Shown piece by piece: positions 1-64,000 of a stretch of 64,000 nt of DNA (position 1 is the first letter of the stretch; each line of letters begins with the position of its first letter). Both the position numbers and the translations under genes were made by a program. Under the pieces are notes generated by a model. It had not been told where the DNA came from, ran no database searches, and saw only the letters and a list, made by a program, of their open reading frames with translations. Source of the DNA: Prorocentrum cordatum (taxonomy: Eukaryota); the NCBI GenBank assembly GCA_963575745.1, contig CAUYUJ010000115.1, forward strand, positions 496,001 to 560,000, given 5' to 3'.

Positions 1-56
1 GTCAGGAGGCAGAGGAAGAGGCGGAGGTGCGGGGGGAGGGGTCGACGAGGATGGCA

Positions 57-1588
57 GCGAATACTGTCCTCGCTCAGGCGGGGCCTCCGTGGAGCGGTGG
101 GAGGAACACGAAACCTGATAAATAATATGGTTTGCGAATACTGTCCTCGCTCAGGCGGGGCCTCCCTGGAGCGGTGGGAGGGGCACGAAACCGGATAAAT
201 AATATGGTTTGCGAATACTGTCCTCGCTCAGGCGGGGCCTCCCTGGAGCGGTGGGAGGGGCACGAAACCTGATACATAATATGGTTTGCGAATACTGTCC
301 TCGCTCTGGCGGGGCCTCCCTCGAGCGGTGGGAGGGGCACGAAACCTGATAAATAAGATGGTTTGCGAATACTGTCCTCGCTCAGGCGGGGCCTCCCTGG
401 AGCGGTGGGAGGGGCACGAAACCTGATAAATAATACTGTTTGCGAATACTGTCCTCGCTCCGGCGGGGCCTCCCTGGAGGGGTGGGATGGGCACGAAACC
501 TGATAAATAATATGGTTTGCGAATACTGTCCTCGCTCAGGCGGGGCCTCCCTGGAGCGGTGGGATGGGCTCGAAACCTGAAACATAATATGGTTTGCGAA
601 TACTGTCCTCGCTCTGGCGGGGCCTCCCTGGAGCGGTGGGAGGGGCACGAGACCTGATAAATAAGATTGCTTGCGAATACTGTCTTCGCTCAGGCGGGGC
701 CTCCCTGGAGCGGTGGGAGGGGCACGAAACCTGATACATAATATGGTTTGCGAATGCTGTCCTCGCTCAGGCGGGGCCTCCCTGGAGCGGTGGGAGGAAC
801 ACGAAACCTGATAAATAATATGGTTTGCGAATGCTGTCCTCGCTCTGGCGGGGCCTCCCTGGAGCGGTGGGAGGGGCACGAAACCTGATAAATAATATGG
901 TTTGCGAATACTGTCCTCGCTCAGGCGAATCGGTCCTCGCTCAGGCGGGGCCTCCCTGGAGCGGTGGGAGGGGCACGAAACCTGATAAATAATATGGTTT
1001 GCGAATACTGTCCTCGCTCAGGCGGGGCCTCCCTGGAGCGGTGGGAGGGGCACGAAACCTGATAAATAATATGGTTTGCGAATACTGTCCTCGCTCTGGC
1101 GGGGCCTCCCTGGAGCGGTGGGAGGGGCACGAAACCTGATAAATAATATGGTTTGCGAATACTGTCCTCGCTCAGGCGGGGCCTCCCTGGAGCGGTGGGA
1201 GGGGCACGAAACCTGATAAATAATATGGTTTGCGAATACTGTCCTCGCTCTGGCGGGGCCTCCCTGGAGGGTGGGAGGGGCACGAAACCTGATAAATAAT
1301 ATGGTTTGCGAATACTGTCCTCGCTCAGGCGGGGCCTCCCTGGAGCGGTGGGAGGGGCACGAAACCTGATAAATAATATGGTTTGCGAATACTGTCCTCG
1401 CTCTGGCGGGGCCTCCCTGGAGGGGTGGGAGGGGCACGAAACCTGATAAATAATATGGTTTGCGAATACTGTCCTCGCTCTGGCGGGGCCTCCCTGGAGC
1501 GGTGGGAGGGGCACGAAACCTGATAAATAATATGGTTTGCGAATGCTGTCCTCGCTCAGGCGGGGCCTCCCTGGAGCGGTGGGAGGGG
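57..1588. repeat. 77-bp tandem satellite, about 20 copies
   Basis: Unit GCGAATACTGTCCTCGCTCAGGCGGGGCCTCCCTGGAGCGGTGGGAGGGGCACGAAACCTGATAAATAATATGGTTT recurs at 57, 134, 211, 288 ... 1539 with few substitutions; a ~20-bp partial duplication near 921-940 shifts the register. Confidence 0.97.
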
Positions 1589-1635
1589 TGTATGTATGGT
1601 TTCCTACGTGCTTGCCTGACCCCGGTGGTCTGCAA

Positions 1636-1896
1636 TAGTATGGTATGGTATTGTATGGTATGGTATAGTATGGTATGGTAGGAGCAGGAAGAGGGAGCGA
1701 GCGTGGTAGGTAGGTATTGTATGGTATTATATGGTGTGGTAGGTATGCGGTGATGGTGTATGTATGGTTTCCTAGGTGTGGTATGGTAGGTACGGTGGTC
1801 TGCTATATTATGGTATGGTATGGTATTGTATGGTATGGTATGGTAGGAGTAGGAAGAGGGAGCGGTATTGTATGGTATGGTATAGTATGGTATGGT
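1636..1896. repeat. (ATGGT)n pentanucleotide microsatellite, degenerate
   Basis: Repeated TATGG/ATGGT units directly following the 77-bp satellite. Confidence 0.9.
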
Positions 1897-2466
1897 AGGA
1901 ATAGGAGGAGGGAGCGGGAGGTGGGAAGGTGGGAAGGTGGGAAGATGGGAAGGAGAGGGTGTCCTGGGAAAACAAGAACCCCACTCAGGATGTGGGGAAT
2001 AATATCCCCGCTGTCCCCCTGGAGCCCCGAATTTTCAGATCCCCTGGTGGCAACTATCGTGGGCGCAGGCTTTGCTGGTGTTGCGCGTGCGGTCGTCCCG
2101 CTTGAACTCCCAAGAGCTGGAAGACTGAAAAACGGTCGCCAGAGGCTGATTCCGGTAGCGCAAGACACAGACGGGTTCTCGGGAATTTGACCTGTCGGGT
2201 TGGGGGGGAGGAATCTGTGGAAAGGTCCCACAGGTGCCTGCTGAGGAGTGGGGTATGGATCCGAGGCTACGTAGAGTTCAGGCGTATCCACCGCCTGGGA
2301 AACCGTCCCAGGGAGGGAGTGGAAATGTGTTTGTTCAGTTCCCCCCGGCCCCCGGAGTACCCACATCCAATGCTTCTTGGGCTCCTCGGGCATGTCCACG
2401 CCTCGCGTTGAAGGGAGGGGCTGTGGCGGAGGCGACGGGGAAGACGAGGAAAGCACATGGTATTGA

Positions 2467-2501
<35 letters not shown>

Positions 2502-2837
2502 GGCGTTTTTGCTCCATAGCCTTCTTTTGTGTGTGTTGGGTTCCGGGGATGCCGTGGTGCACCCCGAGCAGGGCCCGCAGGCTTGGCGGGGGGGGGGGGG
2601 GGCGGTTCACAACGGCTGACGTGTCCCAGAAGGGGGTGCGGCCCTCGAAGACCAGCGCACCCGCTCTGCCACCCACAAATGTCTGAGCCTGGGGGCGCTC
2701 CCCTGCGTGCTGCAGGCATGGTAACGGGTGTAGCATAGGGTTCTCATGGCATTTGATCGAGGCTGGTTGATCGTGGAGCTCTTCTGGTGAGTGTGTGTTT
2801 CGGTTGCGCGTGTGCTGGGGAGTCGCTCCCCTACCAG

Positions 2838-3102
2838 GAACCACTTGCAGGACTTGGCCAATAATTTCGACCCGAGACAGGTTTTCATCACGCGAGGCAT
2901 CAGCCGAATGGGCTTTCAGTCGAAGAAGTTGCTGGAGGCATACTTCGCACGGTATGGCAAGGTCGTGCGCGTCATGGTACCTTATTCGAAGTCCAAGCGT
3001 TTGGCGCGCAATCTCCATCCACAAGCCCGAGTTCATCCGGGTTCATTGGCCTTCGTTGTCATGGCTGACGCCGAGTGCGTTGGTCGGATCCTTGCAGCCA
3101 CG
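2838..3102 (+). CDS. Exon of an RRM-like RNA-binding protein gene (N-terminal exons not resolved)
   Basis: Follows acceptor CTACCAG (2837). Translates NHLQDLANNFDPRQVFITRGISRMGFQSKKLLEAYFARYGKVVRVMVPYS...PGSLAFVVMADAECVGRILA, with an RNP2-like VFI, a YFARYGKV helix/strand and an RNP1-like LAFVVM. The GC donor is at 3097 or 3103 (both in frame). Confidence 0.8.
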
Positions 3103-3807
3103 GCCTCAGCAGCACGGCGCGCGCGCGCGCGGTGCCGAGACCGCAGGCGTGGCAGATGCCGTCTAACCCAACGCACGTTTATGTGGGGGCGCGTGCAGCT
3201 CCGGGTGAATGCCGCCGATCGGCACGTTCTCGTCCTCATCCTCCTTCCCTGCTCCTGATTGGTGACGCCTCTCCTGATCGTTCTCCTCCTCATTCTCCCT
3301 TTTCCTGTCGCACCCCAGGTGTTTCTCCTGGATTCTTCCCTACTATTTGTGGCTCCGAAACTTGACATCTGCCGCAGCTTCCAGGATGGATGGAGGTCCG
3401 TTGCCAACATAGACCTTGCTTTGACGCCGCGCACCTCCGTCTGAGAAGCCTGCAGCAGCTCCAGTGCTGGAGGGCGGGCGTTTTCAAGACGGAGCTCTCG
3501 CCCTCGGGCCGCGCACGTTTGTCCTACAAGTTTTCAGTGGCTTTCATGGTTGAGGACGGGCCGTCTTCACACATGGATCTCTCGACTGCCGCGCAGGTTT
3601 GTCTCACGGGGCTGCAGTCGCTCAGATGATGCATGCTTTTTTTTCGACTGGGGCCCCCGCTTCCGGGCCCCGCACGCTTGTCTTACATGTCTAGAACGGG
3701 TGCAGGGGTGGTAGGCGGTTCCTGTTCGAAATTGGGCCTTACGCTTCAGACTTCTAAGTATTCACAGACCTGGAGTTTGACCAGATGCAACATCTGCACG
3801 GATGCCT

Positions 3808-3979
3808 CGGGCGTTCACTAATGGGGGGGCGATATGTGGGGGGTAAGAAAGGTGCACCTTTCGTGCACCTTTCGTACCCCGTCGGGGCCCTAGGGGGCTC
3901 GTTTAGGGCCCCTCTAGGGCCCCTTTCGTGCAACCCTCGACGCCCCCCAATGTATCGCCCCCCCATGACCGAACGCCCG
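3808..3979. mobile_element. MITE-like element, family A
   Basis: Imperfect ~36-bp TIRs CGGGCGTTCACTAATGGGGGGGCGATA ... TATCGCCCCCCCATGACCGAACGCCCG; related copy at 14403-14579. Confidence 0.75.
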
Positions 3980-4173
3980 GATGAAGGGCGTGTTCTTTCT
4001 TCAACCGTTGGCGTTCGATCGGGGTGTCTCCAAAACAAGAGCGGGAGTTTTGGAGCAGATGCAGCAGCTGCACGGATGCAGGGCGGCTGTTTTTCCTTGA
4101 GATGTCGTCATTGTTCGGGGCGTTTCGACGCTCCTTGCCAGAAGTGTCAAGCCTTGACGCTTCTCGTGTTCTT

Positions 4174-4332
4174 AAGTCGGGCCTTTCCCTCTGCAGGAGG
4201 AATGTTCAAAAGTAGTATGACAAAAAATAGTCTGGGAATTATGGTTGGGGTATGTTTGAGCAATTTGGGGGTATTTGTTTGACTAATTTTACTTTTCGTC
4301 CAGAATCCGCCTGTAGGGGGACATGCCCGACC
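4174..4332. mobile_element. MITE-like element, family B
   Basis: TIRs AAGTCGGGCCTTTCCCTCTGCAGG ... CCTGTAGGGGGACATGCCCGAC around an AT-rich core; diverged copy at 31355-31497. Confidence 0.65.
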
Positions 4333-4479
4333 GACTCGTATTCCCACCAGCCCATCCAGCAACAGACGCGGGTTTGTGAAAGGATTCAGGGGGAAGTAGG
4401 CGACGACGATGACGGCGACGACAGGAGTGAGGCCGTGGCAGATCGTTCGCAGTTGGAGCGTCTGGGCCTCGTGGCGCCA

Positions 4480-5183
4480 TGTTGGAGGCCTCTTGGTGCC
4501 CTCAGGGAGAAGACCACAGTGTGGTCTTCTCGCGGGGCCAACTTGGGGCACTCTCGGGACCCTCCTGGCGCCTCTCGAAGGCTGTGGAGGCTTCCCTGGA
4601 AGCCATCGATCACACGAAGAGAGCGCCGTCAAGTTGCGTCCCCCCCGCTGGGGCCTTACCCTGATCCTCTTGGGGCACTGCTGGAGCGTTCTTTCTTGGG
4701 GCGGCCTTGGGTGCTCGTGGTGCCGTCTTTGGTTTCTATCGGTTCTCGATTGGGGCCGCCTTGAGCCATCTTGCAGCCGTCGCGAGGCTTTCAGAGCTCA
4801 TCGGAAGCGAAACGGCGAGACGGCAAACAACATTGGCAAGCACACGGGTTCTGAATGATTTGGGCCTTTTGGGAATTTCAGCGGGAGGCACGGAGGGCAC
4901 TTCGGAGCCGCCTTGGCGCGGTCTTGGGACCTCTGCGAGGCATAGCGGAAGCTACACTGAACCATGTTTGGATACCTTGAGTGATCTTGGGGCACATTTT
5001 GGACTCTTTTGGGTCCACTTTGGAGCCATCTCGGGCCCTTTTGGACGCTGCAGCCCCTCGCGAAACGCCCCCTCCAGTCCCACTGGGAGTGGGGAGGGGG
5101 AGGGGGAACCCCCTACGCGAATGGGAAGAAGGGGTTTAGCGGAACGAACTCGTCAGCCAACTCATGCCTGATGGTTGGTGGGA
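4480..5183 (+). repeat. Dispersed GGGCC(G)TCTTGG-rich repeat family, copy 1
   Basis: Degenerate TCTTGGG units; module CATCGGAAGCGAAACGGCGAGA shared with 43937-43958; G-rich hairpin end GGGGGAACCCCC...GGTTGGTGGGA. Confidence 0.65.
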
Positions 5184-6527
5184 CTTGTGCACACACTGCC
5201 CACGTGGGGGCGGTCCCATTTCAACACGGGGATCTCGCTGGATGCCTCGCTGGACTGCATGAGCCTACCTCTGCGCATTCCTCCTTCCTCGCTGGATGGG
5301 TGCTATGGAGTCGGTCCCCTTCCCAAGCTGGGCCGTCGCCTGCATGGCAGGTCCACGCGGGCGCTGGTCCCTCAAGGGGCGAGGGGAGAGGAAGGCTTGA
5401 AGGGACTTGTGGGGGGGGGGGGGGGCGGGAATCTGTTTCAGCATCGTTGATGCATTTGGGGGTTCTTTCTGGTCCTCTTTCGTCCTCTTCCCAGGGCCGA
5501 CCACAGCGCTGTCTCACTTCGTTCGGGCCCTTGTCTTGTTGTCCGTTTCGTTTTTTGTTGTTGTTTCTTTTCGTTGTCCGGGCTTGGTTGAAGTGCACCG
5601 TTTCGTCGTTCGTTCCCGTTTGGCACCGGCTTCGTTTTCAACGTTCGTGTTCAATGTTGGACCTTTGTCTTTGTTTGCTGTCAACACATTTGTTGACCAT
5701 CTTTGTGATTGGTCCTTGCTCGTCGATCCTTGGCCGAGGTTTGACTGTGCATCTTCGGGGGATCTTGCCTGTCCTACAAATGGCGGCCTTTTCTTCTACT
5801 TCGACGTGGGTTCGGCGCGGATTCGGCGTGTGCTCGGCGTGGATGCGACGCGGGCTCGACGTGGCTTCGACGCGGATCCGGCATGCTGGCCAGTGATTCG
5901 ATGCGGATTCGACTCGGACAGCGGCGTGAGGTGTGACAGACAACGCCGCCCGGAGACGCAGCATGAGTGACGATGCCCCCTCCCGAGCCAGTCCTCCTCG
6001 GGCCCTCGGCCCTCCCGGGCCCTGGTCAGGAACTCCGACTCTCTGACGCGTCGTTCCGCGGCGGTGCGCTCGGTCCAGAACTTGGGCTCAGCCTGCCGCG
6101 ATGCCGGTGCTGTCGATGCTCTCGTCCGGGGGACCTTCCTGTGGCCCACCTGTCGATGCCGGATCTGTTCGACCCCAGTTCGACCCCAGTTCGCTGCAAA
6201 TGAGTCGAGCTCGGCTCACGCTCGACGCGGCTTCGACGCAGCTTCGGCGCAGCTGCGACGCACGAGTGGCGCGAGTGTCTCTGGGAAGCTCCCCAGAAGG
6301 AGCCTCCGAGGTCCTCGCCCGCCGCGCTCCGGAGAGCGGCCCGCCAAGCCCGCCCCAGTGTCCAGGCCTTCAGCGCTCCGAGCTCGCCCCGCCCCCCCGC
6401 CCCGCGGGGCACAGCGGCGCTTCGCCGACGACGACGACGACGACGACGACGCTCGCTGGCCGAGCGCTCGGGCCCGTGCGGTCGACGGGCGGCGGGCGGC
6501 GCGCGCCGCAGCCACACGGCTCGCGAG

Positions 6528-6586
6528 GCCAGCGCGGAGCACGGGGTCGAGGGCTACGCCGTGCGCGTGGAGAAGTTCCAGCAGAT
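6528..6586 (+). CDS. Next exon of the RRM-like gene (last helix-strand of the RRM)
   Basis: Acceptor AG at 6526-6527; encodes ASAEHGVEGYAVRVEKFQQM in frame with the previous exon, completing the RRM fold; GT donor at 6587. Confidence 0.72.
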
Positions 6587-6595
6587 GTCGGGCAC

Positions 6596-6770
6596 TCAGT
6601 TCCGACGAAGGCATCGATGCACCACCACCGTGCCAGGCCGGGGCCATCCTGGGACCCAGGATGGTGTCTAGACCCTCCTGGCCTCGGCCAGGATGGCGTA
6701 GACACCATGCCAGGGCCAGGATGGCCTTGGCCTGGCACGGTGGTGGTGTATAGATGCCTTCTGCGTACTA
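6596..6770. mobile_element. Intronic MITE
   Basis: TIRs GAAGGCATCGATGCACCACCACCGTGCCAGGCC ... GGCCTGGCACGGTGGTGGTGTATAGATGCCTTC. Confidence 0.8.
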
Positions 6771-6972
6771 GTGGGCCCCGGAAACGGCAGGGCCGTTTTT
6801 CCACGGTCTCCGACGGCAAAAAAGCACGGCGACTAGAAACGGCAAAGCAACGGCTCCCGGATTGGAGCCAGAGCCTGAGCCGGAATAGCAAAAACTAAAT
6901 GGCGACGGAACCGGCGGCAGAAGCGGCAAAACGGAGCCGTCGAAAACACGGCCCTGTCGTTTCCAGGGCCCG
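6769..6972. mobile_element. Intronic MITE abutting the previous one
   Basis: TIRs GTGGGCCCCGGAAACGGCAGGGCCGTTTTT ... AAAACACGGCCCTGTCGTTTCCAGGGCCCGC; the same right end recurs at ~33046-33070. Confidence 0.8.
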
Positions 6973-6977
6973 CGGAG

Positions 6978-7110
6978 GTCGGGCATGCTCTCAGACCCGC
7001 AGTCCGAGAGCGTGGAGCACGCCTGCGTGGGCCCCCGGGAGGCCGCCTCGGCGGCCCGGGGCTACGCCGTGCGCGTCGAGAGGTTCCAGCAGATGTCGGG
7101 CATGCTCTCG
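6978..7110 (+). CDS. Exon of the RRM-like gene (internally repeated segment)
   Basis: Acceptor AG at 6976-6977. Splicing gives FQQMSGMLSD, identical to the copy later in this exon (GYAVRVERFQQMSGMLSD). Probable GA donor at 7111. Confidence 0.72.
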
Positions 7111-7137
7111 GACCGTTCGGATGCAACTCCTGGGGAG

Positions 7138-7325
7138 GTCAGATCCCAGACACGATCCCAGACATGGGCGGGAGGTTTTGCTATTTTCGGCCCCTGGGGG
7201 CCCTTGCCGGGCCCCAGGACTGTCAAAAAACGATTCAGGATGAGAAACCGGTTCTGGGGAAAGTGTCGGGACTTCCGGGGACGCCGTATTGAAAAATCAG
7301 GACGTCGCATGTCTGGGATTCTGAC
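7138..7325. mobile_element. Intronic MITE
   Basis: TIRs GTCAGATCCCAGACA ... TGTCTGGGATTCTGAC. Confidence 0.65.
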
Positions 7326-7490
7326 TTTGCCCTGGTCCGAACTCTGGCTCAATCGGACTTGATCCCGCTCCATCTCGCTTAATCCCGCGTCAGCCCGATC
7401 CGCGGCCGAAGCCGGCGTAGCAGCCCCCCAATGAGGCTAAATTCTCCCGAATCTTTACTACGAAGACCTCCCAGCAGTTGCCTCCTACAG

Positions 7491-7598
7491 GACCAGCAGT
7501 CCGACGGCGTCGAGCATGTCTTCGTGGGCTCCCCGGAGTCCGCCTCGGCGGCCAGGGGCAGAGGGGGTGAGCATCCCGACCTGGCCGCTCCGGTCTGA
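7491..7598 (+). CDS. Probable terminal exon of the RRM-like gene
   Basis: Acceptor CCTACAG (7490); DQQSDGVEHVFVGSPESASAARGRGGEHPDLAAPV then TGA at 7596-7598; parallels DPQSESVEHACVGPREAASAARG in the previous exon. Confidence 0.65.
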   Translation, partial: DQQSDGVEHVFVGSPESASAARGRGGEHPDLAAPV

Positions 7599-8511
7599 TA
7601 TCGATCTCGGACGTCTCTTGGCATCGCTCGGGCGTGTGCATTTCTTCTCGGCGTGGACCATCGAAGTTGTGTGTGCAAAGTCAGAACCTTGAATTAGCGA
7701 ATTAGTCATCAACCTTGCCCTTTTCCTGGTATGATCAACCGAAGAGCTTCCTTTCTCTCCGCTTCTGCTCCTCGGTGCGCCGCTCGCGCTCCCCTCCCGC
7801 TCTTATCCTTCGCCCGCCTTTTCTATCCTTAGCCACTCCCTGCTCCCATTATCCGTCATTCGGTTGGCCCCAGAGGTGGCCCTCGAGGCTTCGGTATCAG
7901 ACCTCCCCTCCTCTCTTCTTCGTCCTCCCTCCCCTGCATTACTGTCCAGACCGCTGCGGCACAAACACAAAAACGAACACAAACAAGCACAAACAAACAC
8001 AAACATTACAAACAAGTACTGGACGGAACATCAAAACCAAAAGACACAACAACCACACACACGCACACAAACCTAAATTATGGCTTCGAATTTGCACACA
8101 CACACAATCGAAGAGCATCTTGGGGCACCTTGCGACAAACAATCATGCACGAAATCGAAACATGCATGGGGAATAGTGTTCCGAGCGATGGCCAGGGCCC
8201 GATTCGATTCGAGGCCGTTCCCCCGACGATCCGACCCAGACCCCCTCGCGTCGTGAAGCGATCACGACGGAGAGTTTTTCGCTGTTTCCGGCCTTTGGCT
8301 GCCCTCGCCTGGTATCGGGGCCGTCGGACAACGATTCGGGAAACAGAAGCTGAGCGCTGGGGAGGGGTCTGGATTTTTTGGGGCACTGGTGCATGACGCA
8401 ACATTCAGTGCCTTCCATGAAACTTCAGTCGGGCGTACTTTGCCCAGACCTTGAAAGTTGGAAGGGGGCAGGCTTCTTAGAGGCACCTGCTTCTTAGAAG
8501 GCGCGGGCCTT

Positions 8512-8733
8512 GTCTACAGATTCAGGGCCAGCGCCTTCTTCCTTCTAAACAGATTATCCCCTCCCCCTACAGTCAACGCGCCTAGTAAGGACGCGCGCCT
8601 TCATCTAGGGTAATTACTTTTGTGTCCTTGCCTCTGAGGCCCGTCCTTTGCCGTTTTCATGGGTCGCCCGCCGCTCAAAAAATCCCGTCTTCGGCCTCCA
8701 AGGGTTTTGCGTCCTTGCGTGTGCCGTCGTTCG

Positions 8734-8774
<41 letters not shown>

Positions 8775-8850
8775 CTTTCGGCGAGGACCATCGGAGAGCA
8801 TCCTGGAGCATCGAGCCACAAATACAACACGGCACAGAAACATGCACTGG
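8512..8850 (+). repeat. ~340-bp dispersed repeat (second copy 10391-10700)
   Basis: Near-identical CTACAGAT(T/C)CAGGGCCAGCG...GTCAACGCGCCTAGTAAGGACGCGCGCCTTCATCTAGGGTA...GCTCAAAAAATCCCGTCTTCGGCCTCCA in both copies; copy 1 carries a long poly-T at 8737-8774. Confidence 0.9.
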
Positions 8851-10730
8851 AAATGGACGTCCGAGCGACAGCAAGTAACTATCGGGCCGGGCGAAAGGGG
8901 GGAAAGCGGGGGTTACGAAATCTGTTGCATCCAGCTGGTTTCGGCCCCGCCGCCCGGCCCATTCCGCGATACATGGGCGCCTCCCGGCGCCAGGAGGCGC
9001 TGGAAAAATCAGCTACGTGAGCTGATTCTCCACCCTGCCCTTTGCTACCCCCCCCTTTCGTTCCCCCCGCAAGTACGACCCGTCCTCAATACACGTTTTG
9101 AGTGCACCCCCTCGTGAGCGCCGCCAACCCATGGTGCCCTGACGTGCCCACCCTGTCCCGCATACGGAGACCTCACACCTCCTCCCCTGGCGGGGGAGGA
9201 CGTGCTACGCCCGCCAGAGGACACAGGAGGAGGAGCAGGACAGGGAGAGGAGGAGGAGGGGGGGGAGGAGGAGGTGGCGGAGGAGGAGGAGGAGGAGGGG
9301 GAGGAGGGGGAGGAGGGGGAGGAGGAGGAGGAGGAGGAGGAGGAGGAGGAGGAGGAGGAGGAGGAGGTGGAGGAGGAGGACAGGTCCCCAGAACCCGTCG
9401 AGTCAGGAAACAATCAACACTTATTGCTTATTGCTTGGTTTGCTATTTTCGGCTTTTGGGGGGCCCTTAACAGGCCTCGGGACCGTCAAGAACGGCTCAG
9501 GATGACACACACCTGTCATGGGGAATGGGTCGAGACTCGGGGGCCAACGTTATGAACGAAAAAACAGCGCCAGGAGTGAGAGGGGTGAGGGGCGAATCGG
9601 CGATCGAGGCCCAGCAGCCGACGGGGCGGAGGAGGATTAGGACAGCCAGTCAGACCGAGGTATAAGATGGAGGTCGGTTCGGGGAGGGTGCCGTAATGTT
9701 CTTCGTGTTTGTTGGATGTTCTTGCGCATCTTGGGGGAGTGTACCCTCGAGTGATCTTGTGGTTTGGGGTGTTTTGGCCGGCGGAGGTCGTTATTTTCTT
9801 GAAGGGTACTCTCCTGTCCTAGGTCCCACCGTAGTAGGACAAGAGGGGGAGTAGGGATCGGCATGAACGAAATAGGTACGGCCAGAACGGCTACGATGCC
9901 CAACAACAGTTCCTGTTCATTGTGAGCAGGACTCTCTGTCGGCGTCGCTGCGGACGGTGTCTGTTTGAGACAGAAGGCCGCCTAGGAGGAGGAGGAGGAG
10001 GAGGAGGAGGAGGAGGAGGAGGAGGAGGAGGAGGAGGAGGAGGAGGGGGGGTGGAGTGGTTGGTCGGGGGTGGGGTGGAGGGGGGAAGGGGAGGCGAGGA
10101 GGAGGGGGAGGAGGAGGATATGGAGGAGGGGGTGGAGGAGGAGGAGGGGGGGGAGGGGGAGGGGAAGGAGGAGGAGTAGGAGGAGGAGGAGATGCACCTT
10201 TGCGTCCCCCCAGGCGGGGTGCGCTCCCGCTGCCCGGCCCCCGGGCCTCGCTCGAAGGGCCGCCGCGCCGCTGGGCCCTGCGGCGGTCGGGCCGACCGCG
10301 GGGTGGAGATGTGCAGGCGCGGCTCTGCCTCTCGGGGGAGGGCCAGTGCTTCCGAGGAAGAGCATCATGCGATCGCAAACACGGCCTGGTCTACAGATCC
10401 AGGGCCAGCGCTTTCTTTCCTCCTAGGAAGATTCCCCCCTCCCCCTACTGTCAACGCGCCTAGTAAGGACGCGCGCCTTCATCTAGGGTACCTTTTGTGG
10501 TCTTGCCTCTGAGGCCCGTCCTTTGCCGTTTTCATGGGTCGCACGCCGCTCAAAAAATCCCGTCTTCGGCCTCCAAGAGTCTTGCGTCCTTACCTGTGGC
10601 GTCGCTCGGCCGTGTGTTTTCTTCTCTCGGAAAGGACCATCGAAGAGCATCTTGGATCATCGAGTCACAACAACAAAAAAACGCACAGAAACATGCACGG
10701 GAAATGTCAGGCGATCGCAAGCATATATTA

Positions 10731-10898
10731 AGGGGGCGTGGATTAGCGATCGGTCCCGTTTCCATTGGAAATCGCGGATTTCCGCCGCCGAGCGAGGCGG
10801 CACCAGCCGCATTTGGGGGAGGGCACCTCTCCCGATCCATGGATTTGGCGACCGCGCGCCAAATCTATGGATAGCTAATCCATGTTTGCGCGCCCCCG
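10731..10898. mobile_element. MITE-like element with internal palindrome
   Basis: Ends GGGGGCGTGGATTAGCGATC ... GATAGCTAATCCATGTTTGCGCGCCCCC; internal hairpin GATCCATGGATTTGGCG/CGCCAAATC(T)ATGGAT; right half repeated at 22830-22898. Confidence 0.7.
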
Positions 10899-12141
10899 AG
10901 AACAGGTCACGGCTCGAGCTGCACGGTGTTTTTGCGAATTCGTGGGCCGTTTTCGTTTTGTTTTCGTGTTGCAGCGAAGGCAAAACGAGAACAGAACGGG
11001 GGCGAACGAACGCAAAGCGAAAACGACAAACGTAGTTTAGCTCGAGCCCTGGAACAGGTACCGATGCCGCTACCTTTGCCTCGCTTTCCCTTTTTTGGGG
11101 CCTCCTGGGAGGCCTTCGTCGCCACCGCCGGATTCGTCTCGAAATTCCGGTCAGAAGGCATCCCAGGAGATGTCCGGGGAGTAGCGGCATCGAACCGTCT
11201 TGGTTTCCCAAGTCTCAATATCAGTTTGAATGACGACGTTTCATGACCAGTTTGAATTTGAATACCTATAGGAGGGTTGGAGGGAGGAGGATTTGCTATG
11301 GGTCTGGGTGCGGGTTGTCGGACCCTGGAGTAGGCTCCCGTGCGAACGGGGACCCCCACGCGACAACACGCACCCATGAGCCTCTCCGTCCCCCCTGTGG
11401 ATGTGGGTGCGTGCTGTTCGCTCGTCATTGTTGGCATCACCTTACCTCGGTTCCGATCTTGAGGGCCTCCTCTGTCTCTGAGGGCACATCCCCAAGACTG
11501 TCACCGCTCTGGACTTGCCGATCTGAATCGGTAGCGATGATTGCGAGGCCGGTTGAGTCTCGGCGCTGATAGCCCAGGGGTGAAGTGCGAGTCGAGGCGA
11601 TTCAAGTTCGGACTAGTGCGCGTGGAGTAGCGTCGGGACCCGTTCCCATACCAAGTCGGCGCGTTGACGTCGCCAAATCCGGCGGCATTGGTTCCATCTG
11701 TCGGAGGCCAGGCCATTGTTGAGTATGCGTTCTGTCCCACGAGACTGCCCCCCCCGTCAACATTTTTTTCCCAACCATCCTGTGGTGTTGGGTCCTCGTT
11801 TTGAAGAGACAGCGCCCCGCGTTCACTCCTTCCTTCCTTCCTCCCGCCCCCTCACCCCCAGGGCCTGTCACAATGCCATGCATGCATGCATGTATGCATT
11901 GTGACGAGATTCTACCCGACCGCTCCCCCGAGTCAGGCCCGCCTGCAGCGGCCCCGCCGTTCGGCTTGGGCGTGCGAGAAGCAGGCGCTCCCGGGAGAAG
12001 GGGCCGGAAGGCAGTGCAAGCCGTGTTGCTGGCGGGGCAAGGGGGAGGGGCAGGAGCAGGAGGAGGAGGAGGATCGAGGCCAGGGGAACGATCGAGGATC
12101 GAGGAGAGGAGGAGGAGGAGGAGGAGGTGGGGAAGGAGGAG

Positions 12142-12153
12142 GATGATGATGAC

Positions 12154-12196
<43 letters not shown>

Positions 12197-12268
12197 CTGA
12201 TGCTGATGCTGATGCTGATGCTGATGCTGCTGCTGATGCTGATGATGATGATGATGACGACGACGACG

Positions 12269-12300
<32 letters not shown>

Positions 12301-12308
12301 GATGTTGG

Positions 12309-12349
<41 letters not shown>

Positions 12350-12687
12350 GTGGTGCTGCTGATGATGATGTTGATGATGATGCTGATGATGAAGCTGTTG
12401 ATGATGATGGTGGTGGTGCTGCTGCTGATGATGATGATGATGCTGCTGCTGCTGATGATGATGATGATGGTGCTGATGCTGATGATGATGAGGCTGATGC
12501 TGATGATGATGATGATGCTGATGTTGATGATGGTGATGGTGATGGTGACGGTCATGGTACTGATGATGATGGTGATGATGATGATGTTCATGATGCTGAT
12601 GATGATGATGCTGATGATGGTGATGATGATGATGGTGATGATGATGATGATGATGCTGATGAGGATGAGGATGAGGATGAGGATGAG

Positions 12688-12718
<31 letters not shown>

Positions 12719-12745
12719 AGGAGGAGGAGGAGGAGGAGGAGGAGG
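12142..12745. repeat. (GAT)n microsatellite grading into (GAG)n
   Basis: About 600 bp of GAT/GCT/GGT triplets followed by GAG; the source of the poly-M/D/H/I ORFs. Confidence 0.97.
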
Positions 12746-13112
12746 ATCATGTTCGACCATGATGGAGGAGGAGGAGGAGGAGGAGGAGGAGGACGAGGAG
12801 GAGGAAGATCGAGGATCGAGGGTCCAGGATCCACGTTTGAGGATTCAGGATGAGCAGGAGCAAGAACTGGAGGAGGAGGCCAGAGCCTATCCTGCTCTAT
12901 GAAGGGGAGGGTTTGTTTATTGTCTCTTCGCCCAGGTGTCCTCTTGGAAGCCCTCCCGACTTCTCCCCGCGTCTGAAAAGGCCTCCCATATGAGGCCTTC
13001 TAAGACGCCCCCCTGCCTTCCAAGAAGCGCCCCTGGCCTTCTCAGAAATCCGCCCCTCCCCCCAGGCCTCGCCCCACCCCCGCGCCGCCAGGTGACGCTG
13101 GCTGGCCAATCA

Positions 13113-13543
13113 AGGAGGGGGAGGAGGAGGAGGAGGAGGAGGAGGAGGAGGAGGAGGAGGAGGAGGAGGAGGAGGAGAGGAGGAGGAGGAGGAGGAGGAG
13201 GAGGAGGAGGAGAGGGGAGGGGGAGGGGGAGGGGGGAGAGGGAGGGTGGGAGGGAGGGGGGAGGGGGAGGGGGGGGGGGAGGGAGAGGGGCAGGGGCAGG
13301 GGCAGGGGCAGGGGCAGGGGCAGGGGGAGGGGGAGGGGGGGGGGAGGGGAGGGGCAGGGGGAGGGGGAGGGGGAGGGGGAGGGGGAGGGGCAGGGGGAGG
13401 GGGAGGAGGAGGAGGAGGAGGAGGAGGAGGAGGAGGAGGAGCAGGAGGAGGAGGAGGAGAAGCAGGAGGATGAGGAGGAGGAGGAGGAGGAGGAGGAGGA
13501 GGAGTTGGAGGAGGAGGAGAAGCAGGAGGAGGTGAAGCAGGAG
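13113..13543. repeat. (GAG)n / (GGGGGA)n / (GGGGCA)n purine tract
   Basis: Nearly pure purine tract. Similar (GAG)/(CCT) tracts at about 9250-9380, 9984-10190, 22590-22800, 25165-25480, 26040-26128, 34100-34940, 42391-42588, 45140-45354, 50429-50893 and 63408-63463. Confidence 0.95.
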
Positions 13544-13647
13544 GACCCTCACATCTCGGCGCCGCAGACACAAATTGTGGCGGCAGGTTGCTCAAAACCT
13601 CGGGCCCTTGGAGTCGCCGTTTCTTGACCCCAGTCGCGTCAAAAACG

Positions 13648-13795
13648 TATGAGGCCACATGCGAACCTTACCCCACCACCCCACGATATCTAAGGGGGAG
13701 GGGGGGAAAGGGGAGGTGGGGATCGCTACCGAGGTGAATCCTCATCCACCCCTAGAATCGTGGGTTGTGGGGTAGGCTTTGCATGTGGCCTCCTA
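13648..13795. mobile_element. MITE family C (TA-flanked)
   Basis: TIRs TATGAGGCCACATGCGAACCTTACCCCACC ... TGTGGGGTAGGCTTTGCATGTGGCCTCCTA; second copy at 16777-16928. Confidence 0.8.
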
Positions 13796-14402
13796 AACAG
13801 GATGAGAAGCCAACCCTGGGGAAAGGGTCGGTATGCCCAGGGGCCCACGTCACGAACATGCGACGGCGGAAGAGAGGGCAGGAGGAGGTGGGGGAGCTTC
13901 GGGGCTGCTTTTGGTTCTTGTGTGGCCTCCTGGGGCGTCCTCGTGGCCACGGCGTGTCCCGCCAACCATCGGACGAGGACGGAGAACGCGAGGGGACAGG
14001 CTTGGGGGAGGTGTGGGGGGCGTCACTGCACCGACATCCGTCCTGCCCAGGCCAATCCTGGGCCCAGGCTGAGAAAGCGCGTGCTGCAGCCGAAATCAAG
14101 GAGTTACCCCAGCAAAGCACCCTGGCAGCAGCGACGGTGAAGATGCGGGCCGAGGATTCGCAGGTCGGCTAGTGCTGACGTGCATCCCTGTGTGCTCGAG
14201 GGGCTCCTGGGAAGGATGCAGCCAGGACAGGGGTGAGAGCACGGCCATGTCTACCGCAGTGCATCTTTGCCAGGGGATCGTGGCCATCCGCGTCGAGCAT
14301 GTAAGGGGCACCGAGCTGAGAGCACGAAGCCTGAAGAAGTTGTGAGGAAGTCTCGGGCGAAACGGCTGCCGGGCCAGCCGGTCTATAGAGCTCCCCGTCC
14401 CC

Positions 14403-14579
14403 TTGGGCGTTGCGTAATGGGGGGGGTCATACATTGGGGGGGGTGGCGAGGGTGGTCCGAAAAGGTACCCTAACGGTACCCAAACGAGCCCCTTGGGGCT
14501 GCTGAGGGGCCCGACAGGGGCACCAAAGGGGACTGTTTCTGACCCCCCATCTATGACCCCCCCATTAAGCCACGCCCAA
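14403..14579. mobile_element. MITE family A, copy 2
   Basis: TIRs TTGGGCGTTGCGTAATGGGGGGGTCATA ... TATGACCCCCCCATTAAGCCACGCCCAA. Confidence 0.8.
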
Positions 14580-16776
14580 TCTTCCCTATGGGACTCTTCT
14601 GTGGTTTCGTCTTACCGCCACTGGAACCCTCCAGTGGGGGCCGTCTCGTGGTGGCCCAGCACTGGTGCTGGCCAGCAGGAAGGGCGGGCAGGTTCGGGGC
14701 GCTGGTCGGGAAGGTGTCTTGCCGTCTTGCCTTTTTTCGGACCTCCGGGGGCCGCTTTCGGGCTCTGTGACAATTCGGAGGTTGATAGACCTCCTACCTT
14801 GACGCGTCGATCAGCGAATTGGCCGTTTGCTGTTCGCGAGAGGGTCGCGCGGCCGTCATTTGTTCAGGGTCCAGGTCCGTCTGTTTCGGTCCTAGGCCGT
14901 TTTCAATAAAGGGTGGTTTACTAAAGGGAGGTTTGTCCAGCGCCGAACAATCAACAAGTGGTCTGGGGTGGAAAACTGCGCCAGATGGACACCGATTATG
15001 AGCGAATTTGGCTTCGCCCCCCCCCCCCCCCCCCCCTGACCGATTTTTGGAGGTCCCAACCAGTCCAGACCCCCTGGCCGCCTCCAACCCTCTGGAGAAA
15101 CGCCCAGACGGATTGACACACCACGTCGTCAGAGATTCGGGGGCCCAGGCACCGCGCCCGGCTACCTCGGCGTCGGCCTCGACGAGAGCCTGCTCCACTC
15201 CCCGGCGGTCGCGGCCCAGCTGTCTGACCCGAACAGCGCCCGCGGCTCGGCAGCCGTTGCTCAGTGCCCTCGGGTGTCCTCCGTCGGAGCCGCCGACGGC
15301 GCCGGCGATGCCTTAGGTGTCGTCGCCGCCGCCGTCGCCGTCGCCAGGCACAGGGCACCATAGAGCGAAAGATCGAGGCTGTCAGGCCGTTGCCGTCTCT
15401 GGGGCGGGAGAAGCCCCGCCTGGAGTCCCCTGCACGACGACGACCCCGTGCCAGAGGTTTCGACGCATTCTCAAGGAGCCGTGCCGCCTCTGTTTTTTGA
15501 AAGGTCCGGGCGGCGAGGGCCTCCCAGGGTTGTGAAGAGCGGAGAGCTTCCCGTGGTGAGTCTTGTTCAGGGCGTGAGGGGCTCACTACGAGGAAAATCC
15601 TGGAGGCCTCGCGCGGCGCGCAGTAATTGTATGATCTATTCCACACGTCCACCCTGTCAGATACAGTCAAGGCGCTGAAATAAGGAGCGGTTTGCGTTCT
15701 GAAGGGGCTCGATTTTCTCTGGCCAGCCCTCCTCGTGTCTTTTGTATCGTTCCTTGTTTCAGCAGCCCGGCTGTATGGGTCGGCGTTCGCGCGGCGATGT
15801 TCCGACGGTCCGACGCAAATCCGACGCAATTCCGACGTACATCCAACGTGGACCCGACGCCTCCGGTTGCCGCGCGAGGCCTCCAGGATTGTCTTCGCAA
15901 GGGACTGGGGAGGCCTGGGCTCCCTCCCCATTCTTCCCACTCTCTCCCCAAGGATGGCCATGGGCCGGCCGAGGTCCTGTGCCGCCTGGCCTCCATCGCG
16001 CGCGAGTGGGAGAGCGCCGCCGTGGCGAGTGGCGAGAACTGCGTCCAGGCCATCACCGCAACGCAGGCGGCACAGTTCTGGATCGCGGCCGCCGTCGACG
16101 ACGATGATGACTTGGTCGTCGTCGAGAGAGAGAGAGAGAGAGAGAGGGAACGTGCGCCAGGAGGCATCTGCCGCGCGTCGTCGTCGCCGCCGCCCGAGGA
16201 TCAAGGCTCGAACCTGATATCCTGGCGCCGCAGTTACTTCGCAACGGGCGATTGTGCCTTGTTTCGCGCCCTGGGACCCTCACGCATCCATCCAGCTCGA
16301 AATATGCAGCAGAAAGATGGGGCCCATGGGTCAGGTCGCGTTTGCTTTCCATCTGCGGTATTGCTCATTTTTGTTGCGATGTCGCATCGCATGGGAGCTC
16401 ATCATTGGACCTCTCCGGCCATCCTTGGGCCTCCAGATGCCTCTGGGGACCTCCGGGGGCCACGGGCACCCACCATAGGCCGTCGCCGCCGTCGTCGTCT
16501 TCGTCGTCGTCGTCGTCGTCGACCTTTGCCTCTCTTGGCCTTCTTGTTGGGCGCCCTGAGGTCTCGCCGCAGCAGCCATAGACACTGCTTGGCACGGCTT
16601 TGGGCGTGGTCGCGTTTTTGTTCGACGGCGGTCCGCTCGCATCGGTCCCTAGCGCTGGGCCGCCCGGGCCCCTCACGGGAACAGTCCTGGCCAGTTTCTC
16701 AGGCTCCGTCTGGCCATGGCGACCGAGAGCCTCCAGAGCGAACCTGTGTTGCCGTTCTTTTGCTCGTCGTCGTGGT

Positions 16777-16928
16777 TAGGAGCATATGCGAAACCTATCC
16801 CAGCACCCCTAGATTTCTCAGGGGGTAGGTGAGGTTCACTTCGCTCGGGAGGTCCCGATCAAAGCGAACCCCACCTCCCTCCTCAGGAATCGTGGGGTGG
16901 TGAGGTAGGACTCGCATGTGGCCTCCTA
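16777..16928. mobile_element. MITE family C, copy 2
   Basis: TAGGAGCATATGCGAAACCTA ... TAGGACTCGCATGTGGCCTCCTA. Confidence 0.7.
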
Positions 16929-17044
16929 GAAGTCGTCATCGCTGGCGTCGCCGCTGCCGCCGCCGTAGTCGTCGTTGCCACCGCCGCCATCGTCGTCGTC
17001 GTCCGTCCTTGCCGTCGCCGCCGCCGCTGTCATCTCCGTCACCG

Positions 17045-17075
<31 letters not shown>

Positions 17076-18127
17076 GCGTTCGTCGTCGCCACCGCCGTCG
17101 TCGCCGCCGCCGCCGTCGTCGTCGTCGCCGCTGGTCGTCGCCGTCGTTCGTCCTCATCGTCGCCGCTGGTCGCCGTCCATCGTCGTCATCGACATCATCC
17201 GTCGTCGTCATCCGTTGTCGTTGTCGTCCGTCTCCGTAATCGTCGCCGTCGTCCGTCGACCGTCGTCCGCCGCCTGCGCGGGCGCGAGAGGTGGCGCAGC
17301 TCCAGCTGCAGGGCCTCCTGGACCGCTGCACCCAGAACCTCAGGCGGGCTCCCTCGTCGCCTTCGGAGGGGGAGGGGGGGGGGCCTTCGCCAGCGCGCCG
17401 AGACTGTCCCGCCTCCGGAGGCGGAGCCGCCATGAAGGAGGGGGCTCCTGAGGGGAGCGGGTCCTGGCTGGTTTTCGCCGCCCTCGGCCCTTGGGGGGCC
17501 CTCCCCGTGCTGCACCGCAGCACGAGGTCTATTGCTAGGTACACGGCAGCGCTATGCCACCTTGTTCGCTATGTTCCGTAGCGTGATGACACCTCGTTTG
17601 CCACACCGCTGCGCGATGTCACCTCGTTTGCTACACTGGTGTGGCAAATCAGTTGGCATCTTGCTGCGGTACATTTCAGGCGATAGAACTCAAGCGAGAT
17701 GGCATCACGCTGCAGGGTAGAAGATGACATCATGCAATCGAGGCGGCAGCAGGCAAGCGAGGGGACGTCAAGCTGCGGTGTAGCAGGTGACATTACGAAC
17801 ACGAGGTGGCACTGCAAACGAGGTGACGTTCCGCTGTGGGTGCGGCACACTGCGGGTTAGCAGGTCACATCACCCAAACGACATGGCATCAGCAAGTGGC
17901 ATCACCTTAACGACGCGACATCACGCACAGGAGGGTACACTGCGCTGCGGTGCCGCAGGTGACACCCCGCACGCAAACGAGGTGGCATCACACAAACGAG
18001 GTGGCATCACGCAAATGTGTACGCGGTTAAGGTGGCATAGCGCAAACTGGGTGGTATCACGCAGGCGCGACGTCTTACTTATGATTTCTTATCCTGACGG
18101 TGTTGCTTCTATTGTAGCGATTGGCCT

Positions 18128-18891
18128 TTGACATGTTTGCTCAAGCTCTTCTCCCTGGAGGATGCCTGTGGCCCCTTCGTGGGCGGTCGGCGCGGTGGAG
18201 ATGTCAGCCGCGCCGATCTCTCCTCTGCCGGCATGGGGCATCTGAGGCTACACAAGGCGCATTATGACACCAATCTCCGGAAATACAAGTTCCACGTGGC
18301 CCCCCCCACCTAGCAGATATGTATCGCAAGTTCGGGTTGCTGCCGTGCTTCGCACACGAAAGGAAGCACGAAGTGGTCAAGCGATTTTCGCACGGCTACA
18401 AGTGCCTGCAACGCCCAGAGAAAGCCTTGATGCTTCAACTTGTGGCCCAGCATTGCCACGACCTGAAACACTTCTGCTTTGCAACTGGGTTGCATGAGCA
18501 TCTGCAGCATAAGAAATTGTTCGAAACGCGGAAGAATTTGCGCCCAAAGACGCAGGCGGCAGTATGCAGCACCAAAGTTTTCCAAGACAACGACTCGTTC
18601 AATCGAGGTGACGTTGTCCTGATGGGAGTTGGTAGCGGCCACGCAGCCGTTCAAGTGTGGTTCCACACTCAGTGCGACCTTGGGACCGCGTCGCAGTCGG
18701 AGCCATCCAGTCTGGTTCTGCGAATGGCAACTCGGCGTGCGTGCGTGGGATGGAATAGATGCGACATCGACGATGACCAAACACCAGTGCGCGTGCCGAC
18801 CAGCTCGCTGAAGCACCCTACAGTTTACAGGAGGACCGATGACGTTATAACGTGCGTTTGGCCAGTCGGGCACCGCAGAAGCTGCGCATGA
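18128..18891 (+). pseudogene. Frameshifted fragment of a probable CACTA/CMC-superfamily transposase C-terminal region
   Basis: Joining the two ORFs across the C-run at ~18300-18307 gives KYKFHVAxHLADMYRKFGLLPCFAHERKHEVVKRF, resembling the KxHxxxHLxxxxxxFG...ER motif of EnSpm/CACTA-type transposases. Recognised by motif only. Confidence 0.5.
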
Positions 18892-19289
18892 TTTTCATGT
18901 TCTTGCCATGCGTGCAGCAGTATTGCAATAGCTTGCGCCTCATGGCGCGTGGCTTTCCCTTGGGACATCATCTGCAAATCACCATCCCTCGCGAACCGTT
19001 CCACAGGATATCGAAAAATGAGATGCGCCCTTAAACAAGACGCGCATGTGGAGCATCTCAGGTGCAAATCATAGTTTTCCGCAACTAGTTCTAAGTCGGC
19101 TATACGTCCCGCTAGTTGTAAGTAAGCCACATGGGCCTCGAAGCGCCCGCCCAGCACGGCGCTTCGTGGCCCCGCGCGGAGCTCTACCGCCCCTGTGCGC
19201 CCCACCCACCCACCCAGCGCAGCGCTTCGTGCCCCCATAGGAAGCTCCACCGAAGGTCCCAGCGCTAGCGCCAGGACCTTCGGCGGAGG

Positions 19290-19845
19290 GTCGTGTCCCC
19301 AGTTTGTGCCATTCTTGGGGCCCTCTTGGGGCGTCTTAGGCGCCTAGGGCCGTCTTGGAGCCCTCTTGGGCCGTCTTGGGGCCCTCTTGGGGGCCTTCTG
19401 GGCCGTCTTGGGACGGTCTTGTGGCCTGTCTTGGGCCGTCTTGGAGCGCTGGGAAGCCGAACTCGCGAAGACGCCAAATACATTTAAAACCGCTTGGCGA
19501 TCGATGAGTTTTGCTTCTGTGGCTTGGAAGCCTCTTGTGCCGTCTTCGGGCAATCTTGGGCTTATTGGGCGGTCTTTCGGCGGGTCGGGATATTCTATTG
19601 AGCCGTCTCGAGGGCCTCTCGCGGCCCTCTTGGTCCGTCTCGGGGCCCTCGGGGGTCAGAACAGCTCGCGCGACAGGATGCGACGGGGCCTGGAGGCACG
19701 CCGGGAACCCCAGGGGAGATGCGGGAACCTTCGCTAGATTTTAGAATATGGGGTCCGGGTTCCTTGAGGGCTGAGGATTAGAGGATTAAGCAAAGGAGCG
19801 GAGGACATGCTCACGCCGTGCCCAGAGGCACAGTTGCGGATTTAT
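19290..19845 (+). repeat. GGGCCGTCTTGG-rich dispersed repeat, copy 2
   Basis: Degenerate 11-bp GGGCCGTCTTG units; TATTGAGCCGTCTCG shared with 21637-21652; ends near CACGCCGTGCCCAGAGGCACAGTTGCGGATT. Confidence 0.7.
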
Positions 19846-20309
19846 CATAGCCTCTGCAGTTGCGAATGAGAGCTGGGGGGGGCAGCGGGGTTTTTGGCAG
19901 TTTGCGAGGCTGTGAAAAAAGCCCGCGTGAACGCCGATGTTAGCAAATTGCACAGAGTGTCACAGGCGCCAGATGTCCGTCGCAACTATGTGGAATGGTC
20001 GCGAGTGGGTCGCGGGCGGGACGCTATCAAGGACCAGGATGACGACAACGACGACAGCATCAACAAACAACAATCATTCCCACCGCGGAAGTTCCCTTCA
20101 GGCACGCATTCGGGGATGCTGTACGACCGTTCGGCTCGTCACCCCTGACGTCACTCCTGATACATATCAGGATATGTTTACGTATCACGCCACAGTTGCG
20201 GATAAGAGTGAGGGGGCGGTGGGGCTCTGAAGAAGCCCGCCGCCGGCGCTTAACTTTTACACATTGCGCAGCAGGCGCCAAGTTTTTCGTTTAAATAATG
20301 TGGGTGGTC

Positions 20310-20460
20310 GCGGAGTGGGTCGCGGGTGTGTCGCGGGTGCGTCGCGGGCCAGGTCGCGGATGGGTCGGGGGTGGGCCGCGATTGGGTCGCGGGTGGGTCG
20401 CAGGCGGGCCGCGGGCGGGTCGCGGGTTGGTCGCGGGTGGGTCGCGGGCCGGGTCGCGGG
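20310..20460. repeat. GGGTCGCG(GGT) degenerate 11-bp minisatellite
   Basis: Repeated GGGTCGCGGGT units. Confidence 0.8.
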
Positions 20461-21469
20461 GGGGACGACGACAACAAACAAGAGCAGCAGCAACAACAGC
20501 ATCAACAACTATCCGCACCGCAGAACCTCATTTCAGGCACGCGCCCAGGGACAGTGAATGATCGTTCGGCCTCCTCGCTCTGACAATTAAAATCTCGTTC
20601 GCACATGTGTGTACATCTGCACACTTCATGCATATACGCATATCTGTGTCTGGAGTCTTCTTGGACCCACTGAACCCTCGTAATTCTTTCACATTATTGA
20701 ATTGAACTCCCCTGAGCGGGCAGACGCCGCCGCCCCACCATTTTTGAATCCTGAAAACTCAGTGGGAGCGGCGGCCGCTCCGTGCGCGCGAATAGGAGAT
20801 GGTTTGGTGCTGGTGCTGTCGCTTCCGCTTGGAGGCCTCGTGGGGCTCTATGGAGAGGACATTGGGCTGTTCAGCGAGCTCTCTGTCGCATGGCCCTGAG
20901 CCCAGGACGGCCGCAGAGAGCCTGGAGGAACTGAAAGCAGCGACCTCTATGTCGTATGATCCTGAGGCCAGGACGGCCGTACAGAGGCTGGAGGAACTGA
21001 ACAAAACTGTCGGGTTCGTCCCAGAAAGCGCGCCGAGGAGTGTCTTTCACATGACCCTGAGGCTAGGACGACTGCAGAGAGGCTGAAGAAGCTCAACAAC
21101 AACCGTTGGGTTCGTCCCAGAGGGGACCTCTGGAGGGGCCAAAATAGGAGCCAGAATGGGTCAAGTGCGGCGACCTGGGGTGAACGATGAAAACAGGAAG
21201 GGAAAACAAGCAGTCCGGGTTTTCTTGCGGCTCCTGGAAGAGCCCTTGGAGGTTCTGCCCTAACATTATTTGATCGCTTGGCTCATTCCGCCGGTCCATC
21301 TTGCCTCGCCGCTGTTGTTTGTCGGGGTGATGCTGCCAATGCGGTGCCGTTGAGCGGCTGTCATTTTTCGGAGGCGATGAGAACACTTTGCCTGCCTGGT
21401 TGGTGGGTCAGAGGCCTCATGGATGTTGGTTGGGCTCTCGTAGTTGGCCTCTCGGGGGTCTCTGTGAGG

Positions 21470-21710
21470 CAGTTTTGAGGCCTCTTGGGGGCCGTGTTGG
21501 GGCTTCTGGGGGCCCTTTTGGGGCTTCTTGGAGCTTCTTGGGGTGCCTCTTGGGGTCCCCTGGGGCCGTCTTGGGCGCCTCTTGGGCTGTCTGTCTTAGG
21601 GCTATCTTGTGCCGTCTTGGGGCTCTCTTTGAGGCTTATTGAGCCGTCTCGGGGCGGCCTTGGGGACCTCTTGAGCCGTTTTGGACCGTCGGAAAGGCGA
21701 AAAGGCGAGA
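21470..21710 (+). repeat. GGGCCTCTTGG-rich dispersed repeat, copy 3
   Basis: Same degenerate units, plus a GTCGGAAAGGCGAAAAGGCGAGA module. Confidence 0.7.
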
Positions 21711-24317
21711 AGACCAACATTTTACGATGTTAGCCTCTCTCTCTTGGCAGGCCTGTTGAAGGCCTCTTCGATGGTCGTGTACGCGTCGTGGGCCGTCTGG
21801 AAGCCATCGTGCGTGTCTTGCACCGAACTGTCTCTGGGGCTTTGCCTCCCCTCGGCCTCGCCCTGAGGCCCCGCCGCTTTCTCCTCCCCTCCCTCCGCCT
21901 AATTCAAGCTTCGCGCGGCCCGCTTAGCTTCGACCGGAAGAGGTGCGCTCTCGACCCGCGAATTAAAAAGTGTTTTGCACCGAGCGTTCGACGACTCGGA
22001 GTCCTGTTGGACCGGCTTGCGCGCCTCTTGGGGCCCCCTTGGGTGACTCTGTGGCGATTGAAAGCCGCGCCCAGGAGGAAAACCATCTTTGGCCCGACCT
22101 GGTCGGGGTACTGTGCGTCCAGGGGCCTCGAGGGGCCGCCCCGCGCGCGCGCAGCAGAACTACGGTGAAGCAGTTGGCGGAGATCTTAGCACGCCTCTGG
22201 CCCGTTGGGCTGGCGACCTCGGAGCTACCCACTCCCCTCCTGTCTTTCCCCGCCGACAGCCGACGGCACGACTGTTGCGTGACGTCGGCCTGCGGACATA
22301 CCGCGCTCACATGGCCGAAGGACTGTTTTTTCATCCCAGGCCGTTTCTCTTGACCACCCCAGGATTTTGAGATCGCCGCATCTCTGATGCATTGGCGATG
22401 CGGCTCGATTCGGACCCCTGTGTTCTCCGTCCCCGTGTCGCCGATGCATCGGCGGTGCAGCGCGTTCTTCCGATCCGTCTGCTCGGGCTCGTTTTGGGCG
22501 GTCTCCTTCGTGCCCCGCCCAGGGCGAAGAGGTCGCCCGCAGGCGTACGGTTCGCGCGATGCCGCTCAGATTGGAAAGCTGCCCTCCACCCTCTCCTCCT
22601 CCTCCTCCTCCTCCTCCTCCTCCTCCTCCTCCTCCTCCTCCTCCTCCTCTTTCTCCTCCTCGTCCTCCTCCTCCTCCTCCTCTCCTCCTCCTCCTCCTCC
22701 TCCTCCTCCTCTTTCTCCTCCTCGTCCTCCTCCTCCTCCTCCTCCTCCTCCTCCTCCTCCTCTTCCTCCTGATCCTCCTCCTCGTTCTCCTCCTCCTGTT
22801 CGCCTTCGCCTACAGGGGCAGGAGACCTCCCCCGATCCATGGATTTGGCGACCGCGCGCCAAATCCATGGATCGTTAATCCATGTTTGCGCGCCCCCGAG
22901 TCTTGACCGACTTTCTCGCGGACCATGCAGCGCAGACCCCCCCACGCCGCTCGGGAGACCCAGTTGCTGCCGCGGCTTCCTTGGGGGCCCCCGAACGGGG
23001 TGGTGACCACACCGTGTGGTGAGTCGGTGGGGATTCGGGGTCACCGCGCGGTTTTGGGACTCGTGTCGTTCTCCGAGGATGTCTCGGGCGACTGGAGCAT
23101 CCAGGGGCCCAAAACCATGCGCTGGCGGACCGTGCGCTGAGGTCTTGGGGGGATTCGAGGTCACCGCACGGTCGGTAGCCGCACCGTTTCGGGATTCCGA
23201 GTTCCCGCGTGCCCCCGCCCAGGGCGCTGTGGCTGAACAGGGAGCACTCGCAGGGGGGAGCGCCCGTCGCCCTCGACCAGCTGGAGGGGCTGCTGGCCGA
23301 GCAGGCCGGGGGGAAGGAGGAGGAGGAGGAGGAGGCGGAGGAGGAGGCGGAGGAGGCGGAGGAGGAGGCTGAAGAGGAGGAGGAAGAGGAGGAGGAAGAG
23401 GAGGGAGAGGAGGACCAGTGCGAGCCCAAGTCGCATCAGCGATGTTGCAGTAAACACTGCCTCCCGGGTCCTTCTCCACAGGTCCCTACACGGGTTTGTT
23501 TGCATTGCGGGATCCCTTGGACAACAACCGTCTGCGCATCTTCAATCATGCAAGAGCACTCTTCCTGGATTTCGACGCAGCAAATCCGCGCGGCGACTGC
23601 GTCTTGACAATTCTAGCTGGCGTCAGAACGTCCTCCCTGAGACGTCAACACCGCGAATCAGCGTGGCTGTTGCGTCCTGAGAGTCGTAAACCGTACCAAT
23701 GCAAATGCTCCTTGATTCTCAACCGTACGAATTGGTGGAAGTGTTGCGAACTCCTAAGACAAATGTCCGCTAAGGCGTGGGGTGCAGTTTCAACATGAGC
23801 CGCCCTCTGTCCTCGAAACTGTTGCAATTGTTCAAGACGAATGTGCGCGGCGCTACGGCGATAGTCACATTTTGAAAACGGACCGCCCTCCATCCTGAAA
23901 GATTTGTCCAATGTTTTAAGGTATATGTGCGCGACGCTAAGCTGAGATCCACAAGTTGAAAACGGACCGACTTCCAGCCTGGAAGCGGATCACAATTTCG
24001 AAGACGCAAGCGTGCGGCGCTAAGGCAAGCGCCACATTTTGAACACGACCCGCCCTCCATCCTTGATATGTTGTAAAATCATAACCGCTTCGCGTAACCC
24101 CGCCGATCAGGAAATCAAGCGGAAGATGGGGGAGGATGGAGGAGGAATCGGAGGAGCAGGCGCAGGAGCAGTTGGAGAAGGAGCAGGAGGAGGAGTTGGA
24201 GGAAGAGATGAGGGAGGGGGACGAGGGAGAAGGCGGAGGAATAGGAGGAGGAGGAGGAGGAGGAGGAAGCGGAGGAAGTGGAGGAGGAGGAGGAGGGCGA
24301 GAACAAACAACATGTTC

Positions 24318-25083
24318 AGGCCTCTTGGATGCCTCTCGGAGTCGTTTCGGATTTTTCGAGAGTTTCCTGGGATCCTTCCGAGGTGTTTGGCGTCTTGGGG
24401 CGTCGTGGGTGCCTCTTGATGGCCTCTGGGGGCCTATTGGGGGTCTCTTGGGAACCTCTTGGGGGGCACCTTGGGGGCCTCTTGGGGTCCCCTCGGGACC
24501 ACCTGGGCACCTCTCTGGGCCGCCTACCCTTGGGAGCCTCGGGGGGCATCTTGGAGAAGATCGATCAAAGGAGGGGCCGTAGTACTTCAGCCCCCCCCCC
24601 CGCCAGGAAGCCATCACGTGGCCAACACCTTACTAACAAAACCTTAGTCACATCAAGGTGTGTGCTTTCTCGCCGAGGCCTCTTGGTGAAGCTTGGATGC
24701 CTCTGAGGGGCCTCTTGGCGCTTCTTGTGGGCCTCTTGGCGGCATCTTTGGGGCACGTGGGGGCCCCTTGGGAGCGTCTTGGGGTACCCTTGGGAGTCTC
24801 GGGGGCCAGCGTGGGGCCATCTGGGAGAACATCGATCAAAGGAGCGGGGCTCCTTAATTCGGGTTCCCCCCCCAGTAGGCCAACATGTGGCCAACACCTT
24901 AGTACACTCAGCTGGGTTGACTTCCTTGCCGAGACCGTAGTGGACGCTAAAACCCCTCGCAGAAAACCCTCTGCAGACCCAGGGAGAGGGGGCAGGGGGA
25001 GGGGTAAACCCCTCCCCGCAGGGTAGGAGGAAAGATGGGAGAGGAAACTTGCTAAACCACTCTTGCCCAGAGGGCTGGTGGGA
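24318..25083 (+). repeat. GGGCCTCTTGG-rich dispersed repeat, copy 4 (internally duplicated)
   Basis: Two modules ending ATCGATCAAAGGAG...CCCCCCC...GTGGCCAACACCTTA; terminus GGGGAGGGGTAAACCCCTCCCC...GCCCAGAGGGCTGGTGGG. Confidence 0.75.
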
Positions 25084-25408
25084 AGCCTCGGACAAAACGC
25101 CTGGCCCGCCCCGTTGACACGTCTCAGGGTGCGGCAGGGAGGAGTTATTTTTCGGGATGAGGGATGGAGGAGGACGAGGAAGAGGAGGAAAAGGAGGAGG
25201 AGGAGGTACAGGAGAGGGAGGAAGAGGAGGAGGAGGAGGAGGAGGAGGATGAGGAGGAGGATAAACAGGAAGAGGGTGAGCAGGAGGAGGAGGAGGAGGA
25301 TCAGGAGGAGGAGGAGGAGGTGGAGGAGAAGATTGTGGAGGAGGAGCTGAAGGAGGAGAAGGAGGAGGAGAAGCAGGAGGAGGAGGAGGGTAAGGAGTGG
25401 GAGGAGGA

Positions 25409-25441
<33 letters not shown>

Positions 25442-26077
25442 GGTACAGGAGGAAGAAGAGGAGGAAGAGGAGGAGGAGGAGACCAGCCTCGAGGCCACCC
25501 TCGGATCTTAGGATCCCCCCAGGTCGCCCAACCTAAATGTTGAACCAGCCGCGGCCGACGACAGACAAACGGAAACCGTGCGGTTTCCCCGCGTGCACAT
25601 GGACACCGAGTTGCGCGGGGAGTCCGACGGACCGCGCGAGAGAGTTGTAGTATTTCCCCAGGACACTGGTAGTGTAGATTCTCGGCGGCGAGCCCAGGGA
25701 GGAGCTCAGAGGGGGCCCGGGGCTTCTCAGAAGGCTCGGATGGCTTCTGGCCTTCTGAGAAATTTTCTAAGCCTTCTCCGAAGACGGAGGTGGCTCTTCG
25801 GAAGGCGCGAGGGATTCTTAGAAGCTCCGCCGCCTTCCGGGACGTCCTGCCCCCCCTCGAACGCGCGGTGACTTTAGGGTCATGACTGGGAACTCCTGCG
25901 GCCGTTCGGGACGTTCTGGGCACCCCTGGGTGCCTCTCGGCGAGACGCAGCCGATGCAACGCATCCCGAGGCTGGTACACCAGCGAGAACAGACGAAAAC
26001 GCACGAAAACCTTACGCCTCGAGCCCGGACCTCCCCTGACTCCTCCTCCTCCCTCTCCTCCCTCCTCCTCCTGATCC

Positions 26078-26112
<35 letters not shown>

Positions 26113-26289
26113 CTCCCCCTCCTCCTCCTAGCCCCCCCTGCCCGAGGCGGTGATTCAGGGGCGGCAGGCGCCAACTGATGCGCATTCATACTCCGCGCCC
26201 CGCATGGCGGCGCGCCCTCCTCCCGCGGTGAGGTGGCGGCTCCTGGCGACGTCGCTGCTGTGTTGTTTCGTATTTGATGTGTGTATCTG

Positions 26290-29200
26290 GATTGCTGCTC
26301 TGGATTTTCTCGAGGTGTGAAGTTTGTCCACTGGAATGCCCTGAGTGCGAGTTCAGAGGAGAGACTGTGCTGTGGACGTGGTATGTCTGACCGGGACTGG
26401 TGAGAAACGACGGGATGTCGACACTCTTCGGCCGCCGCTGCCCTTCCATACTGCCCTTCGTTCTGGCTGGAGCCCCAGACCATACACGAACAAGAGCTGC
26501 GGTTGCACCATATTGCTACGCAAACGGGTCTTCCGCACGCCGCACCTGGTCGACACCCCTCCAGCACCAGCGATGCTGAGAGGCCGAGTTTCTCTGACAC
26601 GCCTTCGGAGCGGACGGTCTGATATCCGGGTGCCGATGGCCGCCTTTCCGCCGAGACCGTCGTGCCGTCGAAGTGCGGCCGAGACGGTCACGATGGGCAC
26701 CGCGCATGCAGCACACAGGGACACTGTCGATGCGATATGCAACTGGATCGAGCAGACCCTCACCTGGGCTCGAGGGCGGTCCGCTCACTTCTTTGGCTTC
26801 AGCCTCAACGACGGACTGGGCATTCGCCAGCGAGGTGCGCAGGTCGACGAGCAGGTGGATTCGCCCGCTCTCGGACCTCACGGGCGCCAGGTCCAGCACT
26901 ACGCAGCCGACGAGATGCTAGAGTTGTTCGCGCTCAGAGTGGCGACGAGCGACTTCGAGGTTGGGCCGGCATTTCGCGGAGTTTTGCGCGCCACGCACAT
27001 CGACCACGTCGCCATCTTCGCGTGGCAGGCCCCGTCAGTGCAGACGGTGATTCCGCTCAACAGCGCCAATATGCGCCTGGAGTTGATGCCGCGACCTGGT
27101 CTACAGGACCACGTTCCCATCTTGATGTAGGTGATCTACACGCTGCAGGCGCCTCCCGCGCGGCCGAGGACGCAGTGGGACTTCCATCGGCTGAGCCAGG
27201 CGCTGCAGTCAGGTAAGGGGGTCTCGGCGTTCGCCAACGAACTGGAGGAGGCCTTCTCGCAGCGCCCCGACTACTTCCACGAGCTGTGCGCTGCGAAGGC
27301 CCCTGGCGAGGCCAAGGGGGTCAGCTGCAATCGGTGGCCCAGAAGCACTTCGCTGGGCTAGCGCCAGTGTCGCAGCGAGTTCAGCGACGTCGGGAGGAGC
27401 GGCCTCGATTTCTGGCATACCGGCGCGCTCTTCGAGAGGCGGGCTGCGACGTCACGGGCATGGCCTTCGCTCTTGCCAGGGCTTCGCGCGCGCTACGTGG
27501 CCACCGCCGAATTCGCATCGACAGCGAGGTGCAGCTCCTCGTCGACGACATGCATGAGGCGCGGCAGCGTCGGCAGTTTGCCGAAGCATGGCGCTTGGGC
27601 CACCTGCTGGCAGCGCGGCGCAAGGGGCCGCGGCGCAGGCGCTACAACGCCGCGGGCAGCCTCCTCCCACGGCGGGCCGATATCGCAAAGCATTTCGCCC
27701 AGGTCGGCGCCAACGGCGGCCCAGATGCGATCCCGATCGAGTTCACGGAGTATCGTCAGTAATACCTGGGCTCCCTGCCCGGCGCCCCGATGCACGCGTG
27801 CTACCACTTCGACGCCGGCCGCGAGGACTTCGAGAAATTGGTTGACGTTCTATCGAAGTCGCCTCGACGTCGTGCTGCCCCCCCCCACGCAGTGCCCCTG
27901 CGGAAGTACTTCGGCGTGCGCTCGAGCTTTGGCGTCGGCGCGATGGCCGACGACGGCGACGGCGCCCGCGGCGCCCTGGAGATGAAGACGAGGAGGAAGC
28001 TGACGGACCCCCTCAGCCTCGAGTCGAGCTACAGCTTCGGCATCGCCTCGCTGGCGATCGGAGCGGGCCAGGACAAGTGCACGAGGGGATCGACGCGTCC
28101 ATCATCGAACGCGCCCTGAACGAGGGTCAGGCGCGCGCCCCTCATCTGGCACCGCTCGGTCACTACGAGGCTGGACAAACACAACGGGAAGTCCGAGTTC
28201 AACGCCGGGCGCTTCATCCATGGCCTGTGTAGGGTCGGGAAAACCTGGCACAGAGCTCAACTGCGGCGCGCTCCACCAAACGAACCACCGCCTCGAGAGC
28301 ACGGCTGTCAGCGAAGTCGCATCCGAGAGGGCGGTCTCCTGTGCCAAGAAGGGCTTCTCAGCCGTCTTCGGCGCCTCGGCGTTCCAACCCCCGCTGCGAT
28401 GGAGGACATGAGCAACGCCTTCAGCCCCTCAGCCCTCGCCGCCTTGCGCCAGACGGTCGAGACGGCGGCGCGCCCCGAGGGGCGGGGGCTCTTCCACCAG
28501 CGTCGCGAGCTGAGCACGTTCCGCGTTTCAGGGGCCGACGGGGGCCAGGGCCCCCGCAACCGCTGCAGCGCCTTCATGGGCGACGCCCCCGCGGCGCTGT
28601 TCTTCGCCTGGACCCGCCGCGAGCCCATCGCGGCATGGCTTCGACGGCTTCGCGCGGCTGCCTGGGCGACGCACGAGCTGCCCGAGACTCCGACGACCTA
28701 CTCGGAGTGGAGGGCCTTGCCACTCCTTCCGCCCACCCCGCGCGCGGACATCGACGCCGCGATCTGGCCGAGCGAGGCGCCATGCACGGCGTGGTGCCCG
28801 CTACTGGACGCTGCGGTACCTTTGGGCGCTCGGATCAACGCCGACGACACCAACCACGCGAGCATCGTAGTTTCGGCGCTAAACGCTGGCTACGTGTCCC
28901 GCCACTTCCACAACGAGCTGAAGCGCGCCCTGGGGCCCCACGGCTACACGCGCAACCCGTCCCACAGTTCGGTGTCACCCTGCTTCCTAGGCCGCGGCCC
29001 CAAGAACGAGGTGCGCCGGCTGTTCAGCGGCGACGAGGCCATCGCGGGAGCGGTGCAGCACGACAACGTGGCTCTCGGCATCCATACAACTATCACGAGC
29101 GGCGCGCAGACCGAGCTTCGGCGCGGGCTGCAAGCTGCCCGCAGGGGATACTACAGCATGGGCCGCTTCTGGGCGCGCAGCCGCATCTGGCGACTGACGC

Positions 29201-29680
29201 GGATCGCGTTCGGGTCTGTGTTGCAGGAGGCGGCGCACAGTGGATTTAATGTTCTGATCCCCAGCGAGACGCAACACCGACCGCTGGATAAAGTACCCTC
29301 GAGTCTTGGCCGTCGCCTTCTCGCTGGTGCCGCTGGCCAGAAAATCCCTCTTCTCGCTGGCGATGGTTCACCTCGATGCGATGGCAAGGGCAAGCAATGT
29401 TTCGCTACAAAGCAATGACAGACGAGACAGTGTTGAGGAGGCTTGGCGTAGCCCTCGCGCAGAGTGAGCTCCGTGTTCGGCGACTTTGTCAGTATCAGCG
29501 ATGGCTTCGTCTCCCTGGTCGCCACCCGCAGAAGCTCGCGGTCGCGTTCGGCGGGCTGCCGCTGGACAGGGCGCCGACGTTGCTGGGCGACGGCTCGGTG
29601 GCGGACGACGCCAACCCCCCACTGGCGATGGCGCGGCGCCTCCGCCGCCTACCGCGACCTGGTGCTGCGAGCTGCTGGAC
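26290..29680 (+). mobile_element. Degenerate non-LTR retrotransposon ORF2 (APE endonuclease plus RT), heavily frameshifted
   Basis: APE-like motifs DVVCLTGT, FFGFSLNDG, THIDHVAI, QDHVPI (26345-27130). RT-like RINADDTN followed by RALGPHGYTRNPSHS and AARRGYYSMGRFW (28399-29418). Many stops and frameshifts. Confidence 0.7.
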
Positions 29681-29989
29681 GCCGAGGGCGTCAAGCGCGG
29701 GCGCGCGTTCGCGACGCGCCGTGTTTTGGTGGCGATCGTGGCCCGCCGCCTCAGCCCGCAGGTGCTGCTGGCAGCAGCCGCCCAGGGCCGCTCCCGCCCC
29801 CGCAGTCGCCGAGTCGCGCCAGCGCGCGCTGACCGCAGTTGTTCCGCGAGTGCAAGCAGTGGCGCGCGCCCTCGCCGCGCTCTCGGCGGCGGCCGCAGCG
29901 CCGGCGCGCGCGCCGCGGCGCCAGCCCCGCAGCCCGCGGCGGGAGGCGCGGCCGCGGCCCCCCTCGCCCAGAGGGCCCGCGGAGGGCGT

Positions 29990-30631
29990 CGCGAGGCACA
30001 GGGCGAGCTGGCACAGAGCTACGGCCTGCCGCAGGACGCGCGGGGCCGCCTCCCGCCGATGGAGATGCAGCTCGCGCTGAAGCTCATTCCCGTCATGGCG
30101 CGGGCGATCCTCGGCAACTCATTCAATGCCAGGCAGCTGATGGCGACGACATGCCACGCGCTGTTGGCGGCGGGAAGTTCGGCATTGGCGACGGCGGGGT
30201 TCACGACCGGGCGGGCGTGCGCGTCGGAGGCACAGAGGCTTCGCGACCTGCGCGCTGCCGACCCCGCCCAGCATCGCGCTCCAGAGCTGACCATGTGCCC
30301 CGCCTGCGTGTAGGCGTTCCTGCAGATGGCGCCGGCCGCGCGCGACGCGGCCGATCAGGTGGGGCTGCGCAACAAAGACGAGCGGGCGGTGATCTACGGC
30401 AGGCTCGAGCCCATGGACATCGAAGCCCTGGCCGCGATGATCCGCGGGTGCCGAGTGTCGCAGTGCTGGGAGGAGAACCAGGCTCGGATCACGGTGGCGA
30501 TCAGCGAGCACGCCATCGAGGCCTGCTTCCTGAAGTGCGCCGAGCAGCTGGGGGCGGAGATCAAGCCTGGCCCCGCTCCGAGAGGGCACCAGGAGAGGCT
30601 GCTCCAGCTGGCAATCGACCAGCTAGCCTAG
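29990..30631 (+). pseudogene. Interrupted ORF, possibly ORF1 of a second retroelement
   Basis: Coding-like GC3-rich reading MEMQLALKLIPVMARAILGNS...TGRACASEAQRL, in-frame TAG at 30311-30313, then ...AEIKPGPAPRGHQERLLQLAIDQLA*. No recognisable catalytic motif. Confidence 0.45.
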
Positions 30632-31503
30632 ACGGAGCGTGTCGGCAAGCAAGAGGACGTCGGCAGGCTGCAGGATGCCAGCCAGAGGCCAGTGAGAAGG
30701 CCACTGGCGGCGGCGACAACGGAAGCCCAGCGAGAGCTTCCCCGAATGAGACCGCAGGGAGACCAGCGAATGATTATTTATCATATGTGTTTTCTCTTCC
30801 CCTCCCGAAGCCCGCAAAAGGGTGCGGGCCCTCTCCCACTCAGCACAGTAGCAGTAGCAAGATTTCAGCACGTGTACAGCACAGCACACAGCGAAGCAGA
30901 CGCGAAGTAAATGCAAAGCAGTTCGGGAAACTCAGTGTGATGGAGCGTTTCAAACTCCTCGAATCGCACCGCAAGTTGTCGAGCGAACATACACCTCGGG
31001 GCTCCCAGGGAGGGCCTGCCATTGTTTTGTTTTGGATGTGCGCGCGCTGCAGGTCGTACATATCGCCTGCGTTATCCGTCGATGTGTTTCAGTGGTTGAC
31101 CTTCGACCCGAGGCCCGAAGCAGCGACCCACCGACCTCCTCCTCCTCCTCCTCCTCCTCCTCCTCCTCCTGGGCTCGACGCCGACCTCCGCCCCGTGCAA
31201 CGCCGCCGACGCCGACGCCCCCCGAGCGCCGCCGAGAGCCGCAGGCCTGCGCGGCGGAGGTGCCGCCCCTCCTGGGCGTCAGCGGCGCGGCCTGGCCCGG
31301 GGGCGACCCGCAGGACCGCGGCCCCGCCCGCAGAGCTCTGGGCCTCCTGGGTTTAAGTTTGGCATACAGGAGTGATGTTCACAAATGGTCAACAAATCGT
31401 CTGGGGGCGATTGGTTGTTTAATAATGCTTTGAGTATTCGTGGAGTATGCATAAGTGTTCTTCCAAAGCCCGCTTGTATGGGGGACATGCCCAACTTTAC
31501 TCT

Positions 31504-31658
31504 AGGCCTCCTAGATGGGGTCCGAGCAGATGGTGTCGGAGGATCGGAGCCCGATCTTCTCCACTCGGTCGCCGATGCATCGCCGATGCATTGCCCATGC
31601 ATCGGCGATGCGGCGCGGTCCTCCGACCCCGTCTGCTCCGACCCCATCCGGGAGGCCT
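31504..31658. mobile_element. MITE family D with CGATGCATCG palindromic core
   Basis: TIRs AGGCCTCCTAGATGGGGTCCGAGCAGA ... TCTGCTCCGACCCCATCCGGGAGGCCT; copies at 32204-32597 and 61181-61384, and the core only at ~22370-22490. Confidence 0.8.
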
Positions 31659-32203
31659 CCACACCCGCACAGAGCGGCCTCGTGGCCGCGCCCTGGGGGC
31701 GCCCCGCCGATTGCAGGACCCACATGGAACCGAGGCATCGCTCGGACGTGTGCGTCTTGCGTCGGCGAGGAACGTCGAGGAGCATGTTGGGCCATCCTGC
31801 GAAGAAGTGCACGCACGAAGCGGAATGGACGTCCGAGCGGTGGCGAGGATCCAGATCCATCTGTCCGCCGGCGAGCGAGGGGATGGGGGACGTGAGAAGG
31901 AAAAGGCCTTCTGAGATTGAAGGCGGCGGGGCTTCTCAGAAGCCCTGGGCTCCTTCTGAGAAGTTCTTCTGTGTCTTTGGTGAAGGCTTAAGGAACTTCT
32001 TACAAGGCTGGGGACATCCGAGCCTTTCGAGAAGGCCCGCCTCGTCTCACTTCCCCCCCCAGCCTCGCCGCCGAATATGGGCCCCAAGGCTCCTAGGCCT
32101 CCCGACTCCTCGATTCATCGAACCTCGATCCATCGATCCCTTAATTTTCGACCCGCGAGCCTCGACTCGAGGGTCCGAGCGGTGGCAGAGGCAGAAAGAG
32201 CCC

Positions 32204-32597
32204 AGGCCTCCCGGATTGGGTCCGAGCAGGTGGGGTCGCAGGATTGTGCCGCATCGCCGATGCATCGGCGGAGCGACTCGATCTGGGGCCCAATTTTCTC
32301 CACGCCAGCGTCGCCGATGCATCGCCGACGTCGCCGCTGCATTGCCGATGCATCGCCGACGCATCGACGATGGATGCGGCGCGGCCTTCCGACCCTACCT
32401 ACAGTCAACCGGCAGAGTAAGGATGAGCGACTTTCTTAGGATGCTCTTGCATCCTTCCCCTTCCTCCCGTCCTTGGCCGGTTTCGCTGGCCGTGCTCCGC
32501 TCGCTCAGTGTCGGCATGGCCTTCAAAGGCCTTTGCATTCTTATCGTGCGTCCTTATTATCCGGGTTGACTGTACTCGAACCCCATCTGGGAGGCCT
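32204..32597. mobile_element. MITE family D copy carrying a nested insertion
   Basis: AGGCCTCCCGGATTGGGTCCGAG ... CTCGAACCCCATCTGGGAGGCCT, interrupted at 32400-32574. Confidence 0.75.
32400..32574. mobile_element. Tc1/mariner-type MITE family E (TA TSD)
   Basis: TA-CAGTCAACC...GTAAGGA ... TCCTTA...GGTTGACTG-TA; homologous copy at 58168-58342. Confidence 0.8.
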
Positions 32598-34439
32598 CTA
32601 GTTATGGATTCCAAGACTTCGAGGGGGACGACCACCCCGGTCCCCATGGGTGGCGTTTTCTACAAGCGACCCTGGGCGGTTACTAAACAGCCCTGCCCTG
32701 GTCGGATCCTTCCTCGGGGGCGTCTACTAAACGGCTACGCTTGTCGGGGTGCGAATACTGATGGTGTCTTTTGTACTTTCGATAAAAACTCGCCTCTTGA
32801 CGATGAACGCGGCAACAAACACGGCCCGTCGAAACTGTAAATCAAAACGGTTCACCGAAACGGCCTGGGCATTCTGGGGATCCTATGGGCATTCGGAACC
32901 GGTTCGAAAACGGTTTGGGTTTGGTAACAAAATTGGTGATTTGGATCAGCGGCGCCAATACGGCAAAACAACGGCGCCAAACACGTGAGTAATTCAGCGA
33001 CGGAACCTGTGAAACAAAAAACAAGATGGAAACGGTTCACAGTCGCCCCTGTCGTTTCCAGGACCCACTAAGGCTTCAACACAGCCCAAGCCCGCCGGCC
33101 CAATGTGGCCCAGGAGGCCCCAGCCCCAATGCCCCCAACCCAAGACAACCCAACAGGCCCTCGAGGGGACCCAAGGCGGCCCTGCAGGGCTCCAAGACGG
33201 CCCAAAAGAGCTCCAGGATTTCTAGGCTGGACCGATCCCTTTTCGGTCTGAATCTCTCGGCAGTCCGATGGGTCCCGATGTTCACACAGCATAGTTGGTG
33301 CCTTCATGGTGCAGTCGAGTTTGGTTCGGTCTTGTCTGCGAACGAGTCGATGATGGCTGGTCCTGCCAGCGGGCCTCCTCCGCCTCCTCTCTAGGGGGTG
33401 GGGGGGACGGGGAGCGGGAGGAGGGGGAGGAGGAGGAGTAGGCGTTGGAGGAGGGTCGCTCCCCTTCCGAGCAGCCCTCCGCCTGGCCAAAGGTCATGAA
33501 GTTATGCCCGTCTCTGGGGTATGCCCCATCGAGGTCGCTTAGATCCCTCTGGGCGCTCGCGCAGGCCTTCTCTCTCCTACTCCAACTTGTCTCGCGGCGT
33601 CAGCCTTGGATGCTGCGCCACTCGCTGCCGTTCGAAACTGTAGAGGAGGAGGAGGAGGAGGAGGAGGAGGAGGAGGAGGAGGAGGACGGGGCCAGGACAA
33701 GGGTAAATCCCATCCAGAGCGTACTAGCGTACTAGAACGCTCTGAGAAGGCCGTGGCGCCACATAGATCTTCCGGAGCCGCCAGATCTCAGACATGCTCA
33801 ATGTATCTTCACCCGATGTTATCTTCGTGCTGGCTTCGTCTGCTGTCGGGAATTGCCAGGAGACGCGCGCACGCATCCCGCCCCCTCATCGGGACTGGGG
33901 GGGTGGGATGCTCGGGTGTGCGCTCGCGCTGCCCAGATCCCAGCACCCGCCCCCCACGATTTCTGCCTCGTGCGCGCCCGCAGGGGGCCTTGCGCAGGAG
34001 GGCGGAGGGGGGAGGGGGGAGAGTTCTGTCCTCCTCCCTCCCTTTTTTGTTATTAGGCAAGCCGCGGAGCGAAAGCTCGTAGCGTCTGCTTCCTCTACCC
34101 TCCTCCTCCTGCTCCTTCTCCTCCTCCTCCTCCTCCTCCTCCTATCCCTCCTCCTCCTCCTATCCCTCCTCCTCCTCCTCCTGCTCCTTCTCCTCCTCCT
34201 CCTCCTCCTCCCCCTCCTCCTCCTCCTCCTCCTCCTCCTCCCCTCCTCCTCCTCCGGCGTTCCTTCTTGTGGTTGTGCGTCCTGCCGCTGGCACCCAGGC
34301 CGTCGCCCCCCCTCCCGATCGCCCCCTCCCCCTCCCCCTTCTCCTCCCCCTCCTCCCCCTCCTTCTCCTCCAACTCCTCCTCCTCCTCCTCTCCTCCTCC
34401 TCCTCCTCATCCCCCTCCTCCTCATCCTCCTCATCATCC

Positions 34440-34514
<75 letters not shown>

Positions 34515-34583
34515 GCCTCCTCTCCTGTTCCCTCCTGTTTCTCCTCCTTCTACTCCCCTCCCTCCTCCTCCTCCTCATCATCC

Positions 34584-34698
<115 letters not shown>

Positions 34699-34938
34699 CA
34701 TCATCCCACCCCCCGCCGCCTCCTCCTCCTCCTCCTCGTCCTCCTCCTCCTCCCCCTCCTCCTCCCGCCGTTCCTTCTTGTGGTTGTGCGCCCTGCCGCT
34801 GGCACCCAGACAATCGCCCCCCCCGTCTGGGCGTGGAGAAAACCTTCCTCCCTGATGGACGCACAAGAGAGAGCAGGTAACCAAGCTGCCCTCCCGATCG
34901 CCCCCTCCCCCTCCCCCTCCTCCCCCTCCTCCTCCTCC

Positions 34939-34958
34939 TCCGTAGCCATTGGCTCAAG
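34939..34958 (+). other. Dinoflagellate spliced leader (2-nt deletion) at LINE 5' end
   Basis: TCCGTAGCCATTGGCTCAAG versus consensus DCCGTAGCCATTTTGGCTCAAG; not followed by the GT intron expected of an SL RNA gene. Confidence 0.88.
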
Positions 34959-37900
34959 TAATTTCGGCTTGCAGGGCTGGCCAGCGCAATTCTGCATACC
35001 GAAAGTCACAGGGCCGGCACCACATCTGGTGCTGCGTGCAAGCCCGCGCGCAGCACACTTTTGTTCCGACTTGAGGGGTGGCTCAGCCGAGCCAGCGATA
35101 TCCCTGGGATCAAGATATCTATTCTCTGGCCAACATCTATTGTGGGGACGCTGGAGCAAGGCCAGAACAACGACAACGGCTACTATATGGCCCGCAGCGG
35201 GTCCAAGGGTCCGAAGGGCAGGCCTCGTTCACAAACGCCGAGCAGCAAGCGCAATAACGATTACTTGGTTTGTCCTCAGTGCCCTCCTGGCACCAGTTGG
35301 ATATGGAAGTCACAGGCGCTCAAGCCAGGACGAGAGAAATGCAACAAGTGCGGCATCTTCGATTGGACCACGCTCCTTCGACCAGGCTCCGTGGTGCGCT
35401 TCCAGCTGGACACAGCAACGACGGATCCAGCCATCGCCGCCACCATGCAGAAGGCAGTGGAGGCCCTCAAAGAGAAAGGAGACGAAGCAGGAGCTCGGAT
35501 CTTGGCTGCGGAATTCCCCAAGGCACCAGAGCCCAGCCCACCGCCAGCCAAACCCACCGCCAAGCTGCTTGAAGACTCAGCAGCCACCCTGCGACGACTC
35601 CAAGGGCAGCAAGAGCGTTTCAAGTCACAGCTGCAGAGGGCTGCGGCCTGGCAGGACGAGCTGGCCGAGACGCCCACCAGAAACATCGACGAAACCCAGC
35701 AAGTCTCAGCAGAAGTGGAGCGGCTTTCAGCTCTTCTTCGGGACAGTCGAACAGGGGCTCCATCTCATACTTAAGTCGCAGAGGATGGTGAAGATAAGTT
35801 CCCCGCTCTGGAAGGAAGCGATCTGGCTTTCCTCAGCCCCGAGGAGAGGGCCGCCTACGACCAAGCGAAGTTCGTGCACGAGCAGGCCAAGCAGGCTATG
35901 GAGAGCCACCGCCGCACAGGCGAGCAGGCTCGAGACGCCGTCGCCACCGCCAAGAAGCACCGAGAGACCATCACAGTCAAGAAACGCAAAAGCACACGAA
36001 GGTGACCACCGTGGCGCCCCTGCGGCCACGGATACCGTTCAGCAAGAAGGCACATATACCGCCCCGACCGCCAAAACGTACGACTTCACGGATGCCGAGG
36101 AAGTCAAGCGCTTCATTGATGAGAAGACCCGTGTTCGAGCAGCTCAGGTGGCGGCCACCAAGAGCGCAAGCAGAAGCGGGGGACCGCAGTGCTCTTAGCC
36201 CGAGCTTCCAGCGCCCCTTGCAGCGAGACCTGCGATTTCTACGCGAACATCAGCAACTTCTCCTACGCCGTCCGAGAGTTCTGCAGGGATGCGCCATGCG
36301 ATTTCATGGGGTTTGTTTTGTGGAAGCCCACCTGTATGGCAAGCAGCTAGAGGACGAGCAGCGACACCTCAGAGGCATGTGATGGCGCTCTGAGTTCACG
36401 ACATCACCAGCCACGCCAACGTTAGGGAAGGGCAGCTCAGGGGACGCTCTCTGGGCGCGGGCGAGGCAGTTCAATACATTTCCGCATCTGGCCACTGTGG
36501 GTGGCGAAGACCTCTTGGGCCAGCAGCTTCATGATACGGCGGTCACCATGGTCCGCCTCAGGCACGTCACCAAAGGGCTGGACCTACCAGTCAATATCTC
36601 CAAGCTCAACCAGTTGCTGACACTCGTGCGCACACTGGGCACGCCGTGGATGGTCTATGGCGACTCCAACAGTACACCAGAGCAGTTCAAGGCCTCACGT
36701 TGGCACGAGGCATTTGCAGCCGAGTACCTCCTGCCGAACTGCGATTTCACTTGTGCAGGAAGCTCAAGGCGTGTGATAGATGGGGTCTATGTTCGCCAAC
36801 GTTCCTGCCGCTCGTCAAATCCGTCGAGCCAGTCTACCAGGTGCCGTGGCAACCGCGCGTGGGTAGATACGAATGCACTCGAGACCAGCTGCAGTTATGT
36901 GCAACAGGCCCCTTCTGCCAGCCCCCATCGAGATCCCCGACCATGTGATCCAGATCGAGAAAGGGCCCAAGGGAAAGCAGAATGATCGACACCGCCACGC
37001 GCAGCTACACCATACTGAAGATGGAGACCTCATTGACCACGGCACCGACGTCCACAGCCACCTGCTGCAGGACCACGACGCCAAGAAGGTGCCGTACATC
37101 GTGGACACCGACGCTTGGGAATACCACAAGGCTCAGATTCAGGAGATCCCCATCTTGGACGCCAGCTCCGAGACGCAGCAGTGCACAGCCTACGCACTCG
37201 ATCCAGCTGCAGCTTGCGATCTCGCCGAGTTGTATGGCAGATGGACTATGGCAGCGGAGGCATCTTTGCTCAGCCTGTCGGATGAAACACCGGTCAGCGA
37301 CGGGCGACTCAGAGGGCAGCCGCTGCGCTATCGGCTTGAGCAGATGATACGCCAGCCCGACCCTTCGCGCATCCAAGCGGGCACCAATCAAATGGAGACC
37401 AACGCTTGGATCAGCCTCGCCAGCCAGCTTCAAGTCATCGTCAAGCAGTGCGAAAGGAGCCAATCAAACAAAGACACAAACTTTGCCAACATCAGGCCCA
37501 AAAAGATAGACCAACGAGACCAACAAACTGCTGACGCTGTACTGTAAGACCCTATAGCGCGTCTGGTCGCTCGCACGCCGTCATACCAGTGTTACCCGTG
37601 GACAGATATCCCATATGTAAGCCAGCTACACTTTCCTGATCACGCTGTCTCGACTGCTTGGCCGTACACCCCTCGCGCTGAGCCTCGCTCAATCCCCGTG
37701 ACCACCACCATGGACGACGCAGAGGCCGACCCCTTCGATGCGATCAACCGGTACGACGACGGCCTCGACTATCTGGAGCTGTTGCAGCGCGAACCTGAGG
37801 ACCCAGGTTAACCGCGTCCTCTACCACGGGGGAGTCTGCGAGATGCAGAACGGCCAGAGCACTCTAGCATCGGATGCTCGCTATCGCGCCGCACTCCGAT

Positions 37901-40900
37901 AGTTGCCAATAATGCGGACGTCTCGGGGGGGGGTGGGGGGGCCTCTCGGGCGTCTGGAGAGCGGGCCTCAGGAGGCTGGAAGGGGCCGCGGGGGACACGG
38001 CGACGGAGCTGTGCCCGATGACAGGGTTGCCGACGACCGACCTCCCTTGGGGCCCGCGGCTTGGGGCCTCGAACCGCGCGGGGCCGCCCTGTCTAAGGTC
38101 GCCGGAGAAGTTGCGCCCAATGGTGAACCCGAGGCTAACAACACCACCAGCGAGAGTGACAGCGAGAACGAGCAGGAGGAACCCACCATCGCATGAGAAA
38201 CAGAGCTGTTCAGCCACCTGCACCAGGCCGAGGAGCTCATGCTCAAAGGACGTGATCCGACAGTGCCTTCTCCCCCCAAACCAGTGCGAGGCCTCATTGA
38301 ATCTGTCGCGGATTGGGCAGCTACTTGGACCACTGGGTTATCAAGCGAGAAGGGGCAGGAACCGTCCGACTGGATGCGATGGTGCGAACCGCACCTGTTG
38401 GCTTACCTACTACTCCCTTGGAACATCGAGTATGCCAGACACCTTCAAGCACACCATAAAGGACGGCCGTTGGATCAGATAGTGCAGGAGTGGCGGCGTG
38501 CCTCTCCAAGACGGCAAGCCCTATTTGGCTGGATAGCTAAGCTCGATCATGACCCTGAAGCCGGGAAAACAGCCATCAATAAACACTGGAGACTCCATGG
38601 GGCTACTCGCCAAATGTTTTGAGGCCTCCTCCAAGACAAGGCGCCGCCTGATGACGACGGGCAGCGATCCGATGATGACCAGGATACTGACGATGCCGAG
38701 ATGTCAGATAACACAAGCCCTACAGTACGTCCAAGGCAGCTCCTGGACAACTTGGTCGACACGGTGCAGAAGATGAGGGCAATGGCCTCCCAGGATTGCC
38801 CAGAAGGCGAGATGTCCCTCTTGGACGAGCTCAGCATGCTCCTCCATCAGGTCCGATATGATCCAGCGTACCCGCCATCAGAGACGATTTCGGAGGTGCT
38901 TGCGAAGCCCCGATCTTTCTCGGAGGCCCACTCCAAAGCTACTTGGACAGCAGCACAGGTTTCAGTGCGAGAGAGGGCCCAGACCTCACTCCAGGGCAGC
39001 CTAAATAGAGCCCGCCGCTACATCTCCAAGCACGAGAAGAAGGAGCTGCACGACACGGCAATCCACAACCACCAGGTCATTGCCCACACGCTAGGAACCC
39101 TTGATGCCAGAGCGTCAAAATAGCAGGAGCGCTGGACTACACACTCGGCCGGTAGCGCCCTCACCGACAGCATGAAGACCCTCAGGCGCAAGGCCCGCGA
39201 GCAGCTCGACACCGACTGGGTAGAGTACACCATGGATGACGTGCACGCGGCACTCAAGTCCATCCCACTACAGACGGCACAATCAACCGATCAATGGTCA
39301 CGAGCTTCCCTGCAGGCAGTCAGTCAAGAGGCGAAGCAATAATCAGTCCAGATACTGAACTCTTGCGTCCAGAAGTTATCATGGCCAAAGGCGAGGCTAT
39401 CACCACGGGCGATGAAAGACCCATCGGGTTACTTCCAATGCCAGCGAGGATATGGGGACGTACGAACAGGCACCTCACTGGCGAGTGGTGCGACACCAAG
39501 GCGGGCTTCTGGGACAAGGCCATCAAAGGTTCATCGTCATTGCAGGCTGCGCTAACAACGCTCATCCTTGACGAAGTATCGGCCATGAGGGGTGACACGG
39601 ACGTGGTTACACTTTTCTTGGACACCATGAAGTTCTACGACCGCGTGGGCATCAGCTTGTTGTGTGTGCTGGCTACGAAACTGGACTTCTCCCCAGTGGT
39701 CCTCTATATGTCCTGCCTGCTCTACCTCAGCCCCCGCATCATCCGCGTCAGAGACGTCTATAGCTCAGGTGCAACCGTCCCGCACAATGGCTTGCTGGCG
39801 GGGTGCACCGAGGCGAACAATAGGGCCCGCGCGTACCTCTACAACCTGCTAGAGCTCGTGCACTTGCGCTACCAGGGCCTCATGCTGCGGGAATGTGTGG
39901 ATGACCTCATGGTAAGAGCTGAAGGCCACCGATCTCTAGTCAGACACGAAATGGAACCTGGGCCGGCAGCGCTGGTAGAAGGAATACATGAGTTGGGCCT
40001 GAAAGTCTCTGAGAAGACGACCATCCTGGGCCACCGCTCAGTCCAGCAAGCAGTGGTCCGCTCAATATGCAAAGTAGAGGTGGCGATCCGCTCAGCCAAG
40101 ACAACCAAGGACCTCGGCTTCGACTCCACCGTTGGCAGGGCGAGGCGTACTCCTACGGCAGCCAAGAGAGCGAGAGCGACGGCAAAACGGTTCCGCAGAG
40201 CGCAGATCTTTCAGAGACGTGGGGCTGGGCGGAAAGTTACGGCTCGTCTCTAGACGGCTAATTTGCGAGCGCAGCGGGTGTGCGATTCTGCAGTCATGGA
40301 GCTACTTGCGACAAGAGTGAAACAGGAGAGAGCCACGGCAGCTACCATGGCAGGTTCCACAGTTGGCGGCATGTGCACGCCGACAATCATGCTTCACATC
40401 TGCGGCAAGCAGGACCCACTATCTTTCAACCTCCGACGACAGATCTCAGAGTGGTTTACATTTTGGGCCCAGCAGCCGCAGCTCCATGCCCGTGTTCGAC
40501 CCGGATGGCAGGCAGTAGTCGACAGGATTGCCAGAGTGCGCGCCAAGTCCAAGTGGAGATCTGTCACGGGGCCCATGGGCGCTCTCATCGTCGGTATGGG
40601 CGAGCTCGGGTGGCAACTACATGGACGGACCCAGAAGGTGATGAGTGGACCTACAACCCCGACGACACCGACCTCATCTCCCTCATCGAAGCAGTTCACG
40701 ATCGAGTAGCAACAGGCCTGTGGCAGCAAGCATGGCAACACCCAAAAGGCCCTGGCTGCGAGCAAGGAGGGCGCCTTCAAGCGGCGCAGAGCTCCTTGAG
40801 ATGGGTGCGACGCAAGAAGTTCTTCAAGGGGGCTGGAGCCTTGGAGAATATCAGTACTGGCAGTTGGAGGACTGCTCAGCGCACTTTCACTGCAGGCTAC

Positions 40901-42390
40901 GATTGTCCAGCCTCGTGCCCGCGATGTGGACAAGCAGCTGAGGACTTGCTGCGCAGGTGCTACCAATGTGCAAAACATGACGGTATCGACCGCGACTGGA
41001 TCCGCCGTACCCAGGACCTCTGCGCCAGGGCCGCTCAGTCCATCAGCGAAGAGCCTGACGTGAAGATGTTCTGGTGCCGAGGTATCCTGAGGCCCCTGAC
41101 TGGCACGAACCCCAACCCGTTTTCGATGTCGACATGAACGCTCCTATCCCCGAGTTCGAGTCCTACACCAGCATCGTCGGTACCCCGATCCAGGCCTGCA
41201 GGGCCTACCTCGACGGCTCGGTCAACTCCGCAGACTCTCGCAACGCCCGCGGAGGTTGGAGGGTTGCTTTCGACTTCAACGATTTTCCTGGATAAGATCG
41301 GTTTCCTGGACTCTACGGTCCCATAGACGGCCTACAAACGGTTCCGAGTGCTGAGCTTGCGGCGCTCTACTACTGCCTCCTCTACACCCAGGGGCCCCTC
41401 GAGATCTGGACTGACAACGCTCTGGTCTTTCGCGGTTGGAACTCCAGGTGGTGGCTACCGTCGAGGCCCCCACAAGCAATGGTGACAGCGCATCAAGCAA
41501 GCTATCCTCCAGAGGCCCGACAGGATCTCCAACGTCCGCGTGAAGAAGTGCAACTCTCACCTAGACGACGTGCGCCTCCGTCTTGTTTCTCAGCCATGGT
41601 CTGTGTCTTTCGGTAATGAACGAGCCGACGCGCTGGCCCAGAGAGGCCTCGCGAAGGCTCTGAACTTTATCCAGCCCCAATTAGATTCTTTGAAGGACTA
41701 TGAAGTTCTCCTGCACCGGGTCCACAGGCGTCTGTCGGCAGTCGCCTCGGCTGTTAACTCGCTGCCACGGGTCAAGCACCAGCGTCCTCGGGTTGCGCAC
41801 AACCGCAAGAGGCCAGTGAAGATAGTCGCGCTTCGTCGTGGGCTCGAGCGAGCCACGGGCCACTGCATGCAGCAGCACCCGAAGAACAAAAAACGCTGGT
41901 TATGTTTCCATTGTATGCTGGGCCCGACACGAGAGGCCGTTGAAAGCTGGATGCAGGCGCACCCTTGCAAAGGAAGATTTTTGTTTCATGTTATAATGTG
42001 CCCCCTGCCGATTTTGCCCTCCGCATACCCCTCTCTCTTACAGTGGGAGGTAAGACCGCGCACCCGACACATTCGCTGCATATCATGAATGGTCAACTCT
42101 GGTGCGCGAAGTGTGCGAGGCTCGGCAGTCGCACGAGCACCGGAGGAGGCAGGCTTAACCAACTCCCCGTCCCTTGTCCAGGCGGCGTGGGCACCGACAG
42201 TGGTAGGGAGGCTTTGCGTAGGTTGGCCAATTGTCTGCCCCCGAATGTCTCGGCCAAGGTTTGGCCCTCAGGGGAGCCCATAATGCCCCTTCAAAGCCTG
42301 CAAAGCCAAGCGAGTTCGCCCGAAGTAAGGGTCGGTCACAAGGGCCGCGGCGTGTCCCAGGCCACGACCGCGCCCCCTCGGTGGGCCGAT
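34939..42390 (+). mobile_element. Apparently full-length degenerate LINE: ORF1 plus APE-RT-RNase H ORF2
   Basis: ORF1 from ATG 35187 has CxxC...CxxC (CPQC/CNKC) and a coiled-coil-like region. ORF2 motifs: FYANIS, FVEAHL, MVYGDSN (APE); ERPIGLL, FLDTMKFYDRV, GLLAGC, ECVDDL (RT); CPRC..C; YLDGS, QTVPSAELAA, WTDN, KCNSH, GNERADALA (RNase H); C-terminal HPTHSL..WCAKC. Multiple stops and frameshifts. Confidence 0.88.
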
Positions 42391-43579
42391 CCTCCTCCTC
42401 CTCCTCCTCCTCCTCCTCCTCCTCCTCCTCCCCCTCCTCCTCCCTCCTCCTCCTCCTCCTCCTCCTCCTCCTCCTCCTCCCCCTCCTTCTCCTCCTGCTC
42501 CTCCTCCTCCTCCTCCTCCTCCTCCTCCTCCTCCTCCTCCTCTCCCTCCCCCTCCCCCTCCCCCTCCCCTTCCCCTTCCCCCTCCTCCCATTGGGGGACC
42601 CGCGATACCATGTCTGGGAACTTCCCGATGCGAATGATCCTGGGCAGCGCTGTGGCGGACGTTCAGGTAGGGGCTGCAGCTGCAGGGGTTCAGGTGAGCC
42701 CAGGCAGATCTCGTCGTGTTTCGCCTGCCCCGCGCATCGACGGACGCTCTCGAACGAGAGAAGTAGCTAGAGCCCGAGGGGCAGATAACATCTGTCAAGC
42801 AGTGGCGAAACGTGCTGGCTCGCCTATAGGCCTACCAGGCAATGGTCTGATTAACTTTTTGTGGTTTGCACGAACTGTTATTAGAACATGTATGGCGGGA
42901 TTGTCTTGTTTTAACAAATGATCTAAGCATATTGTCTTTGTAAGTAGAGCATTCTTGGGTTCCAGGAACATTCGTGGTAGGCCTATAGGAATGCCGGGAC
43001 GGTCGGTCCCTGCTCAAATCCGAGCCGCCTCCCCTCCCCCTTCTTGCTGTGTCATCACCCCAGGCTTCAACCACAAACACCCATGTTTTGCAATTGTTGA
43101 CGCTTCGCGTATCCCCACCAGGTGCCTCTGCAGCCAATTATCTCGCTCTGTGCCCCAGAACGTTAGCCCCGTTCGCTGGATCTGTCCTTCGAGCCGCCGA
43201 ACAAAACAGTATCCCCACCAGCCCATCCAGAAAGGATGCTCATGGGGGTTGAGGTGATCAGGGAAGTCGGAGAGCATGCAGAATTACAAAGGGCGGGGGA
43301 AGCTGTCACAAACCCCGAGAGGGGGAGGATGGAAGAGGAATCGTCGCCGTCGGAGGAGGAGGAGGAGGAGGAAGAGGAGGAGGAGGAGGAGGATAATTAG
43401 GATGATATGGAGTAGGGCGAGGACGAGGAGGTCTGAGAAGGAGGAGAAGGAGCAGAGGGAGGAGAAGGAGGAGAAGGAGGAGAAGGAGGAGGAGGGGGAG
43501 GAGGAGGAGGAGGGAGGAAGATGAAGAGGTGATTGAGGAAGAGGAAGAGGAAGAGGACGGCGAACCGAAGAGCCAGAAG

Positions 43580-44322
43580 CGTCTTGAATGCCTTTTCGGA
43601 AATCCTCTTGAGGCTTCTTGGGGGTCTCTTGGGAGCCTGTTGGAGGCCTCTTGGGCGCCTCTTGGGGACGTCTTCGCGCCTCTTGGGGCGCTCTTGAGGC
43701 GCTCTAGGGAGCCTTCGGGGCGTTCTTGGGGCCATCTTGGAGGGAGTCGATCAAACAAGAGGGGAGCTCCAATTAGCCTCCCCCCTCGGGAGCCCCATAC
43801 ATCGCCTCTTTGGGCCCCTCTTGGAGCGCTCTTGGAGCGCTCTTGGGCGCTTTTGGGGCCGTCTTGGGGCTCTCTTGGGCCTCTCGTGGGGCCCTTTTGG
43901 GCCATCTTGGAGCCATATTGAGGCCTCGGATGTCCCCATCGGAAGCGAAACGGCGAGAAAGCACACCACATTGTTTTTCCTTAGGTTTGGGGGCGATGTT
44001 GGCCTCGTCGGGGCCTCCTTAGGGAGCTCTTTGGCCACTTGGAGCCGTCTTGGGATCGTCTTGGGGCCTCTTGGAGCATCTTGGGAGCCATCGTGAGCGA
44101 TCTTGCGCTATCTAGAGCCATCTTGGAGCTCATCTTGGGCTCTCTGAGGCGCTTTTGAAGCCATCGTTGGCCATCTTGGACGCTCCAACGCGCCGCGCCC
44201 CCCCCCCCCCGTCCAGGTCCAGGGGAGGGGGTAGGGGGAGGGGTAAACCCCTCCCCAAGGGGGAAGAGGGAGGGGTGGAAGAGGATCTGCTCTAGACCAC
44301 CTACGCCCAGAGGGCTGGTGGG
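43580..44322 (+). repeat. GGGCCTCTTGG-rich dispersed repeat, copy 5
   Basis: Same units and modules; terminus GGGGGAGGGGTAAACCCCTCCCC...GCCCAGAGGGCTGGTGGG matches 24996-25082. Confidence 0.8.
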
Positions 44323-45351
44323 TTTTTTAGAGTAGCTCAGCCACCATAGCGAGGCAGTCTTTGTGGAGGGACCTTCCGTGGTATCGCCCCTGCCCATGTT
44401 GTTGGTGAGTTGTTTGGGGCCCCGTCTGGAGTAAAGCTGTACTTGGCAGGGATTGGGTGCACCACACGCACTGCATGCGGTTGCACAGCACTCAAGCTCT
44501 GGTGTTGCAGCAGTTGCGGTTGTTTTGTCAGGCAGATGGTCAAGGGCCTCGGGCAATAATGTCCCAGGAGGAGGAATTCCAATCGCGGCGAATACTTGTC
44601 CAGGATTGTTTCAGGCTTGTGGCCCAAAGTCCTGAGCAAGACTGAGCAGGCCCATCGGGTTCGTAAGTGTGGGGATATCGCTTCGCGACTGGGGTCACTC
44701 ACTCACTCACTCCTTCTCCTACTACTCCTACTCTCCTCCTCGTTCTCCGCGCACCCTTCGAGTAGGGGAGCAACCACGGAACTGATTCACTCTAGAACTG
44801 GTTCGGTCCGCCGAATCTACGGAAAATAACATGATGCTCCGTAGATCAGTGGAGCATTCTATCACGTTTGTTGTAGATTCGGCGGATTTTTTTTTCTGGG
44901 GTAAATCACATTGGTGGTCGATCCCCTACTCGAGCCCTTTTCCTTCCTCTTTGGGGGACCCCTTGCTGCCAGTGACCCCCTCTCAGTCCCTGGTGGCGCG
45001 CAGAGGAGGTCAGGGGGGAGGGGTCAAGGATTCTTAGCAGGCGCGGGCCCTGCATCTGTAGGGAAGGCCCGCGCCTTCTGAGAAACGGGGGTGCTTCCGA
45101 GAAGTGGTCCTCTTCCTATTCCCCAGTGATCTGGCTCCTGCTCTCCGCGTGCTCCTTTTCCTGCTCCTCCTGCTCCTCCTCCTCCTCCTCCTCCTCCTCC
45201 TCCTCCTCCTCATCATCATCCTCATCCTCCTCCTCCTCCTCCTCCTCCTCCTCCCCTCTCCCCCTTCTCCTCCCCCCCCTCCCCCTCCTCCTCCCCCTCC
45301 TCCTCCTCCTCCTACTCCTCCTCCTTCTCCTCCTCCTCCTCCTCGTCCTCC

Positions 45352-45373
45352 TCCGTAGCCATTTTGGCTCAAG
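45352..45373 (+). other. Exact 22-nt dinoflagellate spliced leader at LINE 5' end
   Basis: TCCGTAGCCATTTTGGCTCAAG, a perfect match to the DinoSL consensus; followed by GG (not GT), with the ORF1 ATG ~120 bp downstream. Confidence 0.97.
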
Positions 45374-45494
45374 GGGCCTGCTCCTGAACTTCCCAACCTC
45401 GGTCCAAGCCTCGCAAGCGAGGAGCATCCTGCCTCCTTGGGGCGCTTAGGCTTGGCACATTCGGTCTGGGAACGACACCCCCCTTCCGCGCGCG

Positions 45495-46454
45495 ATGGCT
45501 GCCAACCAGGCCATCATCTCCGAGCTCAAGGCCGTCATGGAGACCACCATGCAGGGATTCCAAGCTAGCCTGCCAGAAGCTCTGGACTCGAAGCTCGGCG
45601 CCCTCAACATGGAGCTGACCACAGCGCAGGAGGAGACCAACGCCAAGCTCGGAGAGTTACAGATGGAGATGGAGTCCCAGCGCGAGAGGATCGACCAGCA
45701 GGCAGCTACAATTCGAACGCTGCAAGAGCAAGCAGAGCAAGCATCTACGACAGCGGGGTCAGTGGCATCTGGCGCCTCTGGCTTCACGGGCTCGACGAGA
45801 CGTGGTGCAGCAGGTGGCAGTAAGTTCAGGCGGGTTGGCACGGTCGAGGAGCCGGCTGACAAGTTAACCAAGTTCGTCGGTGGCTTCCCTAGGCCTTTGT
45901 TGGCCAAATTCAGAGAATCTCACTTCGAGAACCTGAAAACGGTGTACCCGCAGTACATCAGCGACGACGTCAACGGCTCCTTCCACCGCGTCGGGGTCAA
46001 CTACAAGATCACCTTCAAGAGCGAGACGGCTGCGGCAGACTTCCAGGACCAGTTCAATCGTGCAGGCCACATGTGGACGGACCCGAGGGACCACACCAAG
46101 CACCCGCTTCGCGTTCGAGGCGATCTCCCGATCGATGTTCGCAACCGGCGTCGTGCATTTTCGGCCATCTACACGGCTGTCAAGGATTTGCTATCGAGCT
46201 CGGCAAGGTGGAATCCATCATGCAGGCTTGGAGTGGATGGCTATGAGGGTGTTCTTCAGGTAAGCAATGATGAGGACTTGTGGGAGTTGGTCTTCGCTAA
46301 ACCTGCAGGCTTCAAAGATGGCAAAGAGATCTTCACGTTCGAGCCGAAGCAGACCGAGCTTTCGCAATGGAACATCACGGCAGAGCAGACCCATAACGTG
46401 ATCAATCAGGCGGAGGCTGAGGCTCGCAAGCTCGTGGAGGATGAGGATTTCTGA
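45495..46454 (+). CDS. LINE ORF1 protein (319 aa, N-terminal coiled coil)
   Basis: Intact ATG-to-stop ORF; heptad-like LGELQMEMESQRERIDQQAATIRTLQEQ; lies between the SL and the APE-RT ORF. Confidence 0.8.
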   Translation: MAANQAIISELKAVMETTMQGFQASLPEALDSKLGALNMELTTAQEETNAKLGELQMEMESQRERIDQQAATIRTLQEQAEQASTTAGSVASGASGFTGSTRRGAAGGSKFRRVGTVEEPADKLTKFVGGFPRPLLAKFRESHFENLKTVYPQYISDDVNGSFHRVGVNYKITFKSETAAADFQDQFNRAGHMWTDPRDHTKHPLRVRGDLPIDVRNRRRAFSAIYTAVKDLLSSSARWNPSCRLGVDGYEGVLQVSNDEDLWELVFAKPAGFKDGKEIFTFEPKQTELSQWNITAEQTHNVINQAEAEARKLVEDEDF

Positions 46455-46709
46455 CATGATAACACACGGGGACGTCCGAGAAGACGTAGAGTTTCACAAC
46501 GTTTGAGAGTTCGTGCTTCCTCTTCTTCTTCCTCCTCCTCTTCTGGTTCCTCGGCCTCATCGGGGAGTGGGCGAGCTTCGTCGAGTGGGCGACCTACAGG
46601 CGGGAGCTCCAGCTCTTCAGCTTCTTCGTCGAGCTCGCCAGTGGTAGGTGTGCGTTCTCTGCCTTTTTTTTTCCTGGTACTCGACTGGGGTTAGTGTCGT
46701 GGAATTGCC

Positions 46710-49700
46710 ATGCGCTTTTTGGAGATTTGGGAGGTGACCATAGGACTCAAGCGCACACGTATGCATGTGCCAAGGGGCTTCTCTCGAAGTATGATGTATG
46801 TGCTTTCCAGGAGACACGGGTGTTCAGGTGATTTGGGAACGCTCCAGAAAGAAGTTAAGTCGCACTCTCATTATGTGTTGTTTTGCTCTGCCGTGGGGGC
46901 TGGTGGAGTGGTGTTAAGTATCGCCAAGAAGTTGGCGACGAAGTTTTCGCATATAGTGCATCGTGTGCTCGTGCCTGGCCGTATCCATTGTCTGTCGTTC
47001 CTCTCCGACTTCGAATGTCTACAGGTGTTCAATATTCATATCGTTCCAGGTATCCCAGAAGCCCAGGTAAAACAACAGATGGACAAGATCAAACGCTACA
47101 TGCTCCCTCTCACCCCCTGCACCGTCGTCTTGATGGGCGATTTCAACTTTGCGGAGTCGGGCGAGGCCCGCCTGCAGACGCACGACGGAGTCGAGCGCGT
47201 GGGCGACAACCGGCTGTGCCTTGCTTTCCATCAACGGTTCCCTCGGTTTGCTGAACTCTCCCAACCTAGCTACACCTACCGACGTAAGACTGAGACGATG
47301 ATGACGCTATCCCGAATCGACCGTATATATACAAGTATGCCTACTGCTGACCTTTTAGACCTACATCCTCAATCAAATACTGTATGGCCTATTCAGAACC
47401 TCCGCAAGCCCTCTGACCATGCCCCGATCTTCCTCTCCCTGTTCCCGTTGACTGAGAAGCCAGACTTGCCGACTATACCTAGGTGGATTGCTACGCGCAG
47501 TAAGTTTCGAGAGATCCTGGACGAGGTCGTGGGCCCAGATGAGCTCCACGAGGCGCCCCCTGAGAGGCTCATGGAAATTAAAGACTGGTTCAGACACGCT
47601 GCCCACTGTACGCGGGTCCACGTTTTCTCTCAAGGTGCTTGCACCCCGTCCGAGAAAGTCTCATGCTGTACTAAGCTGCTAAGAGCATCCAGGGATGGTT
47701 TAACTGCTATCTGCAGGAAGGCTGTTCAGGCCTATGGCGAATTGGACAAGTACTTCAGCGTGGAATGCGACAGGTGGTTGGATATGCCTGGCTTTCACTT
47801 GTTGCCGAGTCGTCTGGTGCGTGAAGTTTTAGACCAATATGAGAGTAGCTCGTTCGAATCCGACCTCCCCCCCTGCGGTGATGGAAAAACACATTGAAAG
47901 AGTTCGACGACTTAGAGCTTGGCGAGCATCGAGGAGCCAGGTCACTCTCTCTGCAATTTTAGATCCGCGCGGTGCTGCCCATCGGGTGCCTGAAGAATGC
48001 GCGCGCACGCTTGCTGGCTATTGGTCAACTGTCTTTCAGTGTGGTGAGTCTGCTAACACGCATGCCAAGAAGTTCCTAGATCTGGTTCCCCAGCTCGAGC
48101 TAGATGACTACCAGTTCACCACCATAGACCACCAGAGATACCCCTGGGTTATCAGCCCCGATCAGTTTAGATACATCCTTTCGAAAAAAAGCATGACACG
48201 GCCCCTGGGCCCGACGGGCTCCCATACTCGGTGTGGACATGCGGGAATGAGGTGGTGGTGGAGGCCTTATATGCACATTACACACATGATGGCTGGTGGA
48301 GTGTTGCATGCATCATTTAACCACTGTAGGCTGGTAATTTTGCCGAAGGGGAATCTTCCCCAAGATGGGATGGCTGACAAACGACCCGAAGACACCCGGC
48401 CCTTGGCGCTCAGCAACACTGACCAGAAACTCATGGCCTCATGTCTGGCCTATCCGCTGAAAAATGTTGTTCGTGAAAAGCTCCACCCCGTCCAGCGCGG
48501 GTTTATTAATGGGAGGAACATGATCGATAATGTCCTGGAGTTTGAGGGGTCTACGGCCACATGGGGAGTTCTCTGCCAGGCAGACTCTGTTGGAGGCGCG
48601 ACCTTTGACCTGAAAGCTGCATTTCCGTCAATATATGTTTCGTGGCTCTTTGAGGTCCTGAAGGCTTTCAGGCTGCCACTTGCTGTTCGTGGTGCGCTTC
48701 GTGCTCTCTATCTGCAAGTGCATTGCTTTATTCAGTTCGGAGTGCACCTGTATCCAGGCTTTGAAGCACTTCGAGGCGTCCGCCAGGGGTGCCCACTGAG
48801 TGGGGAGAATCCAACTTCGGATTCCAATGGTGCCTTCAGCGTTTGCTGATGATATGTCGGCGATGGCTTTCAACATCTTCCGGGCTCTTCCAGGGATCCT
48901 AGCTCTGTTTCGTCTTTATGGGCCGTGCTCTGGATTGGTTCTCAACGTCAAGAAATGCAAGCTGATTTTATGTCAAAATCCTGGGGAGGAGGAGGTGTTG
49001 AGGAGGTTCCAGGAGATGGGGGTTGACGTCTCGGAATTTGGTATCGAGAATATGGTCATCACCTTTGGCATCCCTGTCGGTCGTGGTGCTCGTGCACACG
49101 CTTGGAGTATTGCCATCAGTAAAGTTCGAGCTCGCGCGAACGAGGTCAAGGCTCTAGGACTCGGGATGATTGAATCGGTCATAGCGTAACGTGGTCAAGG
49201 CTATAGGACTCGGGATGTTTGAATCGGTCATAGCGTACAACAGATACTGCGTCCCCATCCCCCCCCCCCCCCCCCCCACATCGCCCAGTGTCACATGATT
49301 ACGAAACTTGCCCTCGGGAATGAAAAAGAAAGCCATCAACTGCTCGCGGGAGCCCCGAGACATTCGTTTCCTCCGCAGGCGCTTTGTAGACTCCAGGAGC
49401 TCGGCAGCCCCGTGGAGTGCAGGAGTTTGAAGGTGGTCTCCTGGGCCACCATGCTGCGGGCGGCGATCCGCTCGGACTCTTTCTCGAGGTTGAGAGAAAA
49501 TTTCAAGATTTCCATCGACGGCGACTATTGTGATATCTCTTGCAAGTTTAATGCGTACTTGGTGGACTCGATTTTTCTACAATATGCATTGTCTGTATGA
49601 ATGGTTTTGTACGATAAAGAACATAGATGAGCTCCCTTATCCTAAGGTCCAGCCTGCAATAATCAAGATATTGAAACAGCGTGAAGACAATGTGATGTGT

Positions 49701-50258
49701 CCCATCGGTTCGGTGATTGCTCCTCGTCTGGTCAAGATGTTAGGCCCTCTTCATATTGATGCTGTTGATCGCACCATCCTCAGACTCAACCTCATGCAAA
49801 CTCGTAAACTCCCGTCGTTCATGATCGTCAGTGTCCTCAAATCGATCTTCAATGCGTGGAATACAGCACGTCGCTACCGACAACAACAATGCCCTTGTGT
49901 GTTTGGATGTGGAGCCCAGGCCTCAGATTCCATGGAGCACGATATGGTATGTCCTGTATTGGTCCCGAAAGTTAGACATCATCTTCATTATCTACCCCTG
50001 AGCTGGGGCACGAATGCACACAATGCCATTTTCTTTCATTTATATGACTTATCTTCCGAGCTTGCCGCTGCTGGTGCCCCCGCTCCTCCCTCGTCGGCCT
50101 CCCTCCTCTCGCATGCTGTTGCAATCGACGCGGTTCACTCAGTCTTTTCCGCCCTCAGGTGCCATCCCAGCTCTCCCCAAAGGTCCAGGGAGCTGCTGCT
50201 GGCCCGACTCCGCTGTGCGGCACGGCGATCCCGGCTCGTCCGTGCCCTCTGCCGCTAG
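46710..50258 (+). pseudogene. LINE ORF2 (APE endonuclease, RT, C-terminal zinc knuckle), frameshifted
   Basis: APE: VLMGDFN, LSRIDRIY, PSDHAPI. RT: ILPKG, RPLALSNTDQK, QRGFINGR, DLKAAFPSI, GVRQGCPLSG, AFADD. C-terminus: CVFGC...DSMEHDMVC. Split over at least five ORFs. Confidence 0.92.
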
Positions 50259-51272
50259 GCGCTTCCTGTTTTTGTGCGTCTCGTCGTTTGCGTGTCCCCT
50301 TTCCGCCCCTTCTTCCTGCTCTCGGGCTCCGCCCTAGGCTCTGTGGGTGCAGGTCTCTGGAGGCAGCGTTGGGCCCCGTTAGTGTCGGCGCGGCGGTCGA
50401 CATTGACGTGTCCTCTCAGGGGTGCCACTCCTCCTCCTCGTCCTCCTCCCCCTCCCTCCGCCTCCTCCCTTTTCCTCCTCCTCCTCCTCCTCCTCCTCCT
50501 CCTCCTCCTCCTCCTCCTCCTCCTCCTCCTCCTCACCCCCCTCCTCCTTCTCTCCCCCCTACCCCCTTTTGCGCGTGGCCGACGGCCGCCCTCGGCCCAG
50601 CTGCGAACAGAGGACGGGCGCCCGCCGCGGTCCGGCGCCGGTGCCGGCGCCGCCGCGGGGCCGCAGCAGAGCCGGGCCCTCGCGCTCCCCCTTTGGCTCC
50701 TCCTCTGCTCCCCCGCCGTCCTCCCTCCTCCTCCCACGCCTTCCTCCCTCCCTCTCTCCCTCACTGCCTCCCTCCCCCCTCCTCCTACTCCTTTTTCCTC
50801 CTCCTGCTCCTCCTCTCCTCCTCCCCTCCTCCTCCTCCTCCTCCTCCTCCTCCTCCTCCTCCTCCTCCTCCTCCTCCTCCTCCTCCTCCTCTTCCCATGG
50901 CGCATAACACAACCGAAGGACTGTCATAGCACAAAGAGTCGGCTGCCGATTTCGGTCCACGGTGCTTCAGGGATATCCTTCTTCAACATGGGTGGAGTCG
51001 ACTGACGCGTCTGCTGAAAAGACGTCCTATCCCTAATGTGTTTGGTCCTCCTAACTTAGGCCCCCTCCCAAAGGATAGGGATGCTTTCATTGTTTTCACC
51101 CTCCTCCTCCGTACAATGTCTAAATACGACTGCTACCCTTCTCTTTCCCCAGATGCTGTCCGAGCGAGGACCCCCCCTCTTCCGCATATTGCCTCTTGAC
51201 GCTCAGGATTTCAGACATTCCTCAGACAGTGTCTGCATTTTGAGGTTTTTTTGTTTGTGTTGTGAAGCACCT

Positions 51273-51469
51273 GGCCTGGCTGCCCATCTAGCGGCTACAT
51301 GCTCGCCGTCGCCGCCCCGTTGCCGCCTCAGCGTCGCCCGTCGTCTGGGCCTGGCTACCGGTCTTGCGGCTCCGTGCTCGCCGTCATCGCCCCGTCGCCG
51401 CCCTGTCGCGGCCAGTCGTCTCGGCTTGACTGTAGGTCTGGCGGCTCCGTCCTCACAGTCGCCGCCTAG
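51273..51469. repeat. 75-bp tandem repeat, ~2.6 copies
   Basis: GGCCTGGCT...GCGGCT...GCTCGCCGTC...GCCCCGT.GCCGCC...GTCGTCT repeated at 51273, 51348 and 51423. Confidence 0.75.
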
Positions 51470-52691
51470 ATTCCCCTGTCTGAAAGAGAATGAACTCCAC
51501 CACCACCCCGAGGGAGGGATTAACCGCCCGCTATTTATTATTGCAATTCGCTCATGATTCTGCCCCACCGTACATCCTAGATCTGAACTCAGACCATGCC
51601 AACCAGGTCACGATCGACCACCCCACACTCATCTTTTGCAACAGATATCATGCGCGCCATGATCAATAGTCCCTAGCAAAGGAAACGGGACGAAGTGCAC
51701 ACGCCATCGTCGTCGCGCGCGCATCCAAATGTTTTTCAAAACCGTAGGCTCCGTGAGGATTTCCAAATTGAGTGCCCCGAAACCGCATTGAAAACATGGT
51801 TTTTGCAACATCAGTTTTCGACGAACAAAAAGGTCTGCACCTCATCGCATTCGACCAAGCGGGCCCCTCGCGCGCGCATGTCGGAATCCGAACGCCCTTG
51901 TGCGCGCGCTGGGGCGGCACGATTCGATTCTTTTCAAATGATGCAATGCGGGTCACTTGCGCGCGTCGGCTGCGCGCGCATGGAAAGCCTTTTTTCTTCA
52001 AAACTTTCACCACTGCCGCGGGGACACCATCATCGTTATCGGTGCGGTCACCATCGGTGCCATCATTGGATTTGCCGTGGTCATCGTCATCGTCGCTCAC
52101 TATCATCGCTATTATCATCATCGTGCTTGCCGTTGCCGACGTCGCTCTGGTACCACGTCCGCCCAAGTTACCGACTCGCACTGAAGAGCCCGCGTGTCAC
52201 CGCGGTCTGCGAGATGCGTTGGGAATTTCCCAGCGGTCAGCACCACCGCAGTCGCGTCGGTCGCGCCAACCTAGATGGCCGCTGTGCGCGCGATCGTGCG
52301 CGGGTGAGCGCGGCCGTTCAGATGCACAAACCATCACCAGGCACTCATCGCAATCGCTGCCGCATGGGTTTTGCAACTCAAATTGCGGGTGGATGGGTGG
52401 GATGGTTGCGCGAGCAGTGGAGTTGATAAGTCCAAGTCTGTACAACATCGATTGCACCGCGTTGATTGTTTCACACATGTTGCACACGCTGTATGTATAT
52501 ATATATATATATGTATATATATATACATGTGGCAACATTGAGATTGCACCACGTCGACTGAGCCGCATATATTGCACCGCGTATATTGCATCACGAAGTT
52601 TGCATCGCACACATATGCTTGAGAAACGGTTCGGTGGTGTGCAACGGTGGGAACTTCGCTCGCCGATCGAGGCCGTTTCGACCGTTAGGAA

Positions 52692-53250
52692 ATGCTGCGT
52701 CGGAAGGAGGAGGGGTCCCTTGACCCGAGCGCCGACAAGGTGGAGGGCGCCACGGCCGAGGCAGCGAATGACCTCAACGCGGCGCCGGGCGCGGAGTTCT
52801 CGCATGCCGAAGGGAAGCCCCAGTACGCCCACCTGGACACGGCTGGGCCGCCGCTCAGTTTCGACCACAGCTGGGGCGATCTGCAAAAACGGGCGGCGCG
52901 CATCAGCAGACACGCCTTGCTCCGCTGCGGCGTGGTGCCGCCGCCGGGAGCGAGATTTGTCGTCTGTCTGGGTTGCGGGGGGGTCAGGACGCCGAGCAAA
53001 CTCCTGAAGGCGTGCTGCGGGTTGTTCGAAGCCCGTGCGGGCCGCGAGCAGCTGCGCTTCAGCAGCCAGGGCAGGTGGCCGCAGTACCAGCCCGGCCGCC
53101 ACCATGAGACGCCGGAGGGGCCGAGGGCATTCAACGCCGAGGAGACGGGACAGCCGGAAAGTGCCCTCGGCGGCATGCCCACCAAACGTGCCCGCGCGGC
53201 AGCTGGGGATCCGGCGGGCCGCGCCGCGACGGGCATTTGCTACGAGTCGC
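52692..53250 (+). mobile_element. Probable 5'-truncated 3' end of a LINE related in architecture to 34939-42390
   Basis: SRHALL...FVVCLGCGG...LLKACCG...GREQLR resembles HPTHSL...LWCAKCA...LPVPCPG...GREALR at 42061-42220. Confidence 0.5.
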
Positions 53251-55859
53251 TGCGCGGCGGCATCTCCTCGCGGCCTTCGGCCTGCACGCGGCGGAACTCG
53301 AAGGCGCGCGGCCGCGGCGCAGGCGAGAAGCTTTGCCCCCAAGCTCGGAGGACGAGGGGTTCGGGTCCGAAAAGGAGCAGGTGGAGTTTTGCTTGGTCTT
53401 GGGCACGGCCTGAGGCTGCACTGGCACCGGGCTTCACCTCTTTCTTCTCAGATCCTCTTGGTTCCTCCCTTTTCTCCCTCCTTCCCGTGCGAAATACGAA
53501 CCTGAACCCGCAGGGGTGTGTCTCAATTTCTTCGGTCGGCGGTGGACCCGCATCTCTTCCTAGCGTGGTCAGCGCACCGGGAGTGGCGCCCGAGGCGCCG
53601 CCAGGGGCTGTGGGGAGGCGAACCCCGCCGTGCTCTTCGGCGTGGCCGCCTGCCTCGCGCACTCGCTGGCGGCCTTCGCGGCGGCGGCGGCGGCGGGGGC
53701 CCACGCCTCCGACCTCCTGCGGACAACGTCCCCGTACTTCGAGGAGCTCGCGAGGGGTGTCGGGCCTGGCGACGCAGGCACGATTATGCAGACTGTGAGC
53801 GGCGCCGCGCGGCTCTTGGACGCCGCAGCGCCCGGTGCTCTGCTGGTGGCGGCCCAGGAGCTTGCCAGCACCGCCATCAGTGGGATCCAGCCGAAGGGCG
53901 GACCACCAGAATCGGCCCCTCCCGCCGCCGATGTGGCGGGGGCGACAGACCACTCCACTCCGAGGCCAGCAGGGCAGAACACGGCCGCTATTTCTTTTAG
54001 CCGGAGTTATTGAAATGAACACTTTTCGTTCACAACTTCATGCATGTTTCGACCTGCTTCTGCCGACCGAAGTTCACAAACAAAGCGCATCGCAATCATG
54101 AGTCACTTCTCAAGAATGCCCCTGCATCCTTGCCTCTCGGCCCATGCTGACCCCCACCCGTGTGCCGAGGGCCGTGGGCTTCCAGATTCGGCTCCATTTG
54201 AGCGTCCGAGGGCACTGCGTCCCCGATGCGCGTCCTCAGGACCCACCCGATCGCGCTGTGCGTGCACGTGCGTGCTTGCGACGGGCCGCAGGGCCTCCAA
54301 TGGCAGCCCGGCGCGCGGCCGGAGCGCTGGCTCGCCGCCTCCGAGCAGGTCGAGTCGGAGCAGCGGTTGGGCGCGGAGGATCGCGGCGGCCCCCGCTGCC
54401 GCCGTCGCCGCCGCCGTCGCTGGAGGGGAAGGGGGGGGGCGGAGGGCGAAAAGGGGGTCCGGACAGGAGGAGGGCGCGGGCGCGGGCGCAGGAGGGGGGA
54501 GAGGTGAGAGGAGAGAGGGGAGGGCGGCGCAAGGAGGCGAAGGCGAAGGAGGGGGATCTGGAGAAAGGAGGCGGAGGAGGCGAAGGCGAAGGCGAACGCG
54601 AAGGCGGAGGGAGGAGGCGGGAGGAGGAGGAGGAGGAGAAGCAGGAGGAGGTAGAGGAACAGGAGGCGACTGTGAATATGCGAGGACAGGGACGAGGGAG
54701 GCGAGGGAGAGTTGGAGGCCCAGCTTCGGGCGTGTCACGAAAGCGAGGGATAATTTCCGCGGCTTGGCTCCGAGGACGAAATGCGGGAGGAATCACAGCA
54801 GTAATCGGAGATAGGCCAAATAGAGGGAGACGAGTGTGGATCGTGATGAGGGGGCCGACGTCTAGCGGTCGTCGGGAGGGGTACAACGAGGAGGAGGAGG
54901 AGGAGGAGGAGCAAGCAAGCAAGCAAGAACTCTCGGGTGCAGTCGATGGTCGGGCCTCGACGTGAAAACAAAAAATTAGCACCTGAGTGGCTGCAGTGCC
55001 GCAACTTCCCTCACCAGCAGGCGCTGCTGGTGGGGACACCACCTGAGGCCCTCGACCCGCCCTTCGGCTGGGGGATGCCAGCTAGGGGGGTGATGGGCAC
55101 CACCCCTACAGATACCAAATTACCTAGGCGGCCGCGCACGAGGACCTCGGGAAGATCGCCTCGGCATCCGCACGAACGAATCCGACAGGCCACGAATCGG
55201 TCGCAATCCAGGAGGACGAGGGGGAGGCTCAGAGGGAGGAGGAGCAGGGGACAAGAATCCTCTCGCGACTAACTCGGCCAGCCTTTGACTACGGGCTAAA
55301 TTCGGGGGGAGGTCAGACACGCTCGGCAGGACACGGCTGGAGCAAACCTCGGACCCCCTCCCCTCACTTCTAGACAAAAAAAAGAGGAGGAGGAGGAGGA
55401 GGAGGAGGCGGGCGGTCATCCAAGTAACGGGCCCCAGATGCCGAACCCGAGGAATAACCACCCGAGATTTAGAATAGGCCTGCGCTCCACGCCACCGCCG
55501 CGGGGAGAATGATTTTCATTCGTTGAAGCCATAACCTCCGTGAGGGGGGGAGGATCCCCTCCCCTCTCCCTGTCATGGTAACGAACTTACGAGGAGGCGG
55601 GGGGCAACCCCCCAACTAATGTGGTGCTGCGCTCATATGAGCGTTGCAAAAAAAACGGGGTCGTCCTCGCCGACATTGGCGCGTAAGCTCCCCGCGTAAG
55701 GTTGCGCGTAAGCGCCCTCGTCTCCAAAGTAGGGTGCCGCGCTGGCGGCCCTCGTAAGCTGCGGCGTAAGGTCGCTACGCCATCTCGCGTAAGACCAGCT
55801 TTTTATCGTCGCTCATGCACGGTGTGGTGTTGACAGGCATGGGATAGCCTACAGACTCT

Positions 55860-57027
55860 TCCAGAGGCGGCCGACGTCGCCGTCATCGTTATTGTCGTCG
55901 TCGTCGTCGCCCTCGTCGTCGTCGTCTTCGTCGTCGTCGTTTCCGAGTGCCTCGAAGGGCCTGCTGACGCCCTCAGGGGCCTCCGGAAATCTCCTGAGGC
56001 CTCGACCTCAGGAGACTTTCAGATGTGGTTGTCGTCGTCATCGTCTCTGATGGCCTCGAAGGGCCTCCAGACGCCTCCAGAGGCCTCCAGGTCCCCCCCG
56101 AAGCCTGAGAAGACCTCTGTAGAACTTCAATGGTGGTGGTCGCGGTCGTCGTCATCGTCGTCGTCGTTGTCGACGTGGTCGTCGTCCTGTTGTCGTCGGC
56201 GTCGGCGTCGTCGTCGTCGTACTCGGTGTCGTGAACCAAAGTCGTCGTCGTGGTGTGGTGGTCACGTCGTCGTCATCGTCGCTCTCGTCCTCGTCCTCGT
56301 CCTCCTCGTCGTCCTCGTCGTTCTCGTCGTTGTCGTCTCCCTCGTCGTCGTCATGATTATCGTCGTCGTTCTCTTCGGCGTCGTCGTCGTAGTCTCCAAA
56401 TGCCTCGACAGGCCTGTAGACGCCTTCAGAGGCCTCAAGAGATCTCCCGAGGCCTCCAGAGGCCTCTGGAGACCTTCAGTGGCGGTCGTCGTCGTCGTCG
56501 TCGTCGTCCTGTCGTCCTCATCGTCGGCGTTGGCGTCGTCGTCCTCGTCCTCGGCTTCGTCCCCAACGTCGTCGTCGTGGTGTGGTGATCACGTCTTCGT
56601 CATCTTCGTCGTTGTTCTCGTTCTTGTTCTTGTCGTTTTCTGTCGTCGTCGTTGCCGTCGTTGCCGTCATCGTCGTTGTCGTCGTCGACGTCGTCGTCGT
56701 CGTCGTCGTCGACCTCATCGTCGATATCGTCTCAGAGTGCCTCAAATGGCCGGCAAACGTCTTCAGAGGACGCCAGAGATCTTCCGAGGCCTCCAGAGAT
56801 TTCTTGAGACCTTCAGATGCTGCCGTCGCCGTAGCCTCGCCGTAGCCGTCGTCGTAGTCGTCATAGTCGTCGTCGCCGTCGTCGTCATCGTCGTCGTCTC
56901 GTCTCAGAGGGCCTCGAAGGTCCTCCAGACGCTTCCAGAGCCCGAAGGGACCCCGAAGCCCGTGGAGACCTCTGGAGATCTTCAGTGGCGGCCGTATACA
57001 TCGTCGTCGTCTTCGTCATCGTCTTGT

Positions 57028-57078
<51 letters not shown>

Positions 57079-58125
57079 TGTCGGCGTCGTCGTCGTCGTC
57101 GTCCTCGTCCCCAACGTCGTCTTCGTGGTGTGGTGCTCACGTCGTCGTAGTCGTTGTCGTCCTCGTCATCGTCGTCGCTACCGTCATCGTCATTGTCGTC
57201 CAGGTCGTCATCGTCATGGGACCTCGAAGGCCCTCCAGACGCCTTCAGGGGACTCCAGAACCCCCCGAAGCATTCGAAGACCTAGACATGTTTAGTAGCG
57301 GTTGTCGTTCTCGTCGTTCTCGTCGTTCTCGTCGTCGTCGTCGTCCTGTCGTCGTCGTCGCCGTCGTCCTCGTCGTCGTCGTCATCCAGTTGTTGTCGTC
57401 GTCGACGGCGTCGTCGTCAAGCCCTCGTACTCGCTGTGGTCGTTCTCGTCGTCGGCGTCGTCGTCGTCGTCGTTGTCGTTCTCGTCGTCGTCCCCGTCCG
57501 CGTCATCCTCGTCGTCGTCATGTCCGAGGGCTTCGAAGGGCCTGCAGACGCCTCAGGAGGCCTCTGGAGACATCCTGAGGCATCTGGAGACTTCCAGAGG
57601 CCTGCAGTGGCGGCCCTCGGCATCATCGTTGTCGTCGAGATCGTGGTCGCCCCCGTCGCCTGTGTCGTCGTCGTCGTCGTCGTCAACGTCGTCGTCCTCT
57701 CCGCGTGGCCCGAAGGGCCTCCATAGGCCTCCAGTAACTTCCAAAAGCCTCTGGAGGCCTCTGGAGATCTTCAAGGCGGCCGTCCTCCTCGTCATCCTCG
57801 TCCTCGTCGTCGTCCTCGTCGTCTTCGTCGTGCTTGCCCTCGCCCTCGTCGTTGTCGTTATCGTCGACGTCGGCGTCGGCGATGTGGTTTTCGTCGTCGT
57901 TCTCGTCGTGCTCCCAACCCTCGTTCTCGTCCTTGTCGTCGTCGTCTTCTCCGAGGGCCTGGAAAGGCCTCCAGACGCCTTCAGGGGCCTCTGGAGACAT
58001 CCTCAGGCCTGCTGAGTCTTCTGGAGGCCTTCGGTGGCGGCCGTCGTCGTACGTAATCGTGGACATCGCCGTCGCCATTCTAGTAGTCGTCGTTGTCGTC
58101 CTCGTCGTCGTAGCCGTCGCCGTCC
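55860..58125. repeat. Composite satellite: (GTC)n tracts alternating with a ~90-bp GAGGCCTC/CCAGAG module
   Basis: Module GAGGGCCTCGAAGGGCCTCCAGACGCCTTCAGGGGCCTCTGGAGAC...TGGCGG seen about 9 times (near 55945, 56045, 56395, 56735, 56905, 57220, 57525, 57705, 57950). Confidence 0.85.
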
Positions 58126-58167
58126 GGCGCCCAGGCCCACCCCCCCCTGTGGGGCCCGCTCGCCTTG

Positions 58168-58342
58168 CAGTAAACCCGCATAGTACGGATGGGCAACCTT
58201 CCTAAGGGTGCCCTTGCATCCTTGCCTCCTCGGTCCATCCTTCGCCGCTTTTGCTGGCCGCGCCCCGCTCGAACAGCTTCGACATGGGCATCCAAGGCCC
58301 TTGCATCCTTATCGCGCATCCTTACCATACTGGTTGACTGTA
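58168..58342. mobile_element. MITE family E, copy 2
   Basis: CAGTAAACCCGCATAGTACGGATG ... CATCCTTACCATACTGGTTGACTGTA; internal sequence homologous to 32400-32574. Confidence 0.7.
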
Positions 58343-58560
58343 CCGTTACCCCCCAAAGGGGGCCCGCCCCCCGCCCCCCGTCACGGACGTCATGGAGGGG
58401 AAACACAAAACCCCTTCGGGAGGGCGGATGCGGCCAACCTCTCCGTCCTCCCTGGCCGCCGCCGCCGCCGCCCGCCGCAGCGTCTGGCGGCACTCTGGGG
58501 AGCAGCAGCGCGGCTCCCTGGCCTCCACGTTCCATGACAAGGCACGGTCAGGGCTGCGAG

Positions 58561-58781
58561 GATGGGCCTGTTTTCCACCACCACCACCACCACCATCAGG
58601 TGGAGGGGGAGGGGGTCCTCGTCCTCCTCCCCCCCCACCTCCTCCTCCTCCTCCTCCTCCTCCTCCTCCTCCTCCACCTCCTCCTCCTCCTCCTCGTCGT
58701 CGTCGTCGTCCTACTCCTCCTCGTCCTCCACCTCCTTCCCCCCTACAGCTCATGGTGGTGGTGGTGGAAAACAGGCCCATC
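58561..58781. mobile_element. MITE with perfect 29-bp TIRs and a (CCT)n core
   Basis: GATGGGCCTGTTTTCCACCACCACCACCA ... TGGTGGTGGTGGTGGAAAACAGGCCCATC; flanks CTGCGAG / ATGCGAG resemble a 7-bp TSD with one mismatch. Confidence 0.85.
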
Positions 58782-59950
58782 ATGCGAGATACGCGGTTGT
58801 GAGCCGCTCGGCGAGTGGGAGCAGTTGCCACCCGCCGTTCTGACGCCTCTTCTCCTTCTCCAGCTGCCTGGGCCACCTGGGCCCTGGCTCGCCTCCCGGG
58901 CCTCTGGCCTTCGCCTGGTGGTGACGGGGTTGGGGACGTCGACGCCGCTAGTGGGTGGCTGCCGCGATGCAGAAACATGTCCCAACTCTCAGGAGGGAAA
59001 AAAACACACAGACACAATTAATCGTCGATTCCCCAGAAATCTGGGACAATATCGGAAGTGAGGGGGAAGACAAGTACCCAGAAAATATGGGAAAAGAGGG
59101 GGATTCCTGTTATTTGTGTGTGTATCTATTTGTGTGTCCCAGGGCCCCTTCAGACTCTCGTCGTCGTACCGTCGTCGTGATCGTTGCGAAGGTGGTCGTC
59201 GTCCTCGTCGTCGCCGCCGTCACCGCCGCGGTCGCAGGCGTTGTGCCGCCGACGACGACGTCCAGACCTCCTCCCGCGTCGTCAACAGCCTCACGACGCC
59301 CGAGGGCGCCTCGCGGGGGCCCCCCTCCAAGAGAAGTCCAGAGGCCCCTCAGACCCCCGATCTCCGTACCTCGACACTTGAGGACGACTGCCGCGCCGTC
59401 CTCGATGCGGCCGTGAGATCTGACGTCGCAGAACAAAACAACACCAGAAAAAACTTCAGCCGGAGTCTTGGACCCAATCTTTCTGCGGCATGTTTCGACC
59501 CGGATCCTTCTGCGAGGTCCCCTGGGCCCGAAGGGAGGCACATTCGCCTGTCGTGAAGAGAGTCGACGCCAGTCCGCCCGAGGGGGGATGGGCGAGGGCC
59601 TTGGTCGAGGGTCTGGTATACAACATTCCCTCACTGGGCCGCGGTCTCCACATACTAAGACGTGGCCGCAGGCGGTGGAATCTGACTGGAGCGGGTCTGC
59701 TGTGGTACGCTAGGTTCATGCGGCGTTGGTGCGCCAGCGAAGCCGGCGAAGTCGTTCAAGGCGAAGCACTGAGGGGCACGGTGACGCCACAGGACTCGAC
59801 GAAATTCAACTTTGGACGATCGGGGCCGCGATCGATTCAAGGTGGAACGGTCGTCGCGGTGTCGAAAACCTCTGCGAGCGCCGCCGCCGCCCGAACCTAC
59901 CTTACTCAAGGGCCGCCGCCGCCGTCCTTCTCGTCCTCGTCGCTCTCGCC

Positions 59951-60011
<61 letters not shown>

Positions 60012-61180
60012 TTATCGTCATCGGCGTTGTCGCCGTCATCGTCGTCGCCTTCGGTCGTCGTCGCCGCCGCCGCCGCGACGCCGCCGCACCTCGCTGTGAG
60101 GCCGAGGCGGCGCCGCCGCCCTGCCGCGCTGCCGGAGGGGCGGCGGCCGGTCGCCAGGCGCGCGCCCGCGCGGGCAGGGCGAGCGGCGAGGAGCCCCGCG
60201 GGCGTCAGCCAGACGCGAGAGTGTCCCTTCGCCAGAGTGGTCTTTGGTGCGGGCTCACATCGGGAGCCTTGAGACGGGGATCCGTGCAAACGGGGGTCAG
60301 CCAGAGCGCCCGATCTTGCAGGATCCTGCAGGGCCAGGGTCGCATTGACCCGGGTTTGGGCGCAGAATCCTGCAGGATTTGCAGGATCCTTCGCATTGGC
60401 CCGGGTTCGGGTGCAGGATCTTGCAGGATTCTGCGATGCCTGACTGACCCGGGTTTGGATTGACCCGGGTCAGAAGACCCCCGATCGCAGGGCCCCCCCC
60501 ATCCCAGCACGGGCCTGCGCGCTTGAATTTGGCCTCTCCGCGGCCCCCCAAAGCCGCGCACGACAGGTCGCCCTTGTCCAGGGTCACTCCCGCGTGTCGT
60601 CGGGGGCGGCCTGCCAGCCGTGGTCGTCGGCGTCGGCGTCGGCGTCGTCGTCGTCCCCCGTGGGAGGCCAGCGGCCCGCTGCCCTGCCGCGCCCAGCTGC
60701 CGCTCGATCGACTACATAATCGACTGACACCAATATTGATAGGACGAGAAGGAGGAGGAGGAGGAGGAGGAGGAGGAGGAGGAGGAGGAGAAGATATAGG
60801 ATGTGACATAGGAGGAGAAATAGGAGGAGGAACAGGAAGAGGAGGAGGAGGAGGAGGAAGAGGAGAAGGAGGGGATGTTTCCTTCCGACATCCGTCGCAT
60901 GTGTTGATGTGTACGGGAAATCGTGGGTACAGAGACCGTCAGCAGTTCCTGTTCGTTCTGAACCAGACTCGATGTCGGGGTCGCCGAGGACGTGGTCCAC
61001 TGGAGACGGGATGCCGCCTGCCCAACAGCGGCCGCTGACGGTTTTGGACAACGGCTGCTGTTGGGCATCGTGCGCATGCTTCCCGTACCCTTTCCAGGCA
61101 GGGTCCAGGGGCAGCGGCAGGGCGCGTGGTTGGCGGGACGGGGTTTTTGCGTTGACCGCCTGCGTGATTGGCCAACCTCC

Positions 61181-61384
61181 AGGCATTCCTGTTGGGGTCC
61201 GAGTAGATGGTCGGAGGATCGCGCCGCATCGCCGATGCATCAGCGATGCGGCTCGATGCGGAACCAGATTTTGGCCACGCCGACGGCGGCGATGTATCGT
61301 CGACGTCAGAAATGCGTCGCCGATGCATTGGCGATGCGGCGCGATCCTGCGACGCCATCTGTTCGGACCCCATTTAGGAGGCCT
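61181..61384. mobile_element. MITE family D, copy 3
   Basis: GGGGTCCGAGTAGATGG ... CCATCTGTTCGGACCCCATTTAGGAGGCCT with CGATGCATC cores. Confidence 0.75.
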
Positions 61385-61689
61385 CTAAGAGGGCAGCGGC
61401 GGGGTGGGTAGTTGGCGGGGCAGGGGTTATTACGTGGACCGTTTGCATAACAGACCAATCACCATCTGCATACCAGATGGTGATTAAGCCTGTTTGGATA
61501 GTATCTGACTGCGCAAGCACATCGCAGTACCACCATCGCACTGACCATCAAGTTGCTCATTCCTAGTCCGGGGTTTCTGTATCGTCCCGGCTGGCCGCTG
61601 GAGACGTGGAGTCACGACCTGAAAAACGTTCGGGTCGGGGGCAACACCGGGGGGCATAATTTCAGGGGGTCGCGTCCTTTAAGGTCCAG

Positions 61690-61873
61690 TACTCCAGATT
61701 TCGTACTACAGGGAGGGGGGTCTCATTTCGGGGGGGGGGCTCTTCCAGGCCATCTTAAAGGGCCTGGGGGGGTCTGGGGACGATGTTTTGGAGGGTTCTC
61801 CCACGGGGGAGGTCTGAAATGGCTTGTCTTGGAGGGTCCAGACCCCCTCCCTTTTATTACGAAATCTGGAGTA
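61690..61873. mobile_element. Tc1/mariner-type MITE (TA TSD)
   Basis: TACTCCAGATTTCGTA...AGGGAGGGGG ... CCCCCTCCCTTTTATTACGAAATCTGGAGTA. Confidence 0.85.
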
Positions 61874-62642
61874 CGTGCCCCTCCCAAAACGGTTTTTTGT
61901 TCAGTGCGTCGCCCATGCGCCCGCCCTTGTTTGCGTCTTTGTCCCTAGTCGCAGCCTCTCAGAGTGCACGGTCGGCATATGGCGCGACTTCCGGATTTTG
62001 CTGGCGACATTTTGGTTTCCGACATTGGTGCAGCAGCCGCCAGTTTTTTGCAGCCGGTGCGCGCTAAAATTCATTCGCCAGTGCGTCGTTACCAGGCACG
62101 CCAACCGTAGCCGAGGACGCGGACGTGTCGCGTTGATCGGAGGTTGTGCGCGTCGTGCCGTGAAGGTGGTCACTTCGAATCTCGCGACATAGTGAAATGC
62201 CGAACCGCCGCATCTCGCCCCGACCCTTCCATGTCGTTTCGCGCCACTCCTTCTACCCTTCTCCTTTGTCCTTCCTCACCCCCCCGCCGAACGCATTTTT
62301 TTGACCCCGCGTGATGCATGATACGTCGCCTTTTCGGCAGGCTTCCGTGCTCACCCCTCTTTGTTTCCCCCCCCCTTGTCCTTCCACAATCCTGAAATGT
62401 CTCCCTCGCCCTCCTCGCTCCCGCCGCCTCCCTTCAATCGCCTCCGGCTCCCGCCGCCGCTCCGCCCCCCCCCCCCCCCCCCCGCCGTATGCCCATATTT
62501 CCCCCCTCCGATCCATTCCCCCCCCCCCTTCAACCCCCCCGCGTCTGTTCCCTCAATGCATCGACGGGCGAGACGTCGCCACGTCGCCAAGTTGCTATAC
62601 TGATGAGTCCATGCTCAAATGATGTTTCGCTGTGCGCTTCCA

Positions 62643-62683
62643 GTTGTTGTTGCTGTTGCTGTCGCTGTCGCTGTCGTTGTTGC

Positions 62684-62734
<51 letters not shown>
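62643..62734. repeat. (GTT)n microsatellite
   Basis: Direct reading; followed by a degenerate GCGCGACGCAC minisatellite at ~62900-63100. Confidence 0.92.
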
Positions 62735-62735
<1 letters not shown>

Positions 62736-64000
62736 CCTTCCGCGCGCGGTGCAATTCCATGTCGTCTGTCAGTCTCCTCGTGCTCGTATTTCGCGCGTGC
62801 GTGCTTCCCTCGTTCTGCGGTTGCCGCGGGCATCTTTGAGTTGCTTCGCCAGTGTGCCGTGCAGCTGACATGCCATTCCGAGGCTCGCAGCGCCTTTCGA
62901 GCGATTCGCGCGCGACCTGCGCGCGACGCACAAACGAACCGAGCGACGCACGCGCGACACACGCGCGACGCACGCGCAACGCGTGCGCGGCGCACCCCGA
63001 CCCGCGCACGAAGCACCACCGAGGACGCGCGGCGCACAAGCGACACGCGCCACGCACGCGCGACGCACGCGCCGCGACGCACGCGCCGCGACGCACTCTC
63101 GCAGTGCGCAGTGGCCGTCGGCGCGCCGTGCTTGCGCTTTGCGCTGTCTTCCTTTGCGCCGGGAGAGACGGTGCCCTACCCCTGTTCCCCTCTCTCCTTC
63201 CTCGTCCCCTTTTTGTTTCGTCCTCTCTCCTCCTCCCCATCCCTCCTCATCCCCTTCTCCTCCTCATTTTCCTCCTCCCCCTTCCTCTCGCCCAGCCTCC
63301 TCTTCCGTCTTTCCTCATTTCCCCTCGTTGTCCTCTCTCCCCCGTCATTGTCCTCGGTTCTCCTTGTCGGGCCGCGAACGAAACCCCCGCATTCAGCGAA
63401 GGGTCAGTGAGGAGGAAGAGGAGGAGGAGGAGGAGGAGGAGGAGGAGGAGGAGGAGGAGGAGGATTAATCTTACGAGGAGAAATGGAGGAGGGGCAGGGG
63501 CCCGAGGCGAATGCAGCACCAGAGGCGGCCTGGCATGGGAACAGGAGGGAAGGGTGACAGGACTGGAGGGCGGGGGCAGTTGTAGTTGTCGTGTTGGTGA
63601 TCGTGATCATTGTCGTGGTGGTCGCGCCGGTCGTGATGTTGGTTGTCGCGTTGGTGGAGGGCGGGCTGGTGGTGGTCACGTTGGTAATCGTGCTGGTGGC
63701 GGTCGTGGTGGCGGCGGCGGTTTCTGGTCGCGGTAGTTGGTGGTGGTCGTAACCGTCGCGGTGGTCGCGGTAGTGGTCGCGATCTCTGGTGATGATCGTG
63801 GCGGCGGTCGTCATGGTGCTGGCAAATATCAAGGGGTGAAAATGGGACATTGACACGATGACGCGTCCATTCGCAGGAAAGTGATGGAACATTGAGAAGT
63901 ATAGGGGAACACGTAAGTCCAGGAACTATGAACATGTATAAGGAGTCTTAGAATAACTATGTGCATACTTTTGTGAGTGCGTCTCCCTGGGCGCTTTAAA

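What the first reader, a model, noticed from the sequence alone, without database searches (positions are those of the whole stretch)
45352..50428. Full-length LINE whose 5' end is an exact dinoflagellate spliced leader
Seen: a perfect TCCGTAGCCATTTTGGCTCAAG is the first non-microsatellite sequence of an L1/Tx1-like element, ~120 bp before an intact ORF1. Established: this leader is added to dinoflagellate mRNAs by trans-splicing, and relict SLs mark retroposed mRNAs. Inference: the LINE transcript is itself SL-trans-spliced, or carries the SL as its own 5' end, and is copied back to its first nucleotide. The element may therefore need no internal promoter or 5' ribozyme, being released from host read-through transcripts by trans-splicing onto the SL's terminal AG.
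Basis: partly seen in the sequence, partly recalled or inferred. Interest (0 to 1): 0.9.

Follow-up and report, generated by a model that had tools for sequence, protein, structure and literature searches.

The report
Dinoflagellate LINE starting with spliced leader
A jumping gene (LINE) in a dinoflagellate genome begins exactly with the 22-base leader that this group of algae splices onto its messenger RNAs, which indicates that it was copied back into the DNA from a fully processed message.

Summary
An exact 22-nt DinoSL lies at 45352-45373. It is the only match in the window and appeared in 0 of 100 shuffles. It is the first sequence of a 5,077-bp APE+RT LINE.

An 18-bp duplication (21 bp with the ambiguous TCC) of the interrupted (TCC)n target abuts both ends (45334-45351 and 50429-50446). 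The leader therefore lies inside the inserted cDNA. It is not part of an SL RNA gene: no GT donor follows it and Rfam finds nothing.

ORF1 (319 aa) is intact. ORF2 has at least 5 frame breaks, a 49-bp tandem duplication and a poly-C run, so this copy is dead. A DNA run holds many copies 90-99% alike, some with the breaks absent.

The 5' junctions of other copies of this family could not be recovered. However, two unrelated LINEs in other dinoflagellate-like contigs (L197, L253) also start with an exact DinoSL, 61 and 93 nt before ORF1. L253 sits in a (GA)n repeat in the same way.

Best reading: trans-spliced LINE mRNA was copied to its 5' end by target-primed reverse transcription into microsatellites. 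The "no promoter needed" idea remains untested. My literature searches found no explicit description of this.

The parts
45135..45351 (.). Upstream (TCC)n / CTCCTGCTCCTC-type microsatellite; 5' half of the insertion target
   Evidence: TRF rows 45135-45354 and 45159-45354; sequence
45334..45351 (+). Left target-site duplication TCCTCCTCCTCGTCCTCC. It extends to 45354 (21 bp) if the leader's first TCC is counted.
   Evidence: The identical 18-mer directly abuts both element ends. The 18-mer occurs 4 times in the window on both strands together, and 2 of those flank the element.
45352..45373 (+). [quoted passage not shown]
45374..45494 (+). 121-nt 5' UTR. It starts GGGCC, so there is no GT donor and no stacked relict leader.
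   Evidence: (definition of a stacked relict)
45495..46454 (+). ORF1, 319 aa, open. It has a long N-terminal helix (residues 2-87), then a low-confidence linker and alpha/beta domains. There is no Pfam family. One relative was found (P0001, 67% identity over the C-terminal half).
46490..46828 (+). ORF2 segment 1: start of the endonuclease (..SWN..FQETR motif read by eye), ending in a stop; a different frame from the next segment
   Evidence: frame map; no Pfam hit on this 113-aa piece alone
46695..47894 (+). ORF2 segment 2: apurinic-type endonuclease (Exo_endo_phos, E 4.8e-4, 20.4 bits, below the Pfam cut-off of 24.5) plus linker
47833..48846 (+). ORF2 segment 3: reverse transcriptase, N-terminal part (RVT_1 E 2.9e-12, 47.2 bits). 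Best solved relatives are human LINE-1 ORF2p (E 5e-6). The best database relative is a Prorocentrum cordatum RT protein (38% identity).
48800..49186 (+). ORF2 segment 4: continuation of RT with an FADD motif, in another frame
49139..49278 (+). Copy-specific damage: a 49-bp tandem duplication (49139-49237) and a poly-C run (49258-49278). One contig of run X1 replaces 49189-49269 (81 nt) with 21 other letters.
   Evidence: tables 5 and 5c
49223..50255 (+). ORF2 C-terminal segments (49223-49597 and 49494-50255, two frames), including a Cys/His cluster CPCVFGC..H..C at about 49890-49955
   Evidence: no Pfam family
50256..50428 (+). 3' UTR ending ...GGGGTGCCAC, with no poly(A) tail
50429..50446 (+). 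Right target-site duplication TCCTCCTCCTCGTCCTCC (to 50449 with the next TCC)
50429..50552 (.). Downstream (TCC)n microsatellite; 3' half of the insertion target
   Evidence: TRF row 50428-50552

Best explanation
The interval 45352-50428 is one dead copy of a multicopy dinoflagellate LINE with ORF1 and an endonuclease-reverse transcriptase ORF2. Its RNA template was a mature messenger that already carried the 22-nt spliced leader.

The element's machinery nicked a (TCC)n microsatellite and reverse-transcribed the RNA to its first nucleotides. Joining probably used the leader's TCC as microhomology with the target. An 18-21-bp target duplication was left behind.

Shown: the leader lies inside the duplicated-target boundaries; the LINE domains are present; the family has many copies; the same head occurs on two unrelated LINEs elsewhere.

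Inferred: the leader was added by trans-splicing rather than transcribed from a leader already encoded in the parent copy. Also inferred: microsatellites are the preferred target of this machinery.
For: - Exact leader, unique in the window, 0 of 100 shuffles.
- An identical 18-mer (21 with TCC), with a diagnostic G interruption, abuts both ends.
- No GT donor after CAAG, and no Rfam family in the window or at relaxed threshold around the site.
- RVT_1 2.9e-12, Exo_endo_phos 4.8e-4, ORF1 upstream.
- Run X1 contigs cover 30 of 30 bins at mostly 90-99% identity (identity classes 66/552/659/42). Indels at 47867 and 49572 and a replacement of 49189-49269 remove three of this copy's breaks.
- Independent cases:
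  - L197: SL, 61 nt, ORF1 of 558 aa, then ORF2 with Exo_endo_phos_2 1.1e-9 and RVT_1 4.2e-10.
  - L253: (GA)n, SL, 93 nt, ORF1 with a RanBP zinc ribbon, then an uninterrupted 2,536-aa ORF2 with APE, RT and RNase H, then ...AAAAAA and (GA)n.
  - The three RTs show no BLAST similarity to one another.
- Of 13 SL sites with at least 3 kb downstream, 2 head APE+RT LINEs.
Against: - Only this one 5' junction of the family was seen. In run X1 the junction could not be resolved; 8 contigs diverge just after 45401-45404 for unknown reasons.
- The first 3 nt of the leader are ambiguous with the repeat.
- No RNA evidence was available.
- The 3' end has no poly(A), unlike L253 and L148, which have short A runs, so the way reverse transcription was primed is unclear.
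- L197 and L189 lie in clusters of relict leaders, so chimeric events do occur nearby.
- The preprint 10.1101/783902 (passages) reported no functional overlap between DinoSL-relict genes and RT genes.
Confidence: 0.82

Rival explanations
1. The leader is now a heritable, DNA-encoded 5' module of the element. Parent copies already encode it, and the RNA either starts at or near it (the leader's TTTT acting as a core promoter) or is re-spliced at the leader's own terminal AG. The leader is thus regenerated each cycle and no conventional internal promoter is needed.
For: - 3 of 3 SL-headed LINEs have a single leader with no stacked relict, whereas 14 of 127 metagenome SL sites show a relict CCATTTTGGCTCAAG directly after the leader.
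- The 5' UTRs are short: 61, 93 and 121 nt.
- Song et al. 2017 propose that TTT-rich motifs retained in DinoSL relicts act as promoter elements for retrogenes (PMC5585692, abstract and passages).
- In this copy a roughly 200-nt pyrimidine tract sits directly upstream of the leader's AGs.
Against: - Three cases are too few to set against an 11% background.
- A pyrimidine tract followed by GTAG would favour splicing at the internal AG, which would create a stacked relict, and none is seen.
- There is no transcript data.
- No recognisable host genes lie around the element, so read-through could not be judged (150 of the 241 flanking frames of 120 aa or more, all those of 150 aa or more, were scanned; no credible domain).
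Confidence: 0.3
2. Chimeric retrocopy. The reverse transcriptase switched template at the 5' end of a LINE RNA onto the 5' part of another leader-bearing mRNA, so the leader and part of the 121-nt '5' UTR' are not LINE sequence.
For: - Retrocopy fragments with relict leaders lie directly upstream of the SL-LINE in L197 and of the SL unit in L189.
- Contigs of run X1 diverge from this copy right after 45401-45404 (table 7).
Against: - Three unrelated LINEs all have the leader within 61-121 nt of the ORF1 start, with no foreign ORF fragment between.
- The whole unit is bounded by a single target duplication.
Confidence: 0.08
3. A LINE that inserts specifically into SL RNA genes (as SLACS, CZAR and NeSL-1 do in other SL-using lineages), so the leader is flanking target DNA.
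For: A leader sequence abuts a LINE end; such element families exist (recalled, not from a call).
Against: - The duplicated target is (TCC)n, and the complete leader lies inside it.
- No second leader part or SL intron lies at the 3' end.
- No other SL is in the window, and there is no SL RNA or 5S family hit.
Confidence: 0.02
4. Chance match or assembly artefact, for example cDNA reads merged into the genome assembly.
For: Only one independent DNA run holds the family, and it may be the source sample.
Against: - A 19-22-nt exact match; 0 of 100 shuffles.
- Genomic microsatellite on both sides with a duplicated interrupted motif.
- The same architecture occurs in unrelated assemblies.
Confidence: 0.02

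Closest known systems
DinoSL-relict retrogenes (recycled processed cDNAs) of dinoflagellates (Slamovits & Keeling 2008; Song et al. 2017, PMC5585692; PMC12014239)
   Same: A DNA-encoded spliced leader at the 5' boundary of an intron-less retrocopy marks reverse transcription of a mature mRNA. Song et al. even found the GO term 'RNA-dependent DNA replication' enriched among SL-tagged genes (passages).
   Different: Here the retrocopy is the retrotransposon itself, with a precise target-site duplication and the leader as nucleotide 1. It carries a single full leader rather than the usual truncated or stacked relict. The papers read (passages only) treat retrotransposons as the suspected machinery and not as SL-tagged units. 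One preprint calls retroposition and retrotransposition independent processes (10.1101/783902).
Symbiodiniaceae LINEs, including SymbioLINE-Dnmt (de Mendoza et al. 2018, PMC5890265)
   Same: Two-ORF LINEs with an endonuclease-RT ORF2 in Symbiodiniaceae; many diverged copies plus some young ones. L189 (an SL followed by a C5 DNA methylase ORF) may be of the Dnmt type.
   Different: ORF1 here has no methyltransferase. In that paper 'spliced leader' and 'DinoSL' occur 0 times and 'trans-splic' once, in a general remark.
Trypanosomatid L1Tc/ingi LINEs with the Pr77 internal promoter (PMC1874656, PMC8190864; search-listing abstracts)
   Same: LINEs living in a genome where mRNAs are SL trans-spliced.
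   Different: Those elements carry a 77-nt internal promoter and give abundant unspliced transcripts. The elements here begin with the host leader itself.
SL-gene-specific LINEs SLACS, CZAR and NeSL-1 (recalled, no call)
   Same: A LINE end next to spliced-leader sequence.
   Different: Those insert into SL RNA genes and split the leader between the two flanks. Here the whole leader is inside the insert and the target is a microsatellite.
Microsatellite-targeting LINEs of the Tx1/L1 and R1 groups (Kojima & Fujiwara; recalled, no call)
   Same: The same simple repeat lies on both flanks: (TCC)n here, (GA)n in L253. This copy has no poly(A).
   Different: Target specificity of this family is unproven because only one junction was seen. 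Clade membership was not tested.
Dinoflagellate RNA viruses with a 5' DinoSL (Levin et al. 2017, as cited in PMC10235124)
   Same: A selfish genetic element whose genome or messenger starts with the host leader. L067 (a contig with RdRP_1 downstream of an SL, which lies at the contig's end) is an example seen here.
   Different: That is an RNA virus, not a retrotransposon. The origin of its leader (mimicry or splicing) is likewise unsettled.

Membership tests
Non-LTR (LINE) retrotransposon | Reverse transcriptase domain | tested here: met
   RVT_1 E 2.9e-12, 47.2 bits, above the 29.6 cut-off; FADD motif in the next segment
Non-LTR (LINE) retrotransposon | Apurinic-type endonuclease N-terminal to the RT | tested here: inconclusive
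   Exo_endo_phos E 4.8e-4, 20.4 bits, below the 24.5 cut-off. An SWN...FQET start is seen by eye in a neighbouring frame. Relatives of the RT carry PF03372.
Non-LTR (LINE) retrotransposon | Target-site duplication flanking the insert, no LTRs | tested here: met
   18-21-bp duplication abutting both ends; no other repeat of the element's sequence in the window beyond short low-complexity matches
Non-LTR (LINE) retrotransposon | 3' poly(A) or simple-repeat tail | tested here: inconclusive
   No A run. The element ends GCCAC and is followed by (TCC)n, which may be target or tail.
L1 clade (including the Tx1 group) | RT groups with L1-clade RTs in a phylogeny | not tested
   Only a proxy: best solved hits are human L1 ORF2p at E 5e-6, against R2 at 1.5e-3. 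No reference set was available for a tree.
L1 clade (including the Tx1 group) | ORF1 with coiled coil + RRM + C-terminal domain | tested here: inconclusive
   AF2 model has mean pLDDT 59.8 and a helix at 2-87. The top Foldseek hits are human L1 ORF1p trimer chains, but at E 0.026-0.13, which is not significant. No Pfam family.
DinoSL-tagged retrocopy | DNA-encoded DinoSL at the 5' boundary without the SL-RNA intron | tested here: met
   Exact 22-mer followed by GGGCC, not GT; no RNA family
DinoSL-tagged retrocopy | Stacked or truncated relict leaders from repeated cycles | tested here: not met
   No second match to the 15-nt relict at up to 2 mismatches. This feature is frequent in such retrocopies but is not required for membership.
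SL-gene-specific LINE (SLACS/CZAR/NeSL-1 type) | Insertion inside an SL RNA gene, with leader or gene sequence on both flanks | tested here: not met
   Flanks are (TCC)n, the whole leader is inside the duplication, and the window has a single SL
Microsatellite-specific LINE | All or most copies inserted in the same simple repeat | not testable with these tools
   Only one junction pair of this family could be read. No whole genome is held, and short contigs could not resolve the flanks.

The most novel reading that the evidence does not exclude
In dinoflagellates the host spliced leader is the regular, inherited 5' end of LINEs from several unrelated lineages. These elements do without a conventional internal promoter: they are cut out of read-through transcripts by trans-splicing, or they use the leader's TTTT box.

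The same machinery, with its liking for microsatellite targets, is what copies ordinary leader-bearing mRNAs into the genome. That would name the long-sought source of the thousands of dinoflagellate retrogenes.
Probability: 0.3. Interest if true: 0.8.

Novelty: new variant of a known kind. Interest (0 to 1): 0.6.

Why it matters
Dinoflagellate genomes hold thousands of leader-tagged retrogenes, yet the reviews read here still call the responsible reverse transcriptase unknown and lean towards LTR elements (PMC6050394, passages).

A LINE bounded by a target-site duplication and starting at nucleotide 1 of the leader shows three things:
- LINE messengers are processed like host mRNAs.
- They are copied full-length by target-primed reverse transcription.
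- They land in microsatellites.

The same signature, a simple repeat directly upstream of a genomic leader, occurs at 10 (strict) plus 6 (loose) of 117 leader sites from environmental contigs. In the first count it was 8 of 102 sites against 7 of 1,697 control windows. This gives a concrete, testable link between LINEs and retrogene formation.

It also offers a simple marker for full-length, recently mobilised LINE copies in these very large genomes.

Tried and rejected
- Whole-genome search of the source: none is held.
- Earlier notes of this scan: none by place, sequence or words.
- Second copy in the window: none.
- ORF1 relatives: only P0001, a 182-aa fragment lacking the 5' end. None with DNA in metagenome contigs, viral contigs or genome contigs.
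- 'Longer' search with the endonuclease piece: none.
- Sequencing runs: no RNA holder listed. One DNA holder (X1, share 0.38) may be the source sample. X2 and X3 matched only low-complexity parts.
- Read laying could not resolve the 5' junction. The contigs are short, 31 loose-end rows were not shown, and the first and last bins are inflated by repeat contigs.
- ORF1 structure: the model is too poor (pLDDT 59.8) for a fold assignment, and Foldseek gave no significant match.
- Window context: I scanned 150 of the 241 flanking frames of 120 aa or more, namely all those of 150 aa or more. They gave only weak low-complexity hits, so host-gene orientation could not be judged.
- SL scan of IMG/VR: 134 unique sites in 119 loci. 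Nearly all are AT-rich giant-virus contigs, with no tblastn hit to this LINE. Pfam on the 19 downstream frames of the GC-richer sites gave no RT or endonuclease.
- Literature: five searches and passages of 12 papers found no statement that LINEs begin with the DinoSL. Supplements, such as the retrogene lists of Song 2017 and Gonzalez-Pech 2021, were not opened and may list such cases.
Full report
**Observation.**
The 22-mer TCCGTAGCCATTTTGGCTCAAG is at 45352-45373 on the + strand. It is the only match in the window at up to 3 mismatches, and none of 100 dinucleotide shuffles gave a match. The 15-nt relict core at up to 2 mismatches also occurs only there.

Upstream lies about 220 bp of (TCC)n-type repeat, 45135-45354. 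The leader is followed by GGGCC, not by the GT of an SL-RNA intron. After 121 nt comes the ATG of an open 319-aa ORF1 at 45495-46454. Rfam finds nothing in the whole window at gathering scores. At E up to 1 around the site it finds only one chance-level microRNA hit.

**Boundaries.**
The 18-mer TCCTCCTCCTCGTCCTCC, with its G interruption, ends at 45351, directly before the leader. It starts again at 50429, directly after the last element bases ...GGGGTGCCAC. With the next TCC the identity is 21 bp.

The 18-mer occurs four times in the window on both strands together, and two of those flank the element. (TCC)n continues on both sides. This is a target-site duplication. The leader's first TCC is ambiguous between leader and target. 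There is no poly(A).

**The element.**
ORF1 has no Pfam family. It has one database relative, a 182-aa fragment 67% identical over the C-terminal half. A two-sequence AlphaFold model is poor (mean pLDDT 59.8) and shows a helix at 2-87. The top Foldseek hits are human L1 ORF1p chains, but they are not significant at E 0.026 and above.

ORF2 is in pieces:
- 46490-46828: endonuclease start, ending in a stop.
- 46695-47894: Exo_endo_phos, E 4.8e-4, below the Pfam cut-off.
- 47833-48846: RVT_1, E 2.9e-12.
- 48800-49186: contains FADD.
- 49223-49597 and 49494-50255: C-terminal part with a Cys/His cluster.
- Added damage: a 49-bp tandem duplication at 49139-49237 and a poly-C run.

The RT piece is closest to human L1 ORF2p among solved structures (E 5e-6, against 1.5e-3 for R2). 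In the protein collection its best match is a Prorocentrum cordatum RT protein (38% identity). It has 46 relatives in total, many carrying PF03372 as well. So the element is a dinoflagellate LINE, and L1-likeness is only hinted at.

**Family.**
No second copy is in the window. One DNA run (X1, possibly the source sample) holds 38% of the element's sampled words. Its contigs cover 30 of 30 bins, mostly at 90-99% identity, so many diverged copies exist.

Three of this copy's defects are absent from contigs of other copies: a 1-nt difference at 47867, another at 49572, and a replacement of 49189-49269. From the frame map, each would make the neighbouring frames continuous. The damage is therefore copy-specific.

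The 5' junction of other copies could not be read from these short contigs. Eight contigs run on unlike this copy just after 45401-45404, and I cannot explain that.

**Is an SL-headed LINE a one-off?**
I scanned public contigs for the exact leader.

*IMG/VR.* This gave 134 unique sites in 119 loci. Nearly all are AT-rich giant-virus contigs, and none has a LINE.

It gave 127 unique sites. All 95 downstream frames of 150 aa or more were scanned with Pfam.

L197 has the leader, then 61 nt, then an ORF1 of 558 aa, then an ORF2 with Exo_endo_phos_2 (1.1e-9) and RVT_1 (4.2e-10). The ORF2 runs off the contig.

*Genome contigs.* This gave 11 sites. L248, read whole as L253, is a 9,096-bp GC-rich contig inside a bacterial MAG. 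Its layout is:
- (GA)n at 1-115.
- The leader at 116-137.
- ORF1 from an ATG at 231, with a RanBP zinc ribbon (1.4e-7).
- An uninterrupted 2,536-aa frame at 1358-8965 with endonuclease (5e-9), RT (5.4e-11) and RNase H (1.3e-5).
- Then ...GGGTAAAAAA, and (GA)n again.

*Tally.* The three RTs share no BLAST similarity. Of the 13 sites with at least 3 kb downstream, 2 head APE+RT LINEs, and a third (L189) leads to a C5 DNA methylase ORF. None of the three LINEs has a stacked relict after the leader, whereas 14 of 127 metagenome sites do.

**Microsatellites.**
A perfect simple repeat lies directly upstream of 8 of 102 metagenome leader sites, against 7 of 1,697 control windows from the same contigs (Fisher p 4e-7). 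A recount that included the genome contigs found 10 strict and 6 loose cases among 117 sites.

L148 has (CA)n, the leader, an 806-aa frame with no known family...AAAAA, and (CA)n again 3.2 kb on. Insertion into simple repeats therefore marks leader-bearing retrocopies in general, the LINEs included.

**Interpretation.**
The best reading is that a mature, leader-bearing LINE messenger was reverse-transcribed to its 5' end and integrated by target-primed reverse transcription into (TCC)n.

- The SL-gene-specific-LINE model fails on the duplication.
- Chance and assembly artefact fail on the statistics and on the flanks.
- A template-switch chimera is not excluded, but it is unlikely given three unrelated LINEs with the leader 61-121 nt before ORF1.

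It remains open whether the encoded leader then serves the daughter copies, either as splice acceptor or through its TTTT motif as a promoter as Song et al. proposed for retrogenes (PMC5585692). There is no RNA evidence, and no recognisable genes lie around the element from which to judge read-through.

**Literature.**
I ran five full-text searches and read passages of 12 papers.

- Relict leaders as marks of retroposed mRNAs are well known.
- Song et al. 2017 saw the GO term 'RNA-dependent DNA replication' enriched among SL-tagged genes.
- The review PMC6050394 favours LTR elements as the machinery.
- Preprint 10.1101/783902 calls retroposition and retrotransposition independent.
- De Mendoza et al. 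2018 describe Symbiodinium LINEs without mentioning the leader.

I found no explicit description of LINEs that begin with the leader. Supplements were not read.

**Verdict.**
The core inference is supported. The promoter-free life cycle is untested. The finding follows from known biology, but it does not appear to be in print, and it is useful for the open question of what drives dinoflagellate retroposition.

Noticed in passing
IMG/VR loci L001-L119 (e.g. L013, L024, L054, L107), not in the window: The exact DinoSL occurs at 134 unique sites, mostly on AT-rich giant-virus MAG contigs. 127 of the 134 are preceded by A and by a conserved, very AT-rich motif (for example ...TTTTTAAATATAAATTTTA before the leader). 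Diverse gene starts follow, and some sites form short tandem relict arrays. Giant viruses, presumably of dinoflagellates, seem to encode the host leader at the start of many genes. The listing of one literature search showed no paper that plainly describes this.
   Followed up: partly
Metagenome and genome-contig loci L120-L250 (e.g. L144, L148, L165, L199, L210, L223, L232, L248, L249): Genomic DinoSL sites are often directly preceded by a microsatellite ((CA)n, (GT)n, (TA)n, (CAT)n, (TAC)n, (GA)n and others). The first count was 8 of 102 sites against 7 of 1,697 control windows; a recount gave 10 strict plus 6 loose of 117. L148 and L253 have the same repeat on both sides of the retrocopy, with a short A run before the 3' repeat.
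   Followed up: partly
L197 5455-5023 (minus strand) and L189 4530-4470 (minus strand): Degenerate or partial relict leaders lie 250-375 nt upstream of the full leader, so leader-bearing retrocopies sit head to tail in clusters.
   Followed up: no
L189 (SL at 4262-4241, minus strand; DNA_methylase at 1714-824): A full leader is followed about 2.5 kb downstream by a C5 cytosine methyltransferase ORF (E 2.7e-36). This may be a SymbioLINE-Dnmt-type element headed by the leader. The contig ends before any RT.
   Followed up: partly
L067 (IMG/VR contig of 5,319 bp): The SL lies at one end of the contig, and the strand that reads from it carries a viral RdRP_1 ORF (E 4.9e-7). This is a dinoflagellate RNA-virus-like sequence with a 5' leader, as reported for dinoRNAV.
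   Followed up: no
window 1-64000: The window is GC-rich (52-70%) and dense in CT/GA-rich simple repeats, with long open frames on both strands. None of the 150 frames of 150 aa or more outside the element gave a credible Pfam domain, so this is a gene-poor, repeat-rich region.
   Followed up: partly
L241 and L244 (long contigs labelled as bacterial MAGs): An exact 22-nt DinoSL lies inside contigs of 5.3 Mb and 209 kb filed as bacterial. Several short GC-rich leader-bearing contigs (L240, L246, L248, L249) are binned in bacterial MAGs. This looks like dinoflagellate contamination, or chimeric assembly in the long ones.
   Followed up: no
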